From Gammaproteobacteria bacterium (lineage in GTDB: Bacteria > Pseudomonadota > Gammaproteobacteria > JAADGQ01): DNA of 47,426 nucleotides. The stretch lies in the NCBI GenBank assembly GCA_013152295.1, contig JAADGQ010000103.1, positions 2,381-49,806 of the forward strand, written 5' to 3'. Made by a program: the position numbers and the translations under genes. Below, piece after piece: positions 1-47,426 of the stretch (positions are counted from its first letter, which is position 1; every line of letters starts with the position of its first letter). Below the pieces are notes generated by a model. It searched no databases, was not told where the DNA came from, and saw only the letters and a list, made by a program, of their open reading frames with translations.

Positions 1-442
1 CAAGCCAGCCATATTTAATGGGATAGGTCAGTTCATCAAGCACAACGAGGTCAATCGATGCATCCGCCAGCATCGTTTTCACGATGGCCCAACCGCGTTG
101 CGCGGTTTCGATATCGCGAGCGAGGTTTTGGGTCTCCCAGGTAAAGCCTTCGCCGAGCACGTGCCAGATGACGTTGGCTTGCTGGTTAAAAAAAGCCTCT
201 TCGCCGGTGTCTGAACAGCCTTTGATAAACTGCGCCACGCCAACGTGCATGCCGTGGCCCAAAGCACGAGCCACCATACCAAAGGCGGAGCTGGATTTGC
301 CTTTGCCGTTGCCGGTGAGCAGCAAAAACACGCCTTGCTCGCGATCCGCGCGGGCAATCGCATCGTCAACGACTGCTTTTTTGCGCTGCATACGGTCGCG
401 ATGGCGTTGTGCCTTGTCGGTTGTGTCTGCCTGTGTGCCCAA
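1..442 (-). CDS. cobO: Cob(I)yrinic acid a,c-diamide adenosyltransferase (CobO/BtuR), truncated at window edge
   Basis: Not in the ORF track. Manual minus-strand translation gives ...RHRDRMQRKKAVVDDAIARADREQGVFLLLTGNGKGKSSSAFGMVARALGHGMHVGVAQFIKG...GEGFTWETQN...DLVVLDELTY, with the TGNGKGKS P-loop, QFIKG and GFTW motifs. Probable TTG start at 442. Confidence 0.95.
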   Translation of the reverse strand, partial: MGTQADTTDKAQRHRDRMQRKKAVVDDAIARADREQGVFLLLTGNGKGKSSSAFGMVARALGHGMHVGVAQFIKGCSDTGEEAFFNQQANVIWHVLGEGFTWETQNLARDIETAQRGWAIVKTMLADASIDLVVLDELTYPIKYGWL

Positions 443-449
443 AGCAGAG

Positions 450-1028
450 TTACAGGGCTGCTTTTTGTTGATTGGTTGCCTTGTGTACGACAGTAAATGC
501 GCTGTGCACGATTGCCGCGACACCGACATAGAACGCTAGTGATTGCAGATAGGGTGGGAAATAGGTTAGCTCGCGCACTGTAAATTCGGCCCAGCTCAGC
601 TCGGCGAAACGCCCGGAAAAAAGATAAAAACCACCGCTGGAAAAGAGTTCACAGATCGCCGCGCCGACAACGGTGGCCAAAGTCAGAGGCATCAGCGTGG
701 ACCACTCAAAGCGATAGCGCTGAGCATACCAACAGCCTGCGAGCCAGAGCGCTGCGTAGGCGGGCAGCAAGAGAAGGTAAGCGGGAGAGAAGCAGAAATC
801 ACTCACCCCACCCCACTGGAAAGCGACAAAATCGAGTCCCCATGTCAGTGCGAGCAATCCGGGCAGCACCCAGGCCGGGCGCAGATAGATCCCGGCCAGT
901 AAAAAGACCGCCCAGGAGGCGCCCGGCAGGTTGTGCAGGGTCGATAGGTGATGGCCGCGCGTGACGATCAGTAGCAGGACCAATGCAGCGCCGATGGCGA
1001 CCTGGTTTCGGGTCGAGAGTGTCAACAT
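450..1028 (-). CDS. btuM: BtuM-type solitary S-component cobalamin transporter
   Basis: Multi-TM 192 aa protein with TRGHH, ASWAVF, GGVSDFCFSPAY (conserved Cys) and GGFYLFSGRF motifs. Lies between btuB and cobO. Confidence 0.85.
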   Translation of the reverse strand: MLTLSTRNQVAIGAALVLLLIVTRGHHLSTLHNLPGASWAVFLLAGIYLRPAWVLPGLLALTWGLDFVAFQWGGVSDFCFSPAYLLLLPAYAALWLAGCWYAQRYRFEWSTLMPLTLATVVGAAICELFSSGGFYLFSGRFAELSWAEFTVRELTYFPPYLQSLAFYVGVAAIVHSAFTVVHKATNQQKAAL

Positions 1029-1091
1029 GTTTTGTTTCCTCTATTTTTTGGTTTTGTCTATTCGCCTATTCTACTGAACCGAACAGCGGTT

Positions 1092-2975
1092 TTACGCTTG
1101 AGGTTGATAACGCAATGTTACAAAAAAGCTACGTCCGGGCTGATTGTAAAATGAGGCCGTTTCGTACTCTTTATCAAGCAGGTTTTCGATGCGTGCTTGC
1201 AGCTTCCACGCTTTTGTCAGACGGTATTGTGCACGAAAATCGATGGTACTGTAGCCGCTAATTTTGCGTGTGTTGGCCGAATCGTCGTAACGCTTGCCTT
1301 CTGCGAGTAGTGTCGCACCGATACCGTATTTGCCAAAATCGCGATCAGCATCGAAACGTAGCGACTGTTTCGTGCGTCGCGCCAGCGTGTTGCCTTTATT
1401 CGCCCCGCTTGAACGGTCCTTCGGGTCAAGCAGTGTCAGGTTGGCGCTGAGATTCCACGCGCTGATCTGTGTCGTTAACGTGGTCTCGATACCGCGCATG
1501 CGTGCCTCACCAACATTGACGGGGGCAAACGTAGCGGCATCAAAGGCGATCAGCTTCTTAACGCGCGTTTCGTAGAGGTTAACCGACCAACTGGCCCAAT
1601 CCATGTGGCCTCTCAAGCCCAACTCAGCGCTGCGTGATGTTTCGGGCTCCAGATCGGGGTTGCCAAACCCAGGCCAATACAGCTCATTAAACGTGGGCGC
1701 TTTGAAGGCGGTGCCATAAGCGGCGGTAACACGCAGATTTTTAGCAAATGCCCAGCCCCAGGCAGCGCCGCCTGTCGTGCGTTTACCAAACTGCTCGTTG
1801 TCATCACTGCGCAGGCTGACCTCGATGTCGTGGGCTGCAAACGACCCTTGGTACTGGGTAAACAGCCCCCGGTTATCACGATCGGTCACAACATAAGCGG
1901 TGGCGCTATCAACGCGGTCATCTTGGTAATCAGCACCGATGGTCACCAAGTGATTGTCAGTGATGAAATGATCACTCTGCAACGAAAGAGTGTCGCGCTG
2001 GGTGTTGATGCGACCGATTAAAATACCGTCCTTTAGCGTGTCAGACTCATCCAGACTGCGCCCTCCACTGAGCGTCAGCTGCCAGATGTCCGCCAGTGAG
2101 TAGCGAATTGTTGCGCCAAGCACATCTTGCAGCGATTCGGATTCGTTGCCCGAGAAAGCGCTGCCATCGAACTCGGTTTCGCTGGAAGTGCGTAGCGCAT
2201 GGGCATCCACTTCAAGGCCGAACTGAGTTCGGTAACCAGCGCGTAGCGACCGCGATTGCGTACGGTTGCCATCTTTATCCGGTTCGATTGTAAAACAGCC
2301 CGCGCCGCCTGGAAACGGCTTGCCGTCGCATGCATTAAAACCATCGGTAGACGCACCGCTGGCGCTGGCACTAAACCAGCCGTTTTCACCACGTTCTGAG
2401 ACGCCGATAGAGGCCTCAGCGCTGCCATAGCTACCACCACCGATGGTGAAGAAGGGTTTCGATGCGGCACTGCCTTTACGGGTAAATATCTGGATGACAC
2501 CACCTACCGCCTCAGAGCCATACAGGCTGGAGCGCGGACCACGCACGATCTCAATGCGCTCGATCAGCTCAACGGGCATGTCTTGAAATGCCGCTGTACC
2601 AGCTGTGGCGGAGCCCACCTTGACACCGTCGATCAGCACCAATACGTGATCAGATTCAGTGCCACGCAGAAACAGGGATGTGACTTTACCGGCACCGCCA
2701 TTGTTGCTGATGCTAACGCCGGGTACACCGCGCAAAATATCCTGCACGGATCGCGCTTGCTGGCGTTCAATATCATCGCGATTGATAACGGTCACCGCTG
2801 CAAGGGTTTCATCGGAGGTCTGCGCAGTTCGTGCTGCGGTGACGATAACAGGGTCAAGCTTGGTTGCTGCCAGTACCGCTTGAGAGGTTAATAGCGGAGC
2901 ACTTAACAGCACACCCAGCAGAGGTGTGAAGCGTGTAAGAGATGCAGGTAAAAGAGTTGTGTAACGTTTTTTCAT
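1092..2975 (-). CDS. btuB: TonB-dependent vitamin B12 receptor
   Basis: TonB box (LDPVIVTAAR), plug motifs (LRGTESDHVLVLIDG, IERIEIVRGPRSSLYGSEAVGGVIQI) and C-terminal NLLDKEYE...PGR. Start moved to ATG 2975 (SD AGGAAG, then a signal peptide). Downstream of a B12 riboswitch. Confidence 0.95.
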   Translation of the reverse strand: MKKRYTTLLPASLTRFTPLLGVLLSAPLLTSQAVLAATKLDPVIVTAARTAQTSDETLAAVTVINRDDIERQQARSVQDILRGVPGVSISNNGGAGKVTSLFLRGTESDHVLVLIDGVKVGSATAGTAAFQDMPVELIERIEIVRGPRSSLYGSEAVGGVIQIFTRKGSAASKPFFTIGGGSYGSAEASIGVSERGENGWFSASASGASTDGFNACDGKPFPGGAGCFTIEPDKDGNRTQSRSLRAGYRTQFGLEVDAHALRTSSETEFDGSAFSGNESESLQDVLGATIRYSLADIWQLTLSGGRSLDESDTLKDGILIGRINTQRDTLSLQSDHFITDNHLVTIGADYQDDRVDSATAYVVTDRDNRGLFTQYQGSFAAHDIEVSLRSDDNEQFGKRTTGGAAWGWAFAKNLRVTAAYGTAFKAPTFNELYWPGFGNPDLEPETSRSAELGLRGHMDWASWSVNLYETRVKKLIAFDAATFAPVNVGEARMRGIETTLTTQISAWNLSANLTLLDPKDRSSGANKGNTLARRTKQSLRFDADRDFGKYGIGATLLAEGKRYDDSANTRKISGYSTIDFRAQYRLTKAWKLQARIENLLDKEYETASFYNQPGRSFFVTLRYQPQA

Positions 2976-3114
2976 TCTTAACTTCCTATCCACGCACTCG
3001 CCCGTACGTGAGTTGATGGCATGACGACGCATGCGGAGGAGAGTTAAGAACCGAACGGAAACAGGGAGACAACCTGCAAGCCGCAACATTGCCCTCCGCA
3101 ACGCCAACTAATTA

Positions 3115-3315
3115 TTTCAGGCCGGTCTCCGGGCTCGCGAAGGGTATCTCTACCGGGGGGGATCGCCTTCCCACGTAAAAAACGCAGTGGCTGTGTGATC
3201 CGCCTTCATTCGCTTACCGTTGCGGGGGCAGCGCCGGGATTGTGCTGTGGTTAACAGTACGCACCGGCTTCCCGTTTAATCCCTTGGGTGGATACCCTCA
3301 GGACACCTAAAACAA
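3115..3315 (-). ncRNA. Cobalamin (AdoCbl-class) riboswitch
   Basis: Minus strand reads AGGTG...AAACGGGAAGCCGGTG...CCCGGCGCTGCCCCCGCAACGGTAA...GCCACTG...GGGAAGGCG...GAGCCCGGAGACCGGCCTG, which are the canonical B12-element blocks, directly upstream of btuB. Confidence 0.95.
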
Positions 3316-3545
3316 GTTGCGCAAGGTAATGCGGCGCGGACTGGATGTCAAGCGATGTGCTGAAGTGCGGTGGAGGGAATCAGTCGCACCAGTGGACAAT
3401 CGTTGGATGAGTGAAAGTGCGCTCTGCGGCTATTAATCAGCGCTTAATTAGAGGGCACAGAAGTGGGACATTATTGCCGGAGACAAGCCGACAGAGAGAT
3501 CAAACAGCTATCGGCCAGGGTGTGACCGACGACACAGTATCAGAA

Positions 3546-3896
3546 TCAGAGGCTGGCGCTCATCGCCTCGACGTGCTGTGCGGTCACAGCCAAAGAGGGT
3601 GTGTGAAGCTCCGCCGCCTGATGATAAAGATCGACTTGCTGGCCATTAAACATCACGCCAACACCTTCGGTGCTGGAGTAGACAACCATCGCCTGAATCT
3701 GGTGTGTGTCACCGTGCAGGGAGAGTGACAAATCCACCAAAGTATAGGGTGGAATCGTCACACCAGGGGTCGATAAAAACATTCCATCTCCAGAGAGATT
3801 ACGTGCCGTTGCCTCAAAAGCACGATGTCCGCGACAGGTAATATAGACCGGCAGGCATGTTGAAAGTCGTTTGCTATGGCGATGCTCTATGCTCAT
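3546..3896 (-). CDS. Stand-alone PilZ domain c-di-GMP receptor
   Basis: EHRHSKR (RxxxR) and NLSGDG (D/NxSxxG) motifs. ATG 3896 follows a GGAGGAG SD. Confidence 0.85.
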   Translation of the reverse strand: MSIEHRHSKRLSTCLPVYITCRGHRAFEATARNLSGDGMFLSTPGVTIPPYTLVDLSLSLHGDTHQIQAMVVYSSTEGVGVMFNGQQVDLYHQAAELHTPSLAVTAQHVEAMSASL

Positions 3897-3968
3897 TCCA
3901 TTCTCCTCCATTGTCTGATTGACACAACCAATACTACGCTCCGTTTGTGTCAATGTCGTGTTGTTTAG

Positions 3969-3984
3969 ATGACAATCTTGTCAT
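3969..3984. promoter_or_regulatory. Palindromic operator ATGACAA-TC-TTGTCAT (resembles a CusR-type box)
   Basis: Perfect 7-bp inverted repeat in the divergent pilZ/hdc intergenic region. Confidence 0.45.
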
Positions 3985-4083
3985 GTGATTTAGGCAGTTA
4001 TTGATATGCGTTTTGTCGCCGATAAACTCTTTGAACTCAGTTGTTTTTAGTCACGCCTTTGGGTCATTTTTGGTCACAGCAAA

Positions 4084-5241
4084 ATGAAGCAACTACCGAA
4101 AGAAGACAGCAAAAAGCTCGACAAGTTGATGAATCACCTGCAGGAGGCTGCAGAAACTTTTCTCGGTTATCCCTGTAATCGTACATTCGACTATTCAGCG
4201 CTCTATCCGTTCCTCGGTTTGCCCATCAATAACGTGGGCGACCCCTTTATGCCCAGCGTTTTCGGCCTGAACACCCACGCACTTGAGCGCGAAGTGCTCG
4301 ACATTTTTAAAAGCTATACCCATGCGCCCAGTGACTCCTTTTGGGGCTACATCACCAACGGCGGTACCGAAGGCAATATGTATGGCATTTTTCTGGCTCG
4401 GGAGTTACACCCCGACGGGATGGTCTACTACTCTGAAGACACGCACTACAGCGTCAACAAAATCATGCGCGTGCTACATGCACGCAATATCATGATCAAA
4501 AGTCAGAGTAACGGCGAGATGGATTACGATGATCTGTACGAAACCGTGCGTATCCATCGCGACGTTCCGCCTATTATCTTTGCGAACATCGGCACGACAA
4601 TGAAGGGCGCAGTCGACAATTTAGATAAAATTCGTGGAATCATGAAGAGGTTAGCAATCCCGCGTTACTACATTCATGCCGACGCTGCACTAAGCGGCAT
4701 GATATTGCCATTTGTGGATCACCCTCAGCCGTGTGATTTCAGGGCTGGAATCGACAGCATCTCTATCAGCGGCCATAAAATGATTGGATCGCCCATTCCT
4801 TGCGGGGTCGTGCTTGCAAAAAAAGGTAATGTGGAGCGTATTGCCCGCTCTGTAGAGTATATCGGTACGTTTGATACCACCTTAACCGGGTCGCGCAACG
4901 CGGTGACCCCTCTCTTTTTGTGGTATGCGTTTAAATCCACTGGCCGTGAAGGCTTCCGAAACATCATTGCCGAATGCATCGAAAACGCTGACTATGCCAT
5001 CGACAAAATGTCTCATTTTGGCATCGATGCGTGGCGTAATTACAACTCTATTACAGTCGTTTTCCCCCGACCCGGTGCAGCGTTAGTCAGCAAATGGCAG
5101 TTAGCGGTTCAGCAAAAAATCGCTCATATCATCACCATGCCCCACGTCACACGAAAACAGATCGACAGATTCGTCGCAGAGTTAGCGGCAGACTTGATCG
5201 ACACGGATCATGCGGACCATAAAAAGAGCAACAGACAATGA
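4084..5241 (+). CDS. hdcA: PLP-dependent group II amino acid decarboxylase, histidine decarboxylase-like
   Basis: INNVGDP, WGYITNGGTEGN, HYSV, GTTMKGAVD, HADAAL, PLP-lysine motif SGHKMIGSPIPCG and GSRN. Confidence 0.85.
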   Translation: MKQLPKEDSKKLDKLMNHLQEAAETFLGYPCNRTFDYSALYPFLGLPINNVGDPFMPSVFGLNTHALEREVLDIFKSYTHAPSDSFWGYITNGGTEGNMYGIFLARELHPDGMVYYSEDTHYSVNKIMRVLHARNIMIKSQSNGEMDYDDLYETVRIHRDVPPIIFANIGTTMKGAVDNLDKIRGIMKRLAIPRYYIHADAALSGMILPFVDHPQPCDFRAGIDSISISGHKMIGSPIPCGVVLAKKGNVERIARSVEYIGTFDTTLTGSRNAVTPLFLWYAFKSTGREGFRNIIAECIENADYAIDKMSHFGIDAWRNYNSITVVFPRPGAALVSKWQLAVQQKIAHIITMPHVTRKQIDRFVAELAADLIDTDHADHKKSNRQ

Positions 5242-5633
5242 AACAGATCACCATTATCGGTGAAGATCGCAGCGGCATGATGGCGGAGATATCCAGCGCC
5301 CTGGCCGAGGGTGGCATTAACATTGAGACGCTGGATGCTGAAACGATCCAGGAGTGGACCGTCATGATTCTCACTGTGGATCGCTACGATGACGCCATAA
5401 GAGTGCTGCAACAAAACCCGGATCTACGCATCATCACCGACGATGCCATTTTATTGCGCCTCGAAGACCGTCCCGGTGCGCTGGCAAAGATAGCCAAGCG
5501 TTTTAAAGATGCCAATATCAATATGCGCAGCGTGCGCATTATCCGCCGTGACGGGCAGGATGCCCTGGTTGCCATCTCGACTGAGCGCAGCAGCGCAGCG
5601 CTGGAACTGGTTAAAGACAGCCTTGTCTCCTGA
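5238..5633 (+). CDS. Tandem ACT-domain protein
   Basis: Two ACT repeats (EDRSGMMAEIS..LAEGGINI; EDRPGALAKIAKRFKDANINM). ATGA overlap with the decarboxylase stop codon. Confidence 0.85.
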   Translation: MKQITIIGEDRSGMMAEISSALAEGGINIETLDAETIQEWTVMILTVDRYDDAIRVLQQNPDLRIITDDAILLRLEDRPGALAKIAKRFKDANINMRSVRIIRRDGQDALVAISTERSSAALELVKDSLVS

Positions 5634-5704
5634 CGATGCGGCTTGCAAGTATTAATCGTTGTGTCAATTATTCGCAGTCAAATTTGAAGGCAAAAAACAT
5701 CGCC

Positions 5705-5787
5705 GTAGGCCTGATCAAGCCTTGGCGGATCAGGCGTTGATACTCAGGAAAGCCCTGCCCGTTCCGCCAAAGCTTGAACGGGCCTAC
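5705..5787. repeat. Inverted doublet of GTAG-type REP palindromes (REPIN/BIME-like)
   Basis: 5705-5735 reads GTAG-GCCTGATC-aagccttggcg-GATCAGGC. 5757-5787 on the minus strand reads GTAG-GCCCGTTC-aagctttggcg-GAACGGGC. Lies between convergent genes. Confidence 0.8.
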
Positions 5788-5810
5788 GGGTGACCTGGAG
5801 GGCAGCAGAG

Positions 5811-7637
5811 TCAGGGGTGCAGCAGCGGGGTTAACGAATAGCGGTGTTCATTGAGTATGAGGTCGAGCTGCTGCAGGTCGTTGCGTGCCGACTGGCTGTA
5901 GGGGTGTTCAGCACCGAAGTAATCAGCAAAGATACGCAGCGCATCTGTTAACAGGTTATGCGCCTCGGTATATTTTTTCTGCATGCTGAGCAGAGTGGCC
6001 AAATTGCCAAGATCTGCGGCAGTTGCAGGGTGGTTGGCGCCAAACAGACGCGTATTGATCGCCAGCGATTCACGGTATGCAGCCTCAGCATCGCCATACC
6101 TGTTTTGATCCTCAAAAACGACAGCCAGATTGCTCAGGTTAGCGGCAACATTCTGATGATTTTCGCCATAGACCTGTTTGTCTATTGCCAATGCCTGTTG
6201 ATAGAGTCGCTCGGCCTCCGGGTAGCGAGTCTGCTCACGCAGTGCTGCACCAAGGTTGGCCAGATCGACCGCAACAGCTGGGTGCATCTCTCCATAGAGA
6301 CGGCGGTCAATCGCCAGGGCACGGCGATAGAGCTGCTCTGCCTCTTCGTAGCGTTGCTGATACTGTACGACGACAGCCAGATTGCCGGTGTCCGTAGCAA
6401 CAACTGCTTGCAGCTCATCGCGCGCTTCATTGATCGACAGCGCCTGCCTGTATAGTTTCTCCGCCTCAGCATAACGCCCCTGGTACTGTTGAACCTGGGC
6501 CAAATCGCTAAGTGCGCCGGCAACGGCGGCATTGTCATCACCATACGCCGCACGGCTCAGCTGCAATGACTCCTGATACAACGCTTCAGCATCAACGTAG
6601 CGACCCTGCTCCTGAATCGCTTTAGCCAAATCACGCAGATTGACCAAGACATAGGGGTGGCTGGCTTTAAAAGTGCTGCGCGCCACCGCCAGCGATTTTA
6701 TCAATACTGCCTCGGCTTCTGCGTACTGCCCCTGCTCCACCAAAGCTGTCGCCAGATTATTGAGGCCCAACAGCAAGGTGCGATGTTTAGGGCCGTAGAG
6801 CTGTTCCAACAGCTCCAGCGACTGCCGGTATAGCGACTCGGCCTCCTCGGGTTTACCCTGATACTGCACTGCCCCAGCTAGATTATGCAGTGCTGCGGCC
6901 TTATCATTTTTGTTTTGCGCAACATCGAGTGCTGACCTCAGCCTCGACTCGGCTTCCCAATATTGCCCGGCATCGTGCAGACTACGCCCCAAACGGTTGA
7001 GTACAGCGAACTGCTGTGGTGCAACCTCAAAGGCTTGGCGACTGCGCTGCAACGCCAGCTCATATAGTCCTACTTCATCGAGTATCTCGGCACTACTCAG
7101 CAACAGCAGGGTAATCTGTTCACTCTGCCACTGCTTCGAATCGGCGCGCCAACCCTCATAAACTGCCTCAACGCTCTTATCCAACCAGAAGATGCGCTTC
7201 TCTTCATCAACGCTGATGGATGCTAGGCGCTCCCCTTGGCGAATAGTGAATTCACCTGCGGCCACCCTGTCTGCCAACAGTTGGCGCAACACCTTCATCT
7301 CATCGAGCAACCAATGAGCATCATTCATCAGCGCGCCACCATCCAGATCGATTGCCTGCAATGCGGCCAAATGATAGGCAGCACCACCAATACGATGAGA
7401 GTATAAGTCCTGCCTAATGGAGGCATCTGCCTCGGTATAAATGACCCGAGCCGAGTCGTTCAATGAACCGTCAGGAAAAGAAGAGGAGGAGTACGAAGCG
7501 AAAGGTGCTGCATGATCACTGATTGGATCCAGCACAATGGCGCTGTCGTGGGCAATAAGAGACCCCTGTCCCACGATTGAAAATGCGGACGGTGATAAAA
7601 CCACCAGCCCCAGACCGAAAATAAATCTCTTTTTCAC
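5811..7637 (-). CDS. Exported tetratricopeptide-repeat protein (about 8 kinesin-light-chain-type ~42-aa repeats)
   Basis: Repeats such as AVDLANLGAALREQTRYPEAERLYQQALAIDKQVYGENHQN. GTG start at 7637 after a GGGAGAG SD gives the signal peptide MKKRFIFGLGLVVLSPSAFS. Confidence 0.85.
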   Translation of the reverse strand: MKKRFIFGLGLVVLSPSAFSIVGQGSLIAHDSAIVLDPISDHAAPFASYSSSSFPDGSLNDSARVIYTEADASIRQDLYSHRIGGAAYHLAALQAIDLDGGALMNDAHWLLDEMKVLRQLLADRVAAGEFTIRQGERLASISVDEEKRIFWLDKSVEAVYEGWRADSKQWQSEQITLLLLSSAEILDEVGLYELALQRSRQAFEVAPQQFAVLNRLGRSLHDAGQYWEAESRLRSALDVAQNKNDKAAALHNLAGAVQYQGKPEEAESLYRQSLELLEQLYGPKHRTLLLGLNNLATALVEQGQYAEAEAVLIKSLAVARSTFKASHPYVLVNLRDLAKAIQEQGRYVDAEALYQESLQLSRAAYGDDNAAVAGALSDLAQVQQYQGRYAEAEKLYRQALSINEARDELQAVVATDTGNLAVVVQYQQRYEEAEQLYRRALAIDRRLYGEMHPAVAVDLANLGAALREQTRYPEAERLYQQALAIDKQVYGENHQNVAANLSNLAVVFEDQNRYGDAEAAYRESLAINTRLFGANHPATAADLGNLATLLSMQKKYTEAHNLLTDALRIFADYFGAEHPYSQSARNDLQQLDLILNEHRYSLTPLLHP

Positions 7638-8052
7638 CGAATCTCTCCCAAATAAATAACCCGAAATGGCTAACAGCCATGCTGGGAATAACATCCAAAT
7701 TGTGATTCAGCTAGCTCTAGCTAATAGAAGGGTCGTAAAGAGCACTCAAGTGCTGGACAACCCAGGTTGTAAATAGATAGGGGATTCGCTTGCGCGGACC
7801 AAGATATCCTGCAATCGATCTTTGTCGCTCAGTGCAGGTAACGAAAAAAGGCTAACCAGAGGATGAGCTCCGCCGAACTCAGTTGACGGCAGGCAACCCC
7901 AGCCATTTACCGCTCACATATCAGCTGCGGTACCCATTCTAGCGGACAAAAAGAGAAACACCAAAAAACGCTGTTTAGGATGCGGGGTAAGTGCTGTACA
8001 GATCGGTCACTCGCTAAGCACAAGTGGTCTACACATCTATATAAGGAAACGC

Positions 8053-8940
8053 TTAATCGCGATAACGCTTATTGAGGTCGCCATAGGCATCAATGCGCCG
8101 ATCTCGCAAAAAAGGCCAAGTACGCCGCACCTGCTCCGTGCGCTGCAGTTCGAGCTCGTGAACTAATACTGTCGGAGTGCTCGCTGCCATGGCCAGAACC
8201 TCGCCTTGTGCTCCAGCAATAAAACTGTTCCCCCAAAACTGAATACCTGGCCCTTGCTGCGTGTCATCCGCTTCAAAGCCGCTGCGATTGCACGCGACAA
8301 CAGGGATGGCGTTGGCTATCGCATGACTCCTTTGAATCGTCACCCATGCATCCAGTTGTCGCTTCTGTTCTGCGTCTGTGTCGTTGCAATCCCAACCAAT
8401 AGCGGTGGGATAGAGCAGCAGTTCAGCACCGGCTAGAGCCATCAAACGAGCCGCCTCGGGGAACCACTGATCCCAACAGACCAACACGCCAAGGCGGCCC
8501 AGAGTTGTATCGATCGGCGTAAATCCACTGTCGCCGGGTGCAAAATAGAACTTCTCATAAAACCCTGGATCATCCGGGATGTGCATCTTTCGGTAAGTGC
8601 CGGCGATGGAGCCATCAACATCCAGCACCACGGCAGTGTTGTGATAAAGCCCTGCTGCACGTTTCTCAAATAGTGAGGCAACAATGACGACTTGCAGCTC
8701 AGCAGCCAGCAGGCTCAACAGATCTGTGCTGGGACCTGGAATGGGTTCGCTCAGATCAAAATGACGGCACGCTTCGCTTTGGCAGAAATAGCGGGTTGCA
8801 TACAGCTCTTGCAGCAGGATTAGACGTGCACCCCGCCCGGCAGCCTCACGAATACCCGCTATGGTCGCAGCACGATTGTGATCTCGATTCTCGTCACAAT
8901 CATGCTGCACCACAGCAATCGATAAAGATTGGTTTTTCAT
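8053..8940 (-). CDS. aguB: N-carbamoylputrescine amidase (carbon-nitrogen hydrolase)
   Basis: LQELY..YFCQ, YRKMHIPDDPGFYEKFYF, CWDQWFPEAAR, YPTAIGW and WPFLRDRR; the Glu-Lys-Cys triad is present. Confidence 0.88.
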   Translation of the reverse strand: MKNQSLSIAVVQHDCDENRDHNRAATIAGIREAAGRGARLILLQELYATRYFCQSEACRHFDLSEPIPGPSTDLLSLLAAELQVVIVASLFEKRAAGLYHNTAVVLDVDGSIAGTYRKMHIPDDPGFYEKFYFAPGDSGFTPIDTTLGRLGVLVCWDQWFPEAARLMALAGAELLLYPTAIGWDCNDTDAEQKRQLDAWVTIQRSHAIANAIPVVACNRSGFEADDTQQGPGIQFWGNSFIAGAQGEVLAMAASTPTVLVHELELQRTEQVRRTWPFLRDRRIDAYGDLNKRYRD

Positions 8941-9097
8941 CCGATAAAAGTGCTCACTTGTTTATTACGCCCATACCATAGAGACGCGATAGACTAGCAG
9001 CACCCAAGCAAAATATGAAAAACAGCGATGAAGCTCAGCGCCTAACCGGGCGAGCAAAATGAGGGGGGTTGGAAGAGTGTTAAAAAATGAGGACTGA

Positions 9098-9340
9098 CTA
9101 GCGGCTGCGATGGACAGTCGTAGAGTGCTTCCTCGATACCGAACGCTTGCGCTGCGGACGAATATAGTGTGTTGTATACGAACGCTCGGAGCGCCGCCAC
9201 CAATACACAACGACACCCGCTGTACAGAACAGGGCCGCAGAGATATGCGCGACTGATGAATCAAACTTCACGAACGTATAGATTCCGACGACAAAATATA
9301 GAAACGGCAACGCTTCGTATATCGGTTTAGGAAATGACAT
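9098..9340 (-). CDS. Small two-TM membrane protein (80 aa) with basic tail
   Basis: ATG 9340 follows a GAGGAGGAG SD. Sequence MSFPKPIYEALPFLYFVVG... has two hydrophobic segments followed by WRRSER. Confidence 0.7.
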   Translation of the reverse strand: MSFPKPIYEALPFLYFVVGIYTFVKFDSSVAHISAALFCTAGVVVYWWRRSERSYTTHYIRPQRKRSVSRKHSTTVHRSR

Positions 9341-9360
9341 GCGGCTCCTCCTCTCTAAAA

Positions 9361-10239
9361 TCAGGCCGTGTATCCCTTTAATTTCTCTGCGCTGATAGCC
9401 TCCTGATACTGCTCCGTGCGGTAGAGCATCCCTTTGGTACAACGCTCCATGGTCAGGCACGCTGTTTTTGGCGGCACTGATTCTGACGCGCCAAGGAACA
9501 GGCAGCCCCAAGGAGAGAGGTTTTTAGTCATACGGGTAAGGATATCGACCTTGGATTCAGTGGAAAAATAGATCAATAAATTGCGGCAAAAAATAATATC
9601 GAACATCCCCAGAGAGGCAAATGACCCTAGAATGTTGAGCTCCTTATACGTCACCCGGTTACGCACCTCTGGAATAACTTGCCAACCATCGGCCACCTTA
9701 TTGAAGTAGCGTTTTCTTCGCTCTGCCGTCAATCCACGCGATAGTGCCATTTCATCGTAAATTCCAGCCCTGGCTTCGCTCAACATTGTATTTGAGATAT
9801 CGGTACCCACTATCTCTATTTGTTTAGCTAACAACCCAGGGTTGGCAATCATCATCTCCTGAACCAGAATACTGATCGAGTAAGGCTCCTGCCCGGAAGA
9901 ACTGGCCGCACACCAGATACGTATCTTGCCGCGATTCCTTTTGGAAATTTCAGGAAGCACCTTGTTTTTCAGTGTTTCAAAAGGATAAACATCACGAAAC
10001 CAGTTGGTTTCATTGGTCGTCATCGCGTCGATGACACGCTCATTGAAACGACGGTCAGTGCCGCATTTCAGCCGCTTCGTCAAGTCGCCTACATTGTCAA
10101 TTGAGTACTCAGCCATTAACTTTCCAAGACGGCTGGTGACCAAATATTGCTTACCACTGCCCAGAACAATACCGCTAGCATCCGCAAGAAAGCTTTGAAA
10201 AGCGGCATAATCGTGCGATGAAATTTCCTTATTAAGCAC
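9361..10239 (-). CDS. cheR: Chemotaxis protein methyltransferase CheR
   Basis: IDAMTTNETNWFRD, RIWCAASSSGQEPYS, GTDIS, FDIIFCRNLLIYF and LGASES. Confidence 0.95.
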   Translation of the reverse strand: MLNKEISSHDYAAFQSFLADASGIVLGSGKQYLVTSRLGKLMAEYSIDNVGDLTKRLKCGTDRRFNERVIDAMTTNETNWFRDVYPFETLKNKVLPEISKRNRGKIRIWCAASSSGQEPYSISILVQEMMIANPGLLAKQIEIVGTDISNTMLSEARAGIYDEMALSRGLTAERRKRYFNKVADGWQVIPEVRNRVTYKELNILGSFASLGMFDIIFCRNLLIYFSTESKVDILTRMTKNLSPWGCLFLGASESVPPKTACLTMERCTKGMLYRTEQYQEAISAEKLKGYTA

Positions 10240-10326
10240 TTTCTTGCTGCCTCATGGTTAATGTTGAGATGGTGTGGGTTTCAAATAACTCAGCAATAGC
10301 ACATTAAAACAGAGAGCATATTGTTA

Positions 10327-11292
10327 TCATGCAGCCCGTTCACCTTGAGCGTTGAGACCATCCAGGCACTCAAGCACTGTCTGGGTCAGGTGGTCGGGAT
10401 GGAACTTCGGAATAAATTTATCTGCACCAACCTTCTTCACCATCGTCTCGTTAAAGACGCCGCTTAACGATGAATGTAGAAGAATATACAGATGCTGAAG
10501 GCGCGGATCTTTTTTGACCTCCATGGTAAGCGTATAACCATCCATCTCAGGCATCTCGATATCAGAGATAATCATATTGATTTTTTGCAGCATCGGGTCA
10601 TCGTTCTTGGCCCAGCCTTGTAACATTTCAAGTGCTTCACGGCCATCGCAAGCACTGACACATTTAATACCCACCGTATCCAGAGTACGTTGCACCTGCT
10701 TGCGTGCCACTCGGGAATCATCAATGACAAAGACCAGGCGCTCTTTCTCATCCTCTTGTGCTTGTTCTTCCGCTTTGCGCCCCATCTCCAGCGTCTCTTC
10801 GGAGGGATCAGTGGGTGTACCGATTACCTCGGCGCGTACTTTCTCGACATCGAGCACTTCCACCAGCTCCTCTTCCACTTGAGTCACCGAGATAACATAG
10901 CACTCCATCCCTGCCCCCTTTGGTGGCGGCATAATCTCTTCCCAATTTTTGTTGATGATACGATCCACTGAATGTACCAGCATACCCAGCAGCGAACGGT
11001 TAAATTCAGTCACGATCACAAAGCTGCCTTCCATCTGAGTTTGCTCCGTACCACCAATGGCCATGGCAAGATCAATCACCGGAATAGTTTTTTTACGAAT
11101 AGTCGCCACGCCGCGAATCACCGCACTAGAGTTGGGTAGATGGGTCAAGTCGGGGCAGCGAATGACCTCTTGAACTTTGAATACATTGATGCCGTAACGT
11201 TGCTTTCCTCCAAGACGAAATAGAAGCAACTCCAGTCGATTGTGCCCGACCAGTTTGGTCCGCTGGTTGACGCCATCTAATATGCTACTCAT
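10327..11292 (-). CDS. cheV: Chemotaxis protein CheV (CheW + REC)
   Basis: NRLELLLFRL..YGINVFKVQEV CheW domain and a REC domain with IDDS and SDIEMPEMDG. Confidence 0.95.
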   Translation of the reverse strand: MSSILDGVNQRTKLVGHNRLELLLFRLGGKQRYGINVFKVQEVIRCPDLTHLPNSSAVIRGVATIRKKTIPVIDLAMAIGGTEQTQMEGSFVIVTEFNRSLLGMLVHSVDRIINKNWEEIMPPPKGAGMECYVISVTQVEEELVEVLDVEKVRAEVIGTPTDPSEETLEMGRKAEEQAQEDEKERLVFVIDDSRVARKQVQRTLDTVGIKCVSACDGREALEMLQGWAKNDDPMLQKINMIISDIEMPEMDGYTLTMEVKKDPRLQHLYILLHSSLSGVFNETMVKKVGADKFIPKFHPDHLTQTVLECLDGLNAQGERAA

Positions 11293-11363
11293 AAAACAAT
11301 CCACCTCGCTCGATTCACTTTTATTCCGCTACCGGGCCACCGTGTCGTCAGGCTGTTAACGGC

Positions 11364-11390
11364 TTATCGGCAAAAATAGACGCTACTTGA
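11364..11390 (-). promoter_or_regulatory. Sigma28 (FliA) promoter for cheV-cheR
   Basis: Minus strand TCAAG-N14-GCCGATAA. Confidence 0.8.
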
Positions 11391-11401
11391 ATCTTTTAAA
11401 A

Positions 11402-11418
11402 TCGGCGTGATAATTGCA
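11402..11418 (+). promoter_or_regulatory. Sigma54 -24/-12 promoter for flgA
   Basis: TCGGCGTGATAATTGCA (GG-N10-GC). Confidence 0.65.
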
Positions 11419-11472
11419 GCGTTCCTTTCGTGAGGCTCTATATGCCCTCCCCATAACCTGGAACCCGCTAGA

Positions 11473-12261
11473 ATGGTGCTCACAATAAAAACGATGCATT
11501 GCTACACTGGCAGACACACCATAGACAATCGCAGCAAGTGTAACGGTAACCTTCAACCGATAGCGTTGCGCTACCCATTTATAGTGTTTATAACGCTACT
11601 GTTTTGTTCGACTACATGGGCAACGCAAGGCTACCAATCGCGGCAATCTATCGTCGCCAGCGCGGAAAAATTTGCCGCCCAACAACTGCCAGCCGCGATA
11701 GGAACGGTGGAGGTGAAAGCTGGGCGCATCGATCCGCGCCTTAAGCTCGCCAAGTGCGGCATACCACTAACTACCTTTTTTCCAACCGGCAGTCGACTCA
11801 ACGGCAACACCACCGTCGGCGTTCGCTGCGATGCTCCTAAACCCTGGTCTCTCTATGTTCCCGTACGCATCAAGGCGATGGCAGATGTCGTCGTTGCGGC
11901 ACGTTATTTAGCACGCGGTGAAACATTGAGAGCCGAGGACTTTGTCATTGAGCAGCGGGATATCGCTTCACTGCCACGTGGCTACTTCACCAAAAGCAGC
12001 GCCATAACAGGCAAGTATTTGAAGCGTGCGCTGATGAAAGGCAGCGTTGTCCCCCCTACCGCTATGGCACGGCCCAAATTAATCAAGCGCGGCGAACGCA
12101 TCACGATTATCGCTCAGACTCAAGGTATTGAGGTGCGCATGGCCGGTAGAGCATTAACGGATGGAAGCGCTGGCCAAACTATCCGCGCACGTAATCTTTT
12201 GTCCAAAAAAATTGTTGAAGGAAAGGTGGTGAAAAATGGTGTTTTACGTGTCCCAATGTAA
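11473..12261 (+). CDS. flgA: Flagellar P-ring formation chaperone FlgA
   Basis: DPRLKLAKC, TTVGVRC..PKPWSLYVPV, SAF domain and G.AL.DG..GQ.IR.RN..S.K. The true start may be further downstream. Confidence 0.92.
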   Translation: MVLTIKTMHCYTGRHTIDNRSKCNGNLQPIALRYPFIVFITLLFCSTTWATQGYQSRQSIVASAEKFAAQQLPAAIGTVEVKAGRIDPRLKLAKCGIPLTTFFPTGSRLNGNTTVGVRCDAPKPWSLYVPVRIKAMADVVVAARYLARGETLRAEDFVIEQRDIASLPRGYFTKSSAITGKYLKRALMKGSVVPPTAMARPKLIKRGERITIIAQTQGIEVRMAGRALTDGSAGQTIRARNLLSKKIVEGKVVKNGVLRVPM

Positions 12262-12282
12262 GGAGTAACATCATGTTAAAAA

Positions 12283-12310
12283 TAAAGTTTTCATCTGTTT
12301 TTGCCGCTAG
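12283..12310 (+). promoter_or_regulatory. Probable sigma28 promoter for flgM
   Basis: TAAAGTTT-N12-GCCGCTAG; the spacer is 1 nt longer than consensus. Confidence 0.55.
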
Positions 12311-12339
12311 ATTGACAGTATTCATGGAGATCAATTCGC

Positions 12340-12660
12340 ATGCCCATTGAGATGACTGGACCGCTTTCCGCCCAGCAAAACCGTAACAGTACTGAAGAGG
12401 CCAAAGCAGTCAGCGTTGGCCGCACTCAGCCGACTGCGGCACAACAAGATAACGGCCGCCCATCCAGCGCTGACACTGTTACTGTTACCGATATTGCGAA
12501 CCAACTGTCGGCTTTGGATAAAAAACTGCAAAACGTGCCCGTGGTTGATGTTCAGCGGATCGAACAGATTCGCAACGCGATCGATAGCGGCTCCTATAAA
12601 ATCGATCCCGAACAGACCGCTGACAAATTGGTAGAATTTGAACTGGCGATGGATGGTTAA
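12340..12660 (+). CDS. flgM: Anti-sigma28 factor FlgM
   Basis: DTVTVT...PVVDVQRIEQIRNAIDSGSYKIDPEQTADKL; position after flgA. Confidence 0.95.
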   Translation: MPIEMTGPLSAQQNRNSTEEAKAVSVGRTQPTAAQQDNGRPSSADTVTVTDIANQLSALDKKLQNVPVVDVQRIEQIRNAIDSGSYKIDPEQTADKLVEFELAMDG

Positions 12661-12664
12661 TTCA

Positions 12665-13162
12665 ATGATGACATCGATAGAAAAAACAATTGGTGATCTG
12701 CTATTGCAGCAAAAGCATATGGCCACCACGTTGCTCGCGCTTCTTGACAGTGAGCACACGGCCCTGGCAGAGCGCGATGAGCCTTCTATTACAGCCATCG
12801 CATCGAGCAAGCAGCAAGCGGTCATGCAACTGGAACAGCTCAAAAAACGGTGTGATAACACCCTGAGTCAGCACGGTTTGAGCTCAGGAAAAAACGGCAT
12901 TGAGAGGCTCATACAAAACAGCATGCATACAGCGGCTGAGCGCACCGCGCTCACTCAGCACTGGCAACAGCTCAAGGCGGAGCTGCTGAAATGCCAGCGA
13001 CAGAACCAGATCAATGGCAGTATTATCGCAGCCAATCGCCACCGTACGCGTTGTGCACTGGGCATTCTATCTGCTCAATCGGGCAGTGATGATAACCTGA
13101 TATATGGTGAAAATGGTGAATCATCCATCGCTATGCGTATTACGAACTACCCTAGCGCATAA
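12665..13162 (+). CDS. flgN: Flagellar export chaperone FlgN
   Basis: LLDSEHTAL...K, W..L...L.KCQRQNQING; follows flgM. Confidence 0.9.
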   Translation: MMTSIEKTIGDLLLQQKHMATTLLALLDSEHTALAERDEPSITAIASSKQQAVMQLEQLKKRCDNTLSQHGLSSGKNGIERLIQNSMHTAAERTALTQHWQQLKAELLKCQRQNQINGSIIAANRHRTRCALGILSAQSGSDDNLIYGENGESSIAMRITNYPSA

Positions 13163-13196
13163 TATTCCAGGCAGGGCACTTCAAAAGAGACCGATC

Positions 13197-13913
13197 ATGC
13201 AAGAACCGGAATTTGTCACCACTGCATCTCAAGTCGCCCACCTCCTTACTCAAATTCAGAGCAAAAAGAAACTGCTAACCGCGACACTCGCAGAAAGCAG
13301 TACAAAATATTCTACGGCCCTGCTGGAAGTTAATACCGACGACGGCTATCTGCTGTTGGATGAACTCACCCCAGAAGCCGGGCACAAAAAATTTCTAAAA
13401 ACCAAAAAAATAGTGATTAAAGCGATCTCTCGGGGTGTGCATATTCACTTTTCGACACATCTTGTTAATGTGCTTGATATCTCAGGAATCGCTGCCTACC
13501 AAGTCGCGTTTCCTGAGCAGCTCGACTACTTTCAGCGCCGCCAGTATCATCGCGTCAAGATGCAGATTTACGATCCGCTTCCGGCCCATATCCACACGGT
13601 GGATCGCTCGATACAGCTGAGCGGAGAACTGGTCGACCTCTCGTTGGGAGGGGCCTGTATTCGCTTCAGTGATACAGCACCACCCCTGATTGAAGTCGGC
13701 GATAATTTCAGTTGTCGTTTTCATCTGCCCAACGGTGAAAAAATCAGCGCAAGCATCACCATACGTTCCACCAAAGCCGGAAAAAAAAATGGCCAGCTTG
13801 AAGTCGGTTGCCGCTTCATTCAGCTTGCGTCCTCCACACAACGCGCCATTGGCAAATCCATTATGGTGCGCGAACGTGAGTTGATGAAAAAATCACAGAC
13901 CGCCAAGCGATAG
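13197..13913 (+). CDS. ycgR: Flagellar brake protein YcgR/FlgZ (YcgR-N + PilZ)
   Basis: LLLDELTP N-domain, then FQRRQYHR (RxxxR) and DLSLGG; follows flgN. Confidence 0.88.
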   Translation: MQEPEFVTTASQVAHLLTQIQSKKKLLTATLAESSTKYSTALLEVNTDDGYLLLDELTPEAGHKKFLKTKKIVIKAISRGVHIHFSTHLVNVLDISGIAAYQVAFPEQLDYFQRRQYHRVKMQIYDPLPAHIHTVDRSIQLSGELVDLSLGGACIRFSDTAPPLIEVGDNFSCRFHLPNGEKISASITIRSTKAGKKNGQLEVGCRFIQLASSTQRAIGKSIMVRERELMKKSQTAKR

Positions 13914-13964
13914 ACCTATCCTCATTTTCACCCCATCCATCAGCCGCTCTATTTCAGAATCGGC

Positions 13965-13991
13965 TAAAGATAACAGTAACCAACCCGATAT
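13965..13991 (+). promoter_or_regulatory. Probable sigma28 promoter
   Basis: CTAAAG...: TAAA-N15-CCCGATAT, about 45 nt upstream of ORF 14035. Confidence 0.6.
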
Positions 13992-14034
13992 CCCGTTAGA
14001 CCGCTTACCACAGCCAACCATCTAAAGGTTACTT

Positions 14035-14388
14035 ATGGCTAATATTCCTCTCAATGACATTGCTTCCGGCATGGTTCTGGCTGACGATGTCGCCGATCGC
14101 AACGGGCGAGTGCTATTGCGCAGTGGTGCCGAAATAACAGAAAAGCATATTCGCATCATGAAGACCTGGGGCGTCGTTGAAGCCAACATCGCCGATATCA
14201 GTAAAGAAGATGTTGAAGAAAAAAGTACCGCGCAACTTGATCCGGAGCTATTAAAAGCGGCAGAACAGGAGGCGCAAGAGTTTTTCCGCCACACTGACCT
14301 GGAGCATGAGGTCATTCACGAACTCCATCGGCAGTGGATATTGCGCTACGCTAGTCGCAGCCAACAGCCCACTGAACAACGGCAATAA
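14035..14388 (+). CDS. Small protein resembling the N-terminal module of HD-GYP proteins
   Basis: GMVLADDV.DRNGRVLLRSGAEITEKHI..MKTWGV motif followed by an acidic helical tail. Confidence 0.75.
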   Translation: MANIPLNDIASGMVLADDVADRNGRVLLRSGAEITEKHIRIMKTWGVVEANIADISKEDVEEKSTAQLDPELLKAAEQEAQEFFRHTDLEHEVIHELHRQWILRYASRSQQPTEQRQ

Positions 14389-14396
14389 TAACGACA

Positions 14397-15254
14397 ATGA
14401 AACGTGACCCGCTCGCTCTGGTTAAAAGAACGCTAAAAGTTGCATCACTACCGACAGCTTTCATTAAGGTTGACGAAGCGATCAATAATCCCCGTTCATC
14501 CAACAAACATCTGGCTAACATTATCAATGAAGACGCAGCTATCGCAGCCAAGTTGCTGCGTATCGCCAATAGTGGCTTCTATAGTTTTCCGGCCAAAATT
14601 GAGACGGTAACCCACGCCATCACGATTATTGGCACTCAGCAACTTCGTGATCTGGTATTAGCCTGTTCAGTGGTTGAGATGTTTAAAAATATTCCCGAAC
14701 AGCTGGTTAATATGGAGTCGTTCTGGCGTCACAGTATCGCCACCGCTGTCACTGCACGCATCCTCGCCAACTACCGTCGTGACAATAACGTCGAGCGCTT
14801 CTTTGTAGCCGGACTGCTTCATGATATCGGCAGGCTGGTTATCTTTGCCGAAAGGGCTGAGGAGGCAGGCGCCGCGCTAAACAAAGCAGCAACAAGTCAC
14901 CAACTTCTATATCGCGTTGAGTATGAGCTGTTTGGTTTCAACCACGCGACCCTCGGTGGCATGTTGCTCAAAGAGTGGAACCTCCCGCCTATCCTCGTCG
15001 AAACCGTGAAATATCATCACCACCCCAGCCGCGCCAAGCAGTTTCCTATCGAGGCTTCCCTGGTACAACTGGCGGACCTCATTGCCAATGCAACGAAAAA
15101 GGGCAGCAGTGGTGAACAGTTGGCTCCACAGCTGGATGCAGAGGCGTGGGCGCAGACTGGATTAACCGCGAGCATCCTGCCACCAACGCTTGACCAACTT
15201 GATCGGCAATATGCCGATGCTGTCAACTTTGTATTGGGTGCAGCTGCCGCATAA
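14397..15254 (+). CDS. Stand-alone HDOD domain protein
   Basis: SLP, D.AIAAKLLRIANS.FY, AITIIG, FWRHS, AGLLHDIGRL, FNHA..G..L...WNLP and HH.P. Confidence 0.92.
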   Translation: MKRDPLALVKRTLKVASLPTAFIKVDEAINNPRSSNKHLANIINEDAAIAAKLLRIANSGFYSFPAKIETVTHAITIIGTQQLRDLVLACSVVEMFKNIPEQLVNMESFWRHSIATAVTARILANYRRDNNVERFFVAGLLHDIGRLVIFAERAEEAGAALNKAATSHQLLYRVEYELFGFNHATLGGMLLKEWNLPPILVETVKYHHHPSRAKQFPIEASLVQLADLIANATKKGSSGEQLAPQLDAEAWAQTGLTASILPPTLDQLDRQYADAVNFVLGAAAA

Positions 15255-15311
15255 AAGACGATAGCAGACAACATAAATAGCAATAATAAAGAGCCAAGAG
15301 ACTCTAACGCA

Positions 15312-18029
15312 GTGAACGTTAAAAACGACAGCGCTTGCCATCAAGACAACCAAAAATGCTCGGCACTCCCGGATTCTGTGCACAGCATTACAACGCTTGA
15401 CAGCTCATCAATCCAAGGCGACAGCGCCTATCGTCAGCTCCTAGATGCGTTGAATAGCGTTGCTTCACCGCTTGATTATAGCGTGGCGACCCCATCAAAC
15501 TCTGGTGAAATGCCCTCTGATGAAACACCTTCTGTCGAAACAATTGTCCAAGCAGCGCTGTGCCGAATAAAAACAGCCATATCACTGGATGCCCATGGGA
15601 TGCTTCAGGTTGACGGTGAGAATCAGGATTTTGTTCTGACCCACTGCAATCCATCACCATACCGAGACACGCTACAGCGCGCTGTTGAGATCTGCATCAA
15701 CGATGGTACCTTTGCCTGGGCCATCAGTCAGAGCCGAGCGATCGTAGTACAAACCAATATTGCCACCATCGTGCTGCATACCGTAGCCACCCGTGACAGA
15801 GTACTCGGCATGTATGCCGGCATCACCAGCAACACTGCCGATGAAATCAACGATGTTTCACTCAATTTGCTATCAGTCGTTTTGCATCAAGCTGCCTATG
15901 CCATCGAGAGCAGCGAACTCAACCAATACCTCGAAGAAAAAATAGCGACACGCACTGAGCAGTTGGAAAAAGCCAAAGAGCAAGCTGAAGCGGCGAACCG
16001 TGCCAAATCAGGGTTTCTATCAACCATGAGCCATGAGATACGCACGCCGCTCAACGGCATGGTTGGTATGCTCTCGCTGCTGCAGACCACACAGCTCAAC
16101 AATAGGCAGCAAGAGTTTCTCGATACTGCACTGAACTCGTGTGACAATTTGCTACTGCTGATTAACGATATTCTCGACTTCTCGAAAATCGAGGCTGGAA
16201 AACTAACGCTGGAACAGGTCAACTTCGATCCGCTCAACACCATTGAATCCAGCGCAATTACGTTGGCAGAGCAGGCCTATCAGAAAGGGCTCGAATTAAT
16301 TTTTGAGCTTCCTGCAAGTGCTTCGCTGGCTTTGATTGGCGATCCAACCCGACTCAATCAGATTATTATTAACCTTGTTGGTAATGCCATAAAGTTTACG
16401 GCAGAAGGTACAATCACCGTCAGTGCAAAATTGATGACGGTGGAAAATGACCACCGTGGGCTCTATGTCGAAGTGCGGGATACAGGCATTGGTATCGACA
16501 CCGATGCTCAACAAAATATTTTCAATTCATTTTCACAGGCTGACGATTCAACAACCCGGCGCTATGGTGGTACCGGTCTTGGTCTGGCTATCTGTAAAAA
16601 ACTTGCCACAGCAATGGGTGGTAAGATCGGCATTAACAGCGAATCTGGCAAAGGCAGCACCTTTTGGTTTACTGCCTATTTTAAGGAAACAAAAAGCAAA
16701 GAGGTAAAAAGTGAAGAGCCAACAAATACAAAGGCTGTCGATGCACTAAACAAAAAAATCAATGACAAACGCCTGCTTGTTGTAGAAGGTCAAAATATCA
16801 GCAGCGCCACCATTCGGCATCAACTCACGGGCTGGGGTATTCGTTACTCGTGCGTTGACAGTGCTGACAACGCTATTGAGGCGATCCGAGATGCAAAAGC
16901 AAGGGATTCCTATAACACCGTTATTGCAGACACCGCACTCACCGGGCTCGACAAACTCATCAGCGCCATTAAAAAGGAGCATACAAGTGATGGTGGCGAT
17001 CATTTACTAAAATTAATACTGCTCGAACCCTTCGGCCACGCCAGTCTGTCCGACGAAACAAAAGGTGCGGCGGTACTGACGCTCAGCAAACCGATTATTC
17101 GTTCAAAGCTTTTTGATCGAATTAACCAGGCAATCGGTACACGTAGCAATAATAGCGTTCACGAATTAAATACAGCAAAAACAGCTCTACACGGCAGCGC
17201 TAAACACGCTCTCGATTTCGGCGCCAACATATTGGTGGTAGAAGATAACGATATCAACCAACGTGTTATTGCCTCGATGCTTGGCAGCATGGATTGCGAG
17301 ATCACTATCGCCAACAACGGACAGGAAGCTGTAGAGCTGTTCACCAATAGTGGCGAGTACTATGACCTGATATTCATGGACTGCCAAATGCCAATTATGG
17401 ATGGCTATGCAGCAACGATAAAAATTCGCAACCTGGAAAGAGCGCAACAAACTTCAAGCAATAAAAAAACACACATACCGATTATTGCACTCACCGCCAA
17501 TGCCCTTAACTCCGATGCCGAGCGATGTTTTAAGGCAGGAATGGATGATTTTGTCACCAAACCCTACACCCCTAAAGATATACAAAATGCGCTGTCGCGT
17601 TGGCAGGGGAAAAATCAAGATACGGCACAGCGCACACGGGTAGAGTCACCAGCAGATCTCGAAACTGCACCAACCGATCACATGGGCATCGACGAGAAAA
17701 AGCTGTTGACCCTCTATCAGTTAATGGGGGATGCAGTATTTTCTGATCTGATAAAAACTTACCTCGAGCGTGCCACGCACCACATTGAGTCGTTGGAGAG
17801 ATGCACCACAACAGATGCACTGCAATCACTTAAAATGACGGCACATACCCTTAAAGGAAGCAGCGCTAATATCGGCGCAGAAAAACTTGCTGAACAGTGT
17901 AGTCAATTAGAAATTGCAGTTGCCCAAAGTAACGATCCCTCCGCTGTCAGTAGTGCTATCGCACAGATCGCGACAACATTCGAACAGACGAAAGAGGCAC
18001 TTGAGGAGTTTGCGGAAGAGCAAACTTGA
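15312..18029 (+). CDS. Soluble hybrid histidine kinase (GAF-like N-term, HisKA, HATPase, pseudo-REC, REC, Hpt)
   Basis: MSHEIRTPLNG, NLVGNAIKFT, DTGIG, GGTGLGL, VEDN..DLIFMDCQMP and AHTLKGSSANIGA. No TM segment seen. Confidence 0.93.
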   Translation: MNVKNDSACHQDNQKCSALPDSVHSITTLDSSSIQGDSAYRQLLDALNSVASPLDYSVATPSNSGEMPSDETPSVETIVQAALCRIKTAISLDAHGMLQVDGENQDFVLTHCNPSPYRDTLQRAVEICINDGTFAWAISQSRAIVVQTNIATIVLHTVATRDRVLGMYAGITSNTADEINDVSLNLLSVVLHQAAYAIESSELNQYLEEKIATRTEQLEKAKEQAEAANRAKSGFLSTMSHEIRTPLNGMVGMLSLLQTTQLNNRQQEFLDTALNSCDNLLLLINDILDFSKIEAGKLTLEQVNFDPLNTIESSAITLAEQAYQKGLELIFELPASASLALIGDPTRLNQIIINLVGNAIKFTAEGTITVSAKLMTVENDHRGLYVEVRDTGIGIDTDAQQNIFNSFSQADDSTTRRYGGTGLGLAICKKLATAMGGKIGINSESGKGSTFWFTAYFKETKSKEVKSEEPTNTKAVDALNKKINDKRLLVVEGQNISSATIRHQLTGWGIRYSCVDSADNAIEAIRDAKARDSYNTVIADTALTGLDKLISAIKKEHTSDGGDHLLKLILLEPFGHASLSDETKGAAVLTLSKPIIRSKLFDRINQAIGTRSNNSVHELNTAKTALHGSAKHALDFGANILVVEDNDINQRVIASMLGSMDCEITIANNGQEAVELFTNSGEYYDLIFMDCQMPIMDGYAATIKIRNLERAQQTSSNKKTHIPIIALTANALNSDAERCFKAGMDDFVTKPYTPKDIQNALSRWQGKNQDTAQRTRVESPADLETAPTDHMGIDEKKLLTLYQLMGDAVFSDLIKTYLERATHHIESLERCTTTDALQSLKMTAHTLKGSSANIGAEKLAEQCSQLEIAVAQSNDPSAVSSAIAQIATTFEQTKEALEEFAEEQT

Positions 18030-18069
18030 AAAACCATTTGAAGAACCAAAGGATATACTTAAAACAAGC

Positions 18070-20781
18070 TCAGGCACTTTTCCGCTTAGCAACTTTTTTC
18101 TTTGCCACAGCTCTCTTTTTAGTGGCCTTTTTGGTAACGGCTTTTTTCTTCACTGCACGCTCTTCAATCCACGCGCCATCACGGAAATGGGCTGTCCAGC
18201 CACTGGCTTTGCCCTCTTTTTCCGACATCACATATTGCTCTTTATTTTTACGGCTAAAACGAATGACGGCAGGGTTGCCCTCGTTGTCTTGCAGCGGAGC
18301 ATCACACAGGTAGCGATGTTTTGGGTCGAGTTCGTGGCAGTGGGGGATCAGCTCTTTGACCAACGGTGCCCGTGTCTCACGGGAACGAGGGAATGCGCTG
18401 GATGCGAGAAAGATTCCCGCAGCACCGTCGCGCAGCACAAAATAGCCATCGGATTTTTCACAGGGCAGCTCCTGCATCGGCACAGGGTCCGCCTTGGGCG
18501 GCGCTGCTTCACCGCTTTTCAGTAACTTGCGGGTATTTTTGCACTCTGCGTTAGTACAACCAAAATACTTGCCGAAGCGTCCGGACTTTAGTTGCATATC
18601 TGCGCCACACTTATCGCAGACAATAATCGGACCTTCATAACCTTTGATGTGAAAGCTGCCCTGCTCCACCTCATGGCCTTCACAGTCCGGGCTGTTACCG
18701 CAGATGTGCAGCTTGCGTTTTTCGTCGATCAGATAGCTATCCATCGCCGAACCGCATTTGCTACAGCGGCGTTTGTCGAGCAGTGCTCGCATCTCGCCGG
18801 TATCGTCGTCGCTCACTGCCTCTTCACCAGGGATCAGGTTCAGCGTCGCTTTGCAGCGCTCCTTGGGCGGCAGGCTGTAGCCGGAACAACCCAGAAAAAC
18901 GCCGGTTGACCCAGCACGAATCGTCATCGGACGACCACAGTCGGCGCACTCGATATCTGTCGTAATGGGGTCATTGCCACGCATGCCGCCAGCAGATTTC
19001 TCTTGCTGCGCTTTACTCAGCTTGGCCTTGAAATCTTGGTAGAATTGATCCAGCACCGTCTGCCAGTGACTGCTCCCTTCGGCGATCGCATCGAGCTTCT
19101 CCTCCATGCCTGCGGTAAAGCCGTAATCCATCAGATCATCGAAATTTTCTACCAGGCGGTCGGTGACGATTTCGCCAATTTTTTGTGCGTAAAAACGGCG
19201 CGAACTCAGCGTCACATAACCACGATCCTGAATGGTCGAGATGATGCTTGCATAGGTTGAAGGACGGCCAATGCCACGTTTCTCAAGCTCGCGTACCAGG
19301 CTCGCTTCGCCATAGCGCGGCGGCGGTTTGGTTAAGTGTTGCGAAGGTTCAAGCTTGAGCAGCGTTAACTGATCGCCCTCTTCAATTTCGGGAAGCAACA
19401 CATCGTCGTCGTTTTTGCTTTGTGGCTTCAACACTCGCGTCCAACCATCAAAGCGCAAGATGCGGCCTTTAGCGCGCAACTCAAACTCGCCGGCGTAAAT
19501 GGTCACAACGGTGGAGTCGTAACGGGCAGGCATCATCTGGCAAGCCACAAACTGGCGCCAGATCAACTCATAGAGGCGCTCGCCATCCTTGTCTATCCCG
19601 CTCAGTTGACTCACCATCAACTGAACATCGGAGGGACGAATCGCCTCATGTGCCTCTTGTGCACCAGAGCGACTTGAATAGACTGGCACTTTTTCCGGCA
19701 GGTACTCTTTGCCATATTTCGTCTCGATATGGCCACGACAAGCCGCTACCGCGTCGTTACTCAAGTTGGTTGAGTCCGTACGCATGTAGGTGATGTAACC
19801 CGCCTCGTAGAGACGCTGAGCCAACATCATGGTTTTTTTAACGCCGAAACCGAGACGAGTACTCGCTGCCTGTTGCAACGTTGAGGTGATAAACGGCGCT
19901 CGCGGTTTGCTGCTGGATGGTTTGGTTTCGCGCTTTACAACGCGGTAGTCCGCAGGCTGCAACAGCGCCAGCGCAGCATCGGTCGCCGCCTTGTTCGTTG
20001 GTCTGAAGGTTTTGCCCTGGTACTTACCAACCTGGATGCGCAGCGCATCACCGTCTTTAGCTTCGAGGTTGCAATGCACCTCCCAATACTCTTCCGGGAC
20101 AAACGCGTATATTTCACGTTCACGTTCGCTAATCAGGCGCACCGCAACGGATTGCACACGCCCCGCCGACAAGCCGCGCGCCACTTTGCTCCACAGTAGC
20201 GGCGACAGCATGTAGCCCACCACCCGGTCGAGAAAACGGCGCGTCTGCTGCGCGTTGACGCGGTTGATATCAAGCTCTGCCGGTTTGGCAAATGCTTCAT
20301 TAATCGCCTTACGGGTGATCTCGTTAAAGACAACACGTTTGTAATGGGATTCATCGTCACCAATCGCTTCACGCAGGTGCCAGGCAATCGCCTCCCCTTC
20401 GCGGTCCAAGTCAGTAGCGAGGTAGACCATGTCTGCGTTGCGGGCAAGCTTGCGCAGCTCTTCAACGACCTTCTCTTTGCCCGGCATGATTTCGTAACGA
20501 GGGTTCCAGCCATGCTCCGGATCGATGCCCATGCGCTGAATCAGCGCGCTCTGAGCACGCTTCTGTTTGCGCTTCTCGCGCTCTTCCGGCGGTAATTTGC
20601 GCGCTTCGCTGGCGAGCCGTGCTCGCTCGGTGGGTGTCATTTTTGACACCGATGAACTACCGCTGCTGGGCAGATCACGTATGTGCCCGATGCTGGACTT
20701 CACAATGAAGTCCGAACCCAAGTATTTATTTATCGTTTTCGCCTTCGCTGGCGACTCCACAATAACCAGAGATTTACCCAT
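18070..20781 (-). CDS. topA: DNA topoisomerase I
   Basis: [29 protein letters not shown], catalytic ITYMRTDS, zinc-ribbon repeats and a Lys-rich tail. Confidence 0.98.
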
Positions 20782-21015
20782 ACGTACGACTACACCTAAA
20801 AATTTTCACCCAAAAACAATCCGCAGGCTGGTGTCATCCAGCCCATCTCCTATTATTAGAAATACGATCTCACTCCACCCGCTGTCAAGTTGTTCATTAT
20901 CTGCCTCTTCTAACGGCCAACATAAACTGAACATTGAAAATGGTATGATGCCCCGCAAAATAACCCCACGCATCGATCCAACTCGACCACTCATCCCAGG
21001 CCCTGTATACATCTG

Positions 21016-22044
21016 ATGGCAAAACGCAAGCTGACCCGCAAACAGATCTGGCGCACCCAAAAAATTCAGCAAGAGCGACTGGCGCGAGCACAAAAAAAGG
21101 CGCAGATCAGCACAGAGTCACTACAGCAAGGCGAGCTGGGCACAGAGCAAGAGGGGCTGATTGTTGCCCGTTACGGTGCCGCCGTGGATGTGGAAGACCA
21201 CGCCCAGCAGATCTACCGCTGCATTTTGCGCCAAAACCTTGGCAGCCTAGTCTGTGGTGATCGCGTCGTCTGGCAACAAAACCAGACGCGAGGCGGCGTC
21301 GTCACGGCGCTGATACCGCGCAAATCCGTACTCGCGCGCCCCGATGCTTGCCACACTATGGTGCCCGTCGCCGCAAATATCGATCAGCTATTCATCGTCA
21401 GCGGCATCACGCCCGGCATCGACAACTACCTCATCGATCGTTATCTGGTCGCGGCGGAGCTCACCGACATCAAACCGTGCCTGATCATCAATAAAGTTGA
21501 TCTGTTGATCGCTTCAGCCCGTCACAAATTAGAGAAAAAACTCGCACATTATGAGCGCATCGGTTACCCGATGATCTTCACCTCAACCCAAAAAGATGGC
21601 GGCATGGATGCGCTCAACCAGCTGCTTGAGCACAAAACCAGCGTCTTCGTCGGTGTATCCGGCGCGGGAAAATCTTCGATTACCCAATGGCTACACCCCG
21701 ACCTTGCTATCCGCACCGGCGCATTGTCACGCACCACGGGTCTGGGCCGACACACCACCTCAACAACCCAGCTCTACCACCTGCCCAATGGCGGTGCACT
21801 GATCGACTCGCCGGGCGTCAGAGAGTTCGAACTAAGCAACTACAGCGGCACTGAAGTCGCTGCGGGTTTCAGGGAGTTTCGTGAGCTACTGGGTCATTGC
21901 CGCTTCAACAACTGCGCCCATATGGCCGAGCCGGGCTGCGCGTTGAAAGAGCAAGTTGAAGCGGGTGCAATTTCTGCTGAACGCGTGCAAAATTACCTGC
22001 GCATTGTCGCCTCACTCACAGATAAACCGAGACTGCGGCAGTAG
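21016..22044 (+). CDS. rsgA: Ribosome small subunit GTPase RsgA
   Basis: NKVD, GVSGAGKSS, GRHTT, DSPGVRE and the Zn site CRFNNCAH..EPGC. Confidence 0.96.
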   Translation: MAKRKLTRKQIWRTQKIQQERLARAQKKAQISTESLQQGELGTEQEGLIVARYGAAVDVEDHAQQIYRCILRQNLGSLVCGDRVVWQQNQTRGGVVTALIPRKSVLARPDACHTMVPVAANIDQLFIVSGITPGIDNYLIDRYLVAAELTDIKPCLIINKVDLLIASARHKLEKKLAHYERIGYPMIFTSTQKDGGMDALNQLLEHKTSVFVGVSGAGKSSITQWLHPDLAIRTGALSRTTGLGRHTTSTTQLYHLPNGGALIDSPGVREFELSNYSGTEVAAGFREFRELLGHCRFNNCAHMAEPGCALKEQVEAGAISAERVQNYLRIVASLTDKPRLRQ

Positions 22045-22091
22045 CCATTATCCGCGACCGTTACCCACTAAAGAGACCAGGAGCAACTACT

Positions 22092-23123
22092 TTGGAATTC
22101 CTCACTGACTATGGACTATTTCTAGCTAAAGCACTCACCACTGTTATCGCCATCATCGTGGTTGTCGGCGTATTGATCGCCCAGATTAGCCGCGCCAAAC
22201 AGATGCCACGCGAGCAGCTTGAAATCACCAAACTCAATGAGAAATATGATGACCTGGCACAGACCATAAATACACAAGTACTCTCTAAAGACGATCTGAA
22301 AAGTTATTGCAAAGAGAAGAAAAAGCAGAAAAAAGCGCTTAAAAAAGGAAATTCCACGCAAGAAAAACGTTCCAGAGTCTTTGTCTTGACATTCGACGGC
22401 GACATAAAAGCATCGGCCGTCTCTTCGCTGCGTGAAGAGATCACCGCAATATTAACTATCGCAAGCGACAACGACGAAGTTGTGCTACGCCTGCAGAGCC
22501 CAGGCGGGCTCGTGCACGCTTATGGCCTGGCCTCATCGCAACTGATTCGCATCAAGAAAAAGAGCATTCCGCTCACCGTTGCCGTTGACAAAGTCGCTGC
22601 CAGTGGCGGCTATATGATGGCCTGCGTCGCGGACCGCATCATCGCTGCCCCCTTCGCCATACTCGGCTCTATTGGCGTCGTCGCCCAGATCCCTAATTTT
22701 AATCGCTTGATGAAGAAGCACAACGTCGACATGGAGCTTGTTACGGCAGGAAAATACAAGCGTACGTTGACGTTGTTTGGTGAAAACACCAAAGAGGCGC
22801 GTCAGAAGTTCAAAGAGGAGATTGAAGACACTCACCTGCTATTCAAGGAGTTTATCAGCGAAAACCGACCCTCTGTCGATGTAGAGCAGGTCGCGACCGG
22901 TGAGCACTGGTTCGGCACCCGCGCCATGGAGCACAAGCTGGTCGATGCATTGATGACTAGCGACGACTACCTGCTGGAGCTGAGCCAAAAGAGAGATCTC
23001 TATGCGATCAAGTACACCACGCGCAAATCACTGGGAGCGAAAATATCCGCAGCTGCAGAGCAGGCACTGTCGAAAATATCCGGCAATCAGCAATCTATCT
23101 ACGATAACCAGAAGTTCATGTAG
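22092..23123 (+). CDS. sohB: S49 family protease SohB
   Basis: YGLFLAK N-anchor, LREEITAIL, SPGG.VHAYGLASSQL and AASGGYMMAC. TTG start after AGGAG. Confidence 0.95.
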   Translation: MEFLTDYGLFLAKALTTVIAIIVVVGVLIAQISRAKQMPREQLEITKLNEKYDDLAQTINTQVLSKDDLKSYCKEKKKQKKALKKGNSTQEKRSRVFVLTFDGDIKASAVSSLREEITAILTIASDNDEVVLRLQSPGGLVHAYGLASSQLIRIKKKSIPLTVAVDKVAASGGYMMACVADRIIAAPFAILGSIGVVAQIPNFNRLMKKHNVDMELVTAGKYKRTLTLFGENTKEARQKFKEEIEDTHLLFKEFISENRPSVDVEQVATGEHWFGTRAMEHKLVDALMTSDDYLLELSQKRDLYAIKYTTRKSLGAKISAAAEQALSKISGNQQSIYDNQKFM

Positions 23124-23201
23124 GGCCAAAGCGACTCTTGATAGACGCAATCAACTATTAACTTTCGAATTCAAGACAACCTATTTTGTTGGCTAACCAC
23201 T

Positions 23202-24467
23202 GTGAATGAAGCACTGCTCTATAGCGTTTTTGCACTAACAATTGTGCTCTCCGGTATCTGTGGCTGGTTGATCTGCCAACAGCATCTGCGCAACCAAATG
23301 GCGCGTCTGCAGCAGGAAAACAGCCGCCTCACAACCGAGCTGGCAATCGAAAAACATTCCGGCGAAGAGAAAACAATTGCCTTTGATAATGCACAAAAAC
23401 AGCTCACCGAAACTTTTCACGTGCTCTCCAGCGAAGCGCTGCAGCGTAACAATGAACAGTTTCTCAGGCTCGCCCAAGAGAACTTTAAGCAGCACCAATT
23501 GCAGGCAGGCAGTGAATTGCAACAGAAAGAGAACGCTTTCGCCGCGCTGATCAAACCGATCAACGATGCTCTGCAAAAGACCGAAGCACAAATCCATGCT
23601 ATCGAAAAAGAGCGCAAGGAGTCCTATGGCTCATTAACCCAACACTTGGAGAGCATGGCCCAAACACAGCAGTCGCTACAAAATGAGACACGCAATTTGG
23701 TGCAGGCACTACGCCGCCCGGAGGTGCGTGGTCAATGGGGGGAGATGACGCTGCGGCGACTCGCCGAGCTGGCAGGTATGGTCGATCATTGTGATTTCTA
23801 TGAGCAGGAACACACCGCTACCAGCGAAGGCGCCATGCGTCCTGATATGATTGTGCGCATGCCCGCTGGTCGAGAGATCGTTATCGATGTGAAAACCCCG
23901 CTAGACGCCTATCTCAGCGCGATGGAAGCCAACACTGAAGCAGAGCGCGAGCGACACCTTGCCCGCCACGCACGCAACGTGCGCGAGCGCATCAAAGAGC
24001 TGGCCAGCAAGGGTTACTGGAATCAGTTTGAAAAGAGCCCTGACTTCGTGGTTCTGTTTATCCCTGGCGATCAGTTCCTCAGCGCGGCACTGAATATCGA
24101 TCGAAGTTTGCTGGAGGATGCACTCAAGCAGCAGGTCATTCTGGCAACACCCACCAGCCTGGTTGCACTGCTACGCGCCGTCGCCTATGGCTGGCGTCAG
24201 CAGTCACTGGCGGAAAACGCTGAAATTATCCGCAAGGTTGGCGAAGACCTCTACAAACGCCTGGCCACCTTTTCAGGCCACCTGAACAAGCTGGGGAAAA
24301 ACCTCGGCACCACGCTGGAGCACTACAATAAAGCGGTAGGTTCATTTGATCGCCAGGTCGTACCTGGCGCGCGCAAATTTACAGAGCTGGGGATCAGTTC
24401 AGCTAAACCCATGGAGAGTGTTGAGCCCATCGACAAGCTGATCAAACCGCTCAATCATGATCCATAG
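23202..24467 (+). CDS. rmuC: DNA recombination protein RmuC
   Basis: Coiled coil, RGQWGEMTL, RPDMIV.MP, IDVK.P, DFVVLFIP and ATPTSL. Confidence 0.95.
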   Translation: MNEALLYSVFALTIVLSGICGWLICQQHLRNQMARLQQENSRLTTELAIEKHSGEEKTIAFDNAQKQLTETFHVLSSEALQRNNEQFLRLAQENFKQHQLQAGSELQQKENAFAALIKPINDALQKTEAQIHAIEKERKESYGSLTQHLESMAQTQQSLQNETRNLVQALRRPEVRGQWGEMTLRRLAELAGMVDHCDFYEQEHTATSEGAMRPDMIVRMPAGREIVIDVKTPLDAYLSAMEANTEAERERHLARHARNVRERIKELASKGYWNQFEKSPDFVVLFIPGDQFLSAALNIDRSLLEDALKQQVILATPTSLVALLRAVAYGWRQQSLAENAEIIRKVGEDLYKRLATFSGHLNKLGKNLGTTLEHYNKAVGSFDRQVVPGARKFTELGISSAKPMESVEPIDKLIKPLNHDP

Positions 24468-24518
24468 AGCGACTCAGATATCACCGGTTTGCACGCTGAA
24501 CCGGCGTTACATTTTCGA

Positions 24519-26897
24519 TTAAATTTTGTTCAGCGTAATGCTGGCTTCTTCAATGCCAGGGAATTTTTCATCGCCTGCCAACGACTTCTGCAAGTGCCTC
24601 TTCGCATCGCTGATTCTACCCTGTTCGTAATAAACCATACCTAGATGGTAGTGATAGGCCGCAACATTTGGCGCGATCTCCAACACCTTTTCAAACAGGC
24701 GAGCAGCCTCTTTCAGGTTGCCACGTTTGTAGTAGACCCAGCCCAGCGTATCCATATAAAGCGGGTTGCCCGAGTTCTCAAAGCCACGAGCCAGATCCAG
24801 CGCCTTATCCAGACTCGCTGCATCACCTTTACGCCCAACGAGTAAAACAGCCAAGTTGTTAGCTGCCAACGCCATATCCGCATCGCTATCGAATAGCCCC
24901 TCGTAGAGCGCGATAGCGGCATCAACATCACCCTGATTTTCATAGACGCCGGCCAACTGCAACACAACCCGGCGATCGCCGGGTAGAGCAACCAGCGCCT
25001 CACGATAGATTCGAATCGCCGCATCAACATCACCACGAGTCAGATAGAGATTCGCTAAGTCGATATAAGCGTCGCGCATCTTCGGATCGACCTTAATCGC
25101 CCCCAATAAAGCTGCTTCTGCTTTGTCATAATGATATTGAAACGCTTCAACCTCGCCCAACAATCCATAGGCGGCGGCCAAATCCGGTGCACGCTCAATC
25201 ACTGCCTGAATCTTTAACACCGCCTCCTCGGCGTTGCCCTGGGTTAAAAAGTCTTTATAGATACGAAACAGCTCGGTCAATGGCTCCTTGCTATCCGGAG
25301 ACTTCTCCAGTGCACCCTCGAACTCCGAAGAGGCTTCGCTATAGCGCTGCTGTAGCTGGTAAATCTGCCCCATACTGTAGAAACCGACGGCTTGATCCGG
25401 GTATGCCACTTTAATCGCTTTGGCGACATTTTCAGCCGCCTTCCAATCGCGGCGGATCGTGTAGGCATCCACCTTGGCCAGCAGTGCATTAAGGTTTTTG
25501 GGCGCAAGTTCGAGCAGTTTATCAGCAGTTTTTAATACCCCGTCGAGATCACCCAAAGAGATCAATACCTTCAGCAGTGACTGCCAGGTAAAAACATCCT
25601 CGCCATCCAACGACAGCACTTTGCTCAGGCTATCGCGCGCGTTGCTGTAATCACCACTGATCACATAAGCCTCTGCCAACAATTTAAGCGCCTCGATGGA
25701 GTTGGGGCGTACCGTCAACACTGCTTGCAGATCGGCAATCGCTTCCCGCGCCTCACTACGCGCCAACGCCAGCTTGCTGCGCGTTAACAGCGCATCGCGG
25801 TCCTTCGGATTCGCTTTCAAAACTTCACTGACCAACGTCGCAGCCTTTTCAGCCTGACCACGCTGCAACAGCATCAATGCCAGCTTGTTGCGCGCGGCCA
25901 AACCATTCGTGCCTTTATCATCCAGCGCGGCAATATCCGAATAGAGCTGCTCGGCCTGCTCCGGCCGCTTGGTTGCCACATAAAGTTCACCCAGCGCCAG
26001 ACGCAGCTGCAACGCTTCGGGCCTGTCCTCAATAGCATTGATCAGCTCCTGCTCGGCGGCATTACTACCTTTGCGAGAGGCCAAAAATTTACTCAAGAGG
26101 ACCACACGTTGAGGGTCGGATGGATCCAGCTTAACCAGCTCGCGCAACGCCTCCTCGGCTTTTTCCAGCTGGTTAGTATTAGAGTAAAAAACGGCCAGGC
26201 GGATTCGATGGCGCAGATCCTCTGGCTCCATGGAGACTACCTGTTGCAGCAGCGCCTCACTCTTTTCCGGCTGATTTTGGTTCACCAAAATTTGCGCCAG
26301 CGAAAGGTGCAGCGCCGCACTGCGCGGGCTCGCCTTAATCGCCCGCCGCAGTATCTCATCCGCTTGGGCAATATCGCCCTCCCGGCCGTAGAGCGTCAGC
26401 AGCAATATGGCAGCCCCTGATTGCGTTGCGTCGGCATCGAACACGGCACGCGCCTCTTTGATCGCACCCGCTATGTCGTTGCTACGCGACATCACAATCG
26501 CGCGCAGCGTTCGTCCCTCCAAATTACTGGGATCTCTCTCCAGCAACGCCTGCAGTGTTCGGGCAGCCCTCTCCACCTTGTTTGCCTGCAGGTAGAGCTT
26601 GCTCAGTTTAATGCTCGCCTGGGCCTGTCCTGGTTCCAACTCCAGCACTTTGTTGTAACTTTTGAAGGCCTGCTGCCACGCTTTCTCATGCTCCGCAATC
26701 CGGCCCAGCAAAAGATAAGCCTCTACAGACTGCGGGTTGCTCTGCAGCTCCAGCGTCAGCTCCGCTTTTGCGGCCTGAAAATCCCGCTTCTCCAGCAAAA
26801 TCTTGCTCTTGTTCAGGTGCGAGGGAAGCGCTGTATTTTGAGTTTCGCAAGCGCTCAGCAATAACCCGAATAAAACTAAAATGACAATATATTTCAT
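24519..26897 (-). CDS. TPR-repeat lipoprotein, PrsT-like (PEP-CTERM/exopolysaccharide-system type)
   Basis: Lipobox LLLSAC from ATG 26897, many TPRs, and C-terminal ANNLA...DTLGWVYY...YHLGMVY...F...EEA. Confidence 0.8.
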   Translation of the reverse strand: MKYIVILVLFGLLLSACETQNTALPSHLNKSKILLEKRDFQAAKAELTLELQSNPQSVEAYLLLGRIAEHEKAWQQAFKSYNKVLELEPGQAQASIKLSKLYLQANKVERAARTLQALLERDPSNLEGRTLRAIVMSRSNDIAGAIKEARAVFDADATQSGAAILLLTLYGREGDIAQADEILRRAIKASPRSAALHLSLAQILVNQNQPEKSEALLQQVVSMEPEDLRHRIRLAVFYSNTNQLEKAEEALRELVKLDPSDPQRVVLLSKFLASRKGSNAAEQELINAIEDRPEALQLRLALGELYVATKRPEQAEQLYSDIAALDDKGTNGLAARNKLALMLLQRGQAEKAATLVSEVLKANPKDRDALLTRSKLALARSEAREAIADLQAVLTVRPNSIEALKLLAEAYVISGDYSNARDSLSKVLSLDGEDVFTWQSLLKVLISLGDLDGVLKTADKLLELAPKNLNALLAKVDAYTIRRDWKAAENVAKAIKVAYPDQAVGFYSMGQIYQLQQRYSEASSEFEGALEKSPDSKEPLTELFRIYKDFLTQGNAEEAVLKIQAVIERAPDLAAAYGLLGEVEAFQYHYDKAEAALLGAIKVDPKMRDAYIDLANLYLTRGDVDAAIRIYREALVALPGDRRVVLQLAGVYENQGDVDAAIALYEGLFDSDADMALAANNLAVLLVGRKGDAASLDKALDLARGFENSGNPLYMDTLGWVYYKRGNLKEAARLFEKVLEIAPNVAAYHYHLGMVYYEQGRISDAKRHLQKSLAGDEKFPGIEEASITLNKI

Positions 26898-27134
26898 AAA
26901 GTTATCGTTGAAATCCAACATAGAGCTCATAGAAAAAGGCCGTCAAACATCCCGTCTGTTATCGACCGCCGCAACGGTGAAATTCACTGACACAATACGC
27001 CAACCTGCTGCGCAACGTCCAAATCATCTCTGACCTAATTTGCAGTGAACAGGTTCTTTGTAGCAGAGGGGACTATGGTAAGGTGTCGGCAATAATTAGA
27101 TCAAGGCGAAATGGCGCCGAAACACACAAGAACC

Positions 27135-28019
27135 ATGACACCGAACGACTACTGCCAGAACAGAGCTTCAAAAAGCGGCTCCAGCTTTTATTACAGCTTC
27201 CTTTTTCTACCTGCCAAACAGCGCCAGGCGATCATCGCTCTCTATGCCTTTTGCCGCGAAGTCGATGATGTGGTGGACGAATACACGGATGAAAATCTCG
27301 CCCGAATCAAGCTCGCATGGTGGCGCGAAGAGGTCGCACGCACTTTTCAGGGTGAACCTCAACATCCGGTAGGTAAGGCGCTACTCGAGGCCACTGACAA
27401 CTTCAATCTTCCTCAGGAGTACTTTGCAGAGATCATCGACGGCATGGAGATGGATCTGAATGATACCCGCTACGCAACCTTTAAAGAGCTGGCACTCTAC
27501 TGCCATCGCGTAGCCGGCGTCGTCGGCCTCATGGCTGCTGAAATTTTTGGCTATGAAGATCGCCGCACCCTTGATTATGCACAATCACTGGGCATGGCTT
27601 TTCAGCTCACCAATATTCTGCGCGATGTACGTGAAGATTGTGATCGTGGTCGCCTCTACCTTCCTCTCGAAGACCTGCAACGCTTTAATGTCAGTACAGA
27701 GCAGATCGCCTCCTACACGACCACCGATAACATCAGAGCGCTATTGGCTTTTGAAGCACAGCGTGCCCATGACTATTATCAAAAAGCCTTTGATGAACTC
27801 CCTGCATGTGACCGTTACCGACAGCTCAGTGGCTTGATTATGGCTGCAATATATAAGACCACCCTGCAGGAGATTGAGAACGATCACTTTAACGTATTGC
27901 AACATCGTATTCGCCTCACGCCGCTACGCAAATTGTGGATCGCATGGAAGACTGCCCGCCATGAAAAAAAAGCTCACAAGCAGATACAACGACGCACAAA
28001 AGCAGCCGATAGCATCTAG
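27135..28019 (+). CDS. hpnD: Presqualene diphosphate synthase HpnD (squalene/phytoene synthase family)
   Basis: SGSSFYYSF, LYAFCREVDDVVD, YC.RVAGVVG, QLTNILRDVRED..RGRLYLP and LTPLRKLWIAW. Confidence 0.88.
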   Translation: MTPNDYCQNRASKSGSSFYYSFLFLPAKQRQAIIALYAFCREVDDVVDEYTDENLARIKLAWWREEVARTFQGEPQHPVGKALLEATDNFNLPQEYFAEIIDGMEMDLNDTRYATFKELALYCHRVAGVVGLMAAEIFGYEDRRTLDYAQSLGMAFQLTNILRDVREDCDRGRLYLPLEDLQRFNVSTEQIASYTTTDNIRALLAFEAQRAHDYYQKAFDELPACDRYRQLSGLIMAAIYKTTLQEIENDHFNVLQHRIRLTPLRKLWIAWKTARHEKKAHKQIQRRTKAADSI

Positions 28020-28403
28020 TTTTTTTATGGCAGAACAAGGCAGCCAAGTGCTGCGTAAATTTTCTTAAACCCACGCTCTCATCTCACCAGTCCGTCCCCC
28101 CAAAGCGCCCTTGCAACAAAGGGTTGCGTCTCACACCCGATACGTATACATTGTGCGTGGTTGATAACCTGCTAATGTAGTTGACGATACGGGTTGCGCA
28201 CGATGATCAAATCAAGAAATATAGATATCCCAAGCCTGACCCTATATTTTTTCAACACAGCAAAATTCGCTATTTATCGCCATGACATAGAGGTGAATAT
28301 GCAAGCAACCAAACAATCCGTTACTTGCTAGCCCAGTCCGAAATGACTACCTCGATTAATGTGATCTTCATCACAAAACGACAAAACCAAGGGCACTAGT
28401 GTC

Positions 28404-28883
28404 GTGACTTTTAAGCGAGCATACCAAGCAATGGTGCGATCCATAATCGTATTGGTAGCGCTTGGTTTGTTCGCCGTTAATGCGACTGCAGAGACCCACA
28501 ATAAAGCACGCGGTGAAGTGGGTGAAGTGAAAGTCATCGCCTCTCCAGACACACCTGCACGCGAAACCACCGTACCTCAGCTGCGCGCAATCTTTGCCAT
28601 GCGGCTGCATAAATGGGCTGGCAACTTGCCTGTTACCGTTTATGTGCTGAGCGACTACCACCCCACTCACGCCGCGTTCAGCAAAACCATTCTGAATCTC
28701 TTCCCTTACCAAATGCGCAGAACATGGAATCGCTTGGTATTTTCAGGAACGGGTCAAGCACCCGAAGAGGTGCTCTCTGAAGAGGAGATGGTGCGCAAGG
28801 TGGCGTCAACCCCCGGAGCCATTGGCTACATAAGGAGGGTCAAAGCAGATGACAGCGTCCATGTGCTCAAGATCCATCGCTAA
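28404..28883 (+). CDS. Small exported PstS/PBP2-like (half-size) substrate-binding protein
   Basis: Signal peptide, then QLRAIF...W, H.AF, W.RLVFSGTGQAP and VASTPGAIGYI. An alternative ATG lies at 28431. Confidence 0.8.
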   Translation: MTFKRAYQAMVRSIIVLVALGLFAVNATAETHNKARGEVGEVKVIASPDTPARETTVPQLRAIFAMRLHKWAGNLPVTVYVLSDYHPTHAAFSKTILNLFPYQMRRTWNRLVFSGTGQAPEEVLSEEEMVRKVASTPGAIGYIRRVKADDSVHVLKIHR

Positions 28884-28914
28884 CCATGTTAGCTCGCGAC
28901 AGACGAATGGAATC

Positions 28915-30111
28915 ATGACTAAAACCACAGCAGTTATCTTGCTGACACTGTCAGTCGCCTCTCCGTTTGCCAGCAGCCTCGCAGGCAACAGCGCAAGCTC
29001 TGTGCAACTGCATGGCTTCATCAGTCAGAGTTACACACGCACATCCAACAACCGATTCTTCGGGGAGAGCGAAAACAACGGCAGCTTTGACTTCAGAGAG
29101 ATGGGCATCAATATCTCGGCACGACCCTCTCCCGACCTGCAGCTGGCCGCACAGCTCACCTCACGCAAAGCAGGCAAAAGTGACGACGGTGATGTACAGC
29201 TCGACTATGGATTGATGGATTACAGCTTTGCCGCCAATGAAACAGCGCGCTATGGAATGCGTCTTGGTCGCCTTAAAGTACCGCTGGGCCTATACAACGA
29301 GACCCGTGGTGCGCCGATGACCCGTGCTGGTATTTTGCTGGCTCAGTCCATCTACTTCGAGCGCTCGCGTAATGTCGCACTCTCCGCCGATGCGGGCGAG
29401 CTCTACGGCGAATACCGAGGCACCTTTGGGCAACTATCCGCACAAGCTGCGGTGGGCCGACCCAATGTTGTTGACCCAGACATCGAAACCGCACTGTTTA
29501 AACGCAACCAACCTGGAAGGCTGGAGGATGACATCGCCTACTCCGGTCGTATCATGTACGAAAACAGCGCCAGCACCCTGCGCGCGGCACTCAGCCATCT
29601 GCGTTTGTATATCCCCTATAACGCTGCTCCTGGCGATCCACTCGGCAATGGTGAAATTCGTTTTATCCCTTGGGTGCTCTCGATGCAGTACGACAGCGAA
29701 TTTTGGACACTCACGTCGGAATACGCTATCCGTCGCTTTGAATATTCACAGTTTGCCGCTTTTAATGACTTCGACATCAATGGGGAGAGTTACTATATCC
29801 AGGCTCAATATCACATAGCACCACGTTGGCGAGCACTGCTGCGCTACGACGTACTCTACAACGATGCCAAAGATCGCGACGGGCACGCCTTCGCAGCGAA
29901 CCCTGCGAATCGCGGGGTGCCTGCTTACAGCCAATTTGCCAAGGACTGGGCGATTGGCCTGCGCTGGGATGCACACCGACACCTGATGCTTAGAGCTGAA
30001 TACCATGACATCAACGGCACAGGCTGGCTACCCAACAATGACAACCTGATTCCCGCTGCCACACAAAAACATTGGAATCTGTTCTTGCTGTCGGCGACAC
30101 TCTATTTTTAG
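28915..30111 (+). CDS. Putative outer-membrane beta-barrel (porin-like)
   Basis: Signal peptide, LHGFISQ, GRLKVPLGLYNETR, alternating beta strands and a terminal ATLYF beta-signal. Confidence 0.8.
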   Translation: MTKTTAVILLTLSVASPFASSLAGNSASSVQLHGFISQSYTRTSNNRFFGESENNGSFDFREMGINISARPSPDLQLAAQLTSRKAGKSDDGDVQLDYGLMDYSFAANETARYGMRLGRLKVPLGLYNETRGAPMTRAGILLAQSIYFERSRNVALSADAGELYGEYRGTFGQLSAQAAVGRPNVVDPDIETALFKRNQPGRLEDDIAYSGRIMYENSASTLRAALSHLRLYIPYNAAPGDPLGNGEIRFIPWVLSMQYDSEFWTLTSEYAIRRFEYSQFAAFNDFDINGESYYIQAQYHIAPRWRALLRYDVLYNDAKDRDGHAFAANPANRGVPAYSQFAKDWAIGLRWDAHRHLMLRAEYHDINGTGWLPNNDNLIPAATQKHWNLFLLSATLYF

Positions 30112-30170
30112 CCGGTAGCAGGCCGTTGAAAAGCTCACACCACCACGGCTTCACTATATGGCGCGGCAGT

Positions 30171-33071
30171 ATGAAAACGGGCAAAACTTCATCACCAACG
30201 ACACGATTCCTCAGCCTGAAATGGCAGGCAGTATTGTTGGTGAGTATCGTATTGGTTGCGGTGAACGTGGCGATCTCACTTCTCAGCTACCACTCACTGT
30301 CAGACCAGTTCGAGCATGAACGCACGGTCGCCCAGCAACGCCATGCACAACAGCTCAGCGGACTCATCAAGCAATCTGAGCAGAAGCTGCAACAGCTTGG
30401 TGACATGCTACCCACCTTTGATGGCATCAAAGCAGCTCTTGCCAAAGGTGATGCTGATCTGATCAGCAATCAACTCGAAAAACACTGGCCAACACTACAT
30501 ATCGATCTGGGCATTGACAGTGTTGCTTTTTATGGCAACGGCAACCAACTCATCACATACAAAAACACCAAACGACAAACACCGATCAAACAGAGTCTGT
30601 CTGAACTTGTCAAAGCTGCTAACGACCGTGAAACACCAGCGGCACTGCTGAATTGCAATCATGGCTGCCTCCAGTACGTAGCCGTACCACTGCTGATTGA
30701 TGGTAAAAAAGTAGGGGTTGTCACCCTGGGCATCTCTCTTGCCGACCTGCTGCTCGGGTTTCAGCAGATAGCCAATGCCGACATCGCGATCATCAACACC
30801 GTGGCACCGCAACAAGGCAGCCCGGCAGAGGAGCCTGTCGATCGTGCCATTCCCGCTTGGGGCCGCCATGTAGAGGCGCTGACTCACGCCGAAAAAACGC
30901 TGCGAATTATTCGCCTCGCTGCCAAAAAATACCCAGCACTTTCGAGCGCACAGTTTCGCATTCGCGATCCGGCATCGGACCAGCACTATGAGATAGCATT
31001 GATACCACTGGCGGCTTACACGCAATCCCAACCAACTGATATCGCCATCATCGCCAATATCAGCGGCGCGCTAAAACAGATTCATAGCGCCGTTCAGCAG
31101 AGTGTCATTATCGGGATTATCAGCCTAGCGCTGTCCGAGTTGGTGCTACTTGCGCTGCTCTGGGTGCCTATGGCACGCCTGAGAAACATGGCTGAAACCT
31201 TGCCACTGCTGGCACGCAGTGCCTATGCAAAAGCACGACACGCCATTGCCCGACCTGCTGAAAGACAGTGGCTCGCTGACGAGATCGATCTGCTCGGCGA
31301 CAGTACGATCGAACTCTCTCACCAGCTGGAAGATCTGGAAAATCAGGTTGAACACCACACCCACTCATTAGCAGAAAAGATCGGCGAGCTCGCCCACGAA
31401 CGAGACTTCGTGCAGGACCTGCTCAACACCGTGCAGGTCATCATCCTCACCCAAGACAGCGAAGGTCGCATACTGCTGATCAATGACTACGGTCAGCGTT
31501 TAATCGGTTACAGCCAGCAGGAGCTGCATGGGCGCCGTTTCACCGAACTACTCGCTGACGATGGCGCACTCTCCACATGCCGCATCAAAGTAGAAGAGGT
31601 GATTAGCGGACGCCAGACGCAAACCCAGCAGGAGTGCGTCATCACCTGTAAAAACGGCACATGTCGAAATATCGCCTGGTTTCACTCACACCTGACCAGC
31701 GAACAGAAACGGGGGCAGACACTGCTCTCAGCCGGACTGGATATCACCACACGAAAACAGGCCGAGTCACGACTCGCCTGGCTGGCCGACCACGACCCGT
31801 TAACAATGCTGCCCAACCGTCGCCGACTGCAGGAGGAGCTCGCCATCATGTTGACACTGGCCGACCGCCACAAACACACTGGGGCGCTGCTATTTATTGA
31901 CTTGGATCAGTTCAAATATGTAAATGACACCAGCGGCCATCACGCTGGGGATGCACTACTGAGAGAGGTCGCCACTACCCTGAAACAGCTGCTGCGCAGC
32001 TCGGATATCGTTGCTCGACTGGGCGGTGACGAGTTCGCTGTCATCGTCCCGGAGATCAATGAAAAAGGAGCCGTCCAGGTTGCCCAAAAAATTCACGAAG
32101 ACCTCGCGACCATTGAGTTCCCTGTCCATCAGCGCGCCCACAAAGTCACCGCTAGCATCGGCATCGCCATGTTTCCGGCTCACGGTGCCCAACCTCACAC
32201 CCTGCTAGCCAACGCCGACCTAGCCATGTACCACGCAAAAGGGGCAGGCAGGAACCGCTCACACCTATTTTCTCCCGATGAGAAAGCCCGCGAACGCATG
32301 CAGGCTGACATAGATTGGCAGCAACGCATCGAACATGCCTTGAATCACGGTGGCTTCACGCTGCTCTACCAGCCGATCATGGATCTATCCAAGGAAAATA
32401 TCTCTCACTACGAAGTGTTGCTGCGTATGCGTGATAAAAACAGCGCTCTGCTAGCGCCGCAATCGTTCATCGAGGTTGCAGAGCGTAATGGTCAAATACG
32501 CGCTATCGATCATTTTGTATTAAAGCGGGCGATCACCCAGCTTTCAAAAATCACCACCAAACGGAATGATGTCACCCTCTCCATTAATCTCTCCGCCCAT
32601 GCTTTCGATGATCCCGAACTGCTCTCTCTGCTTAAAGGGCTGCTTGAAGAGACCTCCGTCCCCCCCAAGCAACTTGTTTTTGAGATCACTGAAACGGCTG
32701 CTCTCGCCGACATCATCGCGGCTCGTGACCTGATGATTGCCATTCGTAGGCTGGGCTGCCAATTTGCGCTGGATGACTTCGGTGTCGGCTTCTCCTCCTT
32801 CCACTATCTCAAGGAGCTACCCTTTGACTACGTCAAGATTGATGGCTCTTTCATTCGCAATTTGTCACAAAACAGGGATGACCAAATATTGGTAAAAGGT
32901 ATCTGCAGCGTAGCAGAGGGCTTCGGCAAAAAAATCATCGCCGAGTTTGTGGAGAACGAAGAGACGCTGGAACTGCTCAGAGAGTTCCAGGTTGATCTGG
33001 CTCAGGGCTACCACATCGGTGCACCTATCGATACAGTCCCTGATGACAACCGCTACCCAACCATCCATTAA
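30171..33071 (+). CDS. Membrane diguanylate cyclase/phosphodiesterase (periplasmic Cache-like sensor, HAMP-like, PAS, GGDEF, EAL)
   Basis: Two TMs, a PAS domain, HDPLTMLPNRR, RSSD I-site, RLGGDEF, EVLLRM, DDFGVG, KIDGSF, EFVE and QGY. Both catalytic domains look intact. Confidence 0.93.
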   Translation: MKTGKTSSPTTRFLSLKWQAVLLVSIVLVAVNVAISLLSYHSLSDQFEHERTVAQQRHAQQLSGLIKQSEQKLQQLGDMLPTFDGIKAALAKGDADLISNQLEKHWPTLHIDLGIDSVAFYGNGNQLITYKNTKRQTPIKQSLSELVKAANDRETPAALLNCNHGCLQYVAVPLLIDGKKVGVVTLGISLADLLLGFQQIANADIAIINTVAPQQGSPAEEPVDRAIPAWGRHVEALTHAEKTLRIIRLAAKKYPALSSAQFRIRDPASDQHYEIALIPLAAYTQSQPTDIAIIANISGALKQIHSAVQQSVIIGIISLALSELVLLALLWVPMARLRNMAETLPLLARSAYAKARHAIARPAERQWLADEIDLLGDSTIELSHQLEDLENQVEHHTHSLAEKIGELAHERDFVQDLLNTVQVIILTQDSEGRILLINDYGQRLIGYSQQELHGRRFTELLADDGALSTCRIKVEEVISGRQTQTQQECVITCKNGTCRNIAWFHSHLTSEQKRGQTLLSAGLDITTRKQAESRLAWLADHDPLTMLPNRRRLQEELAIMLTLADRHKHTGALLFIDLDQFKYVNDTSGHHAGDALLREVATTLKQLLRSSDIVARLGGDEFAVIVPEINEKGAVQVAQKIHEDLATIEFPVHQRAHKVTASIGIAMFPAHGAQPHTLLANADLAMYHAKGAGRNRSHLFSPDEKARERMQADIDWQQRIEHALNHGGFTLLYQPIMDLSKENISHYEVLLRMRDKNSALLAPQSFIEVAERNGQIRAIDHFVLKRAITQLSKITTKRNDVTLSINLSAHAFDDPELLSLLKGLLEETSVPPKQLVFEITETAALADIIAARDLMIAIRRLGCQFALDDFGVGFSSFHYLKELPFDYVKIDGSFIRNLSQNRDDQILVKGICSVAEGFGKKIIAEFVENEETLELLREFQVDLAQGYHIGAPIDTVPDDNRYPTIH

Positions 33072-33117
33072 TAGCCTGTTAACACAATTGGATTATCACA
33101 GCCAAAGGAGCCGCGCC

Positions 33118-33834
33118 ATGAATGAAAATGTAATAAGCCAGGATCCCTCCTCCTTTCAACCATCCAGCCAATTCGCAACAACACAGGACGAAAGACGGCA
33201 ACGAGAAAACGACAGGCGACAACAAGCGCGCGGTGACCGACGCACCGGCGATGATCGGCGCCTTATCAGTCGCGATGGCCTAGTCGTTCGCACCGTTGAT
33301 GGCGATGATGAGCTGGATCAAGTCTATCGATTGATCCACGATGCTTACGTCGAACAGGGCTACTGTCAGCCGCGTGCCGATGGCAGACTCATCTACCACG
33401 AAACCCTGACTCGCTCTCCACAAACTCACGTCCTGCTGGCAAAAAAAGAGGATGAGGTGGTCGGCACTCTGTCTGCCACCCTAGAAGGCCCACTGGGATT
33501 GCCATTGGACCCAGGCTTCCACACAGCCCATAAACGTATCGCGCGCGAAAAGCGAGCACTGTCGGTTATCTGGAGGCTGGCAACCCACAGGGATTACCGC
33601 CAAAATCAGTTCGTTGTCATGGAGCTCATCAAACTGGCGGTCCTGTCATCAATCCAACATGGCGCTATCACCGCCCTGTGCGTGTTTCACGACCATCATG
33701 AAAAACTCTACCAACGGCTGTTCAAGATGGAGTCGATGGCCCGCTGCAATACCGTGGATGGGTTTAATAACGAAACATTCGTCATGATGCGCTGCGACGC
33801 AGAAAAATGTCCGCCACGCTGGCTGCCCAACTGA
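33118..33834 (+). CDS. FeeM/N-acyl amino acid synthase-like GNAT protein with N-terminal (D/E)RR repeats
   Basis: ATG after AAGGAG. Motifs VYRL.HDAY...GY, VVGTLS, GP.GLPLD..F, WRLAT and HH...Y.RLF. Confidence 0.7.
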   Translation: MNENVISQDPSSFQPSSQFATTQDERRQRENDRRQQARGDRRTGDDRRLISRDGLVVRTVDGDDELDQVYRLIHDAYVEQGYCQPRADGRLIYHETLTRSPQTHVLLAKKEDEVVGTLSATLEGPLGLPLDPGFHTAHKRIAREKRALSVIWRLATHRDYRQNQFVVMELIKLAVLSSIQHGAITALCVFHDHHEKLYQRLFKMESMARCNTVDGFNNETFVMMRCDAEKCPPRWLPN

Positions 33835-33885
33835 AAGGGGAAATCGAATTACTGACCGACACGCCCACCATCTGCGAACAAAAAG

Positions 33886-33914
33886 TTGTCACACCCCGTG
33901 AACCTACGTAGAAT
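33886..33914 (+). promoter_or_regulatory. Sigma70 promoter of the rpsP operon
   Basis: TTGTCA-N17-TAGAAT. Confidence 0.7.
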
Positions 33915-34059
33915 GGCGCGATTTTTCCGGGCATGCTCGTTGGGCAACGGTGAAAGTAGTGAAAACGAGAAGGGCCTTGCCCTCAGCCAGCAGCGAAAGC
34001 GCACTTGGCCCTGACTGCAGTTAAACATTAGACATTCTTTATATAGAGGAAGAAAACAC

Positions 34060-34338
34060 ATGGTAATCGTTCGTTTGGCTCGCGGTGGTGCAAAGAAGGC
34101 TCCTTTTTACAGCATCGTCGTTGCCGACAGCCGTTTCCCCCGCGATGGCCGTTATATCGAAAAGATCGGTTTCTTTAATCCTGTCGCCAAAGAAGGGACG
34201 GAGCGCCTGCGTGTCAACCGCGAGCGTGTTGAGCACTGGCTGTCACAGGGCGCTCAACTCTCTGATCGTGTTGCCACGCTGCTGAAAAGCAACGCTGATG
34301 CAAAAAGTGACGAGAGCAGCGAACCTGCGGCGGCTTGA
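34060..34338 (+). CDS. rpsP: 30S ribosomal protein S16
   Basis: [36 protein letters not shown]. Confidence 0.98.
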
Positions 34339-34880
34339 AGCCATCTGATTTAGCACTGCCAACGACGGCCAAGCCATCCGATCAGCAACGTATTACGGTA
34401 GGACGGCTGGGTGCCCCGTATGGCGTAAAAGGCTGGCTAAAGGTTAGCTCATACACTCAGCCCAACGACAATATTTTCAGCTACTCACCGTGGCAGGTAA
34501 AGTTGCCCGAAGGCTGGCGCACCGTCAACTACAGTGGCGGCAAGCAGCACGGCAAAGGCTTGGTCGTTCAGCTCGATGGTGTCGATGACCGCGATGCGGC
34601 AAGCCGTTATTGCGGCTTGGATATCGTTATATGCAGTGATCAGCTGCCACCGTGCGAAACCGACGACTACTACTGGAGTGAGCTGATTGGTCTGAGTGTC
34701 GTCACTCGCGACGGTGTTGAGCTAGGTACAATCCAGTCACTGCTGGAGACTGGTGCGAACGATGTGATGGTCGTTAAAGGTGAGCGCGAACGCTTGATCC
34801 CTTACCTCTTTGGCGATGTCGTGGTAAAAGTAGAGGTGGATAACGGCGTCATGCAGGTCGATTGGGATGCAGACTTTTGA
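34335..34880 (+). CDS. rimM: Ribosome maturation factor RimM
   Basis: [27 protein letters not shown] and VDWDADF. Confidence 0.97.
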
Positions 34881-34885
34881 CGCAG

Positions 34886-35647
34886 ATGCGGATTGATGTC
34901 ATCACGCTGTTTCCGCAGATGTTCGACGCGGTGACAGCGTTCGGCGTCACCGGCAGGGCAGTAAAACAGGGCATTGTGGACGTTGCGCTGTGGAACCCGC
35001 GCAACTTTAGCCATAATCGCCACCGCACGATAGATGATCGTCCGTACGGCGGCGGACCCGGCATGGTGATGATGGCACCGCCGCTGGGTGACGCTATCGA
35101 GGCGGCTAAAGCTGCCTCTGGACAAAAGACTGCGGTGATCTACCTGACGCCGCAGGGCAAACGTCTCAATCAACACGACGTACAGGAGATCGCCTCACGA
35201 CCAGGGATGATTCTGCTGGCAGGTCGCTACGAAGGCATTGATGAGCGGCTGATCAGCTCGCATGTGGATGAAGAGTACTCCATCGGCGACTACGTCTTGA
35301 GTGGCGGTGAACTGGCAGCAATGGTGCTCATCGATGCGGTGAGTCGGCTACTACCAGGGGTGCTGGGGCACGATGAGTCAGCGCAGCAGGACTCGTTCAG
35401 CGACGGCCTGCTCGACCATCCGCACTACACGCGGCCAGAGTCGGTAGCAGGCGTTGCGGTACCGAACGTGCTGACCAGCGGCGATCACCGCGCCATTGCG
35501 CAGTGGCGCAAAAAGCAGGCGGTCGGCCGCACTTGGCAGAAACGCCCTGATCTGCTGAGCAGTGCCGACCTTGATGCTGAGGTCAAACAGCTGTTGGATG
35601 AGTATATTGAAGAATTTGAGGGTCATTTTGAGGGTAACAAGAAGTGA
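34886..35647 (+). CDS. trmD: tRNA (guanine37-N1)-methyltransferase
   Basis: [31 protein letters not shown] and PHYTRP. ATG at 34886. Confidence 0.98.
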
Positions 35648-35828
35648 CCTGATAACTGCTTAACGTGTTGAATTGATCAGCACCAAAACACATTGAGCAA
35701 GCAATAATGGGCAGGTAAAAAAAGGTTGTGTACAAACCCCGCACTTCTGCGCACAACGCGTCACGAAGGCAGTGGTTTCTCTGCACTGCATATAAATCAC
35801 AAACTTGATCGTTACGGGAAAGTAGACC

Positions 35829-36173
35829 ATGAGCAATATCATCGCAAAGATTGAAGCCGAACAGTTAAAGAAGGATATTCCTGAGTTCGCACCTGGGGAC
35901 ACCGTTGTTGTCCAGGTCCGTGTAACAGAGGGCTCACGTGAGCGGCTACAAGCCTTTGAAGGCGTCGTCATTGCCAAGCGTAATCGCGGCTTGAACTCTG
36001 CATTCACGGTGCGCAAAATCTCTCACGGCGAAGGTGTTGAGCGCGTTTTTCAGAGCCACAGCCCAATGATCAGCAGCATCACCGTCAAACGCCGTGGTGA
36101 TGTGCGCCGCGCAAAACTCTACTACCTGCGTGATCTGCGCGGCAGGGCGGCACGCATCAAAGAGAAGCTCTAA
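35829..36173 (+). CDS. rplS: 50S ribosomal protein L19
   Basis: [23 protein letters not shown] and RRAKLYYLR. Confidence 0.98.
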
Positions 36174-36289
36174 CGCCCCAGCTTCTCGGGAATACCGAAA
36201 AGCAACAAGGCATGGCATCAGCAGGGGTGACAAAACTCACCCCTGCACTGCCAACCACTCCGCATTCAAGCCTGTTACTCTTGCGATTT

Positions 36290-38125
36290 ATGCGCTTTAA
36301 CCACCTGCTCCCGCCTCTTGCGCTCACACTGATCTTGGCTGCTGGCCTTGCATCGCACACGAGCCACGCTGAGAATACCCCCCCCACTGAGCAGAACCCA
36401 TCTGCCCTAAACGCTCTCGCTGAAGCAGCTTCATTTGCTCGTAGCGGCGCGATTAATCTTGCACTGGCCCAACTAAACCAACTGCAAGCGGCATCCATCA
36501 GCAGCACTGACACCTGGCTGCAAATTGAACGCACACGCCTGGAGATCTACCAGCAGCAAGGCATGTGGCCAGAGCTGACACGACGTTACCGACAGTTACC
36601 CGATGATCTGCCTACCGACTTTTCGCGCTGGGCAAGCACTGAATACGCTGTCGCGCTGATAGAGCTGGGCGAAGTGAGCGCAGCTCGCGACACCCTGCTG
36701 AGACTCATCTGGTCTGGATCCCAAGGTCTCGATGAAAATCTGTTCAGCCGCTGGCGAGCGCTGCTGATCCAGAGCTATCTGCGTGAAGACAACAGAGAGG
36801 ATGCCCATATCGCGCTACGCCGCTTTGAGCAGGATTACGGTGCAAGTTACCGCGACACTGCGCAGCTTTACACACGCCTGTGGTTAGTGGAAGACAAACC
36901 CAAACAGGCACTGCGCTACCTCGATGGCCCACAGAGCGGCTCTGGCTCCGAACCCAACGCCACAGCGCTCGCGCTATTGGCACAACTGCGCAGCAAACAA
37001 TCTCTGCCCGAGGTCGTTTTGAAACGGGCACTGCAGCAGCTGCAAGATCACAACATTCACGCCCCATCGCAACACGCCGCATTGGCACTGCTGTGGCTCG
37101 TCATCGCCGAGGCGGCGCAATCCAGCGGTGACGATCTCCGTTATCTTGACGCACTGGAGCAGCTGCTTGGCTTGCGCCGCAATGGTCGTCCAACTGACTT
37201 GCTAGTTCACACCACCCCCGAGCAGCTCTGGCAAGCCTATCTGGATAGCGCCCAGCGCGTCAGCAACCAGGCACAACTGCTGATCGGTAGTTATGAACCG
37301 TGGTACGCGTTAGCCGAATCGCTGTTGCATGAAAAACCACAACACGCCCGTGCGCTATTAGTCGAGTTAATTCTTAACAAAGCAGTTAACGAAAATTTAA
37401 TGCGCCGCGCTGAGAAACTGTTTTTCCGCTCACTGGGCAGCGCAGCAAATGGTCGTCAAATTCTCAACGCGCTCTACCTCAACAGTGAGCGCTACCCCAA
37501 CCCTGAGGCACTGCCACCCACTGTCCTCCACGGCCTGATTCAACTCGCTCTGAACAGCGCCGACATAGCGTTGGCATTTCGCCTTGCGGGTGATTTTCAG
37601 CGCACCCCCGAAGATGCCAACATCATCGACTGGAAGATTTTACAAACGCGCCTGCTCATCGTTGCCAAACAGAGCGAGCAGGCTGCCATACTGCTTGATG
37701 CATTGGTACAACAGCAAGAGCAGCTTGACAAAAATCAGCTGAATGACCTCTATGTTGCAATAGGTGACCTGCGCGCCAGCGGCAAGCGCGACGACAGCAT
37801 CGCGCTATACCACACGCTTGTACGCGGCAAACTGCCAGCTACCCTGCGCCACAACTTGCTGTTCGTACTCGGCGAACTGCACGAATCCAAAGCGGACTAC
37901 CGGCAAGCGGCGCGCTTCTACCTGCGTGCCAGCGAGCAAACACCCCCATCAAGCAGTGAACAATATAGCGCCGCCATCCGCCAACGTGCGGCAAAAATGC
38001 TCGGCATGGGCGGCTACAAAAACGACGCCAGAGCCCTCTACCGTGCATTGATGGAAGGGACACACGACGCTCAAGAACGCACGCTGTTGCAGAGTGAGTT
38101 TCAGCAGCTCGGTTACCTGCCCTAA
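36290..38125 (+). CDS. Exported all-helical TPR-like protein of unknown function
   Basis: Long ORF with a signal peptide from ATG 36290 ([27 protein letters not shown]) and Ala/Leu/Gln-rich TPR-like helices. Confidence 0.75.
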
Positions 38126-38156
38126 GCCGCTACAGTACGTTACACAACATTTAATC

Positions 38157-38597
38157 ATGAAAGACAGCGTAGAGATCTATACAGATGGCGCATGCCGTGG
38201 CAACCCTGGCAAGGGTGGCTGGGGAGCGGTGCTGCACTGCGCGGGCAGCGAAAAGCAGCTCTATGGTGCAGAGCAACACACCACCAACAACCGTATGGAG
38301 TTAATGGCCGCCATCATGGCGCTTGAAAGCCTCAAGCGCGCGTGCACAGTCGATCTGACAACGGACTCCCAATACGTCCGCAAAGGGATGACGGAGTGGA
38401 TCGATAACTGGAAAAAACGTGGCTGGAAAACCGCAGCAAAAGCACCTGTAAAAAATGGCGACCTGTGGCGCCGTCTCGACGCTGCTGCAGCTCGCCACCA
38501 GGTTCAATGGCACTGGGTCAAGGGCCACTCTGGCCACCCGCAAAACGAGCTGGCAGACACCCTTGCCAACCGCGCCATTGATGAGATGCAGGCGTAA
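38157..38597 (+). CDS. rnhA: Ribonuclease HI
   Basis: [29 protein letters not shown] and [14 protein letters not shown]. Confidence 0.98.
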
Positions 38598-38653
38598 TCA
38601 AATCTCTGACTGTCGCAACTTGAAACTCTGTTTTTGACCCCTATATCTGCTCG

Positions 38654-39286
38654 ATGCAACAACAACATGAAATAACATTAGCCCTTGCCGGTGTCTTTCA
38701 GGCCGCCGGCCTGGTGCAGAAAATCGCCCGCGAAGGCAACGCCAGCCAGTCACGCATCGAGACCTGTGTGCAGAGTATTTTTAATACCGACCCGGAGAAC
38801 GTCTCCGACGTTTACGGTGGCACCTGCAAGGTGGTCAATGGCCTTGAGCTGATTCGCGATGTCTTTGGTGCCAAAAAAAGAACCCAGGACTTTGAAGTGA
38901 CCCAATATGTCATTTCACTCCTGCACCTTGAGCGACAACTCGCCAAAAAGCCCGCAATTCTCGATCAAATTGCCGCTGGCGTAGAGAAAGCCAGAGGACA
39001 GGTCGAGCATTTCACGATCACCCACGATGTGGTAATGGCCAGTCTCGGCGAGCTCTACAGCAATACCATCAGCACACTGTCGCCGCGCATCTTGGTCAAT
39101 GGCGATGAAGTTCACCTATCGAACCCCAACAGCGCCAACAAAATTCGCACCCTGCTGCTGGCGGGAGTCCGCTCGGCCGTGCTCTGGAAGCAGTGCGGCG
39201 GCAGCCGCCGACAGCTGCTGTTTCGGCGCAAAAAGGTGATCGGAGATGCCGAGTGCATTCTCCACGAAAGCTGCCACATCCCCTAG
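38654..39286 (+). CDS. hflD: High frequency lysogenization protein HflD
   Basis: LALAGVFQAA.LV, Y..TISTL.PRI.V.G and IR.LLLAGVRSAVLW.Q.GG; upstream of purB. Confidence 0.95.
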   Translation: MQQQHEITLALAGVFQAAGLVQKIAREGNASQSRIETCVQSIFNTDPENVSDVYGGTCKVVNGLELIRDVFGAKKRTQDFEVTQYVISLLHLERQLAKKPAILDQIAAGVEKARGQVEHFTITHDVVMASLGELYSNTISTLSPRILVNGDEVHLSNPNSANKIRTLLLAGVRSAVLWKQCGGSRRQLLFRRKKVIGDAECILHESCHIP

Positions 39287-39297
39287 CAGGTTGTTAA

Positions 39298-40743
<1,446 letters not shown>

Positions 40744-40801
40744 CAACACAACCGCATATCAGTGCACCCAAAACGGATGCCGATGCAAATCAACTCAGCG
40801 C

Positions 40802-40828
40802 TAAACATATCCCTCTAGCAGCCGATAA
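40802..40828 (+). promoter_or_regulatory. Sigma28 (FliA) promoter
   Basis: Exact TAAA-N15-GCCGATAA. Confidence 0.75.
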
Positions 40829-40975
40829 CCAAGGATGGTTGGCTGCATGAATGATTCAGACGCTCAAACAACGACACACCTGGATCACTCCTGTATTTAA
40901 AAATAGCCTTGCATAAGGACAAATAGGGCCGCAGCCAGCAACATTTACCCAAAGCTGATTGCAAGCGAGCTGCCC

Positions 40976-41941
40976 ATGTCCACGCTCTATCCGAAGATCG
41001 TCTGCTACGATCCCGCTGCACCATCAATAACTTCACGATTACGACTCGCCATACTATGCGCGCTGCTATTAACGCAGCCTGCGTTCGCCGCCGGCCCTTT
41101 TGCGCTGAACTTCCAGCCACTCGACGCCACGTTCGGCGACGATAATCGTGCCGACACCAGCTGTAATCGGCCCGATGTTGCTGATCGCGGCTGCTCGGGT
41201 AGCTGGAGCAACTCCGGCGATCCTACTGCATTTTTGCAGGAGTTAATCACCGTAGATGGCTCCTCTTACTACCACGTCATTATCGGTCTGCCAGAAGATG
41301 GCTTCGCTCAAGAGTATGTCGCCCAGGTTGGCGGCCCATCCTGGGAAGGTGCGTCGGGCTCAAACAGTCTGGGCGATGGAATCTGCCGCTCCGGGTTCGG
41401 ACCCGGTAACTTCGTACTAAGCGCATGCAACATCAGCGACCCACTCGGCGTCACACATGACAACGTCTTTACCGGCGTTGGCTCCGGCAACCCCAAAGCC
41501 GTCGTCATGCGCCAAGTCAACGGAGGCACCTGGGACGGCGCCAGCAATAGCTGGAGCTGTGCTGCCAGCGACAATTACTGCTCAGAGTTCAAAAAAGAGA
41601 ACTTTCTCTACAAACCCGTCATCACCCAAACCATCAACGAAGCCAGTGAGTACATGAACGCCAATTTCAGCTTCGATATGAGCGCTATTGACTACGATAC
41701 CAACACAACCGCGGGCACGATGGTTAATACAGTCACCATCAGCGACCCCACTCTCGATGACTACTCAATCGGCGCGGGCGACTTCAACTACGCTACCGAT
41801 GCAGATTCCAACTATTCGACGCTCAGCGGTGGCCGCTATATTTTCACCGGCAGCGGTCCTACTAACGCGAACCTTGAACCCTACGAATATATCGACGGTG
41901 ATTTCGCACTCGATCGAGAATGGTCCGAATTCAAAAATTAA
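40976..41941 (+). CDS. Secreted acidic Gly/Asp/Ser/Asn-rich protein with three Cys pairs
   Basis: Signal-like segment RLRLAILCALLLTQPAFA and extracellular-type composition. No family recognised. Confidence 0.75.
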   Translation: MSTLYPKIVCYDPAAPSITSRLRLAILCALLLTQPAFAAGPFALNFQPLDATFGDDNRADTSCNRPDVADRGCSGSWSNSGDPTAFLQELITVDGSSYYHVIIGLPEDGFAQEYVAQVGGPSWEGASGSNSLGDGICRSGFGPGNFVLSACNISDPLGVTHDNVFTGVGSGNPKAVVMRQVNGGTWDGASNSWSCAASDNYCSEFKKENFLYKPVITQTINEASEYMNANFSFDMSAIDYDTNTTAGTMVNTVTISDPTLDDYSIGAGDFNYATDADSNYSTLSGGRYIFTGSGPTNANLEPYEYIDGDFALDREWSEFKN

Positions 41942-41969
41942 CAGCCGCGCGTACATCCGCCCTCAATAA

Positions 41970-42076
41970 GTCAGAATATTTTACGGTATTGGAATTTTCA
42001 CTTTCATCCAATTTCTGAAATATCAGAAACATTCAACAAGTTAAAACAGTTAAGCGGGGTCAGGCATAAAAGATGC
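41970..42076 (+). promoter_or_regulatory. Enhancer-like box, IHF-like site and sigma54 promoter of the PEP-CTERM gene
   Basis: GTCAGAATATTTTAC (41970-41984), ATTCAACAAGTTA (42031-42043) and CAGGCATAAAAGATGC (GG-N10-GC, 42061-42076). Confidence 0.6.
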
Positions 42077-42148
42077 TGCTAATCATTCATCCACACTAAC
42101 AGATGGACAACCGTTAGGTTTGATGGCAGGAAGCAGCAGGAGACAACC

Positions 42149-42883
42149 ATGAAAAACAGACTATTAACATGTGTATCAGCTGTAATTCTCACTGCAGGGC
42201 TCAACGCTACAGCTCATGCCACACTGATCGACCGTGGCAATGGCATGATCTACGACTCGGCCCAGGACATCACTTGGCTGCAAGACGCCAACTACGCGCT
42301 GACATCAGGTTATGCAGCGGCCAATGTTCGCAGAAACGGGCGCTGGGCAACCGATAATATTTTTGCTAACGGCAAAATGGGTTGGGACGCCGCCATAACC
42401 TGGGCAGATAACCTGGTATACGGCGGTTACTCCGACTGGCGTTTGGCATCTGTTACCGACAGGGGTAACGATGGTTGCAATCGGAGCTTTAATGGCACCG
42501 ACTGCGGCTTCAACGTCGACACATCGGGCTCGGAATTGGCCTATATGTGGTACAACATTTTGGGTAATACGCCCTATTACGACACCAGCGGCAACGGGCC
42601 GCAAAGCGGCTGGGGTCTGACTTCGACCACCGCTGACGGCATTGACCTGCTCAACCTTCGCAGCAGCCGTTACTGGTCGGGAACGCAGTACGCACCCAAT
42701 GCTAACCGTGCATGGCTCTTCAACACCCGTAAAGGCTTTCAGCGCGGCAAACCCAAACGCGCAGAGTCCTTTGCCTGGGCTGTCCGCTCCGGTGATGTCG
42801 CTACCGTAGCTGAACCTGGCACCCTGCTGCTTCTCGCAGCAGGATTGGTCGGGATTGCTGTTACCAGGCGAAAGCGCTGCTAA
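42149..42883 (+). CDS. PEP-CTERM-sorted surface protein with Lcl/DUF1566-like domain
   Basis: Signal peptide (AHA), DITWLQDAN, GGYSDWRL, YWSGT, AW.F and AWAVRSGDV. C-terminal VAEPGTLLLLAAGLVGIAVTRRKRC. Confidence 0.88.
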   Translation: MKNRLLTCVSAVILTAGLNATAHATLIDRGNGMIYDSAQDITWLQDANYALTSGYAAANVRRNGRWATDNIFANGKMGWDAAITWADNLVYGGYSDWRLASVTDRGNDGCNRSFNGTDCGFNVDTSGSELAYMWYNILGNTPYYDTSGNGPQSGWGLTSTTADGIDLLNLRSSRYWSGTQYAPNANRAWLFNTRKGFQRGKPKRAESFAWAVRSGDVATVAEPGTLLLLAAGLVGIAVTRRKRC

Positions 42884-42888
42884 ATTAA

Positions 42889-42914
42889 CCTGGCACCTTT
42901 TAAAAGGTGCCAGG
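42889..42914. repeat. Perfect 26-bp palindrome CCTGGCACCTTTTAAAAGGTGCCAGG
   Basis: 13+13 inverted repeat directly after the PEP-CTERM stop codon. No U-tract follows. Confidence 0.7.
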
Positions 42915-42925
42915 ACCGTAGGACC

Positions 42926-43150
42926 GTAGGGCGCAATAGCGCAGCGTATTGCGCCGAATAAAATAACAAGCCACAACATACATGCCTGATTATCCATCTC
43001 CCTATTATTTTGGAGGCGCTTTTTTAATGGCCAACAAATTCGAGATTGAATCTGCATGACTAGATGAGATCGGGCTTTTCGAACAAACTTTGAACTTTTT
43101 TGCTACGAGGATTGATATGCGGCGCAATGCGCTACGCTATTGCGCCCTAC
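42926..43150. repeat. Second inverted GTAG-REP doublet
   Basis: 42926-42955 reads GTAG-GGCGCAATA-gcgcagcg-TATTGCGCC. 43121-43150 on the minus strand reads GTAGGGCGCAATAGCGTAGCGCATTGCGCC. Confidence 0.8.
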
Positions 43151-43396
43151 GTGCTCCCCTCCCCTTTCCATCCTCCTTCACTTTCGCTTCAGCAACCACA
43201 CTTTTGTTCTATTCAGAGGCCCTATTCAGCGGCTATATCTAACGCTGGGCCTCTTGAATAATCAGGAAAGGCATCCATTCTTTAGAGACCTTGACGTACA
43301 GAGTGCAACGACTGGCGAGCCCAATTGTCACACAACGGCAATACGCCTATGATGAAATCAATTTAATGCTATCGACAAAGAGGAAAACAGCGCATT

Positions 43397-44713
43397 ATGA
43401 ATCGCGAGACAATAAGCCCAATACAAAACAAATTATTGGGTATCACCGAATACCAGCAGCGTTTTAAACTGCATAACGAGCTGCATGTCGGTGCTTGCGA
43501 ACAGATTGAGGCACCAACCCAGATATCACACCTAGTGCTCCTGTGTGGCAACCACCAGGCGGACAATGAACGCCAGCTGATTACCCAACTGTGTGAACGC
43601 TACGGCGTGGCGCCACCCACCCCGCAGGACAACCACTTTAGTGCCATGTTGGGCACTTTCCGCATGATCTGGGAACGCCACACCGAATACTCCACCTACA
43701 CCTTTTTTCATAGTGCGCCCTTTGAAACACCTTTTACTGAGCCCGCCATTGGCCATGTACCCAAAGAGTGGTTGGAACGACTTTCTGGTGAAGTCATTGC
43801 CGCTACCCATATCGCGATAGAGAGCAAAGAGCGCCCGCAACGCAGCTTGAAAGAGCTCTCTGTTCTGTTTGCATCGAACACGGTAATTGGCTCAGAAGTA
43901 GCCGCGGGCAGTGCTATCGTCTGGACCGACAACCAAATTCACGTCGATGGTTTTGGGCGCATTCTGATTCACGACATTAACCTGCGCAGTCGGCAAGCTG
44001 GCCGTCTGGTGCAGCGCCTGCTAGAGATTGAAAGCTACCGCATGTTGGCGATGATTCCTGTGCCAATGATGCGTAATTACATCCCCCAACTGGCCCAATT
44101 TGATGAGCGCCTGGCAACGCTAACAGAAAACAACATCAAGCTTGAGTGTGCGGGAGACGAACAGCAACAGCTGAATGAGCTGACACAGCTTGCAGCAGAG
44201 ATTGAGCGTATTTCGGCGAAAACCAGCCTGCGTTTTAACGCCTCATCCATGTATTACGAGATCGTTAAACTGCGCGTTTCCGAACTGCGTGAAAGTCGCA
44301 TCCAGGGATTACAGATGTTTCAGGAGTTCATGGAGCAACGCCTCTCCTCCGCCATGGACACCTGCTCTCTGGTCAACAATAAACTGGAGACGCTCTCCAC
44401 CCGTGTTCAGCGCGTCTCATCGCTGCTACGCACTCGCGTAGAGATCTCGATGGAGAAACAGAGCCGTGACCTGCTGCGCTCCATGGACAGACGCGCCCAC
44501 CTGCAACTGCGTTTGCAAGAGGCGGTAGAGGGGCTCTCTATTGTGGTACTCAGTTACTACCTGCTTGGCCTGATATCGTACGGACTTAAAGCGGTCAAAG
44601 CGTCAGGGATCAAGTTTGATACAGAGCTCGTCACAGGTATGGCAATCCCCATTGTTGTGGCCATCGTCTACCTTTCAGTGAGGCGACTGCGACACTCGGT
44701 TCATAACGAATAG
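43397..44713 (+). CDS. DUF3422-like membrane-anchored protein
   Basis: LHNELH, WERHTEYSTYTF, GRLVQRLLEIESYRMLA, LLRTRV, QLRLQEAVEGLS and two C-terminal TMs. Confidence 0.85.
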   Translation: MNRETISPIQNKLLGITEYQQRFKLHNELHVGACEQIEAPTQISHLVLLCGNHQADNERQLITQLCERYGVAPPTPQDNHFSAMLGTFRMIWERHTEYSTYTFFHSAPFETPFTEPAIGHVPKEWLERLSGEVIAATHIAIESKERPQRSLKELSVLFASNTVIGSEVAAGSAIVWTDNQIHVDGFGRILIHDINLRSRQAGRLVQRLLEIESYRMLAMIPVPMMRNYIPQLAQFDERLATLTENNIKLECAGDEQQQLNELTQLAAEIERISAKTSLRFNASSMYYEIVKLRVSELRESRIQGLQMFQEFMEQRLSSAMDTCSLVNNKLETLSTRVQRVSSLLRTRVEISMEKQSRDLLRSMDRRAHLQLRLQEAVEGLSIVVLSYYLLGLISYGLKAVKASGIKFDTELVTGMAIPIVVAIVYLSVRRLRHSVHNE

Positions 44714-44782
44714 TTGATACGAAACAGACCCTGGCAGCCTGTTAATCAACTGTGGCGTGAGGCGAAGATTAAGGGGTAAAGA

Positions 44783-46006
44783 TTACAAAGAGCGCCGCTG
44801 CTGTTTAATCGCCAGCAAGCGTTGCTCACGTAGCGCCTGTGCCATCTCACTGCCTTTTAATCCCTGCTTGGCCAGTGCTTTGGCAGAGACAGAATTGGCC
44901 GCTTGCAGCGCGTGGCGAAACAGATCTGCTTGCGGATAAGCGGCCTCTTCAAAGCCGGTTCGGCCCCGCGAATCGGCATGGCAAACCAGCACAAACTGCT
45001 CAAAACGCTGTGGGCGACGAAATGCATCCAGCGCCTGCAACGTATCCAGCACGGTTGTCGCACGCAGCTCTGCAGCGCGGTGACAGTGGGTGTGATAGCG
45101 AGCAGTGAGCAGTGCCAGCTGGCTGTACTCTTTGGGCACCCGCAGGCGCTGACAGATCCCCTTCGCCAATTTAACGCCGCGCTCTTCATGGCCAACATGG
45201 CTCGGCCACTGCTCTGGCGGTGTCTCGCCTTTGCCAAGATCATGCAGCAACGCAGCAAAGCAGACCTGTGGATCAGCACTCAGTCGCGCCGCCTGGTCGA
45301 CCACACTTAATGTGTGTACGCCGGTATCAATTTCCGGGTGGTATTTTTCCGGCTGCGGCACACCGAACAGACGATCAACCTCGGGCAACAGCACCTTGAG
45401 TGCGCCACACTTACGCAGTACTTCAAAAAAATGCGACGGCGTGCGCTCAGCCAACGCCAGGCTCAACTCACGCCACACCCGTTCTGCAACCAGCGCATCA
45501 ACCTCACCCTGCGCCACCATCTGCGCCATTAATGCGTAGGTCTCATCGGCAACAGTGAAACCGTGGCTGGCAAAACGAGCTGCAAAACGGGCGACGCGTA
45601 AAATGCGCACAGGGTCTTCCACAAACGCTGAGGAGACGTGACGCAGTGTGCGTGCATGCAGGTCGGCAGCACCATTAAACGGATCGATCAACTCGCCCGC
45701 TTCCGTTTGCGCCATCGCGTTAATGGTCAGATCACGGCGACGCAGATCATCCTCTAGCGAGACATCCGCAGCTGCATGCACAGCAAACCCTTTGTAACCC
45801 GGCGCAGTTTTACGCTCGGTGCGCGCCAGCGCGTACTCTTCATGCGTCTGCGGATGGAGAAAAACCGGAAAATCTTTGCCCACCGGGCGAAAGTTGAGCG
45901 CCAGCATCTCTTCCGCTGTGGCGCCCACTACAACCCAATCGCGATCTTTAACCGGCAGCCCGAGCAGCTGGTCTCTGACCGCACCGCCAACAGCATAAAT
46001 TTGCAA
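44783..46006 (-). CDS. cca: Multifunctional CCA-adding enzyme with HD domain
   Basis: VGGAVRD.LLG...KDRDWVVVG, DLRRRDLTINA, EDPVRILR and ALLHDLGK. Confidence 0.97.
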   Translation of the reverse strand: MQIYAVGGAVRDQLLGLPVKDRDWVVVGATAEEMLALNFRPVGKDFPVFLHPQTHEEYALARTERKTAPGYKGFAVHAAADVSLEDDLRRRDLTINAMAQTEAGELIDPFNGAADLHARTLRHVSSAFVEDPVRILRVARFAARFASHGFTVADETYALMAQMVAQGEVDALVAERVWRELSLALAERTPSHFFEVLRKCGALKVLLPEVDRLFGVPQPEKYHPEIDTGVHTLSVVDQAARLSADPQVCFAALLHDLGKGETPPEQWPSHVGHEERGVKLAKGICQRLRVPKEYSQLALLTARYHTHCHRAAELRATTVLDTLQALDAFRRPQRFEQFVLVCHADSRGRTGFEEAAYPQADLFRHALQAANSVSAKALAKQGLKGSEMAQALREQRLLAIKQQRRSL

Positions 46007-46043
46007 ACGAGCGCCCTTCCCTATTCAGATTTGAGCGATGCAC

Positions 46044-46991
46044 TCAACGACGTGCCGCCCGACGAAAAAAGTCGAAGCGCGCGCGCACTTCACGCGGCCT
46101 TAGCATATTGGAGACAACGCCTTCCATCGGTGTAGGCTCAATACCCAGCAACAGCAATCCATTGTTATCGCTGACACAGTCTCTCTTCATCGAAAGGTAG
46201 TTATCGCGGGTAAAGGGTTTGCCTGGCACGAACTCCATAATACGCGCCTGCAAGCGCGACAACTTGTCATTCAGGCCGACCACGGCGCAGCCTGAACCAA
46301 TGGCGCGCGCGGTAAATTCAACCAGCTGACTCAACGTATAGACTTTGGGACCGCACAGGTCATAACGCTGGCCGTAGGTCGATCTGTCCTCTAACGCCTT
46401 CATAAAGGCATCGACCACATCCCCCACATAGACGGGTGCAAAACGGGCATCAGGGCACGCTAGCGGCAGTGCCAATGGCGACAGGCTCAGCAACGTAGCA
46501 AAACGGTTGAAAAAATCATCGTTGGGACCAAAGATCACCGCCGGACGAAAACTGGTGACATGCAGACCATCGACACGGTGAACACTATCCTCCCCTTCAC
46601 CTTTGCTGCGCAGATATTCGCTGCTGCCACCCTTGGCATCGGCATTGAGCGAACTCATGTGCAGCAACCGCGAAACACCTGCTGCCGTGCATGCCTGTGC
46701 AACCCGGCGCGGCAGCTCCACATGCAATTTGGTGAAATCACCCGCGCGCTGCTCATTGAGCACTGCGATCAGGTTGATCACCACATCGCAATCGGCGAAC
46801 TGCGCCTGCAACGCCTGTACATCGTTAATATCACACGCCACCATCTCCACGGTGGGCAACACGGTCAGCTCCCGGTGGCGCTCCGGACGACGGGTGATAA
46901 CACGCACCGTGTAGCCCTCATCCACCAAGCGGCGCGTCAAATGCCCGCCGACAAAACCGCTCCCCCCGAGCATACAGATTTTCTGCTTCAT
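46044..46991 (-). CDS. Complex I NDUFA9-like NAD(P)-binding epimerase/SDR
   Basis: GGSGFVG, VINL, SEYLRSKGEGE, RPAVIFG..D.F.N.FA and PVYVGDV; adjacent to cca. Confidence 0.88.
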   Translation of the reverse strand: MKQKICMLGGSGFVGGHLTRRLVDEGYTVRVITRRPERHRELTVLPTVEMVACDINDVQALQAQFADCDVVINLIAVLNEQRAGDFTKLHVELPRRVAQACTAAGVSRLLHMSSLNADAKGGSSEYLRSKGEGEDSVHRVDGLHVTSFRPAVIFGPNDDFFNRFATLLSLSPLALPLACPDARFAPVYVGDVVDAFMKALEDRSTYGQRYDLCGPKVYTLSQLVEFTARAIGSGCAVVGLNDKLSRLQARIMEFVPGKPFTRDNYLSMKRDCVSDNNGLLLLGIEPTPMEGVVSNMLRPREVRARFDFFRRAARR

Positions 46992-47205
46992 TATTAAATA
47001 ACCCTTTGTTTAAAAAATACTTTATCAATTCCCCACCGTCTGCACAGCAAGCAGTCGCAGGCACACATGCATTAACAGGCGGTGTAAGCTTAAGTCGCTC
47101 TGCAATACTAATGAGTGCAATACTATCTATGGATCTGCGCGACGCGCTGCGCGAGAGTTTAACCTATTTTCGAGCCCTCTTGAGGAGGGCGCGGAGGAGC
47201 AGAGG

Positions 47206-47426
47206 ATGGCTTTTGAATCGATTAATCCGGCAAATGGTCAGTTATTAAAAACTTTCGATGACTGGGACAGTGCCAAACTCGCCTCGGTGCTGACAGAGGT
47301 GCGCGCAGCGACGGCGTCGTGGCAAGCAACAACCCTCGAAACACGCTGCCAACTCATGATCAAAGCGGGAGCGATTATCCGCGAGCGCCAGCACGAGTTG
47401 GCTCACCTCATCACCCTTGAGATGGG
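47206..47426 (+). CDS. NAD(P)-dependent succinate-semialdehyde/aldehyde dehydrogenase, 5' part
   Basis: Not in the ORF track. Manual translation gives MAFESINPANGQLLKTF...W...R...ELAHLITLEMG. Strong SD (GGAGGAGCAGAGG). Runs off the window. Confidence 0.85.
   Translation, partial: MAFESINPANGQLLKTFDDWDSAKLASVLTEVRAATASWQATTLETRCQLMIKAGAIIRERQHELAHLITLEM

Follow-up and report, generated by a model that had tools for sequence, protein, structure and literature searches.

What do a single-lobe binding protein, a porin, a c-di-GMP enzyme and an acyltransferase do side by side in one genome? The question is raised by four consecutive genes in a stretch of 47,426 nucleotides from a gammaproteobacterial contig (JAADGQ010000103.1), referred to here as the window. 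We find that the four genes probably form one signalling cassette that has not yet been described. The binding protein, the porin and the enzyme are treated together below as the trio.

Gene arrangement between hpnD and rpsP

A first-pass annotation had described four co-oriented, tightly spaced genes at positions 28404–33834 between hpnD and rpsP, and all four are present as open reading frames on the + strand. The first (28404..28883, 159 aa, alternative start at 28431) encodes a single-lobe PstS-like protein, which we call half-PBP, and the second (28915..30111, 398 aa; likely start 28915, not 28849) an outer membrane barrel; both were assigned from the ORF translation, Pfam and AF2 models. 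The third gene (30171..33071, 966 aa, likely start 30171) encodes a sensor with dCache_3, PAS, GGDEF and EAL domains according to Pfam and NCBIfam, and the fourth (33118..33834, 238 aa; start 33118, not 32947) a FeeM-family GNAT matching PF21926. The gaps between them are 31, 59 and 46 nt, in this order. Upstream, 384 nt separate hpnD (TIGR03465) from the half-PBP gene; downstream, 225 nt separate the GNAT gene from rpsP. The likely limits of the cassette are a terminator-like hairpin 3' of hpnD (28040..28054, + strand) and a promoter-like site 5' of rpsP (33886..33914, + strand), both weak matches from consensus scans that perform near chance level here (four promoter-like sites found versus 4.3 expected by chance).

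The ORFs scanned between window positions 15312 and 44713, a set that leaves aside some small ORFs, include neither an ABC permease nor an ATPase; the same holds for the DNA between the half-PBP and sensor genes in 80 public loci. The view that each cell compartment receives one component, with ABC partners absent, was upheld by Pfam, the fold models and the ORF scan. Because it recurs in 80 other loci, the arrangement is, judged by gene order, far beyond chance. A clean insertion of the cassette was considered and rejected: three same-family genomes, which keep the TPR gene and hpnD without the cassette or rpsP adjoining, show a synteny break at the site.

A single-lobe PstS-like protein paired with a porin

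The gene-caller version of half-PBP begins at M10 (28431) and has 150 aa. A Sec-type signal peptide can be read from the sequence, leaving about 130 mature residues. The protein matches PF12849 (PBP_like_2) with an E-value of 1.5e-7 and 31.9 bits (cut-off 27), the match spanning only profile positions 94–185 of 267. Its AF2 model (pLDDT 89.6) fits on one PstS lobe, with TM values of 0.67–0.74 by query and 0.32–0.40 by target for the ten best structures. PstS-type binders close two lobes over their ligand; half-PBP is modelled as one lobe and lacks this feature. The partial profile match and the one-lobe model agree with the small periplasmic PstS-like lobe seen in the first reading. PstS residues 114 to 138, a stretch that we take to hold a phosphate-binding loop, are unmatched when half-PBP is aligned by profile to PstS structures.

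The single-lobe PstS-like family is present in 88 of 400 sampled genomes. Five half-PBP loci beyond the trio were inspected (the window's genome supplied three of them, relatives the other two); all five adjoin a porin-like barrel or a fragment of one, and two also carry an MCP. No solved structure and no curated family describes the pair of half-PBP and porin-like barrel. Single-lobe PstS-like proteins thus appear as a widespread family, in the five inspected loci paired with barrels and sometimes accompanied by chemoreceptors.

The barrel model (pLDDT 95.4) has 16 strands, with a long and very conserved loop at 99–133 after strand 5, and the translation ends in Phe. The 16 strands, the inward-folding loop and the C-terminal aromatic residue are the features of Gram-negative porins, in line with the outer membrane barrel with terminal Phe that had been proposed. 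By profile, Porin_4 reaches 21.4 bits where 27 are required; neither Porin_4 nor Porin_O_P is found above cut-off, and there is no NCBIfam match. Comparison of the model with solved structures returns the porins OmpT, Omp32 and OprP, of which OprP is nearest (TM 0.66 by query). The nearest predicted structures are Porin_O_P clusters (TM 0.93).

The models indicate that half-PBP and the barrel descend from phosphate-uptake proteins, an ancestry of both parts that suits a small oxyanion as ligand no less well than a lipid amide. The trio might therefore sense an anion or nutrient (phosphate, sulfate or a related oxyanion), with the acyltransferase merely co-regulated in a biofilm/exosortase gene set and no signal passing between them. 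Gene context in Accumulibacter agrees with this: in locus L043 the trio follows SBP_bac_11, a permease and a CysA-like importer, and ORF clustering places the same CysA-like gene upstream in three more Accumulibacter loci. On the other side stand the loss of a whole second lobe from half-PBP and the unmatched 114–138 stretch, and together with the evidence on co-regulation given below we consider this reading unlikely.

The sensor protein

Two predicted membrane helices, read from the sequence (30222–30284 and 31104–31172), flank the periplasmic dCache_3 domain of the sensor (30285..31103; PF14827, 72.5 bits versus a cut-off of 25.7; Pfam and alignment). They are followed on the same + strand by a cytoplasmic PAS domain (31410..31760), a GGDEF domain (31785..32258; PF00990, 174.6 bits) and an EAL domain (32322..33026; PF00563, 242 bits). 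The translation contains the GGDEF motif with an RxxD site five residues upstream, as in diguanylate cyclases, a combination present in 36 of 63 members of the sensor family; it also contains EVLLR and DDFGVGFSS, the motifs of EAL phosphodiesterases. This is the inner-membrane DGC/PDE with intact GGDEF, RxxD and EVL motifs of the first-pass annotation, and by these motifs the sensor is predicted to be a membrane enzyme able both to synthesize and to degrade c-di-GMP. The DgcN/YfiN model covers only its GGDEF domain, with 167 bits (cut-off 325). A CxxxC pair in the periplasmic domain (30654..30668, + strand) is invariant in the 63-row sensor alignment, and a pattern search finds it in 61 of the 63 sensors.

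When half-PBP and the periplasmic dCache domain were submitted to complex prediction, the scores were 0.25 and 0.18 against a mark of 0.32, in a single run without controls that speaks neither for nor against contact.

The FeeM-family acyltransferase

The GNAT matches PF21926 (FeeM) with an E-value of 6e-29 and 101.3 bits (cut-off 27). Against the solved FeeM (2g0b), the profile of its family gives E 8.2e-18 over 161 positions, and phmmer with the GNAT alone against the PDB gave no match. An exhaustive search collected 1305 related proteins, where a word-index search gave only two. TIGR03694 (cut-off 111.95 bits) has no match in the GNAT or elsewhere in the window's genome. The fourth gene, called FeeM-like in the first reading, is accordingly placed in that family by both profile and structure match, and is a predicted N-acyl-amide-type synthase of the LuxI/FeeM clan.

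The Arg/Asp-rich N-terminal tail of the GNAT (33187..33264, + strand, from the translation; a tail of about 50 residues) contains RxxxR and RxxD spacings, which we take to resemble those of c-di-GMP sites. This would suit the reverse direction of control: the trio would sense an outside cue, its c-di-GMP would act on the acyltransferase by direct binding or local signalling, and the acyl amide would be an output, for example a surfactant, lipid or matrix modifier. A precedent is offered by the metagenome-derived synthases Nas343 and Nas354, FeeM-like domains fused to a PilZ domain that binds c-di-GMP, which make N-acyltyrosine (PMC4897644). The tail, however, is not conserved. No relative aligns before query residue 26, and most alignments start near residues 50–60; the N-termini of 18 of them all differ, and the proteins of L068 and P0122 have no tail, so that a conserved c-di-GMP site in this region is not supported. 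PilZ was found neither in the window GNAT nor in ten longer relatives, nor in six TIGR03694 neighbours of the trio, where Pfam shows only acyltransferase-type families. We regard control of the acyltransferase by the trio as quite improbable.

Conservation of the trio

For the gene neighbourhood analysis, 80 public loci were kept from 293 tblastn-confirmed matches; they are the loci most similar to the query and not a random sample. In each of the 79 loci whose sequence extends far enough, the barrel gene adjoins the half-PBP gene. The dCache sensor is encoded downstream of them, on the same strand, in 64 of 71 testable loci; the remaining seven show another arrangement, with a GGDEF-EAL or dCache sensor close by. 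The threshold for 'trio-type' half-PBPs (E<=1e-40) was picked after the scores were known. From this gene order the trio is seen to be inherited together, as what we interpret as an envelope-spanning sensory module. That half-PBP, barrel and DGC/PDE belong together, as the first reading had it, is well supported, and we hold it highly probable that they act as one functional unit.

The description of the circuit as new likewise stands within the reach of our literature search: no published account of the trio was found, in literature that did not extend to Craig et al. (2011), key prior work that may already mention GGDEF-EAL neighbours.

Acyltransferases beside the trio

Among 58 testable loci, tblastn detected the window's GNAT subtype beside the trio in one. 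Apart from the window, this subtype occurs at the trio in one other lineage only (L068), and a further locus, L092, holds the sensor–GNAT junction. It appears in quite different context in L093 and L094, and one of 41 related genomes has it, the window's own. These counts would suit a chance neighbour of the trio with its own transcript, and from the 1/58 we had initially read the GNAT as unrelated, a view dropped after clustering of the flanking ORFs.

This clustering revealed that a LuxI/FeeM-clan acyltransferase of another subfamily, TIGR03694, adjoins the trio in 40 further loci; all six representative neighbours tested match the model with 174–269 bits (cut-off 112). An acyltransferase of either kind lies less than 700 nt from the trio in 41 of the 80 loci and in 31 of the 54 that are fully testable (those with the whole trio and 1300 nt or more of flanking DNA on each side). 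The other 23 of the 54 have no adjoining acyltransferase, and no second copy was found elsewhere in the flanks. The expectation that the GNAT would accompany the trio in other genomes thus nearly fails for the window's own subtype and holds when TIGR03694 is counted.

The position of the acyltransferase gene depends on the clade: it is upstream on the same strand in 30 loci, downstream on the same strand in eight, downstream on the opposite strand in two and upstream on the opposite strand in one. The barrel tree joins the window and L068 as sisters (SH-aLRT 89) within a clade of 36 rows (support 89); 33 of these rows are labelled, and 32 of them have an adjoining acyltransferase. The FeeM-type gene therefore occupies the place that TIGR03694 has in its relatives. 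Adjacency states cluster by clade, with six changes on 75 rows of the tree, and the number of independent events is therefore small, perhaps four or five.

Whole genomes point in the same direction. In the 400-genome sample, TIGR03694 is present in 17 of 29 trio carriers versus 29 of 371 others (odds ratio 16.7, kinship ignored). The window's genome is one of the 12 trio genomes without it and has the FeeM type instead. Since there are trio loci with no adjoining acyltransferase and trio genomes with no TIGR03694, the trio can work without a synthase beside it.

Against a chance neighbour speaks, first, that the GNAT gene, 46 nt past the sensor gene, is the sole FeeM-family gene in a genome of 2.46 Mb. 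The pairing is repeated in L068 with flanking genes different from those of the window, the junction recurs in L092, and sister clades have the other acyltransferase subfamily at the trio. The weak consensus scan found no + strand terminator-like site between sensor and GNAT. We therefore consider chance proximity very unlikely. The adjacency of TIGR03694, its enrichment in trio genomes and the single FeeM-family gene make the link between GNAT and trio real; on this genomic pattern, an N-acyltransferase of the LuxI/FeeM clan appears to be selected to sit beside the trio, and a functional tie between the two is likely.

Could this tie be co-regulation only, as anion sensing by the trio would have it? 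TIGR03694 is indeed enriched in exosortase genomes (32/46 versus 79/354), and an exosortase is present in the window's genome. Prior work has tied synthases of the GNAT's clan to PEP-CTERM/exosortase systems and to PilZ fusions. However, 14 genomes have TIGR03694 without an exosortase match and eight of these carry the trio; in all eight the acyltransferase stays at the trio, on the same contig and no more than about 0.4 kb from half-PBP. The adjacency also survives changes of side, strand and subfamily.

The acyltransferase of a Nitrosomonas locus (L046) is preceded by an acyl-CoA ligase (TIGR03098) and a PLP decarboxylase (TIGR03099), gene company that fits small-molecule synthesis.

A possible circuit

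The preferred scheme, which runs from synthase through porin and half-PBP/dCache to c-di-GMP, is put forward tentatively and as a whole falls somewhat short of an even chance. The acyltransferase would join an acyl group from acyl-ACP to an amino acid or amine, yielding a long-chain N-acyl amide. This amphiphile would exit the cell and re-enter through the dedicated porin, and half-PBP, alone or with the dCache domain, would capture it. The loaded sensor would tilt the balance between GGDEF and EAL activity, and the resulting shift in c-di-GMP might steer matrix, floc or PEP-CTERM-type functions. The central step, in which the acyltransferase product is the ligand sensed by the trio, seems possible to us to a similar degree. 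More doubtful is the strict form of the proposal, a LuxR-free quorum or autocrine circuit in which porin, single-lobe binder and dCache receptor would detect an N-acyl amino acid or amine in the periplasm and translate it directly into c-di-GMP.

A role in the matrix would have a parallel in Methylomonas LW13, where disruption of a synthase gene of this kind removes a polysaccharide band and complementation brings it back (PMC11072679). In the literature searched we found neither a receptor nor a physiological role for the exosortase-associated N-acyl amino acid synthases, and no link of such an acyltransferase to the c-di-GMP trio, genomes with no exosortase match included. Haft 2006 (PMC1569441) has no mention of GGDEF, acyltransferase, diguanylate, porin, homoserine or EAL domain. 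The cassette suggests a candidate partner for these synthases: a c-di-GMP enzyme assisted by two proteins of the envelope. If the scheme is true, the long-orphan 'exosortase-associated' synthases would gain a receptor and a role in the control of floc and matrix across nitrifiers, Competibacter, methanotrophs and halomonads, possibly with a receptor-only version in Accumulibacter.

The carriers, which include Nitrosomonas, Nitrosospira, Accumulibacter, Competibacter, Thiobacillus, methanotrophs and halomonads, matter for wastewater treatment and biogeochemistry, where floc and biofilm formation decides process performance. Cultured carriers exist (Methylotuvimicrobium buryatense 5G, Vreelandella titanicae BH1, Kushneria pakistanensis and Nitrosomonas oligotropha Nm75), and the idea is therefore directly testable.

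Comparison with known systems

OprP/OprO and PstS are a phosphate-specific porin and a phosphate-binding protein, and the barrel and half-PBP share their fold ancestry. The cassette differs in having one binder lobe only, no ABC transporter in the scanned ORFs and a signalling enzyme as partner.

In YfiBNR/TpbB, outer-membrane YfiB and periplasmic YfiR act with the inner-membrane cyclase YfiN. There, as in the cassette, each envelope layer gives one component to a c-di-GMP enzyme. The parts are non-homologous, and where YfiB is an OmpA-like lipoprotein, the cassette has a 16-strand porin in the outer membrane.

RpfF–RpfR combines a BDSF synthase with a neighbouring PAS-GGDEF-EAL receptor, and cqsA–cqsS is another synthase–receptor pair. 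The cassette has in common with them a synthase gene beside a candidate receptor gene, the absence of LuxR and, with RpfR, the PAS-GGDEF-EAL core. Its predicted synthase is a LuxI/FeeM-clan GNAT instead of a crotonase, and its candidate receptor, a membrane protein, has a dCache domain in the periplasm and two helpers in the envelope.

A further parallel is NspS–MbaA of Vibrio cholerae, in which a periplasmic binding protein controls a membrane GGDEF-EAL enzyme. Both systems encode a protein of binding-protein fold beside a GGDEF-EAL enzyme that is anchored in the inner membrane and has a sensor domain in the periplasm. NspS is a full two-lobe polyamine binder, whereas the putative partner in the cassette has just one PstS-like lobe and about 130 mature residues. 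The latter is moreover always found with a dedicated porin and often with an acyltransferase.

The GNAT belongs to the same clan as the exosortase-associated synthases (TIGR03694), its genome has an exosortase, and many trio loci have a true TIGR03694 member; in contrast to these, the window GNAT is of the FeeM-type subfamily without a TIGR03694 match. The NAS–PilZ fusions Nas343 and Nas354 (PMC4897644) likewise tie a FeeM-like synthase to c-di-GMP signalling. These proteins make the connection through a PilZ receptor domain fused to the synthase, whereas in the cassette, which has no PilZ, it lies in the adjacency of the synthase gene to that of a c-di-GMP-turnover enzyme.

Organization of the hpnD–rpsP interval

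The forward-strand interval between hpnD (27111–28019; TIGR03465, 372.8 bits) and rpsP (34060–34338) holds four open reading frames, just as the first-pass annotation had observed at 28404–33834. Their most likely limits are 28404–28883 for the half-periplasmic binding protein (half-PBP; alternative start at 28431, used in the gene-caller version P0001), 28915–30111 for the porin-like barrel, 30171–33071 for the sensor and 33118–33834 for the FeeM-family GNAT (the limits of protein P0121, 238 aa). Successive genes are separated by 31, 59 and 46 nt, and the cassette lies 384 nt from hpnD and 225 nt from rpsP. Scans performing near chance level returned a terminator-like hairpin 3' of hpnD (28040–28054), a promoter-like site 5' of rpsP (33886–33914) and no convincing forward-strand terminator between the four genes; the sole terminator-like site on this strand inside the cassette (30214–30229) falls in the coding start of the sensor.

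On the reverse strand, 24519–26930 encodes an 803-aa TPR protein which scores 302.9 bits with the PrsT (XrtA/PEP-CTERM TPR) model, slightly below the cut-off of 312.2. This gene keeps its place beside hpnD in three genomes of the same family which lack the cassette. A 905-aa BarA/TorS-like hybrid histidine kinase is encoded at 15312–18029, and two ORFs (36212–38125, 637 aa; 40976–41941, 321 aa) matched neither Pfam nor NCBIfam models under the thresholds applied. The remaining genes of the window are housekeeping genes (topA, rsgA, sohB, rmuC, rpsP-rimM-trmD-rplS, hflD and purB).

Properties of the three envelope proteins

The product of the first gene carries a signal peptide, and its PBP_like_2 match is confined to profile positions 94–185 of 267. 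Since its AF2 model (77 sequences, pLDDT 89.6) fits PstS structures with a TM score of about 0.7 by query but only 0.32–0.40 by target (ten best), the protein is predicted to be one lobe of the phosphate-binding-protein fold. Profile alignment places both the N-terminal strand-helix and the C-terminal motif on PstS chains, leaving the PstS stretch at about 114–138 unaligned. The family comprises 659 proteins passing E 0.001 out of 715 candidates; they are mostly 130–160 residues long and are named as hypothetical or substrate-binding. In a class sample of 400 genomes, 88 have at least one member at E ≤ 1e-10.

Pairing of a half-PBP with a porin is wider than the trio of half-PBP, barrel and sensor. 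The genome of the window has two further half-PBP modules: one on contig C98 (6474–9528 of locus L008), where an MCP with HAMP domain is followed by a half-PBP and a BBP2-like barrel at the contig end, and one on contig C67 (4139–5702 of locus L009), where a Porin_4 barrel precedes the half-PBP. Half-PBP loci of relatives show two arrangements: in one, an MCP precedes two half-PBPs and what is probably a barrel fragment, which matches no family; in the other, a half-PBP comes after a porin and there is no sensor.

The barrel scores 21.4 bits with Porin_4, under the cut-off of 27. Its model (pLDDT 95.4) has 16 strands and a long loop after strand 5, in which most near-invariant residues of the family are located. 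The fold matches of this model are porins, the nearest predicted structures are Porin_O_P clusters (TM 0.93), and the last residue of the protein is Phe.

The sensor has two membrane helices and the domain order dCache_3-PAS-GGDEF-EAL. The motifs GGDEF, RxxD, EVLLR and DDFGVGFSS are present, and the catalytic motifs are intact. In the periplasmic part, the dCache domain has a CxxxC pair (30654–30668) which is invariant across 63 aligned sensors; it could serve as a redox switch, form a disulfide or bind a metal.

Conservation of the trio

With each species represented by one genome, a scan yielded 293 confirmed half-PBP relatives, the best 80 of which were used as loci for comparison. The half-PBP is followed by a homologous barrel in all 79 of these with at least 1400 nt downstream, and a same-strand dCache sensor comes next in 64 of the 71 with at least 2900 nt. 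All seven exceptions keep a sensor in a different arrangement: two are convergent, two follow an insert, one follows a second barrel copy, one lies upstream, and the seventh is a GGDEF-EAL gene in which the dCache domain was undetected by the query used. Where the downstream DNA extends to at least 4700 nt (66 loci), the full dCache-PAS-GGDEF-EAL set is found in 51; the PAS domain is missing in eight, and four have dCache-PAS without GGDEF or EAL.

Carriers among these best 80 loci are Beta- and Gammaproteobacteria, including Nitrosomonas, Nitrosospira, Nitrosovibrio, Thiobacillus, Accumulibacter, Nitrotoga, Competibacter, Halomonas, Vreelandella, Kushneria, Methylotuvimicrobium, Methylomicrobium, Methylophaga, Sedimenticola and Chromatiaceae. 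The comparison shows that the three envelope parts are conserved and inherited together. One locus (L076) has two barrel copies. Cassettes from bins labelled Nitrospirota, Desulfobacterales or Bacteroidota (L026, L034, L050, L080, L081) group with proteobacterial ones in the barrel tree, L080 and L081 within the Competibacter clade; mis-binning or gene transfer could account for these labels.

An acyltransferase recurs beside the trio

The GNAT of the cassette matches FeeM with 101 bits and does not match TIGR03694; the profile of its family matches the FeeM structure with E 8e-18. Its N-terminal tail (33187–33264) is rich in Arg and Asp, with RxxxR and RxxD spacings, and is missing from every relative read.

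When this GNAT was used as query, one of 41 related genomes was positive, namely that of the window, and a word-index protein search found two proteins. An exhaustive search gave 1305 representatives of the family, 19 of them below 1e-30. This subtype adjoins the trio in one of 58 testable loci (L068). A metagenome scan added one locus with a sensor followed by the GNAT (L092), two with the subtype but without the trio (L093, 6595–12357, and L094) and one too short to be judged for the trio (L095). In L093 and L094 the GNAT lies among genes for WD40, HHH-Roadblock and MshEN-REC-DUF4388 proteins; MshEN is a c-di-GMP-binding domain.

This first picture seemed negative and suggested that the GNAT was an unrelated neighbour; it was altered by clustering the ORFs flanking the 80 loci, and we now regard a chance neighbourhood as highly improbable. 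By far the most frequent neighbour of the trio is an acyltransferase of 250–290 residues. These proteins match Acetyltransf_5 and FeeM and, weakly in four of six tested, Autoind_synth; all six belong to TIGR03694 ('PEP-CTERM/exosortase system-associated acyltransferase'; 174–269 bits versus a cut-off of 112). In an HMM recount, 41 of the 80 loci have an acyltransferase no more than 700 nt from the trio. When only the 54 loci that hold the whole trio and extend at least 1300 nt beyond it in both directions are counted, 31 have one; no copy lies elsewhere in the flanks of any of the 54.

Thirty loci, among them those of Nitrosomonadaceae and Competibacter, have the acyltransferase gene upstream on the same strand. 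It is downstream on the same strand in eight (seven Halomonadaceae and L068, with the window's subtype), downstream on the opposite strand in two (methanotrophs) and upstream on the opposite strand in one (Thiocapsa). Mapped onto a 75-row barrel tree, these states need six changes. The window and L068 group together (support 89), and the clade around them (36 rows, support 89) has an adjacent acyltransferase in 32 of 33 labelled rows. The simplest reading is that in the window's lineage a downstream FeeM-type gene replaced an upstream TIGR03694 gene, which argues for selection on the cassette to have an enzyme of this type. The comparison shows that a synthase of the N-acyl-amide type recurs next to the trio, in shifting positions.

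Upstream of the trio, loci L026 and L036 have three TIGR03694-like copies. The acyltransferase of the Nitrosomonas locus L046 (2306–7009) is preceded by an exosortase-A-associated acyl-CoA ligase (TIGR03098, 788 bits) and PLP decarboxylase (TIGR03099, 626 bits) and by an AsnB-like amidotransferase scoring under the TIGR03108 cut-off. This set looks like a small-molecule pathway, and ORF clustering places similar genes ahead of the acyltransferase in three further Nitrosomonas loci (L022, L028, L038).

The trio directly follows SBP_bac_11, permease and CysA-like genes of an ABC importer in an Accumulibacter locus (L043, 3810–7768); by clustering, an upstream CysA-like gene is common to L033, L035 and L049 as well, and in Thiobacillus-like loci the trio is preceded by dapB. 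The trio might instead be an oxyanion sensor with which the synthase is merely co-regulated, a reading that we consider rather unlikely.

Co-occurrence across genomes

Trio-type half-PBPs were defined by E ≤ 1e-40, a threshold set after the paralogues in the window's own genome had scored about 1e-36. TIGR03694 is above cut-off in 17 of the 29 carriers among 400 genomes versus 29 of the 371 others (46/400 overall; odds ratio 16.7, Fisher p 1e-10, uncorrected for kinship). Without four unpublished genomes (G297, G309, G042, G143), the counts are 14/25 versus 29/371 (odds ratio 15.0, p 7e-9, likewise uncorrected). For exosortase TIGR02602, where these four are included, they are 16/29 versus 95/371 (111/401 overall; odds ratio 3.6, Fisher p 0.002, again kinship-uncorrected).

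Fourteen genomes have TIGR03694 without an exosortase match. Because eight of these carry the trio (among them the unpublished G042, G297 and G309), with the acyltransferase on the contig of the half-PBP and within about 0.4 kb in all eight, the acyltransferase is linked to the trio at least as tightly as to the exosortase. The genome of the window contains one exosortase gene and a single FeeM-family gene, that of the cassette; no TIGR03694 member was found in it.

A variant of a wider module

The first-pass annotation had proposed an undescribed trans-envelope c-di-GMP circuit. With the trio conserved and the synthase adjacency recurrent though shifting in position, this interpretation is partly supported and gains in precision: the cassette represents a variant of a module which is widespread and tied to the orphan exosortase-type N-acyl amino acid synthases. 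The literature searched, which leaves out most subscription papers, yielded no text on the trio or its tie to such synthases and no description of the module.

In this proposal, the porin would let a cue in, the single lobe of the half-PBP would bind it and the sensor would turn the bound cue into a change in c-di-GMP. As a single lobe alone presumably cannot close on a ligand, the half-PBP would have to pair with itself, the dCache domain or the barrel. The product of the synthase is the favoured, though tentative, candidate for the cue.

N-acyl amino acid synthase genes have been reported in the neighbourhood of PEP-CTERM/exosortase genes (Craig et al., 2011; cited by PMC7293339 and PMC11072679). 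According to PMC11072679, Methylomonas LW13 loses both a polysaccharide band and the ability to grow in a gradient system when its exosortase-type synthase gene is disrupted, and regains them on complementation. FeeM-like synthases with a fused PilZ domain produce N-acyltyrosine, and c-di-GMP control of these was proposed by the authors (PMC4897644). Control of the synthase by c-di-GMP in the cassette is, in our estimate, unlikely.

Beyond the GGDEF-EAL core, no specific parts are common to the cassette and NspS-MbaA, YfiBNR or RpfF-RpfR, three systems which it resembles in its logic.
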